This document shows positions 1 to 64,000 of a stretch of 64,000 nt of DNA, in pieces; the first letter of the stretch is position 1, and every line of letters begins with the position of its first letter. The stretch comes from Ascidiella aspersa. Lineage: Eukaryota. The stretch covers positions 34,162,001 to 34,226,000 of the forward strand of contig OZ004610.1 of assembly GCA_963924565.1 (NCBI GenBank). Direction: 5' to 3'. Both the position numbers and the translations under genes were made by a program. The notes below the pieces were generated by a model. It made no database searches, was not told where the DNA came from, and saw only the letters and a program-made list of their open reading frames with translations.

Positions 1-781
1 CCGATTTCAACTTGCTCTCCAAATCCTTCATGTCGTTGTGTTTGAAAACTCGTATCGAAGCACCTGATAATCTGCATCCTAAGACTAACGAAGCGTGGTT
101 TAATTCGTCGCTTAGTATAAGACATCCCTTGCTTACAAGACATGGGATGTTCATTGAATTTGTGGCAAACCCCATTCCAAAAGTCATGCAGCCTTCAACA
201 TCAAGATATCTTGCCATGGTTTCTTCTAATGTCACATGAATATCCCAGTTCCCAATTTCCTGTCTTGAACTGCAAATTCCGACCCCGTATTTTTCAACGG
301 CACCAATAGAAGCTTCAGCACACGGACCTGACTTTTCGGCAAATCCGAGATAGTTGTAAGATCCAAGATTGACGACATTTTTGTGTAGTTTTCCAGTGTG
401 CTCGTAGTGCCAACCAGACATTGTAAACTTACGCTCTGCAATATCGATAGTAGCTCCAGGGACACTGCAAATTGGCCGGTTGAAAACATCCTGAATTCTG
501 TTGTAAATGTTCCTTGTATAGAAGCTTTCGAAACTTGCATAGAGTGGAACAAAATCTCTCATGTCGTCTGGATCTGTTGACGCCAAGTTCTTTTCGATGT
601 GATGTTGACGGAGTAAGTCACGCAAGAATCCAAACGCGGTTACAATTGCGTAACTTATATATGTGATGATTGCATAGAACAAAGGAGTCGGTTCAAATGT
701 TTCTTGAAATTTTGGAGGCTCATTACTGACTCCGTTAGCACAAGGTGGGGAAACTCCATTCCCATTCTGATGTTTAACCAT
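1..781 (-). CDS. SPTLC2: Serine palmitoyltransferase long-chain-base subunit 2/3 (LCB2-type), N-terminal ~260 aa; partial, continues beyond the left edge
   Basis: Manual translation from ATG 781-779 is open to position 1: MVKHQNGNG...[13 protein letters not shown]...[17 protein letters not shown]...[10 protein letters not shown]...[11 protein letters not shown]...SSRQEIG...[49 protein letters not shown]. These are hallmark SPTLC2/3 segments. A TTTCCAG acceptor at 803-802 lies 20 nt before the ATG. The ORF track misses it because there is no stop in the window. Confidence 0.95.
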
Positions 782-1205
782 ATTTTTTTTGTTAATCACA
801 GCTGGAAATATAAAAATTGTTGGTCAATAAACTAAGTTTGTCGTTATACATAACTAAATATTTACATTGATCACACTGGTTATGTAAATACGCTATTCAA
901 TAATTTGATTTATTGTTGCATCTTTATCTAGTTCAGACCTACATCTCTATGGGAAAATCCGAAGCTTTGTCTCAATCCCAACAATTCAAACAACTTATAT
1001 TAAAAAGTAAGTACTCTTGGAAACCTACTCTTGAAGTTAATGATTAACTGTTAGTAAAATTTAGAGATGGGGTGAAAAGAAATAACGGTAAGTCCTAGAA
1101 TAATCGATAGCCCAATAACAGTTTATTAAACGATAAAGGTTAATATAATTACACCATTGGGATCATCAATGTTTAATATTTAAAATCACACTAAAGCTTA
1201 AAAAC

Positions 1206-1656
1206 AAGGGTTCCCAACCTCTTTGTTGTGGTAATTCCTTTCAATTTTTTCAAAAACTCACGCAACTCCCCAATCAGTTTACAGTTGTTTAACATTTCTA
1301 AACAGATTGTTTTTCTCTAAATTGCTTAGACGCGAAAAATGTTTTGCTTTGAGTTTTATTAAGCATCGCAAAACAAGATTTCAGTGGCCGAAATGCCACA
1401 GTTCCTATTAATATCAAACAAGGCCTTTAGACTGGTGCTATGATTAGTCCATTGATTGAAAATAAAAGTAATGGTAACTCATGAACTAAGCATAGTTCAA
1501 TTATGCAAATGGCAACAACTGTTAGACTGGTGGTTGTTCTTGCTTCTTCTGATGCTTAATGTTTAGTTTATAGGTTTTTCTTGTCAATTTTTAGCAAATA
1601 GTAAACCACGATTTCCCAGAAATTACCTCTTGTGACCCTCAGGCCGGGAACCACTA
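1206..1656. mobile_element. Possible degenerate hAT-like non-autonomous element
   Basis: Left end CAAGGGTTCCCAACC and right end GGCCGGGAACCACTA form an imperfect inverted pair of the CAGGGGTTCCCAA type. No TSD recognised. Confidence 0.35.
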
Positions 1657-2933
1657 CCTTTAAATTACTGCTTTACTCAAGAAAAGCTACATTTAAATCA
1701 AGAAAAAAATGTATAAAATACCAGGAAAAGTGTAAAATAATCATTGGGTGAAAAACAGGAAAATATAAAACATTAAAAATAAAACCATAAAAACAATATA
1801 AGGCTTAAAAGATCTCCCCTGATTTTTATTTTAATTCATCTCCAGATACCACCTCATTGTGTGACCTTATTATAAAAATTAGTTTTGTCTCTAGTAGGTT
1901 GCTTTATTTATTTAAATAATATAGTTGTTTATCTTGTTAAAGCTGTTTGATTCCTTATATCCATTTAACATTATGCTTAATCTTTAATATGAAAAGTGAG
2001 TATGTTAATGGCAAGATGTTTTAAACCTGTTTATAGTTGTATACATACGACAACTTTAATATTATAATAACTCATAAATCTCAAAGTACATTAATTTTTA
2101 ATATTTAATTGTTGTCAAACTAACTACAGGCTACAGCCCAAAGACATAAGGGTTTCAATGTCTAACTTTATATTAGATTCCTTAAAAAACATTTAAAATA
2201 AAACGTAATTTGTAAAAGTTTGGAAAGCAAATTTAATACTTAAACGTAAGAAAGCCAACACAAAAAATTCTAAATGACAAAATCAGATAAATAGAATAGT
2301 CTAATATTTGTTCAATCACTTGGCACATGACTATTAATTAAAATTCATAAAAAAATTACATTTTGTTAAACAAAGTCTTATTTAAAACTTTTATGTGCAA
2401 ATCTAATTTCTGGCAATATAATCTAATTTTCAAGTTCAATGGATTTGATTGATAAGTTGGTGTGTGACTAATGTTCATTCAAAAAACACACAGTAAGACC
2501 CATAAAGAAACAATATTTAAAACAGAATCATCTGTAATACCGAAGCATTGAAAGAAGCAGAAATATCTAAGAAGGAATAAGGCCTAACCTTTTCAGATTA
2601 AGAGCTAAATGACAAATAAACCATATAGTTACAGGGTATGGGACTGAAAAGGTGTAGGCAATACAATGACTGTGTAATCGTCACAACTTTCGGAGATATT
2701 GCCCAAAACAAATCTCGGCGCGCCAAGTTCGCCCATACGATTGGGCGCCGTTTATGATTAAGTTACTCCGTAATAATAAGTAATTATAAGTTTAATTACC
2801 AAAATTATTTCCAACTATGTAAAATTTATTCGCTCGCACGTCTAAATACTCCACTGACAAACTCGATTTCTAAATTCTAATTATCTAACGGAACACAAAT
2901 ATGAGTTTAAGATGTCTTGCGTAAGTCGCTAAG

Positions 2934-3066
2934 TGTGGTGACCTAGGGATTGCTAGGTTTTTATGAACTGAATTTAAACTAAACATTACCTGCAACACAA
3001 CATGTCACAAATAAACACAGCGTAATACATAACATAGAATAAGGTACATGGCACAAATTTACCACA
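2934..3066 (-). repeat. 3' LTR of the Gypsy element (133 bp)
   Basis: Base-for-base identical to 6973-7105 by eye; TG...CA ends with 6-bp terminal inverted repeat; adjacent to the PPT. Confidence 0.97.
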
Positions 3067-3078
3067 TTTTTCCCCTCT
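3067..3078 (-). promoter_or_regulatory. Polypurine tract (plus-strand primer)
   Basis: Element-sense AGAGGGGAAAAA directly abuts the 3' LTR. Confidence 0.9.
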
Positions 3079-3149
3079 AAATAATGAAAGTACACTGTAC
3101 ACCCAACAAAAAAACATTGTTTCATTTAAACAATTTTAAGGGTTCATTT

Positions 3150-6100
3150 TTAATGAGTCCAATCCCCAAACCGTGAAGGGGGTTTATGAATTCTGGATGA
3201 ACGCCTCACTTGCAAACCAGTAGGCGAAGCAGGTGGAAACGCAAAAGGAGAAGGTGAAGTAGGAGGTAACTCATCTGTACCATGCGCCAAATCTTCTACC
3301 GATGATCTGTCCAATGCAGATTCTGGTGTAGTAACTGTAGATGGCCTAGTAGTATGGGGAGGCGAATTGGTAGAAATTGGGACTCCATTTTCAAGAGACT
3401 CGCCAAAGGATTCTGCATCTGGCAGTGGAGGGACTTCATGGTCTTCAGGGCAAGGAGCTAAATCCTGCACAGACACTGTCGATTCACGCCCCCCTGGAAG
3501 CCGAATATGTGCAAAACTTTGATTGGCTTCCAGCAAGTCTACCTCATCAACTAAGGGATCTCCTTTATTTCGCACAAATCGTCTCATCAAAACTTTTCCA
3601 GGCTGGAGCAGCCATGATGGTAATGATCTTCCCAGCATAGTTCTTCGTCCGAAGTTTAAGAAACGCTCATGAGGGGTTTGGTTTGTTGAGGTGCAAAGCA
3701 GAGATCTTACGGAATGAAGGGCCTCCACTAAGATTTCTTCCCATCTATCTTCTCCCAGACCCCTGTCCTTTAAAAGGAGTTTAACTGTTCGCCATATGGT
3801 TTGGTTCACTCTTTCACATTGGCTGTTACCAGTAGGATGATAGGGAGTAGTCCGACTTGGTACCACTCCTCTATCGGTCAAAAACTTTTTAAATTCACCA
3901 GAAGCAAAGGCTGTGCCCCGGTCACTGTGGACGAAAGAGGGTAGACCAAAAAGAGCAAAAAGTGAAGTTAGCGAAGCTATGACGGTTTTCGTAGTCATGT
4001 CAGAACAGGGAATTGCAAAAGGAAAACGGGAAAACTCATCCACCACAAAGAGAATGTAATGTCTTCTACCCCTGACAGGTCCTTTAAAATCAATGCTAAT
4101 TCTTTCCCATGGAGCAGAAGCTTTGATTAAAGACTCATTAGACTTGCGGTGAAAACGAGGTTTTACTTCGGCACAAACTTTACATTCTGCACATGTTTGC
4201 CGAACCTCATTAATAGAGTAAGGTAAGTTGCGCGCTTTTATAAAATGAAGTAGGCGTGTTACCCCAGGGTGCCCCAATTGCCTATGGATTTGGACTAGTC
4301 CAGCATTTCCCATGAAACATAGAGAAGAAATTCTTGAAAGGGCATCCGGAGCAGTGTTTAGTTTACCAGGACGGTGGTGAACGCGATATGAAAAGGCCCC
4401 CAGTTCAGCTCGCCACAGCTGGAACTTAGCATTTTTAATTTTACCTGGGCGGACAGGATCAAACATATAAGAAAGAGCACGCTGGTCAGTCAATAATGTA
4501 AAGGTGTTACCATGCAAGAAATGACTCCATTTTCTCGTAGCCTCCATAATAGCTGTAGCCTCCTTCTCCACGATAGGGTAGTTGAGTTCGCTTTTTGTAA
4601 AGGTCCGGGAGTAAAAAGCGACAGGGCGACCACATTGGTTCAGGGTAGCGGCCAGTGCAAATTGGGAGGCATCACACTCCACAGTAAAGGGTTGATAAGG
4701 ATCAATATTTTTCAGACAGGCGGAAGCCAAACTTTTTCTAAGCTCTGCAAAAGCCATAGCTTGTGGTTTAGCCAATGGGAGAGCCTTTTCCTGAATGGCT
4801 TTGACAAGGGGTCGAACCTTATCTGAAAACTGATGAACCCAACGGGCATAGTATGCAAATAGACCCACAGCGCGTCGGAGTTCAGCAAGTGTTTGAGGCA
4901 TGGGCATGTCCAAAAGTGGCTTCAACCGCTCAGGATCAGGCTGGATTTTACCAGGCTTTACCAGGTATCCCAACAGTTGAATTTCCTTCTTTGCAATATG
5001 TGACTTTTCTTCGTTGAAGGTGAGGCCTTCCTTCCCGGCAGCATGTAATAGGGCTTTAAGATTTCTGTCATGTTCCTCCTGTGAGTTTCCCACCACAGTT
5101 ACATTGTCCAGGTAGGCAAACGTTTTTCTTAACCTATATTTTGAAATGATAACATCTATCAGTCTTTGAAAAACAGATACTCCATTGGTCAGTCCAAAAG
5201 GCAGTCTTTTATACTGATATAGTCGACCATCGGCCTCAAAAGCGGTAAAAGGTCTATCTTCTTCATGCAGGGGAATCTGATGATAGGCAGAGCGCAAATC
5301 AAGCGTGCTAAAGAGTTTACCTTTAGCAACAGCATTTACTTGATCATCTATCCTGGGCAGCGGATATGCATCTAGAAATGTAAAGCGATTCACAGTTTGA
5401 GAGTAATCAATGACCAATCGACGGCGGTGATTACCACTCTTTGCAACCAAAACTTGTGCACGCCAAGGACTTCTTGAAGGTTCAATAATATCCTCTTCTA
5501 GAAGTTTTGAAACTTCCTTACGGATAAAATATTGGTCATCAGCTGAATACCGACGTGATTTTACAGCAATAGGTCTGAATCCCCTTTCTAGATCTGTAAA
5601 GAGTCTAAATGGTTTCACATTGGCTGCAGCCACACTACAAGTGCTATTATTTGGGTAAGTAGGGCAAATGTTAAGAAGAGGACGAGGACCCTTAAAGTGA
5701 AAGAATGTCCCTTTATGAAGGCCGAGAAATGATTGTCCCAGAATAACTTCAGCACATAACTCATCAACCACCTCAAATGTCAGAGAATAGCGGGATTTAT
5801 TTAGCCACAATGTTGTACAAGTAGTGCCAATTACCTCAGCTGAAGCCTTTCGTGAAGCCATACCTACTTTGGATCTTTGCCCAGAAACAGGTAAGTGATG
5901 TTCTTGACATACTCGACTATCCAAGTAACATCCAGTTGCTCCAGAATCCACCAAAGCGTTTAGCATCCTGGCACCAAGGGAGACTTTAATAAGTGCAGGA
6001 TATAAACCTGAAGGTGGATCAGGGTGCCCATTCATCATATATATGAAAGAATTTGTGATAGATGCAAAAGTAGACTCTCCACTTTCTGTTTGTGGCAGAA

Positions 6101-6923
6101 CTGAAGCCGATGTCTTGAAGGAACTACTAAATCCCTTCTTTCTTATTCTCGACAAACACTTTTTAGCATAGTGACCTTTGCGACCACAGGAGTTACAAGT
6201 GGCTTCTCTAGCTGGACAAGAGGAGCGGCCTCCAGGATGCATAGAACCTCCACAGTAGAAACAATCTTTCTTAGCTATTGCAAAAACAGTGGACTCAGGA
6301 GTCTCTGAGGCTGCAATGGTCACATTTGTAGTTTCCTTAATAAAGGTCACGGCCTCATTCCTTGCTCGTTCTAACACCAAGGCTTGATCGAAGGCTTCTT
6401 TACAGGTAACCTTATTTTTCTCAAGAAGTCTTTGTCGGATGTCGGGGGCTACCATGCCACTAATAAAGGAGTCGCGAACCATTTCTTGTCGATAAGTATC
6501 TGCATCGACATCCTGAAAATCACAGGATTTAGAAAGCTCATGCAAAGCATACATGAAATCAGTTAGGTTCTCATCCGGTTTCTGTTTTCTCACCATCAAT
6601 AAATGACGAGCTACTGTGATGTTATTTTCTTTCAGAAAAACTTTGTTAAGAGTCTCTTTAGCAGATTGAAAGGTTTCACAGGATTCTACATAGGAGTAGA
6701 GTTTATGTGATATGCCATTGACAAGGAGGTCTAATTTTTCTTCTGATGATAAAGTAATAACACCACCTGTTTCTTGGCTGGTTCCACTCCGATGGCTATT
6801 TTGTGTTTTCTCAATGGCTCGAATAAAACCATCAAATGAACGCCACCAATGTTTATACATTTTAATGGCCTCTGGGTCATTGGGATCAAGTTCCAGACGG
6901 TCTGGCCTCATCAGTCTCTCCAT
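3150..6923 (-). CDS. Gag-Pol polyprotein, 1257 aa (Gag with two zinc knuckles, aspartic protease, reverse transcriptase, RNase H, integrase)
   Basis: Knuckles CFYCGGSMHPGGRSSC and CNSCGRKGHYAKKC. Protease ALVDSGA. RT motifs LDLRSAYHQ, LPFGL and YLDN. RNase H CDAS, EKEA, TDQ, DALSR. Integrase HHCC (HRQLGH...CKVC) and DDE core (DFKGP, SDRG, CER). No frameshift, env or chromodomain seen. Confidence 0.97.
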   Translation of the reverse strand: MERLMRPDRLELDPNDPEAIKMYKHWWRSFDGFIRAIEKTQNSHRSGTSQETGGVITLSSEEKLDLLVNGISHKLYSYVESCETFQSAKETLNKVFLKENNITVARHLLMVRKQKPDENLTDFMYALHELSKSCDFQDVDADTYRQEMVRDSFISGMVAPDIRQRLLEKNKVTCKEAFDQALVLERARNEAVTFIKETTNVTIAASETPESTVFAIAKKDCFYCGGSMHPGGRSSCPAREATCNSCGRKGHYAKKCLSRIRKKGFSSSFKTSASVLPQTESGESTFASITNSFIYMMNGHPDPPSGLYPALIKVSLGARMLNALVDSGATGCYLDSRVCQEHHLPVSGQRSKVGMASRKASAEVIGTTCTTLWLNKSRYSLTFEVVDELCAEVILGQSFLGLHKGTFFHFKGPRPLLNICPTYPNNSTCSVAAANVKPFRLFTDLERGFRPIAVKSRRYSADDQYFIRKEVSKLLEEDIIEPSRSPWRAQVLVAKSGNHRRRLVIDYSQTVNRFTFLDAYPLPRIDDQVNAVAKGKLFSTLDLRSAYHQIPLHEEDRPFTAFEADGRLYQYKRLPFGLTNGVSVFQRLIDVIISKYRLRKTFAYLDNVTVVGNSQEEHDRNLKALLHAAGKEGLTFNEEKSHIAKKEIQLLGYLVKPGKIQPDPERLKPLLDMPMPQTLAELRRAVGLFAYYARWVHQFSDKVRPLVKAIQEKALPLAKPQAMAFAELRKSLASACLKNIDPYQPFTVECDASQFALAATLNQCGRPVAFYSRTFTKSELNYPIVEKEATAIMEATRKWSHFLHGNTFTLLTDQRALSYMFDPVRPGKIKNAKFQLWRAELGAFSYRVHHRPGKLNTAPDALSRISSLCFMGNAGLVQIHRQLGHPGVTRLLHFIKARNLPYSINEVRQTCAECKVCAEVKPRFHRKSNESLIKASAPWERISIDFKGPVRGRRHYILFVVDEFSRFPFAIPCSDMTTKTVIASLTSLFALFGLPSFVHSDRGTAFASGEFKKFLTDRGVVPSRTTPYHPTGNSQCERVNQTIWRTVKLLLKDRGLGEDRWEEILVEALHSVRSLLCTSTNQTPHERFLNFGRRTMLGRSLPSWLLQPGKVLMRRFVRNKGDPLVDEVDLLEANQSFAHIRLPGGRESTVSVQDLAPCPEDHEVPPLPDAESFGESLENGVPISTNSPPHTTRPSTVTTPESALDRSSVEDLAHGTDELPPTSPSPFAFPPASPTGLQVRRSSRIHKPPSRFGDWTH

Positions 6924-6959
6924 GGCGATTGGTAAAGCACAAGGTCAATGTTAACAAAG

Positions 6960-6971
6960 CAGTTCATAAAA
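6960..6971 (-). promoter_or_regulatory. Non-tRNA primer-binding site, complementary to the element's own LTR (putative self-priming PBS)
   Basis: Element-sense TTTTATGAACTG starts 1 nt after the 5' LTR and is the exact reverse complement of CAGTTCATAAAA at 7009-6998. It lacks the TGG start of a tRNA PBS. Confidence 0.85.
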
Positions 6972-6972
6972 T

Positions 6973-7105
6973 TGTGGTGACCTAGGGATTGCTAGGTTTT
7001 TATGAACTGAATTTAAACTAAACATTACCTGCAACACAACATGTCACAAATAAACACAGCGTAATACATAACATAGAATAAGGTACATGGCACAAATTTA
7101 CCACA
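6973..7105 (-). repeat. 5' LTR of the Gypsy element (133 bp)
   Basis: Identical to 2934-3066. Contains initiator-like TCAGTT (7010-7005) and an ACCTAG/CTAGGT hairpin (6997-6980). Confidence 0.97.
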
Positions 7106-10014
7106 CTAAGTAAATATTGAATTTAATTTAAACTCCACAATTGAAATACGTTACGAGATTCCTTTAATGAGTTAACGTAAAAACCCAAACATTTCAAACA
7201 CACAACTTGCTTGGCAACGAAGCAAACAAAAGACAACTTCGACGAAACGAAATCAATTTCTTTGAGTTTTAGATAAACAAAACAAACTTACGTAACTACA
7301 ACCTACGTCAGTTCTGAGAGGAGTCTATTTCAAAACAAACTCTGCCGCAATTTAGCAAGGAAACAAATTATAACCAATAATTATTGCGTTCTAGGATTTT
7401 TTTTACGTCTTTCATAAAACATTTAGCTAAATACGACGAAGAATGGGAGTTAAGAGAATGTCTACTTTTATTTGTGACGTAATTTGCTAACCGCAAAAGT
7501 GGGAGTGACCATTATTAATCGGTCATGCGTTACCCTAGCGGAAAGTTAATAACTTGAGGGGAGATTGTTATAGGAAATAACGGGATTTTAAGGAGTTAAG
7601 GCCTTAAAACACAACCTAATGATTTATCGGGGCAGCGAAACAAGACAAATATTAAACTGTTGGTCGTAATCTGTTTTACAAAAGGTAACTCAGCTAATAC
7701 TGTTCTAAACTTAAAATATAGCCAACGTTTTGGCCTAGGAAGGTTCAATACTGTAAAATTAGCCATTGTTCAAACAGGCAGTAGGATACAATTCCTGAAA
7801 GAGTCACATGATCCCGCTATATTAAGTAAATTTGCTTAACTAACTGCAACGTCTACCAAGTCTATTCGATCGCGGAAGCCTTACTGAAATATAGGCTACA
7901 TTCTGATTTTACTAAATAAGTAGGGTTTAGACGTAGTATGTATATTAAAGTTAACATAGGTAACATTTTTGAACGTTGCTAATAACTTTGATTTCATTAG
8001 TACATTTTGAAAATGATCAAAACGTTCAAAATGCGATATTCCTTGTACGCCTAACTAAAACCTCCAACCATTATGCTTTGAAGTACCGTAAGGTTTGAAT
8101 AAGCAACAGAGATGCGGTTGAACAACATACAAAAAACACTCTTATATGAAACAAAAAGTCTTGAGCTGAATGTACGCTTAGTGTAAGACATAATCTTTCG
8201 TAATATTCTGACATTTTAAATCCGCTTATAGAATACGATTAGCCATGATTGCTGAAGGATATTCCACTTAGGTCAAAGCACAAAACAAAACGGAGTTGTC
8301 TGTTGAAATATTTGATTGTTGATATTTGTTACTTAGTAGCTCATGTAAACAGGCAAGTTAATTCGCAACGCGTAACGTGAAATGCACATAATTATCGCTA
8401 GAACTTTGTATGTTTTTCCGATATCCGATATTTTGAGCAAACTATTCTTCGCTGGTATTCAGCTGTTTTCTGAAATATTCACATTTCACGGTAGAAAACT
8501 TACTCGTTTAGAAAGATACGCTGTATTATATATTTTTCAAAGCAGAGTCGCTGTTTCTGAAAGTCATTACAGCACTAAACAGTCTTTTTTGGGGGCGGAT
8601 TCTGCTCAATCACTAATTAGGCTCTGGTAAACTCCTAAACTAAACTTTCAATCTGTTTTTAACCTTACCTAAATATTTAAACATATAACCTGTTGTTATT
8701 CACCATAGTATCCGTGTGTTCAAAGTTTTTTTTCTTTCTTTTTCTACTTTGACCTGATAAAGCACGGTTGTGTGGAAGCTTGTCGAGAATGCAATACAAT
8801 TTGTGTGCAGCCTGTTCTTATGTGTTATGTAAACTTACTGACTGTACAGCACCACACTATAGCACCGAAAGCAGGTTTTATTGACAGCACAAACTCACAA
8901 AGTTCAGTCATTGCCCGGGGGTCACATCGGAATAAAGCAACAAAAAGTAAACACTTGGTACAATGGATAACACGCCACTAATAATATAGGCCTCGTGAAT
9001 GACAAGAAGCAGACATGTTTACAGAATAAAGTTTCCATCTTTTAAAAATGGGAGATGGAACTTTAGTTTTTTCCAAATTAGATTAGAAATTATACTAAAC
9101 TTAAAATTTTCACTTCAAATACAATTAAAATTGGATCACTTTAAAACGATTTTAAACAACAAGAATTTATATTTTTTTCTAAATTATGATTAGAAGTTAT
9201 ACCAAAACCAGAACTATTTTTTTTTTACCTTAAATAGTAAAGTGAGTTAGTTAGTAATATCTTATATATATTTTAGAACGTTTGTGAGTGGTCAGTCGTC
9301 AGCATGTTCGCCAGGTAGGTCGCTGGTATTTTCATACAATTCAAGATCATTTTGTAGCCTACTATATATGGAAGTGCGTTTTAGGATTTTAAAAACTTAA
9401 AAACTTCGTTAGACAAATTTAAATTTTGAAAAAAGCCCAAATTAAATAAAACAAAGAGTTAGGGTAGGCCTACACTTATTAATATAGATTGAAAACGTTG
9501 AAAGTAAATAAAAAGTTATTCGAAACGTTCAAGATGATACCTACTTCTGTCTGGGCTTTGATATTTTTATTACGTATAAATTGAAAACATTATTTAGAAT
9601 TATAACAATATTATTTGTCGTTTTGCTTTAAATCGTCAAATTAGTTAACGAGAACAATCTTAGTCGAAAGTTGCTGTCCAGGCAAGTGTAGACATGTCAT
9701 TTTAGGCCTTTAATGTTTTGAGAAGCGATAAAACTAGTTTAATATTTAACAGAAGGCAACACTTGAAGTAAACCACAATCCACAACGTCATGGAAGTACT
9801 GGTTGAATAATTATTCTAAGAATGACACTTGAGTTTGGTTTTCGTTAATCTGTAGCTCGCGCTATTTATAACATGGACCGATAAAGATTTGCGCAACTTT
9901 ATTTATTTTTGGTCACCCACCTAGATATAGGACATAGGTATTTGTCAAGTCGAGAACATAGCTTAGCTTTATCTCAGAATGTAGACTATTAAAAAAAATA
10001 AAAGTTTCACTGAC

Positions 10015-10160
10015 ACGAGGTGTCCGATAATATCGGATCGGAGTCGATACCCGGTTAAAAGTTGTAGTATCGGTACTCGTCCGATAATATAGGGTGGTAT
10101 CGGTACTCGTCCGATACTATAGGGTGGTATCGGTACTCGTCCGATACTATAGGTTGGTCC
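10015..10160. repeat. 30-bp tandem repeat x3 within a dispersed TATCGG/CCGATA repeat family
   Basis: GTATCGGTACTCGTCCGATA(A/C)TATAGG(G/T)TG at 10067, 10097 and 10127, each with an internal TATCGG/CCGATA inverted repeat. Related sequence at about 24386-24430, 24588-24640 and, inverted, 34575-34612. Confidence 0.8.
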
Positions 10161-11140
10161 AATACCAAATTAACAGAGGATGTTCTGGAACTAGACTTGT
10201 TATTTAAAACTAAGACTTGACTTGGACTTCGGTTGTTGTCACAACTGATTTGACTTAGATAATTGAAAATAACTTGTTTACAACACTGATTGCCTACATC
10301 ATAACAAACTAAACACAAACAATTTGTAAGTTGCAATAAAAAGCACAACAATATAGACTCTCGCAACTTACTTGACCCAACACCCGTGATATTTTAAGTA
10401 AATAAGATGCACCGGTTTGAAACGACTCTAAAGAGTGCTTAGTCTCCAGTATTTCACGACAGATCAGCTTAACGAGTGTTTCATGAAAATACCATAACAT
10501 TTCATGAAATACCGTAAAAGCAGAATCAGTTCGGCGTTTCTAGGTTAAAATGTCAGAGGTTTTATAATTACCCTTAGGATTTTGGTTAGCCATGTCGTTA
10601 ATTGGGATTCTTATTGAACACCTGCTGTATGCTTCTGCCAAGCATAAGCATAGATCTACGAATCTTCTTTTATTTTGGGGTTAAGAACACTGTTCTAATC
10701 GTTGCCTGGCGTGCAACTGTTTACTCTTTGCTAAACGAGAAACAAACAAATATGCAAATACAAATGTTAGGATAGAAGTTAAAGATCTGCTGGGTTAAGA
10801 ACATTTACTTCAGTAATGTTGTAATTATAAAAGCACGACGCATTTTTATTTTATGACGCAAATAACCATTCACCTCAATTTTAATTATTGTTACATGCTT
10901 ATGGAGTAAAATCCGGACATACTTGAGAATTTGGAAACATTTTATCTAGAAATGTAAACATTTCGCTAAATTAAATATGATTGTAATATGGTTTGTGTAA
11001 TACATCAAAAGGTTGGAAACCACAGTTTTAATGTGTACAAAGGCAAAATTCGTTTAACGTAAGCTATAAAATTATATATGTAAGAAAATCATTGTCGGAC
11101 AGCTTCAGAATACTTTACGACAAATAGGCGTCGTTGTATA

Positions 11141-11299
11141 CAGGGCTGCGGAGTCGGGTAAAATAACCAGAGTCCAACTCCCGAGTCCGACTCCGGCTAA
11201 TAAAATAAACTCATGCGCACGTCGGACTCGGGTAGTTTCGCGTGGTCTTATTTGAGTCCCGAATCCGACTCTCCCGAATCCACCGAGTCCGCAGCCCTG
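11141..11299. mobile_element. hAT-type MITE, 159 bp
   Basis: 17-bp TIRs CAGGGCTGCGGAGTCGG / CCGAGTCCGCAGCCCTG with 1 mismatch. 8-bp TSD GTTGTATA / GTTGTATT with 1 mismatch. Internal GAGTCCG subrepeats. Confidence 0.85.
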
Positions 11300-12214
11300 G
11301 TTGTATTACCGCCCTCTCATCCGATCCACAGCGATACCCAATCACACATGCTTTTATTGCCGGAGATAATATTTACACGAAATGCATAGAAGCAACTTTG
11401 TGAGCTGCCTAGCACTAAACACACAACGATAGAGCCAATTCCATTAACAACGGGCACCAACCGACGTGAAAATAACAACATTCCTAATATGGAGAATATA
11501 GAATATATTACTTTATATTACGAAACAATCGCACACAGTTTGGTTTGTTACGTCACAGCACAAGAAACAATAAGAGAGACTTGAGTACGTCACAATAGCA
11601 CGGCGATTTGAAGCACGCGATTTGTAAAAACATGAAAAAAAACAAATTTATTTGAAGATGGAACCGCGCGTCGTTTGTTACGTCATACGACGCACGTACC
11701 TGAATGACGTAATAATGAATATCGACAATGATAAGAAAAGCGCGAAAATATTTGGTTAAAAATGATAAAAGCGTGAAAATAGAAATAATTAAATATATTA
11801 GTGATGATCCGATTAAGGTTCGCTTGAAACGGAAGAATTCCGGATCGCGTTATTTCATTATGACGTTATAATCGGCATTGTTCACAGTCGGACGCATGAG
11901 GGCGCACCTGAGCGTTGTATCGTGTTCTGATTGGCTGTTGAGCTCGACCAATCACGGCCCTGTATTGTGGCGGGAAGCACAATTCAAACACAGTTAGCAT
12001 GCACGAGTACGTAGAAATAAATAAAAACAATAAAAACTAGGCAGACCGCCTCTATTACGTCACACAGCCTATAGTGTTTGACACAAACAACTTGTTTGAT
12101 GACGTAATTATGGCTTTGTTACAACACTGTGACGTCATAAGAAGTGATTATTGCGAAGCGAGAATGTGGATGCTGTTACAGAACAATTGATTATATAGTA
12201 ATGTTGATCACGTG

Positions 12215-12460
12215 ATACTGTGGCTGATTACAGAAAGGGTACTCGAGGTCAACCCGAAAGGGGTTACGTCGGGTCAAAGTGTTGCGATGTACAAAACAGT
12301 TACTCAGGGTCATATTAATAGAGGTTACTCCAGGGCAAGAATGCTGTGATGTACAGAAAGGTTAACAGGAGTTACCCAAGGTCAAGGATGCTGTGGCTTA
12401 CAGATAGGTTACAAAAGGTCACCCGGATATGGGGTTACTTCGGGTCAAGGATGCTGCGGC
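12215..12460. repeat. Degenerate tandem repeat in the presumed CASZ1 3' UTR
   Basis: Recurring GATGCTGTG..TACAGAAAGGTTAC..GGGTCAA modules, about 4-5 imperfect copies. Confidence 0.65.
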
Positions 12461-12604
12461 AAAAATAGATAAAAACGATTAGAAACAACAAGCGTTGCAT
12501 AAAAAAAGGCCTATGCCGCTTTGGGAAAATAAAAGGATATTAGAAAACAAAAAAACGTCACTTTAAGTTTAAACAAACGCAAAATTATCACTTTTCGAGG
12601 GAAG

Positions 12605-12778
12605 TCGGCGTTTTAGGGGGGCAAGACACCCCTGAAAGATATAATATCTACTACAATCCGATTTCAGTGGAAAATCCGATGCTTAGGGGGGCAAAAACAC
12701 CCCCAAACAATGTTTCGTTCAAGACAATCCGATTCCGGCGGGAAATCCAGTCGTTAGGGGGGCAGGAACCCCCCCGGC
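12605..12778. repeat. ~70-bp degenerate tandem repeat (about 2.5 copies) straddling the CASZ1 stop codon
   Basis: TTAGGGGGGCA...CCCC at about 12613, 12683 and 12754; ACAATCCGATT at about 12653 and 12724. Confidence 0.7.
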
Positions 12779-13070
12779 GCGGTTCTGGGGGACAGAGAGG
12801 TTGAGCGTCTCAGAAAGATCGATCGCGTTCGAGCTCGCGCTGACTTGCATAAGTGAGGTGGGATTGAATTGTGACGTCATAACAGACGCCGCGGCGCTGA
12901 AAGTGGGGGTGGCGGGCTGCTCGGGGCTCGACGAGCTGTGATTGGTCGAATGCTGGCGAAAGGCTGCCGCACTGAACTGTGGGTAGCTGGCGGCGGCAAA
13001 AAGTGCCGACTCATCGTGACTACTGAGGTTTTGGGCTTGAGGTTGGTGAGTGATGTAATCGATTTCTTGG
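12719..13070 (-). CDS. CASZ1: CASZ1 last coding exon
   Basis: TTTCAG acceptor; frame [10 protein letters not shown]...GFPAGIGLS ending in TGA at 12721-12719. Confidence 0.75.
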
Positions 13071-16000
13071 CTGAAACAAATAAAATTTGGTAAATATTGA
13101 GAAAATATTTCAAATAAACAGGAAAAATATATAGTGGAAAATCAACAGCATTTTGTTACAAAAATTTTAAGAAACACACCTATTTATTATTTGAAATTTT
13201 AAACAATGTTGTGTTATTACATTTTGCAATTTAAATTGTAATGGCAAACCAGTAGATAAACATGTATTTCAATTTAATGCGATGAAGTAATCAACGTTTA
13301 AATCAAAGATTCTTGGGACACAAAGTTATTTGCAGAGGCGATATTCTACGACAGCTAATGAGAAAATAAGAGACGATGGAGTTAGAAAAAACGCCTTTAT
13401 CGACTAATGCAAAGTACGTTGTTGTTGCTTCAAAACATGAACTGACCCGTTAACGTGGCAGACTTTTGCGAGCAGTTCACTTCGCTTGTGCTTGTTCGAG
13501 TGTTGTTCGATTCCAGTAAGTCCAACAACTGAATAGCTGCAACCTGGTTGTAAGCAGTGGAAGTGCGACGTGTTACGCTGCCTGTCAATCAAATATAGGG
13601 GGTTACGATGCCTGTCAATCAAAAAATAAGGGGTTACGGTTCAGGGTTGGCACACAATTTTTATAAAAAATGAAAGACATTTAAACACCTAAAACTGAAC
13701 CGTTAGGCGTTTTTGTTAAATAATTAAACAAACATTAAAATGGAATAGCCAACACAACAACAAATAAATGACCAAAATAAGGGGTTACGGTTCAGGGTTG
13801 GCACACAATTTTTATAAAAAATGAAAGACATTTAAACACCTAAAACTGAACCGTTAGGCGTTTTTGTTAAATAATTAAACAAACATTAAAATGGAATAGC
13901 CAACACAACAACAAATAAATGACAACTGGTTTTATAAGCACATTTATTTTTAACATATAATTCAAGCTGCACATAAAATAAATTCAATCACTAAAGATTT
14001 TGCGAAAGATACAGGGTTTTACCAAGACTTTTCAATGCGTAGATTAACTCAAAGATACTCGTAGACGAAAGATCCAAGCATGTGGCAACCCTTCCTGTAT
14101 GCTGCGATTTGCTACAGTACTTTTATTTACAGAGATTTGCTACCGTACCTGTATTTGCAGTTGTCTCTCTTGCAGTCTTCCTTCCCTCTAAACCTCTCGA
14201 ATCCAGATTGTTCCAATGTGTCAGCTTTAAGATGTTGTCTTCTGTGAGTTCCAACCTTAGCGCTGTCAGTGCATCTGGAAAGAAATATTCCGATTAAACC
14301 AGTGTTTCTCAAAGTAGGGTAACATTTTGGTATATTTAGTAGTTGCCAGACCAAACACATATTCTTATGAAAAGTGCAAAATTTTTCACAAGAGTTTCAA
14401 TAAAAAAAATAGCACTGGATGTTTTTAAACTTCATTCAAGTTTCACATAGATTTCTCAAGTCTACTTGTTTTATGACGTCACCTCTATAAAAAATAATGT
14501 AGACACTGTACACACAAACCAAATTTATTGTTTAGAGGTTCGTTTTTAAAAAGTTCAAAAATCGTGCAGTTAAGCTATGCAAGGTGATTTTTAGAGTAAG
14601 TAGAAGTACATTGGCCAATATATGAATAGAATTATAGAAGCGCCATCAAACTTTTAACTTTTAGTTTAAACAACTTATGACAAAGTTAATTTCCCAACTT
14701 ATTGACTTAGTTATGCCAATAGAAAAAAAGTAGAGCTATTCCAGTTAATTTTTCATTTTTTTACTCACTTGAAGGTGCATCTTAGGCAGTGGAAGTGTGT
14801 GCTTGCCTTGGTGTGCTGACAACCTTCCACTCCACAATCCTGTGCTGCTTTGAACCTCTTGAAGTCATCCCTCACCAAACCCGCAACCCTCTCGTGGTGT
14901 TGCTGGTGCTTGTACATGTGCGTGCGGCCAGTGAAGCGGTAATTACAACCGTCACGTGTGCAGTGGTAGTGAGACACCTGGTGGTGGAACGACATAGAAA
15001 TCTTACACGTCGAAGGGAATAGTTTTAAATATAAAAAAATTTGGCTATTTTTGGCCAAAATTTTGCCAATTTTGATCAAATCAACAAAGTTAAATTGGTA
15101 AAATATAATTTTAATCGCGAAGAAATAAACTTGTAATGTAAGTAAGTAGCTCATTAGCTCAGTGGTCAGCTCAAACGAGATAAAAATTAAAATATTTCTA
15201 ACACAATTTAAGGTAGTTAAAACAGTAATACTTTCTTTGTTAATAAAAATGTAAAACAAAAATCTAGTTTTTTTCATAACAAAACAAAACATTTAAATTA
15301 TAAAAAAAAAAATAATAAATTGGAATTAAAACGTGTTAATTCAATTCCAAGATGATGGTGAAAAGGTAAAAATTGTAAGAAGGTGAAAAAAACCTAAACA
15401 GCGATGAATCCAGAGAAATATTTAAGGCTGAAAAATCTGACAATCGATTTTATATTTTAACACTACAAGATTATGCATAATTATTTGTATTGAGTTGGGA
15501 AAATGACATTGACCAATTACACACTGGTGTGATCTCGGAATTTTTGCTTTTAAGATTGTGTTTAGGTTAGAACACGGTTTAAGAAGGCAAATTAACAAAC
15601 CATTTAGTGGAGAATTTACGGGAAAACACTTTAGTTGAAAAACCTTTAATAGTCAGTGGTGTAGGGAGTTTATCGCGGGCGAGCACTGGTGCAATTCTTT
15701 TCTAAAGTGCGCAATCCAAAAATATAATAAAAATATTTGATATTTTACCACTAAACAGTTGTAATCAGTTATGTTAATTTGGGGGCTTAGGGAGTTTACC
15801 TTGAACAGCATTGTACACTGGGGGTCGCCACAGTTCTCCGATGATTCGAATCTCTTAAATCCATCCATGACGTCATTATTGATGCGAAACTTTGCGAACA
15901 TTGAGTCGTCGATTGGTTTGGTCAGGGTCGGTCTGAAATAATGGGAGGAATGGTTCAATAGGGAATTTTATGTGGTTTCAATCTATCTGTATTGCACTTA

Positions 16001-19000
16001 GGCAGCAAACGGCCAAAGCAATTACAATACTATAATTATGCGATGAGTATTATATGTACACAACAATAAAAATAATGAGGAGGCTGGTTTAATAGGGGAC
16101 TTTACAAAGTGGTTTCAATCTATCTGTATTGCATTTAAGCATTGTACAATTTCAAATGCTGCGCCACTTTAACAACTGGTGATGCACGAAGCCTAATCAG
16201 GACACTTAGGAACAATTTAGCAGTTTATGAAAAACTAATATTGAAAAGCTACTTCAAGTGGGAAGCAGAACATACAGTTTTATGCAAATATTTAATGCTA
16301 AAACATTCTAAATAAAAACAATTTCAACTTTGTTTAACAAACAATATAAATATGGAAAATACTTTTAACCTAAGCTAGTTGTTTTAAATAGAAAAAAAAA
16401 GAAAAATTAATACGTGCCATTGTTGCAACACAATAGCATGTGTGACGTAACACCCACCTATTGTTGGGGGTGTCCTGGTTGGGGAAAGGGGGGTACCAAA
16501 CCATTTCATCATCACCTATTTTATCGGGGGAATTCCCACTTGTAGAATAAACATCGTTGGAATATTCTAAAAAAATGAGAATAAAATTAATTTGCGCACA
16601 ACTGTTGTATTTAAATAAAAAAAGGATAACAAAAACATTACCAGAGTAATTGATAAATTATGCTAAACAATTATATTTTCAGCAAAAAAATAAAAATTAC
16701 ATTTTGAGCAATAATAAGTCGATTATTTGTTAATTTAATTTTTTAGATTATCGTCAAAATGTTGAAACTTACTCGAATTCGATTCGTTGCTGTTCGACTC
16801 AAGGTCATGGAAGGTCGAACGAAGGTCGAGGACACCTTCTTCGGATGAGACATCTGCAAAAAAATATATAGAATGAAAATATATCACCTATGGCTAGCAC
16901 AACCTTAATTCGTTGTATCTCAGTCTCAAAAAGGGAGTTGTTATCAAGATGTAGATAGAAGCATTTGGCCATAGGCCATTGATGTGTACAACGTAATCTG
17001 TTCTTTTAAGTCATAATTTTAAATAGATTTATCATTGTACACCGGGTGCATTTGGAACAAATTAACTTTAATCAGCGGGCACAGTTGACCAATTGTATAA
17101 GTGGCACAGTTGACCAATTGTATTTTCTTAAGCGCCTACAAACTTTCACAAGTGGCAATTGCTTGCAGTTTTTGAATAAGACAAATACGGCTATAAAGTA
17201 ATTCAGTTAGTCTACAAGGAAATTACGGTTTAAGTCAGTTAAGGAAATAGTTTGTAGTTAGATGTGAACCAACAAAATCAACTTATATCAAAAATGCGTA
17301 AATTAAGTAAAAAAAAATACCAAATAACGAAATAGCAACAAATCAAAGGCTTGAAAGTTCCAAAGGTCTATAGTTTAAGTTCCATTAAAGCAAGTCAAGC
17401 GACATGCTGATTACGTTACCACTAATGACGTCATTCATGCTTACCATTGACGTCACTGTATCCAGTCTGGGGAGGCGGTGGCTGCTGGTTGCTTGGCAAC
17501 GCCGGTGATGTGCGTGGTGACGTAACAATGGCGTCGTGACGTTGTGAATCGAAGGCAGACTTTCCGGCTGCGAAGAACGAAAAGGTTTTAGCATTTTGCA
17601 TTAAGGTTTAAGCGGGAATAAAACGTTGAGTATTTTATTTTATTTTATTAAGTTGTGTTAAGGTTTTAGACAAAAACGGATAAAAAACACTTTTTTTTTT
17701 AATTCAGTCAATTTACTTATTTTCGATACTTGTATCTCATATGTGAGTTTTCTTTATACAAAAGTCTCTTACCTTTAGCGATTCGCTCAAGCATAGCGAG
17801 TTGCTGCTGGCTCAACTCATGCATGAACGGGGACTTCACCTCGAAAGACGGAGGATTCTGAAAATAAAACAAAAGTTTTTCGATTGAGCAATGCTTTATT
17901 TAAATTATTGATTGTTGGTCTTGGTTAAACTTGTTAAAAGCATAAATTAAAGCAAGGCTTGTGTATCTTTTTGAGTATCGTTTGTTATAAGCAGGAATTG
18001 ACATTTTAATTTTGTAATAAAGCCTTTTCCTGTCTTCAAACAAAAATTATTTCAGGCTTAAAACAGACAATGTTCATTTAGGAAACATTTTTTGCAGTTA
18101 AAACGCTTGCGCAGGATCTCACATGAGGTTGACTCGGCTCCATAGCGACACCTGGCCGTTGCTCCATCTCGTCTGCCTCGTCCACTATGAGCGGCAGAGA
18201 GTCGTCCCCTGAATCGACGTTTGTGTGATCGATGTCACCATTCTCAGAAGGCATTTCTGCGCAAATACGACTAGAGTTAGTAAAACTATTAAAAAGCAAA
18301 CAAATTTTTTGAATATGTTAAAATATGAAAATCTAGATTCTAGAACCTGGTCGCAGTTACTTTCTAAACATTGCACTGTGAAATTACAAAACTTTCTAAA
18401 TGAGGCAACAAAAACCTTGTTTTATATAAAGACCTATTACATAAAAAAAAATTTAATTTAAAACATTTTTTAAACCGTCATGGCGTTTTGTAAGTTTTAC
18501 AAAGGGCCAACTGGATTTGCTAAATTTAAGCTTTTAATTTCAAATGTGTTATCGTTTGTTATTTGTCAGAGTTAATTAAAAAAGGTTTTACGAATTTACG
18601 GCATAAAGTTAAACCAATAAAAAACAACCGTTCAGTAAAATTAAAAAAACATTCAATAAACCAATGGGAATATATAAATAAACCAATATATAGAGTAGCG
18701 TTGAAAAAAAAGCAACTTTAAATTGATATTTAAACCACAACAAATCTCACCCATTCCATTATAGCTGCGCCCTAGCATTCTGCGCAGGTGTTTTCTGACG
18801 TGGGTTGACATCTGGTGTTTGTATTGGAATGCAAACGCACAACCTTGCCTTATACAGTGGTAGTGGCTGAAAAGGCCGTTGTACTTGCAATCTAAAGTAA
18901 CACAAAACGGTAAACGATGGAAACAAACTTTTTTACACAAAAACTACAAAAAATTAAATGTCGCTGCAGAGGTTTTACAAATGACCTATACAACCTTAAG

Positions 19001-22000
19001 GATTCGAAAAAAACTAAAGAAATCGTTAAAACTTTGCCTTTTTTTCGCAATTCTATTATCAACTTAAACAATAAGGAAAAAAAACTTCAAAATGAACTTT
19101 TAAATTTTTAACATTTAGTTTGGTATTTATAGATAACTTCCTAAGAAATATAAAATGATTTTTTTATGCAAAAAATCATTTTAAAAAGGACATATTTTTC
19201 AAAAAAAATTTCTTTGGGAGACATTAAAAAAATCTATCTCCTTAAATGGTTTAGGATCGAAGAATTAAATAATTTCTCACCGTGTTTCCCGCACTGTTCC
19301 TTCTTGGTATAATACTTGAATCCACTTGCCTCCCGCTTAGCGATCTTCTCATGTTTCTTCATGTGCCAAGGAAGCTTGGAAGTTCCGATGGTTACGAACT
19401 GACATCCAGGCTTCAAGCAGTGGTAGTGGCCCCGCAATCGAAACTCACAACTCTGCAACAAAATGCAAGGTAAAATAAGGAAGCTACAGCGGGACACGGA
19501 ACAAGGGCAGTATGAAAGAATCAGTAAAAAAAATTTATACTGAAGAAACTAGAGTTTGATTTAAGATGGGTAAAACAGAAATATTACTTCTTTGGAAAAC
19601 GGAGATTATTAAAGCAGGACCATTTACTATTTTGCCACACTGACCTAATTGATCTTGCTTAATGAAGGGGTCTACTTTATTTCTGAGATTTCGACGCAGA
19701 AATAACAATTACAGATATGACGTAGTTGATGTGGAATAATGCACAGAAACAGTTAAAAATGTTACACGATTTGGGTAAAATTAAGCCAGAATAAGCATTT
19801 CAGGACTATAAAGAGTTTTTAATAGGTTAGTGTTGGACTGCATTACTTAAACTTAAATGCATTATCAAACGAGGGAATATATAATTTAAATGTATAAACT
19901 ACTGTGTCGTACCGGATTGGGACACAGCTTCTTTACTGTGTAGCTCCGGAAACATTCTTTGGCTGCTCTCGCGTATGCTTCGAGGCTGTCGTGGGCTTGT
20001 CTGTAAAAACAGTAAAATATGAATTAATTTATAGTAAAACTACTCTATTATAATAAAAGTAGTGAGCTTGTCTAAAAAGTGAAAATGTTAAACAAAAACA
20101 TTTTATAGTACAACTACACAACTTATGTAAGAAACTTCAAAACAACACTGTCTAGATCCGCATCACTATTAAGGCAGTTTTACACTATTTTTATATTTTA
20201 CTTCTCCAAACTTTAAACTTCGATCAATGTTTTCAAAGTAAGGCCACCTAGTTACAATTGACACTTTGAAAATCTATTTTATTAAGTTGTTTTCAACGTG
20301 TGATGAATTCGACCATTTAAATAAAAAGTCAACATTTTATTTGTATCTATCCATAACGCAACACTACCTATACTATTTTTAAAGTTTAGAAAAGTTAAGA
20401 TATTATAAGATGTGAAAACACACATTATAGTCGACTTACCTGTGCGATTGCGCCTTTGCTAGCGACTTGCAGACGTATCTACATCTGTTGAGTGTGCAGT
20501 GCCAGTGGTTCTGCATTATGTACTTGCAGTCACGACGTATGCACGCCATTCTACACACAATACAAATGTTGTTGATTTGAAATCTTGTTTAGTAAGTCTA
20601 TTTCAATCTAGCGAAAAAAAGTGCAATTTTTTTGACTGATTTCAAAAAAGTATTTATGATGACACAATGTAATTTGCAGATAAAGAAACCTAAAATAAGG
20701 ATTTTATTGCTTTAATTATTTATTAGGATTCTACTCAAAACGAAATTAAGATTTTTTTTTAAGATTTGCTTAAAAAAATTTAACACTAGATTTTTTATTA
20801 AGCTACCAATAAACATAAAAATATTTTCTGTATTTATTTTTAAGGGAATTTTTTATCGAGGTTACGATTAAAGTTGAATAAGCGGGAAAATTGAAACTCA
20901 CCCAGGTCTGATGTGAATGAACGGTTCCGTATTGTTGATTCCTTGCCCACTCATCTTAGACTTCGCGAGGTTGAACTGGTTCGCTAGTGCGGACATCCCC
21001 GCACTCGATACCAGGCCCCCCGGCGCCGAGGGGAGCATCATGAAGCCCCCCTGGTTTTGGGGCGGCGCCAGGGGGTTCCCAGGGGGGTACATGAGCTTTT
21101 TTTCGGCCACCATCCGCGACAAATAGCTGTACATCGGATTATAGCTCGCCATGCTCACGTTGGGGAATTCCCCCGCCCTCGGTTCGTCGCTGACGTCATC
21201 ACTCTGCTCCATAGCGCCCCTGGTGAGCACTATGTGGTCGTTGGTGCCCCTGGAACCCTCCTGTGGGGGTCCCTGGGGGTCCTGACGCGGGGTTAGAGCG
21301 ATGTAGCCCGGTGGCGGTGAGTTGGGGCTTCCCCTGGGACTCGGTGGGTCCTGGGGGGGCAGCGGCTCGTTTTTTGGGGGTGAAAATTGTTTGGCGATCT
21401 GCTGCTCGATTCCGGATTGCTCCAATTTCTCGTGAAACCTGGAAAAATAATTGTTTTTTTTTTTAATTCTGTAAAAAAAGTTTTTTTTTCTTAATTTGAG
21501 TTTGTTTATTAAAAAATTAATTCTGGCCGAGAATATAAAATTCATCTGAGTCGTTTAATTTAAGAAGAAATGCAGCTGCTACAAAGATGTGTTGACGTCA
21601 TAATGGTATTCTCGCAGTGACGTCATAATGGCAACGCTGGTCATGTTCGGATTGTAATTTAAATAAAAAAAATCCAACATTATTGCAAGTAAATTGACAA
21701 AAAACGCATGCTGTAAAATATGGCGACGTCCCAATTAAAAGTACATTTACAGTGACCTCATAATAGTAACGCTATAACATGTTGAAATTCGTAATAAGAA
21801 TATTAAAGCCCAAACAGAAGTAGAAAGCATTTTGAACGTTTTGAATAAATCTTTATTAACTTTCAACATGAAGTTATTCCAAACGTTTAAAATGATACCT
21901 ACTTCTGTATGAGAGAATTATAGTGACGTCATAACAGAAAAGTTCGACTAGTGTGACGTGACAATGCTACTCACGCGGTGTGTGTGAGGACGAGGTTCTT

Positions 22001-25000
22001 CTCGGTGAATATCGCGCAACAATCCTCGACTGCACAGTGGAAGTGGTGACATGAAGAGAATATGCAACGAGCCTGGCTGCACTCGCCCGGTCCGAGACTA
22101 AAAATTGCATTGTTATAACCTTTGTGACGTTATAACTGAGGTTGTTGTATATAGGTTTGAACAAAAACAAATCGATTTTATGAATGTTAAACCTTAAATT
22201 GGACAGAAACTCGTATTTTATATGAAATTTAGGGGATATGTTAAAACACAATAGCGGATCCATTTAGAGACAATAAGAAACCAGTAAAATGATCAACTAC
22301 TAAATAAGTTGGTTTATAAGTAACTCCAAATAATCAAAAAATCAAAACTTACCCTCTGAAAAACTTGAGTACAGCTTTTGAAGGTAGATCACTGTCTGTA
22401 ACCTAAAGAAAAATATTTAAAGTTGAAAAAACGTAAGGTAATAGTTCAAAGCCTAGTGTTAAACAATTAAATGACACTGAAAATGGAAAAAAATCTAAAT
22501 TAATCCTTCCCAAGTTAAATAAAGCCCGCATAAATCTACACAAGATGCCTTCGTAAAGGCTTATCAAATCCATCAGCCTTGTCTATGGTGCAATACGTTA
22601 TATATGCACGTTTCAGTTGGCGTGTAAATCTATTAAATATTAAGTATTCCATATTCTCACCTGAACAGTGTTGTTCTCGCTTCGTTCACAAAAACTCTCA
22701 CAAGTCGAATCACTTTTCGAAGAAAGATTCAAAGCTTGTTCCTCGGTAGAATTATCTGAAAGACAAAAATAATACTAAGTTATTGACATATGTAAACTTT
22801 TCTACACAGTTAACTTTTAAACCATTTAACATTACTTAACTTCATAAAAAAATAGAAAGTTTACTTAAACTTAATTAGAAAAACCTTAGTTTTGAAATAA
22901 ACGCAGAAAACATAAAATTATCCGCAAGTTCTACCGAAGTTTTTAAAAACAAACAAAACTTTGCCGCCATTATTACGTAACTAGGTGATTGTTACGTCAT
23001 TTACCTTGTTCATTGTGACGATGAAGCGCGGGAGCTTGATCGTATTCCATTGGCTGGTGCGGTGAAGTGGAACGCTTTCCGTTCCATTGATCTTGTTCCG
23101 GCTGAGTGGCGACCTTGAAATGTCCTTGATCTTCGACCTTCAAAGATGGCGAGGCCTGTCGTAATAAAATGGTGGTGTGACGTCATAATGGAAAACAATC
23201 GTGGCAGTAAAATATAGAATATAAACTTTTGTTCGTTTATTCAAGAACGTGAAAGACAATTTTAAAAGTGTTACTTTAGGAAATCTTTTCAGAAAGGTAG
23301 TAAAATATTCTAAATAAATAGCAGGGGTTCTTAAACTGGGCTCCCGGAACCCCTTGGGGTAAGGGGGTCAGTTTTAGGGTCCATGAAGGCCAAATTGAAA
23401 TCCTGAAAAATAGTTTAATTTAGAAAAAAACGCCATGGCACTTTTTCCTTAAATGACATTTGTTGGGCTGAAAGTGGCACGTCTACGTTTTATGACGTCA
23501 TCTCTAAAAATGTTATGCTAACCCTGGTCGACGTACACCCAAAAATTTTAGGGGGTCCGCCTTAATTATGTTCAAGAAACCCTGCGACAAAGCAATGTTA
23601 TTTAAAGTGATCCTACTTAAAAAATATACTTCTTATCGAAAAGGATGTTCATTCTCACCTCAATGCTGGTGTTATATGCTGGTGGGGGAAGTCCCAAAGA
23701 TGCGATGCTTCGGGCTGGGTTGTAATGTTCGTCACTAGAGGAGGTAGAGAGTGGTTAAGTCACGTTTAATGAACAGGGCTCATTTTTTAAACCTAGAATG
23801 TTTGCGAAGTTAAACTATGCATCATTGTTTTGTTAAAAAAATTATTGTTTCGACTTTTTGGTAACATAGGTTACACATTTCACTTTTATTTGGCAAACGT
23901 AGTAATTGGTCTTCTTTATAAATTTTAGTAAATTATTAATATTGAAAAAAATTATTACACTTAGTGCTGCAACACAATTTTATGAAAACATCCAGAGACA
24001 TTTAAGACATTTTTAAGAAAATTTGTAAAAACCTAAAGTTTAATGGTAAAAAAAATGCAATTGGTAAACTAATTCTTCCAAACAAACAGCATTGTACGTC
24101 ACAAACGAACTCTCGTCAACTTTAAGGTCACAGAAGGTCATTTACCGAGGTGTCGAGCAACTTTCCGGGTTCAACATTCCTCCGCTGGATGGCAGTGCCG
24201 GGGAGGCAGATAGTGATGACGTCATGTATGGTGAGGGGTAAAAGTTGGGGGGTTCGCTCTTCGCCGCGAAGGTGGGGCCCATATTATGGGGGAGGGCGGC
24301 TGAAAAAAAGTTTAAAATATTTAAAAAAAATATGTGTAAAAAATTAAGATAAAAATTAGGTAAATTATAGAATTAGTGTTTGTCTAGGAATGTCCGACAC
24401 TTGAAATATTATTCCGATATATTGATTTCCGACATGATATTTAAAAAAAGTGCTTGGATGTGATACCAAATGACGTCATTATTAGAATTAAAAGGTCAAG
24501 TTTGTTAGAGCTGTTAATAAAACTGTTTTTAAACTGGAAACGCTGCATTGGACTGCAAACCATGACCGAAATACATATGACCAAGTAGTATCAGATCGGC
24601 ACCGATACCCATAGTATCGGAAGTAACGATACTATCACTTATCGAACACTTTTACAACTTATCATTTCAAACCCTGCGGTCGATTTAAGACGTAAGTGTA
24701 ACGTCATAATTGATTGTTGAATATGTTTAGTTGAAGATGTTTAAGTTTATACTTAACATACAGATAGAAATGTACCATTAGGCAAAAGTTAACATCCAAC
24801 ACTACCAACCTGTTGCTACAGTGCTTGGGATTGACGCCAGAACTTTCCTGGCTGCTTCTTGTAATACAGAGGTTCCAAACTTAACAGGGACTGGTAAACG
24901 TTGCTCCAACATCGATGGCACTGGACCTGGGGTTGTAAAAGAGGGTTGGGGGTTAGAAAGAGGGTTCGGGTTACATTGGGGTGTGTTCCTGCTTTACTTT

Positions 25001-28000
25001 GTCAACATTCTGGCAAAATTGTAATTAATAGCATTTCAACTTCTTAGAAAAAAACTAAAATCCCTTATTTTTTGCGCCAAGTTAATTTTTAAGTCGAATC
25101 GCTTATGCCACACATATATGATAAAGGATATGAACCGATCGCTCATATCGGGTGTTATAAAACGATACAATTGGCATCGACATGACAAATAAACTAATGT
25201 TAGGTCTACTTATTTACCTTAGGAAACTTAACAAAAAGTTAAGCAAATAAACCTAAAAATAAGAGATAGAAAGAAAATAAGCAAGAAATAGAAAATAAGC
25301 AAGAAATAGAAAATCCTCACGATTAAGAATCCTTGATGCGACGTAAGGATAAATAAATGACGGCATCAACATCTGGGGTAAGTGGGGCACCATGGGTCGG
25401 GGGGTATTCCCCTGGTTAGGTACAAGGGATTGGGGGGTATTTCCACGGTGGGGGGTCAGGTTCGGGGGGTTACGGTTGGGGTCAAGGAAGGGTAGGTGGG
25501 GATATGACGTCATTCTTGGGGGTGCCGGTGGTGGAGGGGGCATGACGTCACGAGAGGAGTGACCGATGACGTCACGAGAAGAAGGAGAAACGTTGACGTC
25601 ACTAGGAGGTATGACGTCACGAGAAGAGGAAGGCATGTCGGAGGAGGTTTGAGAAGCTGAGATCAGAAGAAAGAAGGAAATTGAAGAAGTTATAGAAAAG
25701 TGGAGAAAATGAATAAGAAAACATTCGGGGAATTATAAAGTTTGGAAATATTTCAGGAAATTGCCAAGGAAAAAAAAAAGCGAAAAAAACAAGAGACAAT
25801 TTCAGAAAATAAAAGTATGAAAAATCACAAAAGAGATTCACAGTAAATTGAAGAAACTTTAGAAAGGTGATGGATAAACATTTGAGAAATCATAAAGTTT
25901 GAAGAATAATAACGTAAGTTGTCAAAAGGAGAAAAAGTAAAAAATCAGAAAATAAAAAAAGGCAATAAAGCATTAATAAATGCAAATATCCCTCACTTGT
26001 GCTGAGCGATCCAGATCCCATCAAATCGTGTCGGTCGTGCTTGCGCTTGTGCGACACCATCTGGCTGGTAGACGTGAACGCGAAACCGCAATTATGACGT
26101 AGACAATGGAAGTGGTTGGCGGTGCGATCCAACGAGCATTTGTCGAAACTGAGAAAAAACGAATGAATATNNNNNNNNNNNNNNNNNNNNNNNNNNNNNN
26201 NNNNNNNNNNNNNNNNNNNNNNNNNNNNNNNNNNNNNNNNNNNNNNNNNNNNNNNNNNNNNNNNNNNNNNNNNNNNNNNNNNNNNNNNNNNNNNNNNNNN
26301 NNNNNNNNNNNNNNNNNNNNNNNNNNNNNNNNNNNNNNNNNNNNNNNNNNNNNNCTTAATTTTTCTTGTAAAATTTCTGGTATCCAAATATATAGAGATT
26401 TTTTCAGTAAAAAAAGCGAAGTAAATTATCAAAAAACACTATATATTTCAACCCAGGTTCAAACGGACGTACATGTTTCTGTCTAAGTATTTTATCTATA
26501 AAATTTACTTTAGATTTACTGTAACATTTCTGGTATTCAAATATATACAAATGCCTACTTATATATTTTGGAAAAAATCAGGAAGATTTTTAATTGAACA
26601 AAAACTATAAGGTAAAGTACAAAATAGCAAACAGCTCTATATTTAAACGGAGGTTGAAACCAACCTGCATGTTTCAGTCTTGTAGAACTTCTTGAATCCC
26701 TGCCTAGTGTAGGCATCATCCCTCATGTGGTAAGCCTTGTGCTTCTCGATGTCGCACTTGTTCTTGAACGTGAACTGGCAACCAGGACGACTAAACACAA
26801 GAAAAGTGAAATCAGGGTTATTTTACTTCAAAGTAACAAAAGTTTTACTTAACTACAAGACTTTTTTCTGTTTTTTATGTATTTTTCTTGCTAAACCCTC
26901 TCAAAACCAGACAACACTGAAGTTAAAAAATAATTTTTTTTCCAGTCTTTAGGTCTAAAAAAACGCTGGTAAAAATGAAAAGGTTGAAATCAAGGTGATT
27001 AGTGAAGCAAAACAACTCCCTATATACCAACAATTGTTCGTAGTAAGAAAAGAAAACCACATATAGAAGTATGCAGATACGTTCAAAATGCTACCTACAC
27101 ATATATGGGCTTTATTATTCTTATCATGTATATATAAAACTTCCAGCCATTATTCTTCAAAATGGCTCTAACTTACCGGCTAATTAAAAGAATATAATTT
27201 ATTGGGCAGTTCAACCTTATTCCCTAACAGTGGTTAAACTTACGTGCTAATTTAAAAGGTTATAATTCAGTGACGATATGCGTGTACATTGTTCCAACTT
27301 ACGTGCAGTGGAAGTGCGTTGTACGTTGGTTGACGAAAGTACAGTATCCCATCCCACAGCTCTCAGTAGCTCGGTACCTCTCGAAGCCGTTGCTCACAAA
27401 CTGTTGGTTCTTCTTGTGGAAGTTTTCGTGCGTCATTACGTCCGACGTGCTGGTGTACACTTTGTTGCAGTTTGTCTGGATGGAAAGGGGGAAACGTTCT
27501 TTATTATAATTTTTGCTGCTATCTGCCTCAGTCGTAAATATATACTTGGAATCAATGCCTTCTCACCACGTTGAAAACAAATAAAGATTTACTTAAAGCG
27601 TTCATAAGATGCTACCTACTTCTGCATTGGCTTTGAGTCTTAATAAAACAATTTAAGACAAAACTACGGAGATTATTTTTGCTCGAAATACTTAACTTAT
27701 TTCACCAAGAAAACATAAAAATAACTTATCTGCTAATTAAAGCATTAACACTAAAACTTTAAGACTGAAGATTAAAAAGAATCGTTTTTCCTTAAAATTC
27801 TATTGTTTTTTTTTTAATATATTTTATACCCGAAATAATGGCATTTTCGGACTAAAGATTACTAAATTCCATCACTCTGTCCCGGTTAATCAAGACATTA
27901 AATAAATCCCAACTCACATATAAACAGTGGTAGTGAGTGCTTTTCCCGTTGAGGTGGCACGGACCGAACTGTCGTGAGCAATCATCTGTGGGAGCGAACC

Positions 28001-31000
28001 TCATGAACCCGTGAGCAAGTGAGTTATCACGCTTTTTGTGCATGTTGTAGTGGCGTATCACGTCAGATTTGTTCGTGAAACGCTGCAATGTGAAACAGTT
28101 ATATTGTGTTGAGGTAGTTCAACAAATTAAAAAAAAAATTAATGTATAAAGGCCATCCATGACAGCATCAATATATCTAGAAAAAACTGTCAATTAACAA
28201 GTTTGAAAGAAAGCAAGCCATCCTACTTTGCATGATTTACCAACAGTGTTTATAAACCCACCTGGAAGCTACAGTCGCTATCTGTGCAATGGAAGTGATC
28301 TCTGTTGATGTGAGGACAACTTGATTGCATACAAGGGTGCTTCGAACTATACCTGAAAATAAGAAATAACAATAGGGGTTAGTAATAATCAAGTCGTTTA
28401 GGGCGCTATGTTCGAGTGGCGTGGAATTATAAAAGTTAAAACATAAAAGATTGCGAAGTAAATATTTCATTTTTATGTATTTTCGGTTATGAACCCGTAA
28501 AAAGCTTTTACCTTTAGTCACTCACAGCGTTTTATTTCATTGGTGCGACTAGCCGAGGAAACTTACTTCGAAATGTATTTGTCGAAAACTTCTTCGTCAA
28601 AGTTGGTTGGGTCCAATGTCCCTTTCTTGATTGAACTAAAAATTAACACACAAACATAAACACTCAAGGAAATGTATTTTTTTAATATACTTAAAAGAAA
28701 CATAAGTTTTATCTTCAAAATACACAGGCTGAAATTCCTTAAAAAATGCTTTTTGGCCATGTTTTTTTTGTATTATATTTGAAATGACTTCTATTTATCA
28801 AATGAATCTATTCTATAGTAAAATTCAACTTAAAATCGATTTAAATAAAGGTAAAATCCTAACCTTTATTTGGCATTTTTAGAAAATTAAAAACTATTCA
28901 GCTAAATAAGTACTGATTTTCTCCTATAACTTTAACTTACCCGACACCACTAGATACAGTTCCAGCAGTTATTGTGTCGATCGAATCTGCGTTGTCAGAA
29001 TACTGGACACTAGAGTTCAGCAGAGAGGGGGAGCCGACCTGTGAAAATATGCGGCGTTAAAATGTGCGACGAACTGTTATGCGTTGCTGCACGAAATCAA
29101 CGCAAAATTTTACGCCGCAAATAATTCGTAGGCCAGTTCTAAAAATGTTTAAAGTTTTCAAACAGTTTTTTGAAAAAAGTTAAAATTTCCCGTTCATTTA
29201 AGCTAATGTATTGTTTTTTAATTCGTGTTGCAATAAACTGCGTTATGAAAGCTACACATGGCTTAATTATAGAATTGAGTAAAATGAACTTTATAAATCA
29301 CCTGCGAAAATGCCGACGAACGGTTTAGAATCTTCTGAAGCAAATCAGCTTTGTTGGCAGATTGATCTGAAAAATAAACAGAAAAAATTAGCGAAAACAT
29401 TACAAAACAGCCTGAATTACGCCTCCAAAAGCAACACATTTAACATGTATCAATTAAGTAAAGCGTACATAAGTGGTCTGAAGCATAATTGAGAAATTGG
29501 GGCAAAATATTTGTAAAATAATTGAATAGTCTTTTAACATCATGTGACCATGTCTATTCACAAAGCCAATCATAAAGTAACTTGTACGTAAAGTCAGCAG
29601 CGGTCAAAGTAAGCCAGTAAAATATATTGCGAAGGTTTGCCGTGCAAGTGTACAGCTGCACACGTAACAAGCGGTATTTTGTTTACAAGGCCGTGTCCTT
29701 TCTTCACCACGCCATACCATTATCTCCTTAAATTTGTTTAAAGTAAGATTTCACTTGCGCATTTCTGCACGATATCGAACGATGACCTCAGCTGTCCCAA
29801 CGTTATGACGTAACTTTGTGACGTCATCTTTCAAAATTGTCACGTGTTCCGGTAAAAATATTCTACTTGCTCCCCAGCTTCAAAGTTATATTGGACTCCC
29901 ATATATGGCATGATAAAAAGTTCCGGCAAATATCAGTTCATGAATCATTTATAAGGCCAAGTTTCGCATCTAATATTTATTCCTTGTTTCTAGTGAAAAC
30001 AAACACTTTCTATGTTGATTTCTTATCTAAAGCAGTGCCGTCAATTTCAAAGAGAATTTTCCAAGTTTCCAACAATAACCGTTTGTTTTAACATTCCAGA
30101 ATAGAAATGTGAACAATAGGTACTTTATCTTGTCATCAATAAGCGATTAAACATTGAATGTTGGGTGTTGCACCGAAACAAGCTAATCACCACTTGTGAT
30201 ATTTACCAATTTATCACCAACTTATTCAACGATAGAAGCGAAAAAGGAAGACGTTTAAGCTGGTAATTTCCAGGCTTTCCAGCAATTAATTGATTAATAT
30301 ATGAACAAAGCGGCGTGAAATATTCCACTTCCTACTTCCAAGCATCAAGAAACTTCATTAAACTTAGGAAGAATAAAAAGCCCATACAGAAGTACTTCTT
30401 TTTCGTTAAAGTTTTCTTTTTATATTTTCGACATAATGAAAACTGAGAAGGCAGTACAGAATCGTCGCATTTTCACCATGTTAAAAATTAATAAAGAGAT
30501 ATTCGAAACGTTCGCAAAATACTTACTTCTGTATGGGCTTTGATATTTAATACAAGTTTTACTACAACCTCCAACCATTATGCTCAAGTTCATTAAACTC
30601 AGTTTCAATTAACTATTATTTGCAATGTGTTTAAAGTTATTTGAATCTCTAACATATAATTGCAGCCATTTTATATCTGACGATCACATGATGATTTGAG
30701 TTGAAACTATTAAAAACGACCCAGCAATGGACGCTAGATATAACAAATTGAAACCTAATACAAATATTAAGCTAAATTATATCGTGTGATTTTTAATTTG
30801 TTGTATTTTCTGGCAATTTTTTACTGACTTTATATATTGTTGTTTTACTGAATACAGAAAAATAGGAGTAAAATAATAGTTAACCACTGTAAGATATTTA
30901 TTAAAAATTATGTTTGTTCGACAATCTCATTAAGCCAGATGAAGTTAAAAATAGTTAAAGTTTGATCACGTATTTATCTAGGCAACTTTAGTTTGTCTAC

Positions 31001-34000
31001 CAATCAAGTGTTTCTACTACTTGCATACCTTATGGTGGTTTATACATTTTCAGGAAAGCCAATGAGATAATCTAAACCGCAAAAATATGATATTTTTGTA
31101 GGAAATTAGAACAACCACCAAATTATAATATTACCTAGTGTATATGCAGATTAATTTCAGAAGGGTGCTTGTTTTAAATACTCCTAAATTTGCGTTTACA
31201 TAGCGGCTACATACAAACGCCTTCTTAGTTCCAAAAACCTCAGTTTTATTATAAGCCTCAATATCCTTATAATATAAAGCAGGCGAGCCAGTATATGCAC
31301 ATCGAACATACTTCCTCGTTTTTTAGGCTCGTTAATTTGCTTTCAATGCAGCTTTTAACCAAGGAGTCGCGTATATCGCTTCCTGTAAGAGAAACTGAAC
31401 GAACCGAATTGACGCCGGCGCAAAATTTCCTTACACCCCCCGCCTGCTTATTAACCAAGCGCTGATTTATCGTTTTTGAAGCTTTTCTGGGCATTAGAAG
31501 CAGGAAACGTCAAAGTGAAACGCTCAATCGAGTGAAAGCGACTCGAGTTTGGGAAATCGCTGATACGAGATTTTCCATGAAGACAACTTCCTATCGTTTA
31601 TAGAAAGACTCGACAAACTGCTTGGTATTATTATAGAGGAAAGCGAAGTTAGTTTGACCAGTTTTGATTTTACAGCGTGTTCATTAACGTGCAGCCAATA
31701 ATATTGTCCCGTTTTTGAAAGGCAAAAATATGTTTTGAAAACAAATGCACGTCAAAATAATTTTTAAAAAAGGCCAAATTCTATTGTATTTTTCAATTAT
31801 CAGAAAAAAAAGTTAAACCTAGGTAAAATACGTTTCAAACCAGCGCTGGTAAAAATTTATTATTTTTTTAATTACTTTCATAAAAACATCAACAAATTTA
31901 TTTAATTTCAAATTTGCTAATGTGTAATATCGCTTCAAGATCCAATAAGCTTGTCTTCCATGGGCGCAATTCGAACCCACAAACCTCGGAACTCACCGTT
32001 GTTAGAGACGAGTGAAGCCACGAATGCTGCTGCTACGGCTGGTGGGAGACTGGCTGATGAGAATGGCTTGATCGGGGTCGATGGCAGCGCTAACTGACCC
32101 CTCGAAATAGCAGGGGTTGGGGGGCTTTCCTGGGGGTAACAAAGTGTGACGTCATAAAATGGTATTTTGAGGGGCTAAATAGTGTAATGAAAAAAAAAAA
32201 AAAAAGTTATAATGGATCATTTTGGAATAACAATGTTAGGTTTAAGAAACATGTACTATACCTGAACTTTATAATTTTATAAAAAAGCAAAAAAACAACA
32301 ACAACAGATTTAGGTTAAAATGAACAATAGTGGAAATAAAAGGTTGACTATAAAAGGTTTCCGAGCTAAAAGTTAATGGTTTACTGGCATCAGTAAAAGT
32401 TTCTAACGAAAATTTGTGTTTACCTGTGCTTTATAAAACGTTGCTAAAGTTCAATAAAGCTCAATTACTAAAAGTAATAACGTTACTGATGTTACTGATG
32501 TTACTGATGTTCCAGTTCCAGTGATAACTAAGTGTACAAAGCCGTAAATAACATCGGTTTTAAGATAAACTGTTGAAATTTTCACGCGTCCCACGAGATG
32601 TTTGTACTTCACCCACACACCAGGACGCGAGACGTTACTATTACGTCATACAAGGCTTTCCCGCTATTTCGAAACAAGGTAAATATTTGTGCCCAGAGGG
32701 TAAAAAAAATACATGCAGGAATTATAAAGGAACTTTAAGTGACTGTAAAATCGATAATTTATATATTTAAAAAAGATTGCTTATTCTACATCTTCAGAAA
32801 CAAGTGTTAAATATCTAAATATATTTCTTTTTTTATCAAAACGGGAATACTATTGTGACTAGCGCACCGTTGGAAAAAATATATATTGGGGAAAAGATTA
32901 TCTCTGAACCTTTGTAAGGTTCACCAAGTAAAGAAAGGTTTAAAAATCTACCTAAAAACAACCGTGGCATCAAGAAGGAGTACATAGGGCCCACAATCAA
33001 ACCAACTAAAGCAAACTGTTAGTTGTAAAGAAGCATACCGTTGTGTGGAGTCGCTCCTGGAATTCCTCAGGTCCGTTGTTCCGCCATTGAGCGGCTGGAT
33101 TCCATGTTGTAGCAGTTACACTGACAAGATAAAAGCGAAAGGTAAGGTGGGTGTAAATATAAGAGTGTTTTTATCGGTTTTAACACCACATAAACAGTTT
33201 CAAAAACTGCAGGTTAAAACTAGAAATTTTTATCAAGTTTTCGATTTTCTTAAAGCAATAAAGCCATAATTTTAATAGATTTTATTCAATTTTCGTATTT
33301 ATTCGTTGCATTACTAACAACGAATAGTAAGCGTGTAAGCTAAAAGATTATATCACTTTGTGTAGCCTCGCACAGTTTCATGCGCTTGTTTTTAAACGTT
33401 ATCTTGTTTGCAACACTTTTGACTTTTGACCCGAACGGACTGACCCTTGACCCGAGAGCTGAAAGTTCAAACGGACAAAGCAGCTTTAAGCTTGCAACTT
33501 GAATCAAAGTCCAGCTTTGCAATGTTTGCGGTAGGATTTGAATACAAGTATTTGTCGCATGTTAATCCACACATAACGAACATAATGACAACTTTTACTC
33601 GAGGAAGTAAAATTATGGCGGAGGAAAAAACTCCCACTGACAACAAACTATTCGCAACAAACCACAAAATAAGCCAGGACAGTGTTTGTTGTGAAACGTT
33701 AGCTCAAAAATCGATGAACAATCACTTCAGGCGTAAATTAAAAAAATACTTTTGAGGCAAACTGGTTAAGGTTGTATTAAAAAAAAGATTAAAAAAGCTT
33801 AGTCTAATAAAAAAGGTTAGTCCCAACTAAAGGCAATAAAATGCAGCGTTGTTATTGTAGTTTAACACTTTGTGCCAAACCGATCGCTATGATTTTAGAT
33901 TCATATTAGTAAATTACCGACAAAAAATAGCGGATAAAAATAAAAAGGCTCGGCAGCTGTTAGCAATAACACGCCACTGACATTTCATCCAATTTATTCC

Positions 34001-37000
34001 AATGAAGTCGGGTTAACTGCGTTTATTTACTTGTGCGTATTTTACCTGGTGCTGCGAGATGCTTGTTCGTTGCTTTCACGAAATATATCTTCATTGTCCG
34101 AAGATTCCTGAGAATTTTGAAACAAATTCGTTAAAATAAGAACGAGATAAGGTCTTGCGTTTTCATAAGATGATGTATATTCTAAAAAAACATGCGCGCA
34201 CTAAATGGAAATGACATCAGTTGTAGATCAAATATTTGCTTTGCTGTCAAATTGCGAAATGTATACAGCGCAGAATAATACATCCCACACAGAAATGGTT
34301 ATTCATGCATAGGTTTGGCTTTTATTTCACATCTAACTACAGACTTAACTGTCCTCCAAAATAAACTTTATGACTACAGCTGCCGTTATAGTTTAAAAAA
34401 AGGCTCGCAAGTCTACTTGAAGTGTACTTTAGGTTTGCGTTTGATACTGCACCTTTCTAAGTTTGCTATTTATCTATGATGTTCGATAAAATATTTTCTC
34501 AAATCTTGGCTTTTAAACTAGAAAACCCTACGTTGGATTGTAAAGCTTGGCTGTTCAGCACAAATTAATTCGGCATTGGATCGGCTACGATCCGATATTA
34601 TTGGACATTCCTTCTTACTACTGTACCTTACGTAGATGTCCTACTGTATCTTTTGTAGAGCTGCTACAGTGCCTTAAGTAGAGCTTGCTAGCGTACCTTT
34701 ATTTTTTGTTGATTAGCTGCAGCCATCTTCATTTGGCGGAGTTGAACGAGATCTTGTTGTGTAATCCCAACTTGGTCCATCGCTTCCATGAGAGGAACTT
34801 GCTGTCCAAGAAGCTGAAGCAAGCGCTCGTACCTTCGATATAACCAGCAATTAAATACAACAATCAACATAAGCAACTCTATACTGTAAACCAGACTTGG
34901 CAAGTCGATAACTCTATAAGGTACACTATGCACAGATCTGTGAGGTAACTTGATAATAAATTCAAAATTAGATTTTTCTACTTTGACCTGATAAATCACG
35001 TTGTGCGAAAGCTTGTCAACATTTTATTACATTTTGTTGTTTAAAAGTGCCACCCCTGATTTCCAGATTTAGAGATTAGACAAATACAGCTACCGACAAA
35101 CTTTACGAGCCAGTTTGTCGCGTGAGAGTTGAGGCGCAAAAGTGACAGAGTCGGGTCAATTTTGGCAAGTAATTGTCAACATTCAAACGACCCTGTTTAA
35201 CTTTGAAAGCGAACTTCGCTAGCTAGAGCTACTGCTGTGTCGCCGATAAAAATGGCGACCTATTTAAGCCTTGGTGTGATGAAACTATGTATGGTTGCTT
35301 AAAACTGTTTTTTTTTTAAATCATTGTGACAAACACTGATAGATGAATTGGTCTTTCATCTGTAAAACTTTGTGCGGTTGTATTAAAATGACTTTTTACG
35401 ACATTTCATTTAATTGCGTTAGTTTTTTACTCACTTTTTCATCTTTTCTTGAAAACTCTCGATATTAGCTTCATCGTTGGGGAATTCCCCTTCTTCCGGC
35501 TGCTGCATTTCATCCTGAAGCCCAGAACCATCAACTGCAAAATCAAGGTCGCAATTTGAAGGATAAATTTAGCATTATTTCATCGATAACCAAAATTCAA
35601 AATCTTAAGGTGGATAAAAGACTGAAATTCCACGAAACACTACTTAATCTAAATATAGGATCAAACAAAATAAAATATTCGCAGTTTTACTAAACTTACA
35701 AAAGTCGAAATCGAAATATTTGGTTTTGACGTCACGATACGCATGGGTGAGTTTGAATCACGCGGAAATGTAATTTGGAAACACGCTTTATTATCGCGAA
35801 TCAATTTTCAAGGTTTGTGGAAATAAAAAAGCGTTTTTTTCATGAAATAAAGGAGCTTTGAAACACGGCAGTGGAGTGAATAGTTGTGGGGGAAATAAAT
35901 AATAATGAACCATGGAAACAATTCAAGTTACAATTAAGTGTAAAGTCAGAAGCTTTTCATTTCCTAATTATGGAGGTTGGCCTGGGAACAAGTTATTCTG
36001 TACAACTCAAAAGTCGCCATTATATAAGATTTTAGTTTTAGCAGTTCAAAATACACAAGTCCAGTGGCGAAAAATACAAATCCGTATCTAATGCCTCAAT
36101 AACAATTAAAAAAACAAATGCTACAATTTCTAACAGACGAAAATTTCATAACTTGGAAAAGTGCAATGAAATCTTTACCAATACATTAAGCCAATAGAGC
36201 ACAGTAACTAACATTGAGAATCCCAGGCCAAATAGTTACATTGCGAGCAGAAAACTAAAACCGGGCAGAAGTGCTGACCGAAAAAGTTTTGTTTGGCTCG
36301 TTTAAAGTATGTCATATTTAAAAAAACTTTGTCCATAATGAAACCGCGTCTAATTTATTTGCCAAAATGTAGAAATACCGAAACCACTGATTCCAGCAAA
36401 CTCATAATGTCATACCTTCTTTACCATAGCACAGCAACTAACATGAATGGGCTCGAATCGAAAAAAAAAAACGTTACAAACTAAAGTCAAAAGTGTCGGT
36501 GGAAAATGTTTCCTGCTCAAAATAAAGCGCGCATTGGAAAGTTGCGTTCCATCAATGATTTGATTTCCTTTTCGGTGGGCGCCATTGAGGAGCGCGCCAC
36601 AGGAAACGAGACGAATATTGCTACAAAAACAGCGGATATGACGTCATAGGCAGCGGATTCGTCCTAAAAGTTGCGCGAGGAAATCCAAACTGCTTTCAAT
36701 GGAATAAATGTGGAGGAAATTGCGTTTCTAAACCGCTCTGTGCTCTGCTGTGGTGTGTTTTGGTGTGTTCGGGTTAAACTTTAGCGAATGAATGAGCTTA
36801 TTTGGAGTTGTTGACTTTTTCAGCAACTTTTGAATTTACTTTCATTTTATTCCAGTGTTTCTCAACCTTTTTTCGTGGCGACCCAAATACAAAGTTTTAA
36901 GTTTAAAACCACAGATTTCACGTGCCAATTATTGTAAACTTTTTGCAGACCTAAAGCCAAAATAAGTACGAATTTGATTATTGTGAATTACGTCTTTGTT

Positions 37001-40000
37001 CTGCTTCTGCAATTTACCAGAATTTTAGAGAAACTTGCTCTAACCCAATCTTAAGGTATTAAACATGACAACTGCGTTCGGCGACTCAATCAAATACAAA
37101 CCGTACAATGTTGCATCAAGACCTTGAGGAAAGCAAAGGTTCTTAGAAAAATAAACAAATAAATAGCAAGTTAAGATTGATTACTTTTTATAATTGGCTT
37201 CGTTAAGCAAACTTTAGTAAGGTTTTGCGCCTAAATATGTGAATTCAATTGTGTAAATGACTTGGGTCTGTTTTTTTGAAAAGAGTGACTCAAGTGCACT
37301 TAAGTAATGTCATTGTGAGTCATTACAACACTGCCTTTCACCTTTCAGAGGAAGGTAAACTTCCACATTATGTTTGTATTTCCACCTTAATGCTGAGCAA
37401 CCAGAAAGCGGAGCAGCCCACATTACGGAAGCAAGCCGAGGAAACTTATCGCGGAACAATAATATGGATCGAAGGTGAACGAAGGGACAACACCACTATG
37501 TCTAATGACCAAGTGTAGGACAACACAACCATGTATAATGACCAAGTGTAGGTCTTATCGGTGAAGTTGGAATTATTCTTAAATTAGGGGGGAAAACTGC
37601 GATTAATTAGGGCCATATTTGGGCTAAAACTAACAATTTAATGAGCAACCAGGTTCAAATTAAGTTCAAATTATTTTTTTTGTATCATTATGAACGTTGC
37701 TAAAAACCTTAAAATACTGGCTGGAAGATTTAGTTGGATGTAGAGTAGATACTAAAGTTAATATTAAAGTATTTCGGTTCGCGGTGCACATTTAACTTAA
37801 ACTTGTTTGTAACAAAATGGTTTCAATTTAGCAAAATCTAGCCGAGTGCTTAGATGTCAAAACGCACTTCTAAAGTTTAGAGAAATGCCAGACCCGAAAT
37901 GTCAATGATTTACATTCGCACTAGAATTTAAATCTTAAACCTCGTGGTTAATAAACACGCAATTCTGTGGAATCATAAAAACGTGACCAAATATAACCAT
38001 TTATACACCTTTCAATATACAAGTGAATGTATATCTGTAGACGCCTAATTATAAGAAACAATGCGTTAAATATAGAAGTTCTTTCTGCGCGGCAAAATGC
38101 GACCAAAGTTCATTGCGAGTTTGAGAATGTGATATTTGTCACGTAGCCACATTGAACTAAGAGAAGCACAAAGATTCGCTCAAGTTCGCAAGTTTTACTT
38201 AATATATTAACATGGGGGTGCAAGACCAGATATACCAGGCTTCCATGCGTAAATGTAATCTTATTGGGGGGGACAAAATTTTTAGGCGCTCTACCTGATT
38301 AAACCAGGTTGAAAAGATATTTTGGTCGAAAGGTTGGAAAAAATATTTTGGCCGAAAGGTTAATTACTTTTAGGAACCAGAATTTGATTTATTGTTTTGT
38401 TGTTTATACAATATTTTTGCATAAATCGTTATTTTGTATTCGCAAAACGACCCGACAGAATTTTTTTTATTTTTCTATCTTTTCAAGTTCACCTTCGTCA
38501 GTTCGTCTTCTTTTGACGCTCAAGTCCAATCCGGGTTTTCCCCCGATTTGCATATTGGACGGACTCGGTGAAGCGTGACCAGCGTTCGATGACGTCATTT
38601 CTTCATCGCGCACTCTCTTGCGCTCGTAGTGGTCAGGGTCTGGAGTGAAGAAATGTTAAATTTGTTTTCCCTGATTGGTTATGAGAGAGTAGTTACTGTA
38701 CATTTCTGTATACGATCTTGAAATTACTTTAATTAAAGCATTGCTGAGGTGAGTTGGGAAAATGCAAGTTTTAATTTTTAGTGGAGATTTAATTTTTACT
38801 GGCCGCAAGTAGTTAGTTGAAGCTTGCAAACAAATCAAAAATGTATAAAACGAATTTATATTGAACTTATCGCTGAAATAATTACAGATTTTTTGTTAAA
38901 TTGTTTTATTGTTTTTATTTAATATAATGGCAATCTTTAATTTTAACTCAATAGTTATTTTGGCTGTGGTGTATTTTCAGAACTGAGGCTGCTTTGAATA
39001 AAATGAATGGAAAAAAATCTATGCAGAGTCTAGAAACAATCTAAATTTTGATGGATGGTTTCCTCAAATTCATCTCATATTTCCAGCGCAGTGTGCATAA
39101 AACTGCCAAGAACTTTGAATACCAACAGTTCAGCGATCTATAATTATAATTAAACCACAAAATGCAGGAGTTTGAAACGCCATTTTTTAGGTTTACGAAT
39201 TGTACATGTTTCATAAAAATATTTGAAATAAATTCTTTTTATTAAAAAAGTTTGGCTCACCTTTTTCGAAGGCAGTGAATTTGTGTGTATATATAAACAA
39301 ATGTGTTCAATAACTTCTTAATGTAACATTTTTTTAAATGTGTAAAAAATGACATTTATCCGTCGATTGTAAGTGTAATTTAACAAATAAGCATGAAAAC
39401 TAACACAAATTTATCTGTTTTAACAGCGGAAAGATTGCTGCACAAACACAGCGGAAAGATTGCTACACAATCACAGCGGAAAGATTGCTACACAAACACA
39501 ACCCTCTATAAGATAAAATGTTTAGTCCTGTTGCAAGAACACTCTATAAAATGTAAGTTAATTCACAGAATCTACATTTAGTAGCAATAAGTTGTTAATT
39601 TTAACAAACCTTGCTCATTTCCTGTGTTATCCTCATCATCACTGAAGCCTTGGGGTTGCAAGATGTAAACACCTGGGGTAAAAAAACATTTTTATCTAGA
39701 ATCAAACTAAGTATTTTATTGTATTTATTTAACAAACAATCAGGTGGCAGTCTTAGGGCTGAAAAAAACCTTTGGCCGTGACACTATTTACAACGAGTAA
39801 CAAACGGTTTTCAGGAACAACATATAATAATAGTAATATATGTGTGTAACAATTTTAACTAGCTTCGCTTAAATTCTGTACATTTTAGAAAAGATTTTAA
39901 GTGTTTAAGAGTAAAGCATATATTAGTAAAGTCAACACTAAAAAAAACATTTTTTTACCTTCTGGTGGTGGGTTGTCTTTCCTGCGTTCAATTCCGTTGA

Positions 40001-42070
40001 AAAAATGCTGAGCTGAATAGTCTGTAACAATAATATACCACATTTATAGTTAAGAAAACAACACTTTGTATTTACACTTCATCATAGTATGTAACACATC
40101 TGTTTACCAAAATAGTTATCAAATTATAAACAGCGACGTCAAATATATACCGGTAATTGCGAAGTGTCATATTGTTGAAGTTTTGAGTAGGCAGTGTGCT
40201 TAGATAATAATAAATTACTATTTTAATAAACACAGCACAGATTAAAGATTTAAAAAGAATATCAAAGCCCATACAGAATGTGTATAGCATTCCTGGAAGA
40301 CTTAAAAAAACAAAAAACAAAAACAAAAAAAATTGCAGTCAAAATAGGTTTAATGTAAATTTAGAGTGTCTAATTAAATCTGCTTGATATAAACATACAA
40401 TTTGTCCTGTTTTTAAAGGATGTTATACAAATGCTTATGGCAAAGTTTCAAGCAATACCATTGATGTTTTTACAGCGGTTTCTTTATCAAGTTTACAAAG
40501 TACCACAGAAAATGTTTGCTGATTAGAATTTTATTTACATGCTTGTATGCGATACACAAGATCTATCCATTTATGCTGGCACAGCCATAACATGTTAGAG
40601 CTATCATGAGACTAAATATGTGCATAGGCTTAAGCTTTTGGAACTGTACAACTGAATAAACATTATTTTCAGCTGATGATTAAGACAGAAGCCATTTGTT
40701 TATTAAATCGGGGATAAACAGGCATTGGATAATCCGGTTTGCAGTAGTGCAGTGATTCATTGAACTGTTATTGTTGCCAAACTGACTGTTTTTGTGTAAT
40801 TATAAACAAAGAGTGCAATAAAGATTATCTTTGTGTTTATCAATGTAATCACATTTTAAATGTATGTAGGTGTTATTAGTACAACTGTATGTTTTAAGTT
40901 TACTTTTTAAATTCATAACATAGTTGCTTAACAAACATGTTCCACATTCACCCAATGACAATATTTTAATCTGGTATTTTTCTGGTTTTATCTGTGTTTT
41001 AAATCGGATAAATGTATGAAAGCCAAAAAACATTTTTATATTTATTCTTACCAGAATTTGAATTCTGTTGCATAATCAACCCATCTTCATTTGAACAGTG
41101 CTCATCTAAAGATTAAACAATCAATTAATCATACAGTACTAAACATCCATTTTACATTTTTTTTAAATAAAAATTTTTAATCAATTTTTGTTTCCAGTAA
41201 AAGGGTTTAAAAATAATTAAATTGGGTAATGTTAAATGTTTTTTTTTATTTTACCCAATAAACGCATATGTGTCAATACCTTGAGCATAGACACAACTTA
41301 GGAATGAGCAACAAATTGTAAAACATGTGAACATAAGATGTCTGGTCTGTTTCCTTTGTAATGGTTCTGAGTCAATGTATAAGATAATAATGATCAGCTA
41401 GCAACTAAATTATCATAATAAAGTGGTATTATGATAATGCACACAAATCTGACGCAAATTATTTCTAGCAGTTATTATTAGCAGCTGAGTAGCTAATTAT
41501 AATAAGAAAAGCATTTTAATATATTGACAAATTTTTTCTTGTGAAAGTCATTCCATCTTTCAATTTATACACAAAGATTTCAATTAGGCATTCATGGACC
41601 CCTAAAACTAGTGCATAAACCCTCAAGGGGACCATGAACCTTAACTTAAGAACCCCTTCTCTTCTGTTTTGTATTAGCATACAAGTGGGTTAACGTTGTT
41701 GAATATGTATTTCCATTGCCTCATATGTAACTTTAATTGTGTATTTTAGTTTTTTTAAGCAAACATTCAAACTCTTAGGTTAGTAGTCTTCTCAAATGTT
41801 TAGTTTTGCATCGGTGAGTTTTCTGTTTCTATGAGCCAAGGGGTCAACGAACCCCAGTTTAAACCCACCAGTTTTAAAGGGGTCAACAACCCCCCCCCCA
41901 GTTTTTCAGTTATAGTGGTTACCTAGTTGTGGTGGTGTCAGCGCATCTTGATCTTGCGGCTGGTAGCTTTGTTCGATTTCTTGCGCTTGGAAGTTCGGGA
42001 TTTGGTTTTGGAGGTTTGAGCAGATGAGGTCGAGGCGTCGGACCGGTCGACTTTTTCTTCGCGACGACAT
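12719..42070 (-). CDS. CASZ1: Castor zinc finger 1 ortholog, long 11-finger form; 41 coding exons, 5565 nt, 1854 aa (manual model)
   Basis: Exons in transcript order: 41923-42070, 41052-41105, 39959-40021, 39610-39672, 38493-38639, 35435-35534, 34697-34832, 34046-34107, 33039-33120, 31997-32129, 29302-29366, 28941-29038, 28567-28635, 28262-28352, 27918-28082, 27303-27475, 26665-26790, 25997-26148, 25321-25656, 24810-24926, 24146-24299, 23659-23734, 23005-23155, 22661-22755, 22353-22402, 21975-22097, 20902-21438, 20440-20550, 19913-20000, 19281-19452, 18751-18891, 18123-18256, 17773-17857, 17445-17567, 16773-16853, 16458-16566, 15800-15932, 14769-14977, 14149-14274, 13447-13581, 12719-13070. 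All introns are GT-AG, phases are compatible and there is no internal stop. CASZ1 signature stretches: [87 protein letters not shown]. Exons in low-complexity regions rest on splice signals and phase only. Confidence 0.93.
13447..13581 (-). CDS. CASZ1: CASZ1 exon 40 (finger 11); alternative acceptor would start at 13611
   Basis: [31 protein letters not shown]; the GTCAGT donor gives the phase needed by the last exon. Confidence 0.85.
13623..13923. repeat. Exact tandem duplication, period 151 bp, in CASZ1 intron 39
   Basis: AAAATAAGGGGTTACGGTTCAGGG...CAAATAAATGAC occurs twice head-to-tail, identical by eye. Confidence 0.9.
14149..14274 (-). CDS. CASZ1: CASZ1 exon 39 (fingers 10-11)
   Basis: [41 protein letters not shown]. 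Confidence 0.9.
14769..14977 (-). CDS. CASZ1: CASZ1 exon 38 (fingers 9-10)
   Basis: [31 protein letters not shown]...[10 protein letters not shown]...[11 protein letters not shown]. Confidence 0.94.
18751..18891 (-). CDS. CASZ1: CASZ1 exon 31 (finger 8)
   Basis: [40 protein letters not shown]. Confidence 0.93.
19281..19452 (-). CDS. CASZ1: CASZ1 exon 30 (finger 7)
   Basis: [55 protein letters not shown]. Confidence 0.93.
20440..20550 (-). CDS. CASZ1: CASZ1 exon 28 (finger 6)
   Basis: [36 protein letters not shown]. Confidence 0.9.
20902..21438 (-). CDS. CASZ1: CASZ1 exon 27 (largest exon, Pro-rich linker)
   Basis: Core of ORF 20898..21545; TTCCAG acceptor, GTGAGT donor, phases fit. Confidence 0.88.
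21803..21912. repeat. Inverted-repeat copy of the AAAGCCCATACAGAAGTAGG family
   Basis: ACAGAAGTAGAAAGCATTTTGAACGTTTTGAATAA ... TTATTCCAAACGTTTAAAATGATACCTACTTCTGT. Confidence 0.7.
21975..22097 (-). CDS. CASZ1: CASZ1 exon 26 (finger 5)
   Basis: [38 protein letters not shown](FH). Confidence 0.9.
23322..23584. mobile_element. Degenerate hAT-like MITE
   Basis: Ends CAGGGGTTCTTAAAC / GTTCAAGAAACCCTG. An inverted related fragment lies at about 41590-41657. No TSD recognised. Confidence 0.55.
25321..25656 (-). CDS. CASZ1: CASZ1 exon 19 (Pro/Ser-rich, SRDV repeats)
   Basis: Open frame between CTCAG acceptor and GTGAGG donor; phase 1/1 matches neighbouring exons. Confidence 0.75.
25997..26148 (-). 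CDS. CASZ1: CASZ1 exon 18 (finger 4)
   Basis: [40 protein letters not shown]. Confidence 0.93.
26171..26354. other. Assembly gap (184 N) inside CASZ1 intron 17
   Basis: Run of N. The flanking exons join in frame, so no coding exon is required within the gap. Confidence 0.99.
26665..26790 (-). CDS. CASZ1: CASZ1 exon 17 (fingers 3-4)
   Basis: [41 protein letters not shown]. Confidence 0.95.
27303..27475 (-). CDS. CASZ1: CASZ1 exon 16 (fingers 2-3)
   Basis: [40 protein letters not shown]...TTHFHC; GTAAGT donor. Confidence 0.95.
27918..28082 (-). CDS. CASZ1: CASZ1 exon 15 (fingers 1-2)
   Basis: [35 protein letters not shown]...[14 protein letters not shown]; AG/GT flanks. Confidence 0.95.
28262..28352 (-). 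CDS. CASZ1: CASZ1 exon 14 (start of finger 1)
   Basis: [30 protein letters not shown]; AG/GT flanks. Confidence 0.9.
30377..30590. repeat. Inverted-repeat copy of the AAAGCCCATACAGAAGTAGG family
   Basis: AAAGCCCATACAGAAGTA ... TACTTCTGTATGGGCTTT, followed by the ACTACAACCTCCAACCA tail. Confidence 0.75.
39423..39500. repeat. Short tandem repeat x3
   Basis: ACAGCGGAAAGATTGCT(G/A)CACAA occurs three times. Confidence 0.85.
41923..42070 (-). CDS. CASZ1: CASZ1 first coding exon ([21 protein letters not shown]...)
   Basis: ATG at 42070-42068 with an in-frame stop upstream in the same exon (acceptor at 42124-42123). LDLICSNL parallels vertebrate LNAICAKL. Phase-1 donor GTAACC. Confidence 0.75.
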
Positions 42071-45000
42071 TTTCCCAAGTTTACAACATGGCAGAAAAGT
42101 GCCTTATTCCCTTGAAAAATATCTGTGAAAAAACATGAATATTTATAAACAACAGCCTGAAATTATCCAAGAATCCGGGCGAAGAAGTGACAACGTTTAA
42201 TAATAATTGTAAAAATTTGTAAAAAAGTTAACCTTGATAGAAGAAACTTAGTCAAGTTTGGAACAATAATGTCCTGATAATCAATGTAAATTATATTAAA
42301 TAAATGGTTTTCTTAACAAATTGCTTCTAAAACAGTTTAACAATTTGTTGCAACACAAATAAAGAAAATCACAAATAGACTAAACCACAGTTTTTAGAAC
42401 TGATAAATTATAACACCCATCAAAATAAAACTAGAGAAATAAATATACATTTCCAATAAAAAGTTTCTCAATAGGCTAACATAAAGCTTTTTCAGGAACT
42501 ATGATCTAAATAAATATGCTTCTAAAACAGATCCTTCAAGTGTGTCAAATCATTAGCAGAATGGCATGAATAGAATCACTGTATTCAAAAAAATGCGACT
42601 ATATTAACAAGTAGGAGACCCCATACAAAAAAATCCAAACTGTCAAGTGTGAAGTATACATGCCGCTCATTCGCCATAACCAACTGTATAAGCACGCAGG
42701 TAAAACCTTGGTTTTATAGCGGACCGTTGACCTTAATATTTGCAGCGCAGTAATCAAGTTTTACGATAGACGCATGAAAATAGCAGATAGGCTCGATTTA
42801 AACTTTCCACGCGGCACGAAAATGTGGCACGGAAAGCTGATTACACACTTTCGCCCGACTCCTTTAAACGCAAGTTTTGTGTTTTATTCCAGCGCGCCAT
42901 GATAGTTTACTTATCTGTAACTTAAAAGCATTTGAATACATTTTAAGCGCGGCTCGAAAAAGTCGCCAAACTTTGTTTCACCTTTCGATCAAATTTATGT
43001 AGGAGTGGTTATATCACGGTTTATGGCATAATTTCAAATAGCGAGAATCGGGTTTACGGCGAATGCACTTAAATGTACAGCAATCCGCCATTTTAATTCC
43101 GCAAATAAAATTAAAATGCGGTTTTGCAATTTAAAGCTGGCAAGGTTGCAGCATGTAAATGGCAGTTCCTTAAGCCGTTGCTTTTGATGCAAAATGCTGG
43201 AGATTTATACAGGAAGTTGCATCAGGTGGAATTAAACAGGAGTTTGTTCATTGCAATGCAAAGGTGCTTCAAACCTGACTGGGCGATTTTTGCAGCTGCT
43301 GCTATTCAAGTACACTTTTAACTGGCAAAACATACACGACAAGTGGCCACGATGTAACTATTAACTTGTTGTTTTTCGCGTTAAAATATGTGCCACGGTA
43401 AAGCGTAGCATGTAAATGCGTTTTTTAGAAACGAACACGTTTTTCTTGTAACTGGTGAAAAGGGCAGCAACATTTATAAAAGTTTGATAAAAAGAAGCTT
43501 TTTAGTTTTTAAAATCACACGAAAGTATGAATAATTTAAGAAAACATCAGGAGCATCGATATCAAAGGATTCGAAAACTGACGTTTACCAGGCTGTTTTT
43601 TTATTGTGTTGTTTCGATTCACCCAATAATGAAATTCAGCAATATTGCGCAATCTTTCGCGTGTGTTTACGTGTTAAGTTTTATTGCTATGTTTTAACGC
43701 TAATGTTAGGCGATCAATCAAAAAGGCCGGTTGAATGCTCATACGGAAACATACAGCAGCATATGAACGTTCTCAATAGATTTATATTCATAATATTTCT
43801 AATACCAAAATAATGCCGACTTTTGAATAGCTCTCATCATTAACATTACAATAACCTAAAATCTTAAACAACTATACTTAACAAGAACGTCAAAGCCAAA
43901 TAAAATCGACATAAATTTAAAAAGACGTTTCTATTTATCGGTTAATATGATTGAATTATATCCAAACCTCACTTATAAAAGGTGGACTTTAACGTTTATT
44001 TTCAGGCTGCATTACAGATCTAAATAGTTTACCTAACATGTCCAAACTTTTGAAGCATTATTTAAGAAACAGTGCCTACGACTTTTGTAGCGCTAAAACA
44101 CACACAACAGCTGAACTAAAATAATCCAATTCTACAACCGACACTCGTAAATGGCAAATGCTGAAACGAGGAATTCCTGTTTCAAAACCTATTTCTCCCT
44201 CAACCACATCTCAAAATAATTCGCGAGTGGCGCAAAATTTCGCCGAAACTTTTTCATTCGTCAGTTGTTGAAGTTTTGCGGCGGCTCGCGAAAAATAACA
44301 CTTTGTTCGTTGGAAAAGTTTCGCTCCTCAAAGCGACTTGCTCCAAATCACACAAGAATTGAGGCCAAGCAAACTTAATGCTGCTGCGAAACTACATCGG
44401 GAAAACTTCAGACAAGCGAAAAAACGCAAAATTCGTGATAAAATCAGTACATTTTTGAGATTTTATTCTTAATAAATAACCTCAAGTTTTGAATGCACAT
44501 TATACCTTTATTCCTAAATCTATATACTGAAAGTCACCTTAGTTAATTATTTCTTTAAAAAAAAAACTTTAAAACAGTGGTTTTAAAATCTTTACACCTC
44601 GGCTAATGTTTAACAAAAAAACATTAAAGCGGTTGATTATTTTTGAGTTATATCGTTAATTAGCTCTTTTAGCGATATAACGAACTTTTGACCAAAGAAG
44701 CTAATGCATGAAGAATGTAAATCGCTTCAAACTTGCCAACACGGAAATGTGGCACATGATCTTTATACGACAAAACAATATTCTAACAAGTTCCGGCATT
44801 AGATTACAAGAAAGCGCCCTTATAATATAAACACGGGGCAAAATTATTGAAATGATCAGATACTTAACAAATTTGAATCAATAAGTTGCCAAAAAGAAGT
44901 GTCCCTAAAGTGTTAAAACTCAATTAAATGTTTCGGCATATTTTGTAGCCACCGCAACAGGTTTTTGAGGTAAAAAGTTACTTGGTTAACAGAAATAAAT

Positions 45001-48000
45001 AGAATAAAAGAAATAGTGCGCAGAAAACTGCCTTTAAATCTCTCGTATTTGCTGATTTGTTTGTTCTATAATATATCGGGTTGGTCAAATAAGGGTCGTT
45101 ACTCGTTGGGCAACTTTTAAACCACAATTTCTCAGCAAAGCATTAACATAGAAATAAAAACAGCAAATACGACCGCAACAGGTTTTTAGGGGATCGTTAA
45201 ACTTTTACGAGCTGGTTTATTGCTCATATAAATAACACGCGGTGAAATAGAAGGGGCAGGTGGTAGCCTTGTAAAAACAATAATGTTGTCTTATTATCTA
45301 CAAACTATTTTCAACAAAGTAAATAAACCCTATAATAAAGGTTTGGAGTAGGAAATAAAAAAACGTTCAATTCAGTTTCTTTCGAATAACATAATCTGCC
45401 TGAATCCTAATTGTAAAAACGATTTCTGGTTGCACATCAATGATAAGGAATTAACTAAGTAGAGAACTTATTAAACTGAGAATCAGTTTGATTTGGTGTT
45501 TTACTAAAAAACAACTCGCTCCTACAAGCATATTAATCAGTGTGTTAATTCGAATTAGTCTTTCTAAAAAGTTGTCGCTTGCCTGACTTCATATTGATGC
45601 CATCTTTATCTGACTAAACGCTATTTTAAACTATCATTCGATTTCACTATTACCAACCTTTCAACAACTCTAGGTAGTTAATAAAAAGCATGACAGCAGC
45701 GCTTAGAGCTTCCAGCTCGCAGTAAAACTCTAATCCCGGCAAGTGACCATCTAATCACTGCTAAAAGCGTCTGTAGACTCTATGACTGTACGATTAAAAG
45801 CAGACAAGACAACGGTGTGCATTAATGGGCAATTATAAGGATGTCTTGTAATCGCGCAACTGTAGAGCACTCCAGACAGCTAAATCAACAACATTATCTG
45901 TCCTGTACATATTACCAGTCGCTGGTAATTGTAAAAAATCTCCGCTAATGTTGCTTTTCCGTTTCGGATTTTTGCTAGTACACTTTGCTGATTGTGAGGT
46001 AATAGAGTAGGCTCGGGTTTCCTATTTTGAAAATAAACAACTTTTTTGCTGTTATAGCTGTTTTGAGTAGTTTATTAAAAACTGGATTTATTACTTACTT
46101 ATTTGATGCAACTAATACACGTTTTGCGGATGCTTATAACAATCTTTTACTTTCAGTCGACTAATCTGTAAGTCAAACACTTTATCTTGACTGTCATTAG
46201 CTTGACTGGTATATTGGAAGAAATACTGAACTACTTTCTGTACTATAATTTGTCTAAAAAAAAAGCGTTTCGTTTATGTAAATTCACGAATACCTGCTGC
46301 TTGAGACATAGCGGTAGAAGTAATAGCTTCGTATTGACACTAAGTAACTTTCTCGCGCACAAAAAAGTCGAAACAATTAACTCCTAAAACTTGGCTCCAA
46401 CAAAACAACAAAAAAGGTGCCAAGAATCCCACAGCGAGGTTTTCAACAATATCACAGCAGCAGGCGCCAACAACATAATCACCAAAGTATCCAGCAGAAT
46501 CAAGCAGCAGCCGAGGCAAGGTGTGATTTGGTGTTAGGAAGTGACGAAAAAATTATTTATCATCGCGCGTTTTTTCCTTCTAAGTCGCGCCGCATCTGCT
46601 TCCTTTTGCATCAGACCAACTTATTGGAGCTCTTTTGTTTGAGCTTATTGCACCGACCAACGCATTCGCAATATCTTGTGTTGTTTCACGCTACACAAGC
46701 AAACCTATGTTGTTGCTTTTTGGCCCAAGTAATAACAATTGGCGTGATGATGTAAATTTGTTGTGTTGTTGGAAAAATATGAAAATTTGAACGCTGATCT
46801 AAAGATTTTAGAAAAACCAATAATATTTGAAAATTTTAATAAATATTCACAAAGCACAGCAATAGTGTTGTTTTTTGGCCCAAAGTAATAACAATAGGCG
46901 TGATTGGATAATGTATTTTTTGTAGTGTTGTTGGAACCATATGAACGCTGGTAAAAATATTTCAGGATTCCCTAATGACCTTTAAAGGTTATAATTATAA
47001 TTAATATTCATAAATATTTGAACTTACTAACTCTAATTTTTTGGAGAAAACTTCTAGACATTTGTTTTAACCGTTACTAACCCGTTTAAGACAATTTTAA
47101 TCAAAAACTGTTTTCTGTTGTGAAATCACGAGATAAAAAAACGCGTTAAGCTGATTTTGTCCTTGTAATTTAGCAATATTAAATCACGTCTCTAGGATTG
47201 TTCAAAATCACGTAACGTTAATTTAAACATCTCAAAAAACCTAAAAATAACACACTGAATATGTCTTAAAATGTCAACTCAATGACCCAAATCATCCAAA
47301 AAGTGATAACTTCGACGCCAATGGTTTGCGACGATGTTGAAATATTAAGTCTTATTCGCATGTTGCGCCACTTTAATTTAAATTAAAGAAGTAGGTTATA
47401 TTTGAGAATAGGATAATTTTGAGAAAGAGCTTATGTTCCTAAAAAACACCTATTAGGCCATAGAACGGCAACCCTATGAACTGATTCTTTCAAAGTGAAT
47501 ATCACCATAACCTCGACGCCCATAGTTTGCTGATGTGGAAATATTAAGTTTATTTGCATGTTGCGCCACTTTGCCTACTAACACCTGAGGTTTGCCAACC
47601 AGCAACCCACATTTAAAACTTTTCGCGTTAATTGTGTCGCAATTTGTGTCACGTGCTAATATCGCGCGCGTGCTTTATCGACGAAACAATGACCGCCTGC
47701 GGGGTCAAGAGTTCAACCGACAAAGTAAGATGCTGAGCTTTTTAAGAATCGGCAAGTTTTTCGCGTAGTTCTGGGAAAATTAAGGACAATAAAGCAAAAC
47801 GTGTGAAAATATATGAGTAAGGTTGAAATAAAATTACCAGAAAAATAATATTTTACCACGATTTATCTTTAGTTTTATTCCGGAGTTTCGTTAAATAGCA
47901 CTACAAAGAAGTCTTTAAAGACAAAAATAGAAATTTCAACATAAAACTCAAAAAAAAATGCGCTTAAGGTGTATAAAAAAGGTAATGGAAACAACTCCCT

Positions 48001-51000
48001 GAATGTTAACTCAAAAGCGTGTTCGAATAGGTTTAACAACTCCTGGCCTAGATAAATCTTTCAACAACTTTTACCGTTTCCAGGTTTAAGAACTAAAATT
48101 CCTGAATGCTACTAAGAAGTAGAACTATAGTTATTTAGTTCTTAAACTTCCAACTACTTAACTAAACTGGCACAAGTTTGATAAATACAAGTATTTAATC
48201 GCGCAGCAGTATGGAGATATAACCAGCATAAGCCTTAAATCCCCTTATTTCTCGTCAAATCTCTTTACATCGGCCTAATATTAAATAATCCCGTTTATGA
48301 GGAAGTTCCTTTAAGCAGGGAGTCCTATCAATCACGCTCCACATTTCAGCGAGAAAAAAACAGCGCAGAAAGCGTAAATCACTCAGTAACTGGCCCCATC
48401 CGCCTTCTAGCAGCACCAGCTCCAGTCATAGTAGACCTGAATCAACTTTTTGGCACTCTGGGAAGCATTTTCACCCAAAACGCAGCGTGAAAAAGCGCGC
48501 CGTGGAAATCGGCGACGTCGCTCGTGGGAATGCGTGCGAACGCCGCACGATATCACGACGCGTTTTCCGACTTCCGCAGATTGATTTTGAGCCGCGCTTG
48601 CGCCTGTAATAATCATCTAATGTGTGGAAGAAGTCGGCTGCTGTAAATATGAAGGTCAAGCTTACTAAACGCACAGGATTCTAACCTGTCAGAAAATTGA
48701 AAGGCAAATTACGGCCTTTACTTGTCATAATTATGGCCAATTACCTTTCGGTTAATAACTAAATGAGTTTTTTTAAAGGTCAAACACAAACCGGATAAAT
48801 ACGCGATAGTTAATCGATTTAAAGGAAATTAATTAAAAATACTTTGACCGACGGGACTAAATCCAAGCGTTTTCAAAAAAAACAAACTAAATGTTAAGAA
48901 ATATCCTTAAACGAAAATTACGACAATGGCTTTAAATAAAAGCAGAATTATTGGAATTAAGAGACTGGAGGTGCTTTTTTGGCGAAATATAATATTGTTA
49001 AGATCGTATAAAACGACTGAATTTGACAACGACAGAAAAGTCCAAAGAATAACTAAAAAAAATGCTAACTACTACAGTTTATTTCTACAGGTCAAGTAAT
49101 TGATTCCAACAAAAAGAGCATTATCTATTCATTTGTTAAACGAGGTCAAATAACTTAAGGATTTGACTCTAAACAGCATCTGCCGTATAACACTCAAACG
49201 ATTGCTGACATATTTCCAACATTGCTTACTGGGGCGTGAAACAATCGTTTGTGCGTCACAAAGACACTTGTGTCATTTCGAACGATGTTACTTGTTTCAT
49301 GTAAAAGTTGCCTCTTTCAGGCAAATTTAAAAAAATATATGCGCCTCTACTGTATTGAAACCATGTTAACCTTTTTAAAACTCCGCTAATATTAATTGAT
49401 TGAAATTAAATGAACAAACAAGATTACGAATCTGATTTTTCAGAAAGAACAAAGTTTTTAAAAAATCTTTAAAGCTCTTTATTATTATGTTATTATCAAG
49501 GTCTGGTGTTCATTAGTATTAGGTATAAAGCGCCAATAATTGCCAGAGCATATTATTTCTGTTGACTTTAAAGTTTATTAACCGAACCTTTTCACGCACA
49601 ATAATACCAGGCAGGAAATCATTTAAAATAACAGGCGCTGTAAAAATACCAGTAAATGGCTGATTGGCGATTAAAGCTTGACTCATTGGCGCGTTTGGCC
49701 AGATTTGTAAAGTGGGTCGCCCATATTTTAAACAGGATAAAGGGGATTTGGGAAACACGAGGTTTTCTGTGTAAAACACGTTTCCAATATGCCACAGACT
49801 AAGCAGCGACATAAATATTAAGCTGCTACATAAAAGCTTTAAGCTGACGGACATAAATACTGCTCTAAAAGCGAGAAATCACAGTTTAAAAGTATTACAA
49901 ACTGTCATTTCGTCCGTATATTAACTATTTTGTTGCTTCAACAATAAATATTTTTATGTCGCTTTTCCCAATAATAAAATGTTATGGGTCAATATAGGTT
50001 ATTATGTGCAGAGTTTTATCACTTAAAAGTACAAAAAATCATCTATAAAAGGTTAATTTTAAATACTTGAAATATAAAATAGTCTAAGCAATCCCACTGT
50101 ATATTCTAGTTAACTTGAGGGGTGACGCAACATCAGCTTTCGTAAGGCAAAATATTATTCATTTTTCGTACTAATAAAATCATAGGACGCCTATATATTA
50201 TAGGGTCAAAGACCAAATAAAGTGGTGCAATAAGCAAACAGTTTGTGGCTTGATCGTCAGTAATTTGCCGCTGTGGGAAAAAATAAGAATCAGCAAATAA
50301 ATCGAGACTTTGCACTTTTAAAGCAAATTACCCGAAGTGATTTATAACTGACGTAAAGTTGCAAAGTAAGCGATCTCCATAAAACTGGAATAAATTCAAA
50401 CAACATACAGCGGTGTCATTCTATGGTTCAAAATGCTACATACTTTATGGGCTTTGATATTTATTCTACGTCTATCTGGAGTTTCAACCAAGTCAAGCAA
50501 AAAGTCAACGAAGCTATGAGCTAACTCATTCTTAATAACAACTGCTTATGTAGGTAACATTCGAATAGTTCAAAATACTACCTACTTCTATATGGGCTAT
50601 GATGTCCCTACTATGGCGAACTAAAAACCTCTAACTGCTTAAAACTATTTGTGTTTTTTATATTGAAAGTCTTAACCCTGACTTTATATACTTTTCACCT
50701 AATAATTGTCTGCACTCGCTCGCAAACGTGTCTCAAACCTCGAGTTACATTCAAAGCTCCAGCGAGTCACTAAACCTTAACGGAGCTGACCGTTGGTTAA
50801 AGTCAGCAGTAGCAACATGATTAGTAGTAGGAGTGGCTGCGCGTATATTTCAACGACTGTGCAAAAAAGAGAAACCGGGGCGAAACAAAAACGCCGCTTT
50901 TTTTCAGCTTTCCACCCGAAGGGCGTCGCAATCTTTCCAAAAAGTAGCGCTAGGCACTCGCTCGTCGGCTTTGAGGGCCAATTGAGGGAAGAAACGAAGT

Positions 51001-54000
51001 GCTTGGATCGAACTCGTGTGCCTGGCGCAAAAATATGCCGCTTTTCAGCGAGAAAAAGGCGCAAAATCCCATTTCCTGGCGGGCAGCTGCCCCAAGTAGC
51101 ACAATGCCGGCCTATGGGAGTAGAAGCTCGCTCAAGAAATCTCGAGAAATGCTTGGAGCGTTTCAGGAAGCCGGGAGTTTCAGGGCCCGGGGTTTTGATT
51201 AAGATTGACACTTTGGTCACAATTTTAAGCGCTTTGCAAGTTAATAAAAAGCAGTTATTAATGTTGATAAGTGTTACAAAGTTCTACAATGTTTAATATA
51301 TATCCGAACTAGGAAAATTTAAATCTTACAATACAAATGTACGAAATCTTTGGTTTTGTTTTTCGCCATCGATTTCGTTTTAAGGGCAAGAAAGTGTCAG
51401 GTTAAAAAAAAATTCAAGTTTGTTATTTTTTCTTGGTACTGCCTCACACTTATTTTACGAAAAACCAACAATAAATTATAAACCTTTTAAATATTTTTTA
51501 AAGGTAGGACTTTCGGAAACCGAAACACTGCAAAATTTTGTCCCGAATTCAAACTAGGTTTCCCAATTAGGTTTATTTGATTTGCAGCTCTTAAAATGTA
51601 ATTAGGAGTAATTGGCGAATAAATGAGGTCATTAGCACAAAGACCTTATTGTATGAAAAAAAACTAACATAATTATCACCGCTACAACTGCGTAAAATTG
51701 GAAACCTTAATAAAACTCTATTTTAAAAACATTTTAGGCCTTTTTAATAGACTTAAATACAACCTAAAATAATATAACCTTATATAACCTAATGTAACTA
51801 AAAGAAGTTGGCGATTAAATGAGGTCATTTGCCACAAATACCTTATTGTATAAAAACCTAATTTACTATATTACTGACAGAGCTGCTTTAAGAATATAAA
51901 TAACTAATGATTATCGAAGCTTAATGAAACAAATATATTCTAAAAACATTTTAGGTCTTTCCTATTAACCCAAACATATACTTAAATTAATAAATAAATA
52001 AAAATGCATCTTAAACTCCATTATATATTAATTTCTTGTCACTGCCTTAAATATCTATCTATAATTAAGTGTTTTAAACTTCCTAAATAAAGCGATATCT
52101 TTGCCACAATCATGCGATGCGGAATGACAACTGGTCGATCTCTTCGGTTCAAACTCGACAGAAGTTGAAATCAACAACGAGAGAAAAAGGTTTGTAGCGA
52201 ACATTTCAACGATGGAAAACAACCGCAATTGCGCTGAACGCTGAGGGACCACCAGAGCCTATTTAAAAGGCCCACTTGAAGAAGGCCGCTCCTTTTCTGG
52301 TACCTTTTTTGGGGGTTGAAATGGTAAGCGACTGTTCTTTGAGACAATAAAATGGTAATCAAGGTTGAAACTTTAAAGAAAGAGCGAGGTTTATTTCGAG
52401 GGGCGGAAAATACGGCTCAAAAAGGCCTGGACAAAAAATAATTTAATAATCTACGCTGGGTTAACTTTACAGCCCCTTGCCTAGCTCATTTTTTTATTCT
52501 AGTTTTTACATTTTTTAAATGTTATAGGTAAAAATTCGGCGACGACAGTTTTTATGGTAATTGGACAGGAAAATTCGCCAAGTTGTGATACATGCCCCAC
52601 CCTAAAAAAATAAAAGTATATGGCCCTCAAAAAAAGGGAATACGACCTAAAAATGAAAAGTGCGTTATTTAAAAATAATCTGGCTGAGTTTTTTTTATTG
52701 AGATTATATGTTTTGAGGGTGTCGATTGTTTTTTTAAGGAAGTGATATTCAAATATACTAAGGGGTTATAAAAACACCCCAAAAGGGTTGGAAACAGTTC
52801 CTGGCGCATTTCCACCAAAGGGCCGCGAAAACGGAGCCAACGGGGTCTTAAGTGTTGAGCGTTTTTCGACGGGAATGACAGAAGCTAGCAGCTGCTACTA
52901 TCTCTTGCCTGGCAAGCTAAAATTAGCGCTCAGCCTCTCGCGATAAAACTCAGGGCGCTTGGCAAATAGTGCCTTGAAACGTTGGTCGCTAAGGACAGCT
53001 GAATATGCTGCGCCGAGATATGCACACTGCACAGCCACCCAATTAGCGCCGACTGCCGCGATTTTCAAACACTCGACTTGCAATTTTAACTCGCTAGCTT
53101 TGCTGTTTTCACACCGTTTGGCGCGCTCTTGTATTCTAGTGTTGGTTTTAATGCGCCAAGCGGTGTGAGAATGGTCGTGTAATCTTAGCGAGGACTTTTA
53201 ACTGATAAGTGTCGCGCGATTTTGACAAGCAACAATTTCAACTTTTGCTAAAAGTCTGTTGGAGCGGATAAGGCACTACAAGATGACGACTAGCAGGCCG
53301 GGAGTCGCTTTTTATCGACGTTGATGTCGGTTTCTCACACTCGACAAATCGCTGCATAATTTGCTTTAGATAAAAACTTGGCTCGGAGCTAATTGCGTGA
53401 GAATTTCTGCCAAGCGTGTCTAAAACAACTCGATTTTTAACGTTATTCTATAGCAATTGAATTGACCAACAAATAGTATGGAAAGCTTGTTGAAGAAAAT
53501 CTAAACTTTTATAGCGTAAGATTAATCTTAATCAAGTATTTTGGAAAACTTAAAAATGCAAAAAATTACAAAGTAATATGCACCTTTTTCTATGGGCCAG
53601 TCAGTAATTAGGACAAATAATGTCCAAATAGTATTTAACACTATTTTAGGCTATTCACGTTATTATACAATGTACTATTAAAATAAAAATACATAATTTT
53701 TTGTCTAACGTGGCTTTATGCCTGTTGAAAACACGTTTTTAAACTACGCCTCTGTACATTTTATCCCCTTTGCTATTCGGTCCTAATTCATTCAACTTGT
53801 AAATAAGCTCTTTCTAACAAAAAAATGATTAGTTTGCAATAAAAATAGGACTTTTTGAAAAGGTATATTATTCGCTTAAAAGCTAACATAAAATTTTACT
53901 AAAATTAAAAGTTTAATTGTTTTTAAGTTATTTGAACTAAATAACCACTCTTATGTCATTTATTTAAAGGCTGACGTGGTTTATTAAAATAAAACCTTGT

Positions 54001-57000
54001 ATTTTTATGATAATTTTCTAATTTTTTTGCTACTTGACCCAATAACCAATCCTAATTATTTCGCGAGCCGAGGGTTTAAAAAACACAGGGTATTAAATAT
54101 CAGCGGTGCTCGTAATTTTCCATTGTTGGGTAGCGCGATAACCGTTTCGCGAAGAGACGCGAAAAATCGTGTTTCGTTTTATCTGCGGTTTGGAAAAACC
54201 ATCGGAATATCGAGCGCTGATGTATCAGATTCCAAGATTCTAATAACTCAGTGCATTGATGGGAATTGGTGGCCGCAAGATGCAGAATAAATCGAGATTG
54301 GATAAAAAACCTCCCGAAGTGAACCAGATAAGATCATTTCACCGCGATTTATTATCTCTCTTGCTTTGGGTGGACAGAGAGAATTTACGGCGGGGTCAAT
54401 GATATGCCGTGAGAAAATAAAAGGGAGAAGAATTCGAACAAATGCCTTCTGCAAAGCAAGCTGGTTTAAATCGAATGAAATATCGCTATTGAGTTATTTA
54501 TGGATGGTCGGTCGAACTGCGTAGATCCGAAACGTTTATTTTGGATATTTTATCGATATAGCGGTCAGCATGGTTATGACATATTATTTTCGTTTATGAT
54601 TTTGTAATATGCATTTTTTGTATCCATAATTTTACTACACAAACCAAAAAAACACTATAAAAATTAAGACAACATGTAAAAATTTTAGCACAATTGAACA
54701 ACTTAAAAAATCCTTAAAAAAGCTCTAAAAATTGCTGGTTATGTTACCCCCCCCCCAAAAAAAAAAACGTTAAGAAGACTTTCTATTTAGTAAATCATCA
54801 ATTAGAGAGTGAAGTTATTCGAAAAAACGCTTTTGCAAAGCAACCTCGTTTAAATCGAATGAGATATCGCTGTTATTGAGTTGGTTATGGATGGTCGAAA
54901 AGGAAACCAAAGCGTTTGTATGGATATATTTTATCGACGTAGCGTTCAGCATATGGTTAAAGCAGATTAGAATATTGTAGTCAAAAAAAATTAAAAAATA
55001 ATGTTTAGTACGATAGTCAAAAAGGCGCAATAATTAGCACAACACGGTAATTTTGACAACTTGACCTCCAAAATTGACTACTTTTGCTAACCACAAGCAA
55101 AATGGCAACAAGACGTCTAATTAGATAAATTTAGACAATTTATGACAAAGTTATTGAACCAAGCTACTTTTTTACGACAGCAGAAAAAAAATGTTAATTA
55201 AGCAACCGCAAACGAAAAAGGACAATTTAAGATTCACAATTGTAGCAAAAACATGAAAAATCGCGACACTACTTCTAATCCTTTCCGTGGGATGAATAAT
55301 TCACTTGTATACGCGCGCGCAATTCGTATCCGCCCCCTCAGCACAGATTGTAACTCTATAAAGCAGCGGTGACCAACTGTGTGCCTCGAGAGATATTTTG
55401 AGAAATTTTTCTATATTTGCGAAATTTTTCTTATTTAGTATAACAACTTTATTACAATCTCCATAAAAAATACTTAACGTACACTACAATTTAGAAAACT
55501 TGTGTATAGTTTTTGGAGCGTAATGGTTATAAGTAGTAGGATTATAACAGCAGGTCACATTGGGAATATTTTGAATATGTCTTTATTAATTTTCAAAATG
55601 GTGATATTTTGTTATTTGACCCTTGTCGTGTATTAAGATTTGTCAAGTTATGATTTTACTGTTTTGTATGATGCATTCCGCCAATGTATATATATATCTT
55701 ATTTTTAGTATCCCGCAAGCGAAACAAATGGGATCCACTTCCTAAAACCCATCTACAAAGAACAATAACAGCAAAAAAGACGACAAAATCGTATTAGGAG
55801 AAAAAAACACGTTTTTGCTCGGTGAAATATCGATGTAGAGCTAGCGGGCGGGTGGTGCTCGCCAGGAGCGGATAATATCACAAGCGGGGATTAGCCTTTA
55901 ATCTACAATAGTCGTTTCCTTCTCGCAACAATTCAAATCTAAATCACCGAGACCAGCCGAGCTTTGGTGGCTCTTGCTGTTCGGCGCAAACCTTGCATTT
56001 TAAATCTTAAAAATTTTGTCTGTTTTAATGGTGAAAATAGCGGCCCAAATAGACGTAACAAGTCTGTTTTTTTCTTAAAATTTGAAATCGGACTTTTTAT
56101 TTTAAAAATTTAATTAAAAAACTCCAAAAATGTATGCTAACATACTTATAATGAATGTCGTTTTTATTGACCGGTACGACTCCAGAAAAGCTTGATCAAA
56201 TAATACACAATGTGGATATTAATGTTTTAGTTAATATAACTATATGATAATATTTAAAAATATATACCTTAAATACGAGACGGCAGTTTAAGAAACCATC
56301 ATTTTCTGCTCTCGCCAGAATAACTTAAAGTACGATGAAACCTAGCATGTAAATTCACGCACAAAACAAGCGCCTTGAAAATCCAACGAATCAATTTGTG
56401 CTTAACTAAGATTGACGCAAAGTTTACATTTTTTATGTGTAAGAATGTATTTCTAATTGCTTCCTTGACCGAACTCAAACTCAAAACTGTACGTTAACGT
56501 AACTATTTAATAAAGCAAAAAACAGTTGAATTGAAAGGCTTCACAGCAAATGAAAGAAATCGTTTAACATAACAAATAGGGAAATCAATTTAATGAGCTA
56601 CTTAGGTTACATAAAACCCATTGCGCTATATTTTGAAACGAACAGCAACTTATATTTGACTGTTGATTCGATGTTTTTATCAAACAGGACTGACTCCTAT
56701 TGCAAATCAACGCGGTAAATCAAAATCTTTAAAAATGAAACCTTGTTAATCAAACTCAAAGTTAAAAAGGCCAAGTAAATTATCTTGATGAAAATATTTG
56801 GAAATACATTCAAACCTCATCAATAAAAGGTGGATATATTTCAGTCATATTAACTGAAGATCATACAAGTTCGTATCGATATTTCTTTACTACGATGATG
56901 CCGATTTATTCAAACTTTTTGGCTTTGCCATTCTTTTTTAAGCTGCATTATAGATCCTTGCATAGTGTAGCTAAACTAAAAACCACACACTAAAAATCTA

Positions 57001-57419
57001 ACCACAAAACGAACGCCTCAAAAGCAAGCGAGTCTTTTCTCAACTAACGTCGTCGCACAAGCGAACAGTTGATTGGGCAACTGTTGGTTAGTAACAGCTG
57101 GCAGCAGCTAGCAAGCAGGGCGACCACTTCGAGCGCACAAAACCGAGCAGTTGGCCTTTTTTTCGCTTTTATTGTAAGACGATCGGACGCGGACGCCCAA
57201 ACCTACAGCACAGCGAAAAATGTAAACGGCCAATTCAGCGACGGGATCATATTTCGACGATTTTCTACATTCTGTGATTGGGCCAACGCAACGAAACGCC
57301 GTTTGCTGGGAAGAACGGGCCTTTGGGAAAAATCGCTCCAATTTCGGCGTAAAATTGCGATCAATAAGAGTAGTTGCCGCACAGTTTTGTGAAATAAATC
57401 TAAAGACTTTTCCAATAGT

Positions 57420-57645
57420 AGGAACATCAAAGCCCATACAGAAGTAGGTGGAATTTTGAACGTTTCGAATAACTCAAAAAGAATGATACCTACTTTTGTA
57501 TGGGCTTTGATATTCATTCTGCGTCCAACTATAACCTCCAACCAATACCTTAAAATTTTTTCGAAACTTTTAAAATGTTGCCTACTTCTATATGGGTTTT
57601 TATATTTTTAGTACGTCCTACTACAACCTCCAACAATTACGCTTC
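57420..57645. repeat. Palindromic plus tandem copy of the AAAGCCCATACAGAAGTAGG family
   Basis: One left-facing unit, then two head-to-tail ~95-bp units in the opposite orientation. Confidence 0.75.
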
Positions 57646-60428
57646 AAACTTTTATAGGTTTTAAGGTGAAAATGAAATAAAAATAAATTACACGAAAATT
57701 GAACAATATAAATGCCATGGTCAATATAATAACAACTATTTTTTTTTACCGTGGTAGTTTTTGAACTCAAAACCTAAGTTAAACTTCTAATACATTAAAA
57801 GACTTTTGAAAAAAACAAATGTTTTCATCACTTTTTAACGTACATATCAATTAAAGACTTTTAAAGATTCAAAGACTTTGTATTTTGGCAACCCTTCGAA
57901 CTGCCGTTTACTGGGATTCGCATTTGCTGGGCCTTTGGGAAAATTCGTTCCAATTTCGGCACAAAACTGCGATCAATATAAGCAGAGTGGAAAGTGGTGA
58001 GCTTCTAGTGCCTCGAAATGCTCTTAACATTTTTCCTTCTCAGGTCCCTTATGTATATCACAAAAACGCCGATGAAAATATGCCGTAATCTTGGGGATAC
58101 TGGAATTTGAGGCTTGCACAATTTGGATGTCAATTGCTATACCGCGCATTACAGTAAATTGAACACAAAATATGCTAAAAGCATTCACAAAAATTCAATC
58201 TACTTCTGTATGGGCTTCCATATTCTTTCTAGGTCGAACTACAACTCCATCCTTTATCTTATAATTTATTCGAAACGTTCAAAATACCTACCTCTGTATG
58301 GGCTTTGATTTTTTATTCTTCGTCCGACTACAATAACCAGTTTGTAAGCTAGTGGCTGTCAAGCTTTACTGCTGTACAGAATTTAGTGGGCTTAATTACT
58401 CTTTGATGTTTTTACCACTTAAAATATAGCGGCGTTTTGCTGCCTTTAGCAGTATTTGCACCAAGGCCTTCCCCTTATTTTCCACGTATTATTCAGGGAT
58501 TTAGGGGCAAGAATATCTTATTGCACGCGACGTCTAGCTTGAATGGCAGTTTGAGCGAAAATCCGACGTTTTCATAAACTCAAAGCTGTTAGTTATGCGC
58601 CAAATCTAAACCGCTGTTAACAAATCGTTACGTTGCAATGCTAATTTTGTTTGAGTTAATGAATAAACTTTTTTGAAAGTGTTGGTTTTCAAATGAGTGT
58701 TTAGCAACGCAATATTTACACAACGTGTGTTTAAATACTTGACTTGGCAAGTATAAATGTCAAAATCCGAATAGATTTTAAAATAACTAAAGAGTTTTGC
58801 GAAACCTTCAAAATGCTACTTACTCCTGAATGGGCTCTGATGTTTATTTTATGTCCAACTACAATCTCCAACCATTATCTTAAGATTTATTCGAAACATT
58901 CAAAATGCTCCCTATTTCTGTATGAACTTTTACATTCCTACTACGTCGAACTGCAACCTCCGACCTTTAGGTTTTACCAAGCTTGACAGTTACAATATAG
59001 TTAGTTACTACGGTTATGCTCCTCACTAAAAATAACGGTTTTAGGATTGAACAAAACCTAACATTGGTCTCCAAGACTCCATCGCATCACACTGAAGCCC
59101 TGGAACAATTTGCACCGCTTTGAGGAAGTCAAACACAGCGATATTGCTGAAAATAGTTCAGTTGGCTTGGCAGCTGTGTAAATTCTCGCTAATTCGCCTC
59201 ACAAAACCACTGAAAGAAAATCACGCTGAGGTTGGCAATTATTAGCCGGCGAAAAAAGTAGCGAAATTACTTCCCGCTTGGGCTGGGTTGAAAGGGGATC
59301 TGGTTCGTTTTGTGGGTGAATTTAGAGGGGGGGGGGTCGGTGCCAGGCAACCCACTTCACAAAGCACAGGAAATCGTGCGAAAATATCAACGTCATATAC
59401 GGAAGTTGTGGCTTCGCGTAATTTATTAAGGAATCACAATTTTTCTTTCAAATAAAATAATCCGAATGATGAAAAAAAAAAACGATTCAGGATGCACATA
59501 ATTCCTAAATTTCACACTAACTACGAAGCTTGGAAGTCAAAGTTTGTACAGATATATAAAATCTTGCCATATATTTTTACTGACAGTACATACAGTTAAC
59601 TATGAAAACATTGTCAAAAATTCAAACCTATATCGACAAAAGGACAATAATCGGTTTAGAAGTATTCTATAGTGACTAAAAATATAGTTAGATTTTTTTC
59701 CAGCCTTTTTTAAACTTCGAGATTGCTTATTTTTTATAGGTAAATTGTATAGTTTATCTTTTTGTTAGATTATTTTTATCAAACTGTCCCGCCTAATGAT
59801 ACAATTAGTTTACAGCTCACTGAACAGTTTCTACCATTAATCTACTTTTACCAAACCAATGCTAAAATAATTTAATCATAAACGTTAACACATTGTAGTA
59901 AGACTTGATCATATGCGTTAACACGTTGTAACCTACTACAAGTGTCTGACACTCAACACCAGCTATACCTCTCAGAAAAAATTATCTCTGATTTTGCGCG
60001 TCGAAAAAAAATTGCCAAATTACAATAAATTTATTTGTTGCCGTACGTATACAAAGCCAGCTTATATTAAGGGCAGAGAAAATTACCGCTCATACCGGAA
60101 TTTAATTTTCCTGCCTTTATCAAACCTGTGGCTGCTATCGTGCAATATTATCGCTTTATGGCGCCGAAAAATAAATTACCTAAATAATAGATGAATTTCG
60201 TTGAAGGGCCGCGAAGGTTTTTCAACATTTTCGGTAAAATTCTGACATTTACTGCCTTTCGTAAGACACGCACTTGTTAAATTTGGACGCCGTATCGACC
60301 CACAATACGGGGCTATATTTGGGTTGGTTTACTGCGCTGGGAACTTAATATTCGACCTAATGGTAAAAGTTATGTTTTGTATTTCTTTGTTTTTTATTAG
60401 CTTGGCAAAATAAAACCATCGTAATGTT

Positions 60429-60597
60429 TAGGGGTTGTAGTTAGACATAGGATAAATACATAAGCCCATACAGAAGTAGGTAGCATTTTTAACGTCTTAA
60501 ATAAATCTGTATTGCTAAAGGGATATTCAAACACCCACAATGCTATGTACTTCTGTATGGACTTTAATATTTATTCAATGTCTAACTACAACCTCTA
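60429..60597. mobile_element. MITE/foldback-like element with ~60-bp imperfect inverted arms
   Basis: TAGGGGTTGTAGTTAGACAT...AAGCCCATACAGAAGTA versus TACTTCTGTATGGACTT...ATGTCTAACTACAACCTCTA. Confidence 0.7.
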
Positions 60598-60980
60598 GCC
60601 AATATGTTTCAAAGAAGTTTCTATATCATTGATTAAAACCAATTCATTTCGCAGTTACGCTTCAATAAGAGCAATTTCAGCAGTTCAAACTTCAAAGTCA
60701 ACAATACAGTAATTGTTTAAAATTGTTTCCACTTTTAAATACGAACTACAGACAAATTGGTCAATATTCATGGTCAGTTATCACCAAAAGTTACTAATAA
60801 TCATGTTTCTTTATCGCGTTCCAGATGCTACAACTTAAATCTTTATTTTATTCAGTCCTAAACATAATAAACATGCCAAATTACATATATAAACTGTTGC
60901 TACCAGGCATGGTAATATAAACCAAAAACAGCTTTTCTTTTTTTGCTTTCCATTTATTGTACGAGCGTTCAGTGTCAATC

Positions 60981-61022
60981 ACCCTGACGAAGGCGGCTTG
61001 TATAGGTTGCCGAAACGTTGGT
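60981..61022 (+). ncRNA. Minimal type-I hammerhead ribozyme motif (Penelope-like element remnant)
   Basis: ACC - CTGACGA - A - GGCGGCTT gtat AGGTTGCC - GAAA - CGTT - GGT. Both core boxes present, 8-bp stem II (with G-U pairs), palindromic ACGT stem III, 3-bp stem I ACC/GGT. Confidence 0.65.
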
Positions 61023-63334
61023 AAAGAATTCAAATTGCCAGAGAAGCTGTTTTTGATTTATGTCAAATTAAGTTAAATTAAAACACTAACAATGGTAATT
61101 AGCTTAATTTAAAATTAAAAAGGCAATTATCTATTCTTAGTATGGTATTAATAGTTTTAACTAAAACAGACAACTTATAATAAAAAGAGAATCAACAAAC
61201 ATAGCAGAGCAATATAATGTCTTTTATTTTTGCAAATAGCCGTATTTGTCCAACTCTAAATAGGGTAATCAGGTGGCACTACATAAAGACAAATTGTGTT
61301 GGAATATTAACAAACTTTCGCACAACCGGTCATTGTAGAAGAAGCATAATCTTTAAGTTTCAGATTCGTAATTAACAGCAAAACCTTTGACCTTGACTAT
61401 TAACAAACTCTCTCTGGCATTAAACATGCTTCTAAAAGGTTCTTTACCTCGTATAACTAACAACTAACTAACGATTCGGCTTCACAATCAAGTTCAAGCC
61501 GCGACCAAGGTCTTTGTGTATCGCGAAGCGGCTTCCGTTCTTTCCTTGTGTTTCTCATTAAAATTTCAACGATTTTTTTTCGTTCTATTCTTCGAGCAAC
61601 CGACTTTAGCAGAACACAGCTCCGACGTGAAAGCGCATAGCGGAAAAAAAGCTATAAGAATCGACGCGACGCGAAAAAAACAAGGGCCTCATTAAAATTT
61701 CAATCCACAAAACGTTTACGGCGCACTCATGCGACCCCGCCGTCCTCTCATCCGCTCTTTTTGCTCCTTTTTAAGATAAACTATTTCTGAGATTGATTAA
61801 GGCGCTCTCTCCAAAGCAAAATTGCCTTCTTTGGAACGGAAAGCTTAACATACTACTACTTAAAACGGACTTGCAGTTGGAAGTATGGCGAAATGCGGAT
61901 TTAACTAAGCCCGGATTTATTAAATTGTTTCTTGTGCGATTTTTACAAAGGATTTTGTGTACGTAAGTTCATGTGTATTAGGAGCCATATTTAAACTGTA
62001 CAGAAACAGTTGCGGTAAGATTTCATTGCTTTATTCTAGAACAGACACTACGATAATATTCAATTAAGATTGCTCTTGAGCAAATTCCAAGACTGGTTCG
62101 CACTGCATTCCTTCATTTAAAACCGTTTTGCTAAACCCGTTTAATAACAGATGGAGCTTTATCTTAATCTGGATTTTTCCCTCTTGCTCAAACCATGTCC
62201 AGCTTTGGTATCACAAATATACAAGACATGATTTACATTTACATAAATTGAATTTCGAAAATAGAAAACAAGGTTTACATGAGAAAACTCCGCACAAATA
62301 CGGCGGTGTGCGGCGTGTGCAGTTTTTGGTTCAAAATGGCCAACATTTCAATCAATTAACGAACCACATAAAAATTCTACCAATAGCGCTAATTCGATAT
62401 TAAACCTCAAAGCCAAGAGTAAATCGTCATCATCTTGATAAGAAGTGCATTTTATTATCAAGCTACATTAAATATTTGTGCATACTGTTACTAAGTATAT
62501 CGCTAACTTAATATGAAAAACTCATCATATTTGGTCATAGGTAATAAACAATGTACACCACAAGCATCGTTACCCATAAACTCGAACACAAAACAACTTC
62601 CCACAACATTCCAAAGAAAATTATCATTTTATGCTTTCTTCACTTATTACAAAACTAAACCGACCGAAAAATTACAAACTAACCTCATATCTGGATGAGC
62701 GACCACATCTCGACGCATTAAGCGCGCGACACACTTACAATAAAATGACTCGACTGGCATTATGACGTAACACTCGACAACTGGCGAATTTCGGCAAAAT
62801 TAGGTCGCTCTGGTTTCGAGGGGGAGGGGGGGGGGGGAATTCGGGCAAGGAGAGAATTATACGTCACTAGGGAGGCGGCCTCTGTAAAAACGAAAGATCG
62901 TTAAACACTAAGGACATAAAATGAGCGTTCGAGTGGAAATTTTACCAATTTGGAAAAATAAAAGCGAGAAGGCAAAACAATGCTTAGGTGAAAAAATTTC
63001 CAAAATGCGCTCGTAAAGTATTTGTGACTTATCTTTAGCAGTCCGACTTGGTAAGGAACATTTGGACTACTTTTAAACTAATAACATTCTACGCCTTTCT
63101 ATAAACAAATTACACGGAAATTTATTATACATGCACCCGGAAACAATTTCTATTGAGTTTAGAAACAAAAAAAATACGTTTTTTGAGTGGAAAACCTAAA
63201 GCTTTTTTAAATATTAAAGATGATTTATCAAAATTGTTTTTTTGTAATTAATTTTTAAAGAAGTCGAACCCGAAAAATAGTTTTTCCTTAATATTGGTTC
63301 AATGAATAAACCAATGGGATCAGTTAAAAATGTT

Positions 63335-63589
63335 TCGACCGCGAATTTTTATTGTGTCGTCACTTAATGTGCTGAAATCTCGCGAGAAATCACAAACAAA
63401 TGACGTAAGAAATAGTTTAGTTCAAAATATAAGGCAAACAACAAATTGCCACATCTTTTGAAAAGTCCACCTCAAGGGAATAAAACTATTCCAGATCCGC
63501 GCGATTTCAGAACAAAACGTCATTTGTTTGTGATTTCTCGCGAGATTTCAGCACATTAAGTGACGACACAATAAAAATATCGCGGTCGA
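63335..63589. repeat. Near-perfect inverted repeat, 72/73-bp arms, 110-bp spacer
   Basis: 63335-63406 is the reverse complement of 63517-63589 except for one indel. Confidence 0.92.
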
Positions 63590-64000
63590 TTCATACCCAG
63601 TATGACGTCATAGACAAAACGGGTTCGCCCGGAGCTCGAGCGCTTTTCGAGCGAGAAGAAAAATCGTCGGCGAGCGCGCGGATTTAATTTTGATTAAAGG
63701 GGAAAAATGTTGGTTATCGATTCGAGGAAAATCGAACTGTTGGCCATTGCTTGTTCGCTTGCAATCTGCGCAACGCAAGGGTTCAAGGCTGCGAGTTTTT
63801 AGGGCAAAAAATCAATGCAGTTTTATTACTTTCGGCCAAGTCGGGGCGGGCGGTAAAGATTGGAGGGTCGCGCTTTTTTTTGTTCGATTATTGACCGCCT
63901 GCATGCGTCACGCTTCGATGCACACGCGCGGCAAGTTTAGGAACAATTTGACGCAAATAGGGTTTTGTGTCGGTGATTTAAAGTGGCTTTGTTTAATGTA

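Follow-up and report, generated by a model that had tools for sequence, protein, structure and literature searches.

A natural YxDN motif in the reverse transcriptase of an animal Ty3/Gypsy lineage, seen in a young element of Ascidiella aspersa

A recently inserted Ty3/Gypsy retrotransposon of Ascidiella aspersa carries YLDN in motif C of its reverse transcriptase (RT). Sequence comparisons suggest, with a probability that we put at roughly 85%, that its lineage naturally encodes YxDN and that the RT polymerises on two carboxylates, Asp543 and Asp607, together with Asn608. Activity of the Asn enzyme is likely, judging from its conservation and from the young insertions. YxDD is the textbook mark of a working RT, and copies with YxDN may be scored as dead in annotation; the large animal Gypsy lineage described here retains the Asn while still inserting. 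Papers are cited by PMC number.

Results

Structure and age of the element

The element occupies positions 2934-7105 (4,172 bp) of the window, that is, of the whole 64-kb stretch of DNA that was analysed (Table 1). Its gag-pol frame, the sole long frame of the window, is open on the minus strand from 6944 to the stop at 3150. Residues are numbered as in P0001, which begins one codon upstream of the first Met. The frame holds no env and gave no chromodomain match in a Pfam scan. The order gag-protease-RT-RNase H-integrase, the TG...CA LTRs, the polypurine tract and the 5-bp duplication place the element in Ty3/Gypsy. YxDD in motif C, a usual feature of this group on which membership is not denied, is here YLDN. 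Bel/Pao elements are recognised by RT phylogeny, a triple Cys-His gag box and env; this element has two knuckles and no env, and its relatives grouped with Gypsy-type outgroups in a tree that held no Bel/Pao row.

Table 1. Features of the element, with positions in the window
Feature	Position	Strand	Remarks
Target-site duplication CTAAG, left copy	2929..2933	+	
3' LTR	2934..3066	-	identical to 5' LTR over 133 bp
Polypurine tract	3067..3078	-	from sequence
gag-pol frame, single and uninterrupted	3150..6923	-	1,257 aa from first Met; two zinc knuckles, protease, RT, RNase H, integrase
RT motif C, YLDN	5103..5114	-	codons TAC CTG GAC AAT; aligns with YLDD of Ty3 RT
Asn608 codon; Asp607 codon	5103-5105; 5106-5108	-	within RT motif C
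Catalytic Asp543, RT motif A	5298..5300	-	Asp in 63/63 Asn-bearing alignment rows
Primer binding site	6960..6971	-	one base past 5' LTR; complementary to 6998-7009
5' LTR	6973..7105	-	133 bp, TG...CA
Self-primer segment (predicted)	6998..7009	-	12-nt arm in 5' LTR; ends in poly(A)-signal-like run
Target-site duplication CTAAG, right copy	7106..7110	+	perfect match to left copy

As a preliminary description of this DNA had stated, the frame is uninterrupted, the LTRs are identical and the target duplication is perfect. In four DNA reads from another sample, 2928 is followed directly by 7106, so that both the element and one target copy are lacking. The insertion is therefore missing from at least one haplotype, and this empty site indicates that it is recent; together with the identical LTRs it bears out the earlier impression of a recently transposed copy. 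Elsewhere in the window, an open frame at 2-781 (minus strand) encodes an aminotransferase class I/II domain, presumably similar to serine palmitoyltransferase, and the element lies about 2.1 kb upstream of it on the same strand. An exact 150-bp tandem duplication (13623-13923) and a three-copy 30-bp tandem repeat (10064-10158) are not related to the YLDN finding.

A second reading of the minus strand at 5103-5114 confirmed the four codons of the motif and its context FAYLDNVTVVG, in which YLDN represents residues 605-608. Asn608 aligns to the second Asp of YLDD in Ty3 RT (PDB 4OL8, the best sequence match, E 8e-49), which is D214 in the numbering of PMC5371799. The second Asp had been described as near-invariant, and in distant Gypsy relatives it is (78/78 Asp); the statement does not hold across LTR elements, where nematode Bel/Pao elements have YVDN (PMC554778, PMC9094657). 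RT-RNase H as modelled with confidence by AlphaFold (mean pLDDT 91.2) resembles the RTs of CaMV, MLV and Ty3, fold comparison placing CaMV and MLV slightly ahead of Ty3. The predicted fold is that of a normal, intact RT-RNase H and is silent on activity.

Asn608 in sibling copies and in reads

Asn608 might be a private point change that inactivated this copy after its insertion, for which a single GAT>AAT change had been proposed, or the assembly might be wrong. Each Asp of YXDD is required in HIV-1 and MLV RT (PMC554778), and private changes do happen at this codon, since one sibling copy has a private Lys. A DNA search of the same genome gave at least 27 matches. The ten other family copies that cover codon 608 read AAT in nine cases and AAA, the Lys, in one, and never an Asp codon. 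The nine Asn copies amount to about seven independent sites, as two pairs are duplicates, and one of the copies is only ~80% identical. Three more family copies account for five matches that lack codon 608 by deletion or end short of it; the remaining 11 comprise ten of a YLDD sister family and one that does not span the site.

Codon 608 was covered by about 50 DNA and 11 RNA reads from runs under the same species label. Neither GAT nor GAC nor any other alternative letter was listed at 5103-5114, variants being listed only with at least three reads from two starts, while 18 other read differences were listed in the same 241-base stretch. The RNA reads came from one run and library (143 reads, both strands), in which no transcription start was listed. 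The lack of variants in DNA and RNA reads excludes an assembly error, and the Asn in nine of ten other covering copies and in 101 of the best 120 database relatives excludes chance. A private inactivating change is refuted by the criteria that the preliminary description itself had set, as siblings and reads carry Asn. Its other option, natural use of Asn by the lineage, finds strong support in siblings, reads and relatives.

The family has inserted recently at other sites too: L059 has identical LTRs and its own perfect target duplication, and the LTRs of L058 differ at two bases. L156 (G000:C6:4831088-4832697) is a 1,610-bp internally deleted derivative without RT, flanked by identical LTRs and a perfect target duplication; it was either copied in trans or deleted post-insertion. 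Two family copies lie in one rearranged or nested array (L060, G000:C4:3140500-3150499), and L062 and L063 have flanks in common that look like a segmental duplication.

The YLDD sister family (L071-L079, on several contigs of G000) is young as well, its 308-bp LTRs being identical in several copies, and it also has a self-complementary primer site. It is about 57% identical to the Asn family in RT-RNase H, lives in the same genome and falls, together with proteins of Ciona intestinalis, within the Asn-rich clade described below.

Asn and Asp among relatives

A database search with the RT-RNase H region gave, among its best 120 relatives, 101 with xxDN and 19 with xxDD. With an Asp-bearing Ciona protein as query, a control for query bias, Asn was still found in 75 of 120 matches. 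Among 150 representatives at 50% clustering, with identity measured to the query, Asn and Asp numbered 10 and 6 at 50% identity or more (one not covering the site), 16 and 20 at 45-50%, 5 and 13 at 37-45% (one other residue), and 0 and 78 below 36.5%, the range of the distant Gypsy relatives. Carriers of Asn with named hosts came from shark, ray and soft coral, those of Asp from Ciona, sea cucumber, cockroach, whipworm and woodlouse, the woodlouse record being flagged as possible contamination. The 125 Asn rows formed 93 clusters at 80% identity, with a median pairwise identity of 55%. In 73 metagenome loci, some of which share a sample, the codon was covered 51 times and read AAT (19), AAC (12), GAC (10), GAT (8) or otherwise (two). 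Use of both Asn codons indicates that the residue itself is maintained and that we are not looking at one old mutation. A scan of viral contigs gave no relative, and the ESM Atlas returned generic RT-RNase H clusters only.

Families are uniform at this site. Nine Asn clusters had Asn in all 72 covering members listed, and one Asp cluster had Asp in 12 of 12; 15 members were listed per cluster, and 66 of 150 did not span the site. This uniformity bears on the idea that the gene encodes Asn while the working enzyme has Asp. A-to-I RNA editing and protein deamidation both convert Asn to Asp, a single transition separates the codons of the two residues, and proteins have hardly any other residue at this site. 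Yet for the approximately 11 RNA reads over the codon, few as they are and from both strands of one library, no such letter is listed, and edited RNA would be expected to yield Asp progeny, contrary to the 72 uniform members. A following Gly favours fast deamidation, but the next residue is Val or Ile. We consider such recoding very improbable.

Phylogeny

A FastTree phylogeny was built from 193 rows (125 Asn, 68 Asp) with the trait column removed; rows with fewer than 280 aligned residues or with another residue at the site were left out, and distant rows were thinned to one in five as outgroup. Asp occupies the outgroup and the early branches. All but one of the 125 Asn rows fall in one clade of 150 rows (support 98), which also contains 26 Asp rows, and the query element sits in a starred clade of 21 rows, all Asn. 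The tree requires 12 Asp/Asn changes, four of them forced by well-supported branches, and IQ-TREE runs with 43 and 72 rows were concordant (7 and 10 changes, 4 and 5 forced). As deep branches are weakly supported, the number and direction of these changes are approximate. A single Asn clade was rejected in an AU test under LG+G4 (p-AU 4.3e-8, or 2.0e-8 without P0235), the 43-row subset for which was selected after the first tree had been seen.

Asp is thus probably the ancestral state, Asn is old, and reversions to Asp were repeated. The trees suggest that Asn arose near the base of the large subclade and once more outside it, and that several families returned to Asp. The outside case, P0235, is distantly related (37% identity); it has YVDN, stands on a starred branch among Asp rows and probably gained its Asn separately.

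When 125 Asn and 54 Asp in-clade rows were compared column by column, strong raw links appeared at positions 763 (in RNase H), 656, 541, 500 and 726; no compensating site passed an independent-pair test (four starred pairs; median p = 1 in the output examined). Relative to the outgroup, Asp and Asn rows of the clade alike have Ala547 for Gly, Gly582-Val583 for Ala-Pro and one extra residue after the fingers DY. That these three background changes permit Asn is speculation.

Conservation of the catalytic residues

A 90-row alignment, whose rows were chosen as near full length and so favour intact frames, contains 63 Asn rows. None of these departs from Asp543, Asp607, the protease Asp or any of the four acids of RNase H; the D, D and E of integrase are present in 62, 63 and 63 of them. 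Variants common to independent family copies comprise 25 synonymous and 18 nonsynonymous changes, as opposed to 69 and 207 for private variants (p = 2.5e-5), synonymous sites making up 23% in this comparison. RT and RNase H taken by themselves showed a weak trend (shared 8/12, private 25/70). Pairwise dN/dS to young copies ranged from 0.15 to 1.8 and is noisy, with few changes, and across families dS was saturated and gave no ratio.

The polymerase of the Asn families could nevertheless be dead, its elements being copied in trans by an Asp relative while the other domains are kept. A candidate helper is at hand in the young Asp sister family of the same genome, and L156, if not deleted after insertion, would mean that copying in trans may occur in the family. 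However, retention of Asp543 and Asp607 in 63 of 63 rows is unexpected for a dead polymerase over 45% protein divergence. The two families also differ in LTR length (133 vs 308 bp) and in primer sequence. Concentration of nearly all Asn rows in one diversified subclade, with a starred clade that is Asn throughout, speaks against help in trans as well, and we give this explanation a slight chance compared with an Asn enzyme that works.

The self-complementary primer site

The primer binding site pairs with the predicted self-primer segment of the 5' LTR with a fold z of -5.7, matched by none of 200 shuffles, and an inner hairpin sits between the two arms. Among related loci, 33 of 78 had a usable 5' end; a self-complementary site was scored where there was a perfect arm of at least 10 bases that no more than one in 30 shuffles attained. 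By this measure it is present in 19 of 23 Asn loci, 6 of 8 Asp loci and one of two loci without a readable motif, the loci not all being independent. One of the Asp loci, L079 (G000:C2:23173500-23179500), is rearranged, and without it the Asp count is 5 of 7. In L079 a 51-base inverted LTR copy occupies the expected position of the primer site, which suggests aberrant priming or strand transfer.

The arms vary between families while the pairing is maintained. In the older copies L064, L065 and L067 one base is changed on both arms with the pairing kept. As primer copying would itself enforce the pairing, this is not independent covariation; the paired change supports self-priming. The predicted primer, of about 11 bases, usually has AG at its start and, in most loci, a poly(A)-signal-like sequence at its end (window 6998-7009, L071-L153), so that primer pairing might mask the poly(A) signal in the 5' LTR. 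Self-priming appears, from these sequences, to extend to another Gypsy branch.

The preliminary description had considered Asn to be possibly co-adapted with self-priming. The site is common in Asn loci, for which self-priming could be a permissive background. Self-priming Tf1/sushi and plant lineages use YxDD. Asp loci share the primer site both outside the Asn-rich clade (L104, L115 and L136; support 96) and nested inside it (L071, L081), from which it follows that the predicted self-priming predates Asn and persists with Asp. Tf1/sushi and certain plant lineages are moreover reported to self-prime (PMC6317226, PMC4600332). Asn is the state of the lineage, as one of the two options of the description had it, but self-complementarity of the primer site is not limited to Asn, and co-adaptation of the two has little to recommend it.

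Discussion

The data favor a lineage that naturally encodes YxDN, and we propose how its RT might work. Asp543 and Asp607 would hold the metals and Asn608 would serve as a neutral helper. Judging from the Ty1 and Ty3 mutants, the third acid may aid chemistry, pyrophosphate release and processivity without being strictly needed, and the Asn enzyme would work, though probably more slowly. Compensation is needed somewhere, since the same substitution abolishes transposition in yeast. Speculatively, the short 4.2-kb template and the older clade-wide background changes could absorb the cost in speed. Priming is predicted to be Tf1-like, by the first ~11 bases of the RNA, and would be older than and independent of the Asn.

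A more far-reaching reading, which we offer tentatively and with the odds against it, is that the third catalytic aspartate has been made optional in an old, widespread animal Gypsy lineage, whose families alternate between Asn and Asp and in this way tune the speed or processivity of the polymerase. The lineage would then be a self-priming one separate from Tf1/sushi, with an 11-base primer that overlaps the poly(A) signal and whose pairing also hides the signal of the 5' LTR.

What the third carboxylate does can be tested on unaltered proteins, since the lineage offers many natural sister enzymes with Asn or Asp that are 55-65% identical, and this genome contains two of them. If the third Asp is indeed optional, these enzymes would reveal how an RT makes up for the substitution that immobilises Ty1 and Ty3. 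Whether Asn can replace Asp in a working element had been left open for the nematode elements (PMC554778).

Comparison with known systems

The element shares its Asn with laboratory mutants of two yeast elements, in the case of Ty3 by alignment. Ty1 D211N polymerises with a 223-fold lower kpol, prefers Mn and binds pyrophosphate more tightly; its transposition is lost and returns, to 5-10%, only with RNase H suppressors (PMC2148107), in agreement with the earlier statement that this mutant polymerises yet fails to transpose. Ty3 D214N is still active, if less processive, but fails to transpose; D151 and D213, on the other hand, are required (PMC5371799). Unlike in these mutants, Asn is here natural, old and present in recently inserted copies.

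Like Tf1/sushi elements, the Ascidiella element has a primer site just past the 5' LTR that pairs with a short stretch within the LTR (PMC4600332, PMC6317226). In that group the paired stretch forms the 5' end of the RNA, from which RNase H releases it as primer. Unlike them, it has no chromodomain match in Pfam, and its gag has two zinc knuckles. Named hosts among its relatives are invertebrates and cartilaginous fishes. As to a placement among chromoviruses, our trees contained no named chromovirus.

Close relatives annotated as Ciona intestinalis (P0026, P0133, P0411) suggest a possible kinship with Cigr-1 and Mag; these proteins carry YLDD, unlike the YLDN element. We take the element size, the single frame and the short LTRs to fit Cigr-1, a likeness by description only. 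The supplement of PMC6238403 places Cigr-1 under Mag. In the literature that we found, with subscription papers and Repbase reports mostly outside its scope, YxDN is not described for Gypsy elements, nor is the primer site for this clade; the available portions of PMC10415136, PMC3601003, PMC6934838, PMC2774666 and PMC3118150 do not address a YxDN motif, and those of PMC6238403 and PMC8556966 mention neither motif nor primer.

The closest precedent is provided by nematode Bel/Pao elements with a natural YVDN, namely Cer7-Cer12 of C. elegans, for which activity was called an open biochemical question (PMC554778), and Atlas of Ancylostoma ceylanicum (PMC9094657). Like the present element, these LTR elements look intact and naturally have Asn where YxDD has its second Asp, and both are known from sequence. 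They belong, however, to a different superfamily, which implies that the Asn originated independently, and the Ascidiella element differs from them in being env-less, 4.2 kb long and equipped with a self-complementary primer site, and in a state that toggles between related families. All in all, the comparison of sequences points to a second origin of the YxDN variant already known from Bel/Pao, here old, reversible and residing in a widespread, probably self-priming animal Gypsy lineage.

What the first reader, a model, noticed from the sequence alone, without database searches (positions are those of the whole stretch)
6960..7010. Self-priming (tRNA-independent) architecture in an intact animal Gypsy retrotransposon
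Seen: on the element-sense strand the LTR end and leader read tC-AGTTCATAAAA-ACCTAG-caatcc-CTAGGT-CACCACA|A-TTTTATGAACT-G. The PBS position has no TGG start. Instead it is a perfect 12-nt reverse complement of LTR positions 7009-6998, and a separate 6-bp hairpin follows immediately. The complementary stretch begins in TCAGTT, an initiator consensus. If +1 is A7008, exactly the first 11 nt of the RNA pair with the PBS. Established: fission-yeast Tf1 primes minus-strand synthesis this way, with its first 11 nt annealing to the PBS and being cut off by RNase H activity, helped by a structured leader. Inference: this element makes its own primer by cleavage between 6998 and 6997. It shows no chromodomain and its Gag looks unlike Tf1, so it may be an independent origin of self-priming. 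Self-primed Gypsy families may already be catalogued for some animals, so novelty must be checked.
Basis: partly seen in the sequence, partly recalled or inferred. Interest (0 to 1): 0.9.

Follow-up and report, generated by a model that had tools for sequence, protein, structure and literature searches.

The report
Self-primed compact Gypsy retrotransposon clade
A young 4.2-kb Gypsy-type retrotransposon has no tRNA primer site; the 12 bases after its left repeat exactly match, in reverse complement, a stretch inside that repeat, and the match co-varies in relatives from insects, nematodes and marine animals, so the whole group most likely primes its own reverse transcription as yeast Tf1 does.

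Summary
The element lies on the minus strand at 7105-2934. It has identical 133-bp LTRs, a 5-bp target duplication, a polypurine tract and one 1257-aa Gag-PR-RT-RH-IN frame. One base after the 5' LTR there is no TGG. Instead, 6971-6960 is a perfect 12-nt reverse complement of LTR 7009-6998, followed by a 6-bp hairpin. Chance gives about 1e-5.

The pairing is conserved with compensatory change. An older subfamily in the same genome carries A/T where the young one carries C/G. A sister family (56% protein identity) has a different 12-mer pair at the same place. Nine relatives elsewhere, including a leafhopper and a whipworm, have 11-17-nt perfect pairs. That makes 12 pairs and 171 bp with no mismatch or wobble. 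Six distant Gypsy families in the same genome have ordinary TGG sites and no such complement.

Tf1-type self-priming is the best reading (about 0.75). The transcript start and the cleavage were not shown, because RNA reads were too sparse.

Two further points:
- The primer stretch nearly always ends in a poly(A)-signal hexamer.
- No relative scanned, down to 34% identity, has a chromodomain. Kinship to Tf1/sushi could not be tested.

The parts
6973..7105 (-). 5' LTR, 133 bp, TGTGGT...ACCACA termini
   Evidence: Identical to the 3' copy. The borders are set by the target duplication.
2934..3066 (-). 3' LTR, 133 bp
   Evidence: 100% identical to the 5' LTR.
7106..7110 (-). Target-site duplication CTTAG, upstream copy
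   Evidence: An allele without the insertion joins 2928 to 7106 in DNA run X2.
2929..2933 (-). Target-site duplication CTTAG, downstream copy
6998..7009 (-). Putative self-primer: 12 nt of the LTR, perfectly complementary to the primer-binding position
   Evidence: Covariation.
6999..7004 (-). Poly(A)-signal-like hexamer inside the primer stretch (CATAAA here; AATAAA in the older subfamily and most relatives; ATTAAA in family B)
   Evidence: Its function as a poly(A) signal is inferred, not shown.
6980..6997 (-). 6-bp hairpin directly 3' of the putative cleavage site
   Evidence: A hairpin at the same place is predicted in most related families, with different sequences.
6972..6972 (-). Single spacer base (A) between the LTR end (CA) and the primer-binding stretch
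   Evidence: The same one-base A spacer is read in every copy with clean LTR borders; where blastn borders shift by a few bases the sequence is the same.
6960..6971 (-). Primer-binding stretch, 12 nt, no TGG
3150..6923 (-). Single open frame of 1257 aa: Gag with one CCHC knuckle, aspartic protease, RT, RNase H, integrase; no chromodomain
3067..3078 (-). Polypurine tract abutting the 3' LTR
2959..2970 (-). Copy of the primer stretch in the 3' LTR; it has no complement downstream, so its hexamer would be unpaired there
   Evidence: the LTRs are identical.

Best explanation
The element is a recently inserted member of a compact, chromodomain-less Ty3/Gypsy clade that primes minus-strand DNA synthesis with its own RNA.

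Proposed mechanism:
1. The transcript starts at or just upstream of 7009.
2. Its first 11-12 nt fold back over a short hairpin and pair with the 12 nt that begin one base after the LTR.
3. The element's RNase H cuts the RNA after the last paired base, between 6998 and 6997.
4. The freed 3' end is extended through the spacer and U5.
5. Plus-strand strong-stop synthesis then copies the attached RNA primer. This rewrites the primer-binding site from the primer in each cycle and keeps the two stretches perfectly complementary.

Shown here: the anatomy, the lack of a tRNA-type site, perfect pairing in 12 families with changes on both sides, and restriction of the feature to one clade.

Inferred: the transcript start, the cut, who makes the cut, and the rewriting step.
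For: Anatomy.

Within family A, the young subfamily has C in the LTR stretch and G in the binding stretch. The older subfamily (5' copies L009 and L011, plus older solo or 3' LTRs L022-L029) has A and T at those positions.

Sister family B (56% identity over RT-RH-IN; five copies) has a different 12-mer pair. It sits 56 nt before the LTR end and one base after it.

Nine loci from other hosts show perfect pairs of 11-17 nt whose outer parts differ. They include Macrosteles quadrilineatus and Trichuris suis.

The tally is 12 pairs and 171 bp, with no mismatch or G-U, and several Watson-Crick pair types at most positions.

Negative control: six Gypsy families of the same genome at 30-35% identity have TGG sites right after the LTR. 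None has a complement longer than 7 nt. They fall outside the clade in the tree, whose stem has support 100.

The leader leaves no room for another primer site.

The Tf1 mechanism is taken from PMC7175516 and PMC4600332.

The insertion is recent: the LTRs are identical and an allele without the insertion exists.
Against: No direct evidence for the 5' end of the RNA. Only 130 RNA reads were laid and no start site emerged.

The initiator-like motif of family A is not conserved in the other families.

The paired LTR stretch usually carries a poly(A)-signal hexamer, so pairing could serve poly(A) control as well as, or instead of, priming.

Cleavage of an RNA duplex by this RNase H is assumed by analogy with Tf1.
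Confidence: 0.75

Rival explanations
1. The pairing mainly hides the poly(A) signal in the 5' copy of R, so that transcripts are not cut short. The 3' LTR copy has no partner and stays active. Priming would then be done by something not yet identified.
For: In 11 of 12 families the LTR stretch ends in AATAAA, ATTAAA or CATAAA(A). The complement exists only downstream of the 5' LTR.
Against: It does not explain why the complement always starts exactly one base after the LTR end, which is where the minus-strand primer must sit. It does not explain why no other primer site exists. In L056 the paired stretch lies upstream of a separate AATAAA, so pairing does not need the hexamer. The total absence of G-U pairs fits copying at the DNA level better than selection on RNA folding. 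The two functions can coexist.
Confidence: 0.1
2. The transcript starts downstream of the hexamer, so the complement is in U3 and present only at the 3' end of the RNA. It would pair with the leader in cis (circularising the RNA) or in trans (on the second packaged RNA) and prime from there.
For: The transcript start is unknown. In retroviruses the hexamer can lie in either U3 or R (general knowledge). A conserved TTGCAG-type motif lies at a varying distance upstream of the paired stretch, 12-38 nt before it. In three families (A, L052, L053) its CAGGTA core stands at a near-constant 20-22 nt before the hexamer, by my hand count on the sequences. It could be a promoter element.
Against: A cut at that place would separate the 3' R and tail from the rest of the template. 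Strand transfer would then reach a dead end unless a second RNA is used. No precedent is known to me.
Confidence: 0.1
3. Chance inverted repeat, or a site for a host tRNA or tRNA fragment.
For: None beyond the AT-rich composition.
Against: Chance is about 1e-5 for one family, and the feature recurs in 12. The site differs between families and the LTR changes with it, which no shared host RNA explains. There is no TGG, and no tRNA or Rfam match in the region.
Confidence: 0.02

Closest known systems
Tf1/Tf2/Tj1 of fission yeasts and the Tf1/sushi group (fungi, vertebrates)
   Same: No tRNA-type site. A short stretch of the 5' LTR transcript is complementary to the position just after the LTR. 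A structured segment lies between them. The pairing length (11-17 nt) is like Tf1's 11 nt (PMC7175516, PMC4600332, PMC6317226).
   Different: Pfam finds no chromodomain in the window protein at any threshold, and none is on record or found in the 127 relatives checked, down to 34% identity. Pfam finds no Retrotrans_gag match in the window protein's Gag. The element is much smaller, with LTRs of 133-308 bp. The primer stretch overlaps a poly(A)-signal hexamer. Hosts are invertebrates and sharks. Phylogenetic relation to Tf1/sushi was not tested.
Cigr-1 clade of Ty3/Gypsy (Ciona intestinalis; reported in molluscs and annelids: PMC6238403, PMC8556966)
   Same: Family B is sister to a Ciona intestinalis protein with support 100. 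From memory, Cigr-1 is also about 4.2 kb with a single gag-pol frame.
   Different: No Cigr-1 reference sequence was at hand, so the assignment is provisional. The papers I could read that name the clade do not discuss its primer site.
Tcn1 clade (fungi, mosses) and TAR lineage of plant Ty1/copia, for which self-priming is predicted
   Same: Predicted from the same kind of LTR-to-leader complementarity (PMC6317226, PMC2864245).
   Different: Different superfamily or chromovirus clade, and different hosts.
HIV-1 poly(A) hairpin in R
   Same: A poly(A) hexamer in R that is held in a stem in the 5' copy (general knowledge).
   Different: In HIV the stem is local and present at both ends, and priming is by tRNA. 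Here the partner lies in the leader and is present only at the 5' end.

Membership tests
Ty3/Gypsy (Metaviridae) LTR retrotransposon | Domain order PR-RT-RNase H-IN in pol | tested here: met
   Pfam hits in that order. The best solved relative is Ty3 Gag-Pol, E 4.5e-67.
Ty3/Gypsy (Metaviridae) LTR retrotransposon | LTRs with TG...CA ends, a short target duplication, and a polypurine tract before the 3' LTR | tested here: met
Self-primed LTR retrotransposons (Tf1-type mechanism) | No tRNA-complementary site (no TGG) after the 5' LTR | tested here: met
Self-primed LTR retrotransposons (Tf1-type mechanism) | The stretch just after the LTR is complementary to a stretch of the 5' LTR, and this is conserved with covariation | tested here: met
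   12 pairs, 171 bp, all Watson-Crick. Absent from six tRNA-primed families.
Self-primed LTR retrotransposons (Tf1-type mechanism) | The complementary stretch is the very 5' end of the transcript | tested here: inconclusive
   RNA run X5 gave 130 reads and no start site.
Self-primed LTR retrotransposons (Tf1-type mechanism) | RNase H cuts the RNA duplex after the last paired base, and the short RNA stays on strong-stop DNA | not testable with these tools
   Needs biochemistry.
Self-primed LTR retrotransposons (Tf1-type mechanism) | Structured segment (like the U5-IR stem-loop) between primer and binding site | tested here: met
   Predicted folds of 11 families. This is prediction only.
Tf1/sushi chromovirus clade | Chromodomain at the integrase C-terminus | tested here: not met
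   No Pfam family at E<=10 in the last 233 aa. None on record in the 120 relatives listed. None found in 7 more distant ones.
Tf1/sushi chromovirus clade | RT/IN phylogeny places it with Tf1 and sushi-ichi | not tested
   No reference sequences could be obtained with the tools.
Cigr-1 clade | RT phylogeny places it with Cigr-1 of Ciona | tested here: inconclusive
   Groups with a Ciona intestinalis protein, but that protein is not verified as Cigr-1.

The most novel reading that the evidence does not exclude
A chromodomain-less Gypsy clade spread across animal phyla has self-priming either independently of Tf1/sushi or as an old shared trait. In it, one short motif would do two jobs. In the 3' LTR it is the poly(A) signal. 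In the 5' copy it is locked in a duplex with the leader, which silences it, and is then cut off to serve as the primer. The binding site would be rewritten from the primer in every cycle, which would explain 171 bp of perfect complementarity without a single wobble pair.
Probability: 0.3. Interest if true: 0.75.

Novelty: new member of a known kind. Interest (0 to 1): 0.55.

Why it matters
In the papers I could read, self-priming is documented only for Tf1-like chromoviruses of fungi and vertebrates and predicted for two plant or fungal lineages.

This work adds a large, compact clade with members in insects, nematodes, a tunicate, sharks and marine invertebrates. The evidence is clean covariation rather than a single complementary stretch.

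If the finding holds:
- Independence from tRNA is more widespread in animals than the literature I could read assumes.
- These elements would escape host defences that act through tRNA-fragment targeting of primer sites (the kind of mechanism discussed in PMC7472051).
- The rule 'perfect complement one base after the LTR' would be a simple annotation criterion for this clade.

The overlap with the poly(A) hexamer suggests how a 133-bp LTR can hold promoter, primer, poly(A) signal and R.

Tried and rejected
- RNA reads: too few to show a start or a poly(A) site.
- Loose read ends at 6985 (4 reads): their continuation is not in the genome. This stays unexplained.
- Initiator motif: not conserved at the 5' border of the complement in the other families, and no consistent pyrimidine-purine step either (inspection). 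It therefore cannot be used to place the start.
- Rfam and tRNA scan: nothing relevant.
- Levin laboratory primary papers: not held in the library. Mechanism details were taken from PMC7175516 and PMC4600332.
- Shark loci and a 39%-identity relative: no DNA was served.
- A repeated chromodomain-bearing frame in this genome could have given a chromovirus for comparison.
- Families at 38-50% identity in this genome (L036, L038, L039): too broken to read their 5' ends. L037 is a variant of family B.
- Earlier notes of the scan: none bear on this finding.
- L058 begins with a run of N, which was left as it is.

Full report
ANATOMY

The element lies on the minus strand of the window. Its LTRs are 7105-6973 and 3066-2934. 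They are 133 bp each and identical, with the inverted ends TGTGGT...ACCACA. They are flanked by the 5-bp duplication CTTAG at 7110-7106 and 2933-2929. A polypurine tract (3078-3067) abuts the 3' LTR.

One open frame runs from 6923 to 3150 and encodes 1257 aa. It holds a CCHC knuckle, an aspartic protease, RT, RNase H and integrase, in the Ty3/Gypsy order. The best solved relative is Ty3 Gag-Pol. The last 233 aa match no Pfam family even at E<=10, so there is no chromodomain.

A contig of DNA run X2, from the same organism, joins 2928 directly to 7106. An allele without the insertion therefore exists. Together with the identical LTRs, this dates the insertion as recent.

THE OBSERVATION

- The 12 nt at 7009-6998 in the LTR.
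- A 6-bp hairpin at 6997-6980.
- The LTR end CA at 6973, then one A at 6972.
- The exact reverse complement of 7009-6998 at 6971-6960.

No TGG follows the LTR. Only 37 nt separate the complement from the ATG.

For an LTR of this composition, the expected number of such 12-mers is about 1e-5. A looser criterion (11 nt or more, starting 0-3 nt after the LTR) was met by 41 of 200,000 shuffles.

CONSERVATION WITHIN THE GENOME

The genome holds about a dozen 5' LTR-plus-leader copies and many more 3' or solo LTRs. They fall into two subfamilies.
- The young one (97-100% identical) has CAGTTCATAAAA in the LTR and TTTTATGAACTG after it.
- The older one (85-96% identical) has CAGTTAATAAAA. It is seen in copies L009 and L011 and in the older solo or 3' LTRs L022-L029. 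Where the leader survives (L009, L011, L012) it reads TTTTATTAACTG.

This is a compensatory double change, A-T to C-G. An older, 77%-identical copy (L049) keeps 10-11 pairs including one wobble.

A sister family B shares 56% protein identity over RT-RH-IN and has five copies with 308-bp LTRs. It has TTGTTGATTAAA 56 nt before the LTR end, and its exact complement one base after the LTR.

Six further Gypsy families of the same genome were read at 30-35% identity (loci L040-L042, L044-L046, L048). They have ordinary TGG sites within a few bases after the LTR. None has a complement longer than 7 nt.

CONSERVATION IN OTHER HOSTS

The polyprotein has well over a thousand relatives at 52-62% identity, 1200-1240 aa long. 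Named hosts include Ciona intestinalis, Macrosteles quadrilineatus, Periplaneta americana, Palaemon carinicauda, Trichuris suis, Scyliorhinus canicula and Hypanus sabinus.

DNA was obtained for nine of them. Every one has a perfect complement of 11-17 nt. It lies between an LTR stretch 37-83 nt before the LTR end and the position one base after the LTR. In Trichuris the 3' LTR keeps the perfect 16-nt match, and the 5' LTR has one later mutation.

A 10-nt core (GTTGAATAAA or a close variant) is widely shared. The outer 1-7 nt differ freely and are always matched.

Over 12 distinct pairs there are 171 base pairs, all Watson-Crick. Two to five pair types occur at most positions.

In a tree of the polyproteins, all loci with this feature form one clade on a long stem (support 100), apart from the tRNA-primed families. 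Family B is sister to the Ciona protein.

HOW IT MOST LIKELY WORKS

The minus-strand primer must anneal right after U5, because that position defines the LTR end. The only partner found for that position is the element's own LTR stretch, and the two change together. A host tRNA cannot account for that.

In Tf1, the first 11 nt of the RNA pair with the binding site, and RNase H cuts between nt 11 and 12 to make the primer (PMC7175516; also proposed for Tj1 in PMC4600332).

The same scheme fits here. The start would be at or near 7009, there would be 12 paired bases, and the cut would fall between 6998 and 6997. A hairpin lies directly 3' of the cut. Predicted folds show the outer stem in all 11 families tested and an inner hairpin in most.

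The complete lack of wobble pairs suggests that the binding site is recopied from the primer during plus-strand strong-stop synthesis. Retroviral sites are recopied from the tRNA in the same way. This step is inference.

In 11 of 12 families the LTR stretch ends in AATAAA, ATTAAA or CATAAA(A). If the stretch is the start of R, the hexamer is present at both ends of the RNA. At the 5' end it would be locked in the duplex with the leader. At the 3' end it has no partner.

With the hexamer at 7004-6999, cleavage 10-30 nt downstream would fall near the LTR end. That would make U3 about 96 nt, R about 30-36 nt and U5 only a few bases.

In L056 the paired stretch lies just upstream of a separate AATAAA. 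So the pairing does not depend on the hexamer.

Whether the hexamer acts as the poly(A) signal was not shown.

WHAT REMAINS OPEN

The transcript start. RNA run X5 shows that the element is transcribed and that no reads extend into the flanks. But 130 reads do not define an end. The initiator-like TCAGTT of family A has no counterpart in other families.

If the start were downstream of the hexamer, the complement would be in U3. A different scheme, acting in trans or by circularisation, would then be needed. I rate this at 0.1, because the cut would sever the acceptor for strand transfer.

KNOWN OR NEW

The papers I could read attribute self-priming to three groups: the Tf1/sushi group of fungi and vertebrates, Tcn1-like chromoviruses, and the plant TAR lineage of Ty1/copia (PMC6317226, PMC6934838, PMC2864245, PMC7175516). 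Papers that name the Cigr-1 clade in molluscs and annelids do not discuss its primer site. Searches for self-priming in animal Gypsy elements gave nothing further.

Older subscription papers and Repbase notes could not be read, so prior mention cannot be excluded.

Among the best 150 representatives of a library-wide search, identity falls smoothly to 34-40% for full-length proteins. The seven such proteins I scanned have no chromodomain.

I could not place the clade relative to Tf1/sushi for want of reference sequences. 'Independent origin' therefore stays undecided.

VERDICT

The self-priming reading is well supported by comparative evidence, but no experiment or read data back it yet. It is a new member of a known kind, with a possible new twist in the overlap of primer and poly(A) signal.

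Noticed in passing
window 5103-5114 (minus strand), aa 604-607 of the polyprotein; P0001-P0120: The RT active-site box reads Y-L-D-N, not Y-x-D-D. Among the pattern matches tallied in the 120 listed relatives, most families have D-N and a minority D-D; family B, Ciona, Macrosteles and Trichuris have D-D. This is unusual for an RT that seems to be in use.
   Followed up: partly
window 2928/7106: A contig of DNA run X2 joins the two flanks without the element, with one copy of the target duplication. The insertion is therefore polymorphic.
   Followed up: partly
window 6985: Four RNA reads of run X5 follow the leader and LTR end up to the hairpin. They then continue with the loop in the opposite orientation and about 16 nt that are not in this genome. 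Possibly a truncated copy in another individual; unexplained.
   Followed up: partly
window 7020-7034 and the same place in L052, L053, L057, B: A TTGCAG(GTA)-like motif is conserved upstream of the primer stretch. Its CAGGTA core stands about 20-22 nt before the hexamer in three families, by hand count. It could be a promoter element.
   Followed up: no
L056:1724-1854: The 5' LTR of this relative is interrupted by a 131-nt insert whose start looks like the 5' half of a tRNA, probably a SINE. The 3' LTR is uninterrupted.
   Followed up: no
L059 (Trichuris suis KL367573.1): The 1551-aa gene model P0001 is one element with an internal 1.55-kb tandem duplication of its pol region.
   Followed up: no
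tree: Element relationships do not follow host relationships. The whipworm element groups with two sharks, family B with Ciona, and family A with an ocean-metagenome contig. This could be old lineage sorting or horizontal transfer.
   Followed up: no
G000 C2:7088752, C3:3188683, C3:3205088, C7:11228649: Four identical chromodomain matches lie in repeated open frames of 211-369 aa, possibly a chromovirus or another mobile element. They could not be fetched.
   Followed up: no
window 13623-13923: Two identical 150-nt direct repeats, one base apart (start-to-start spacing 151).
   Followed up: no
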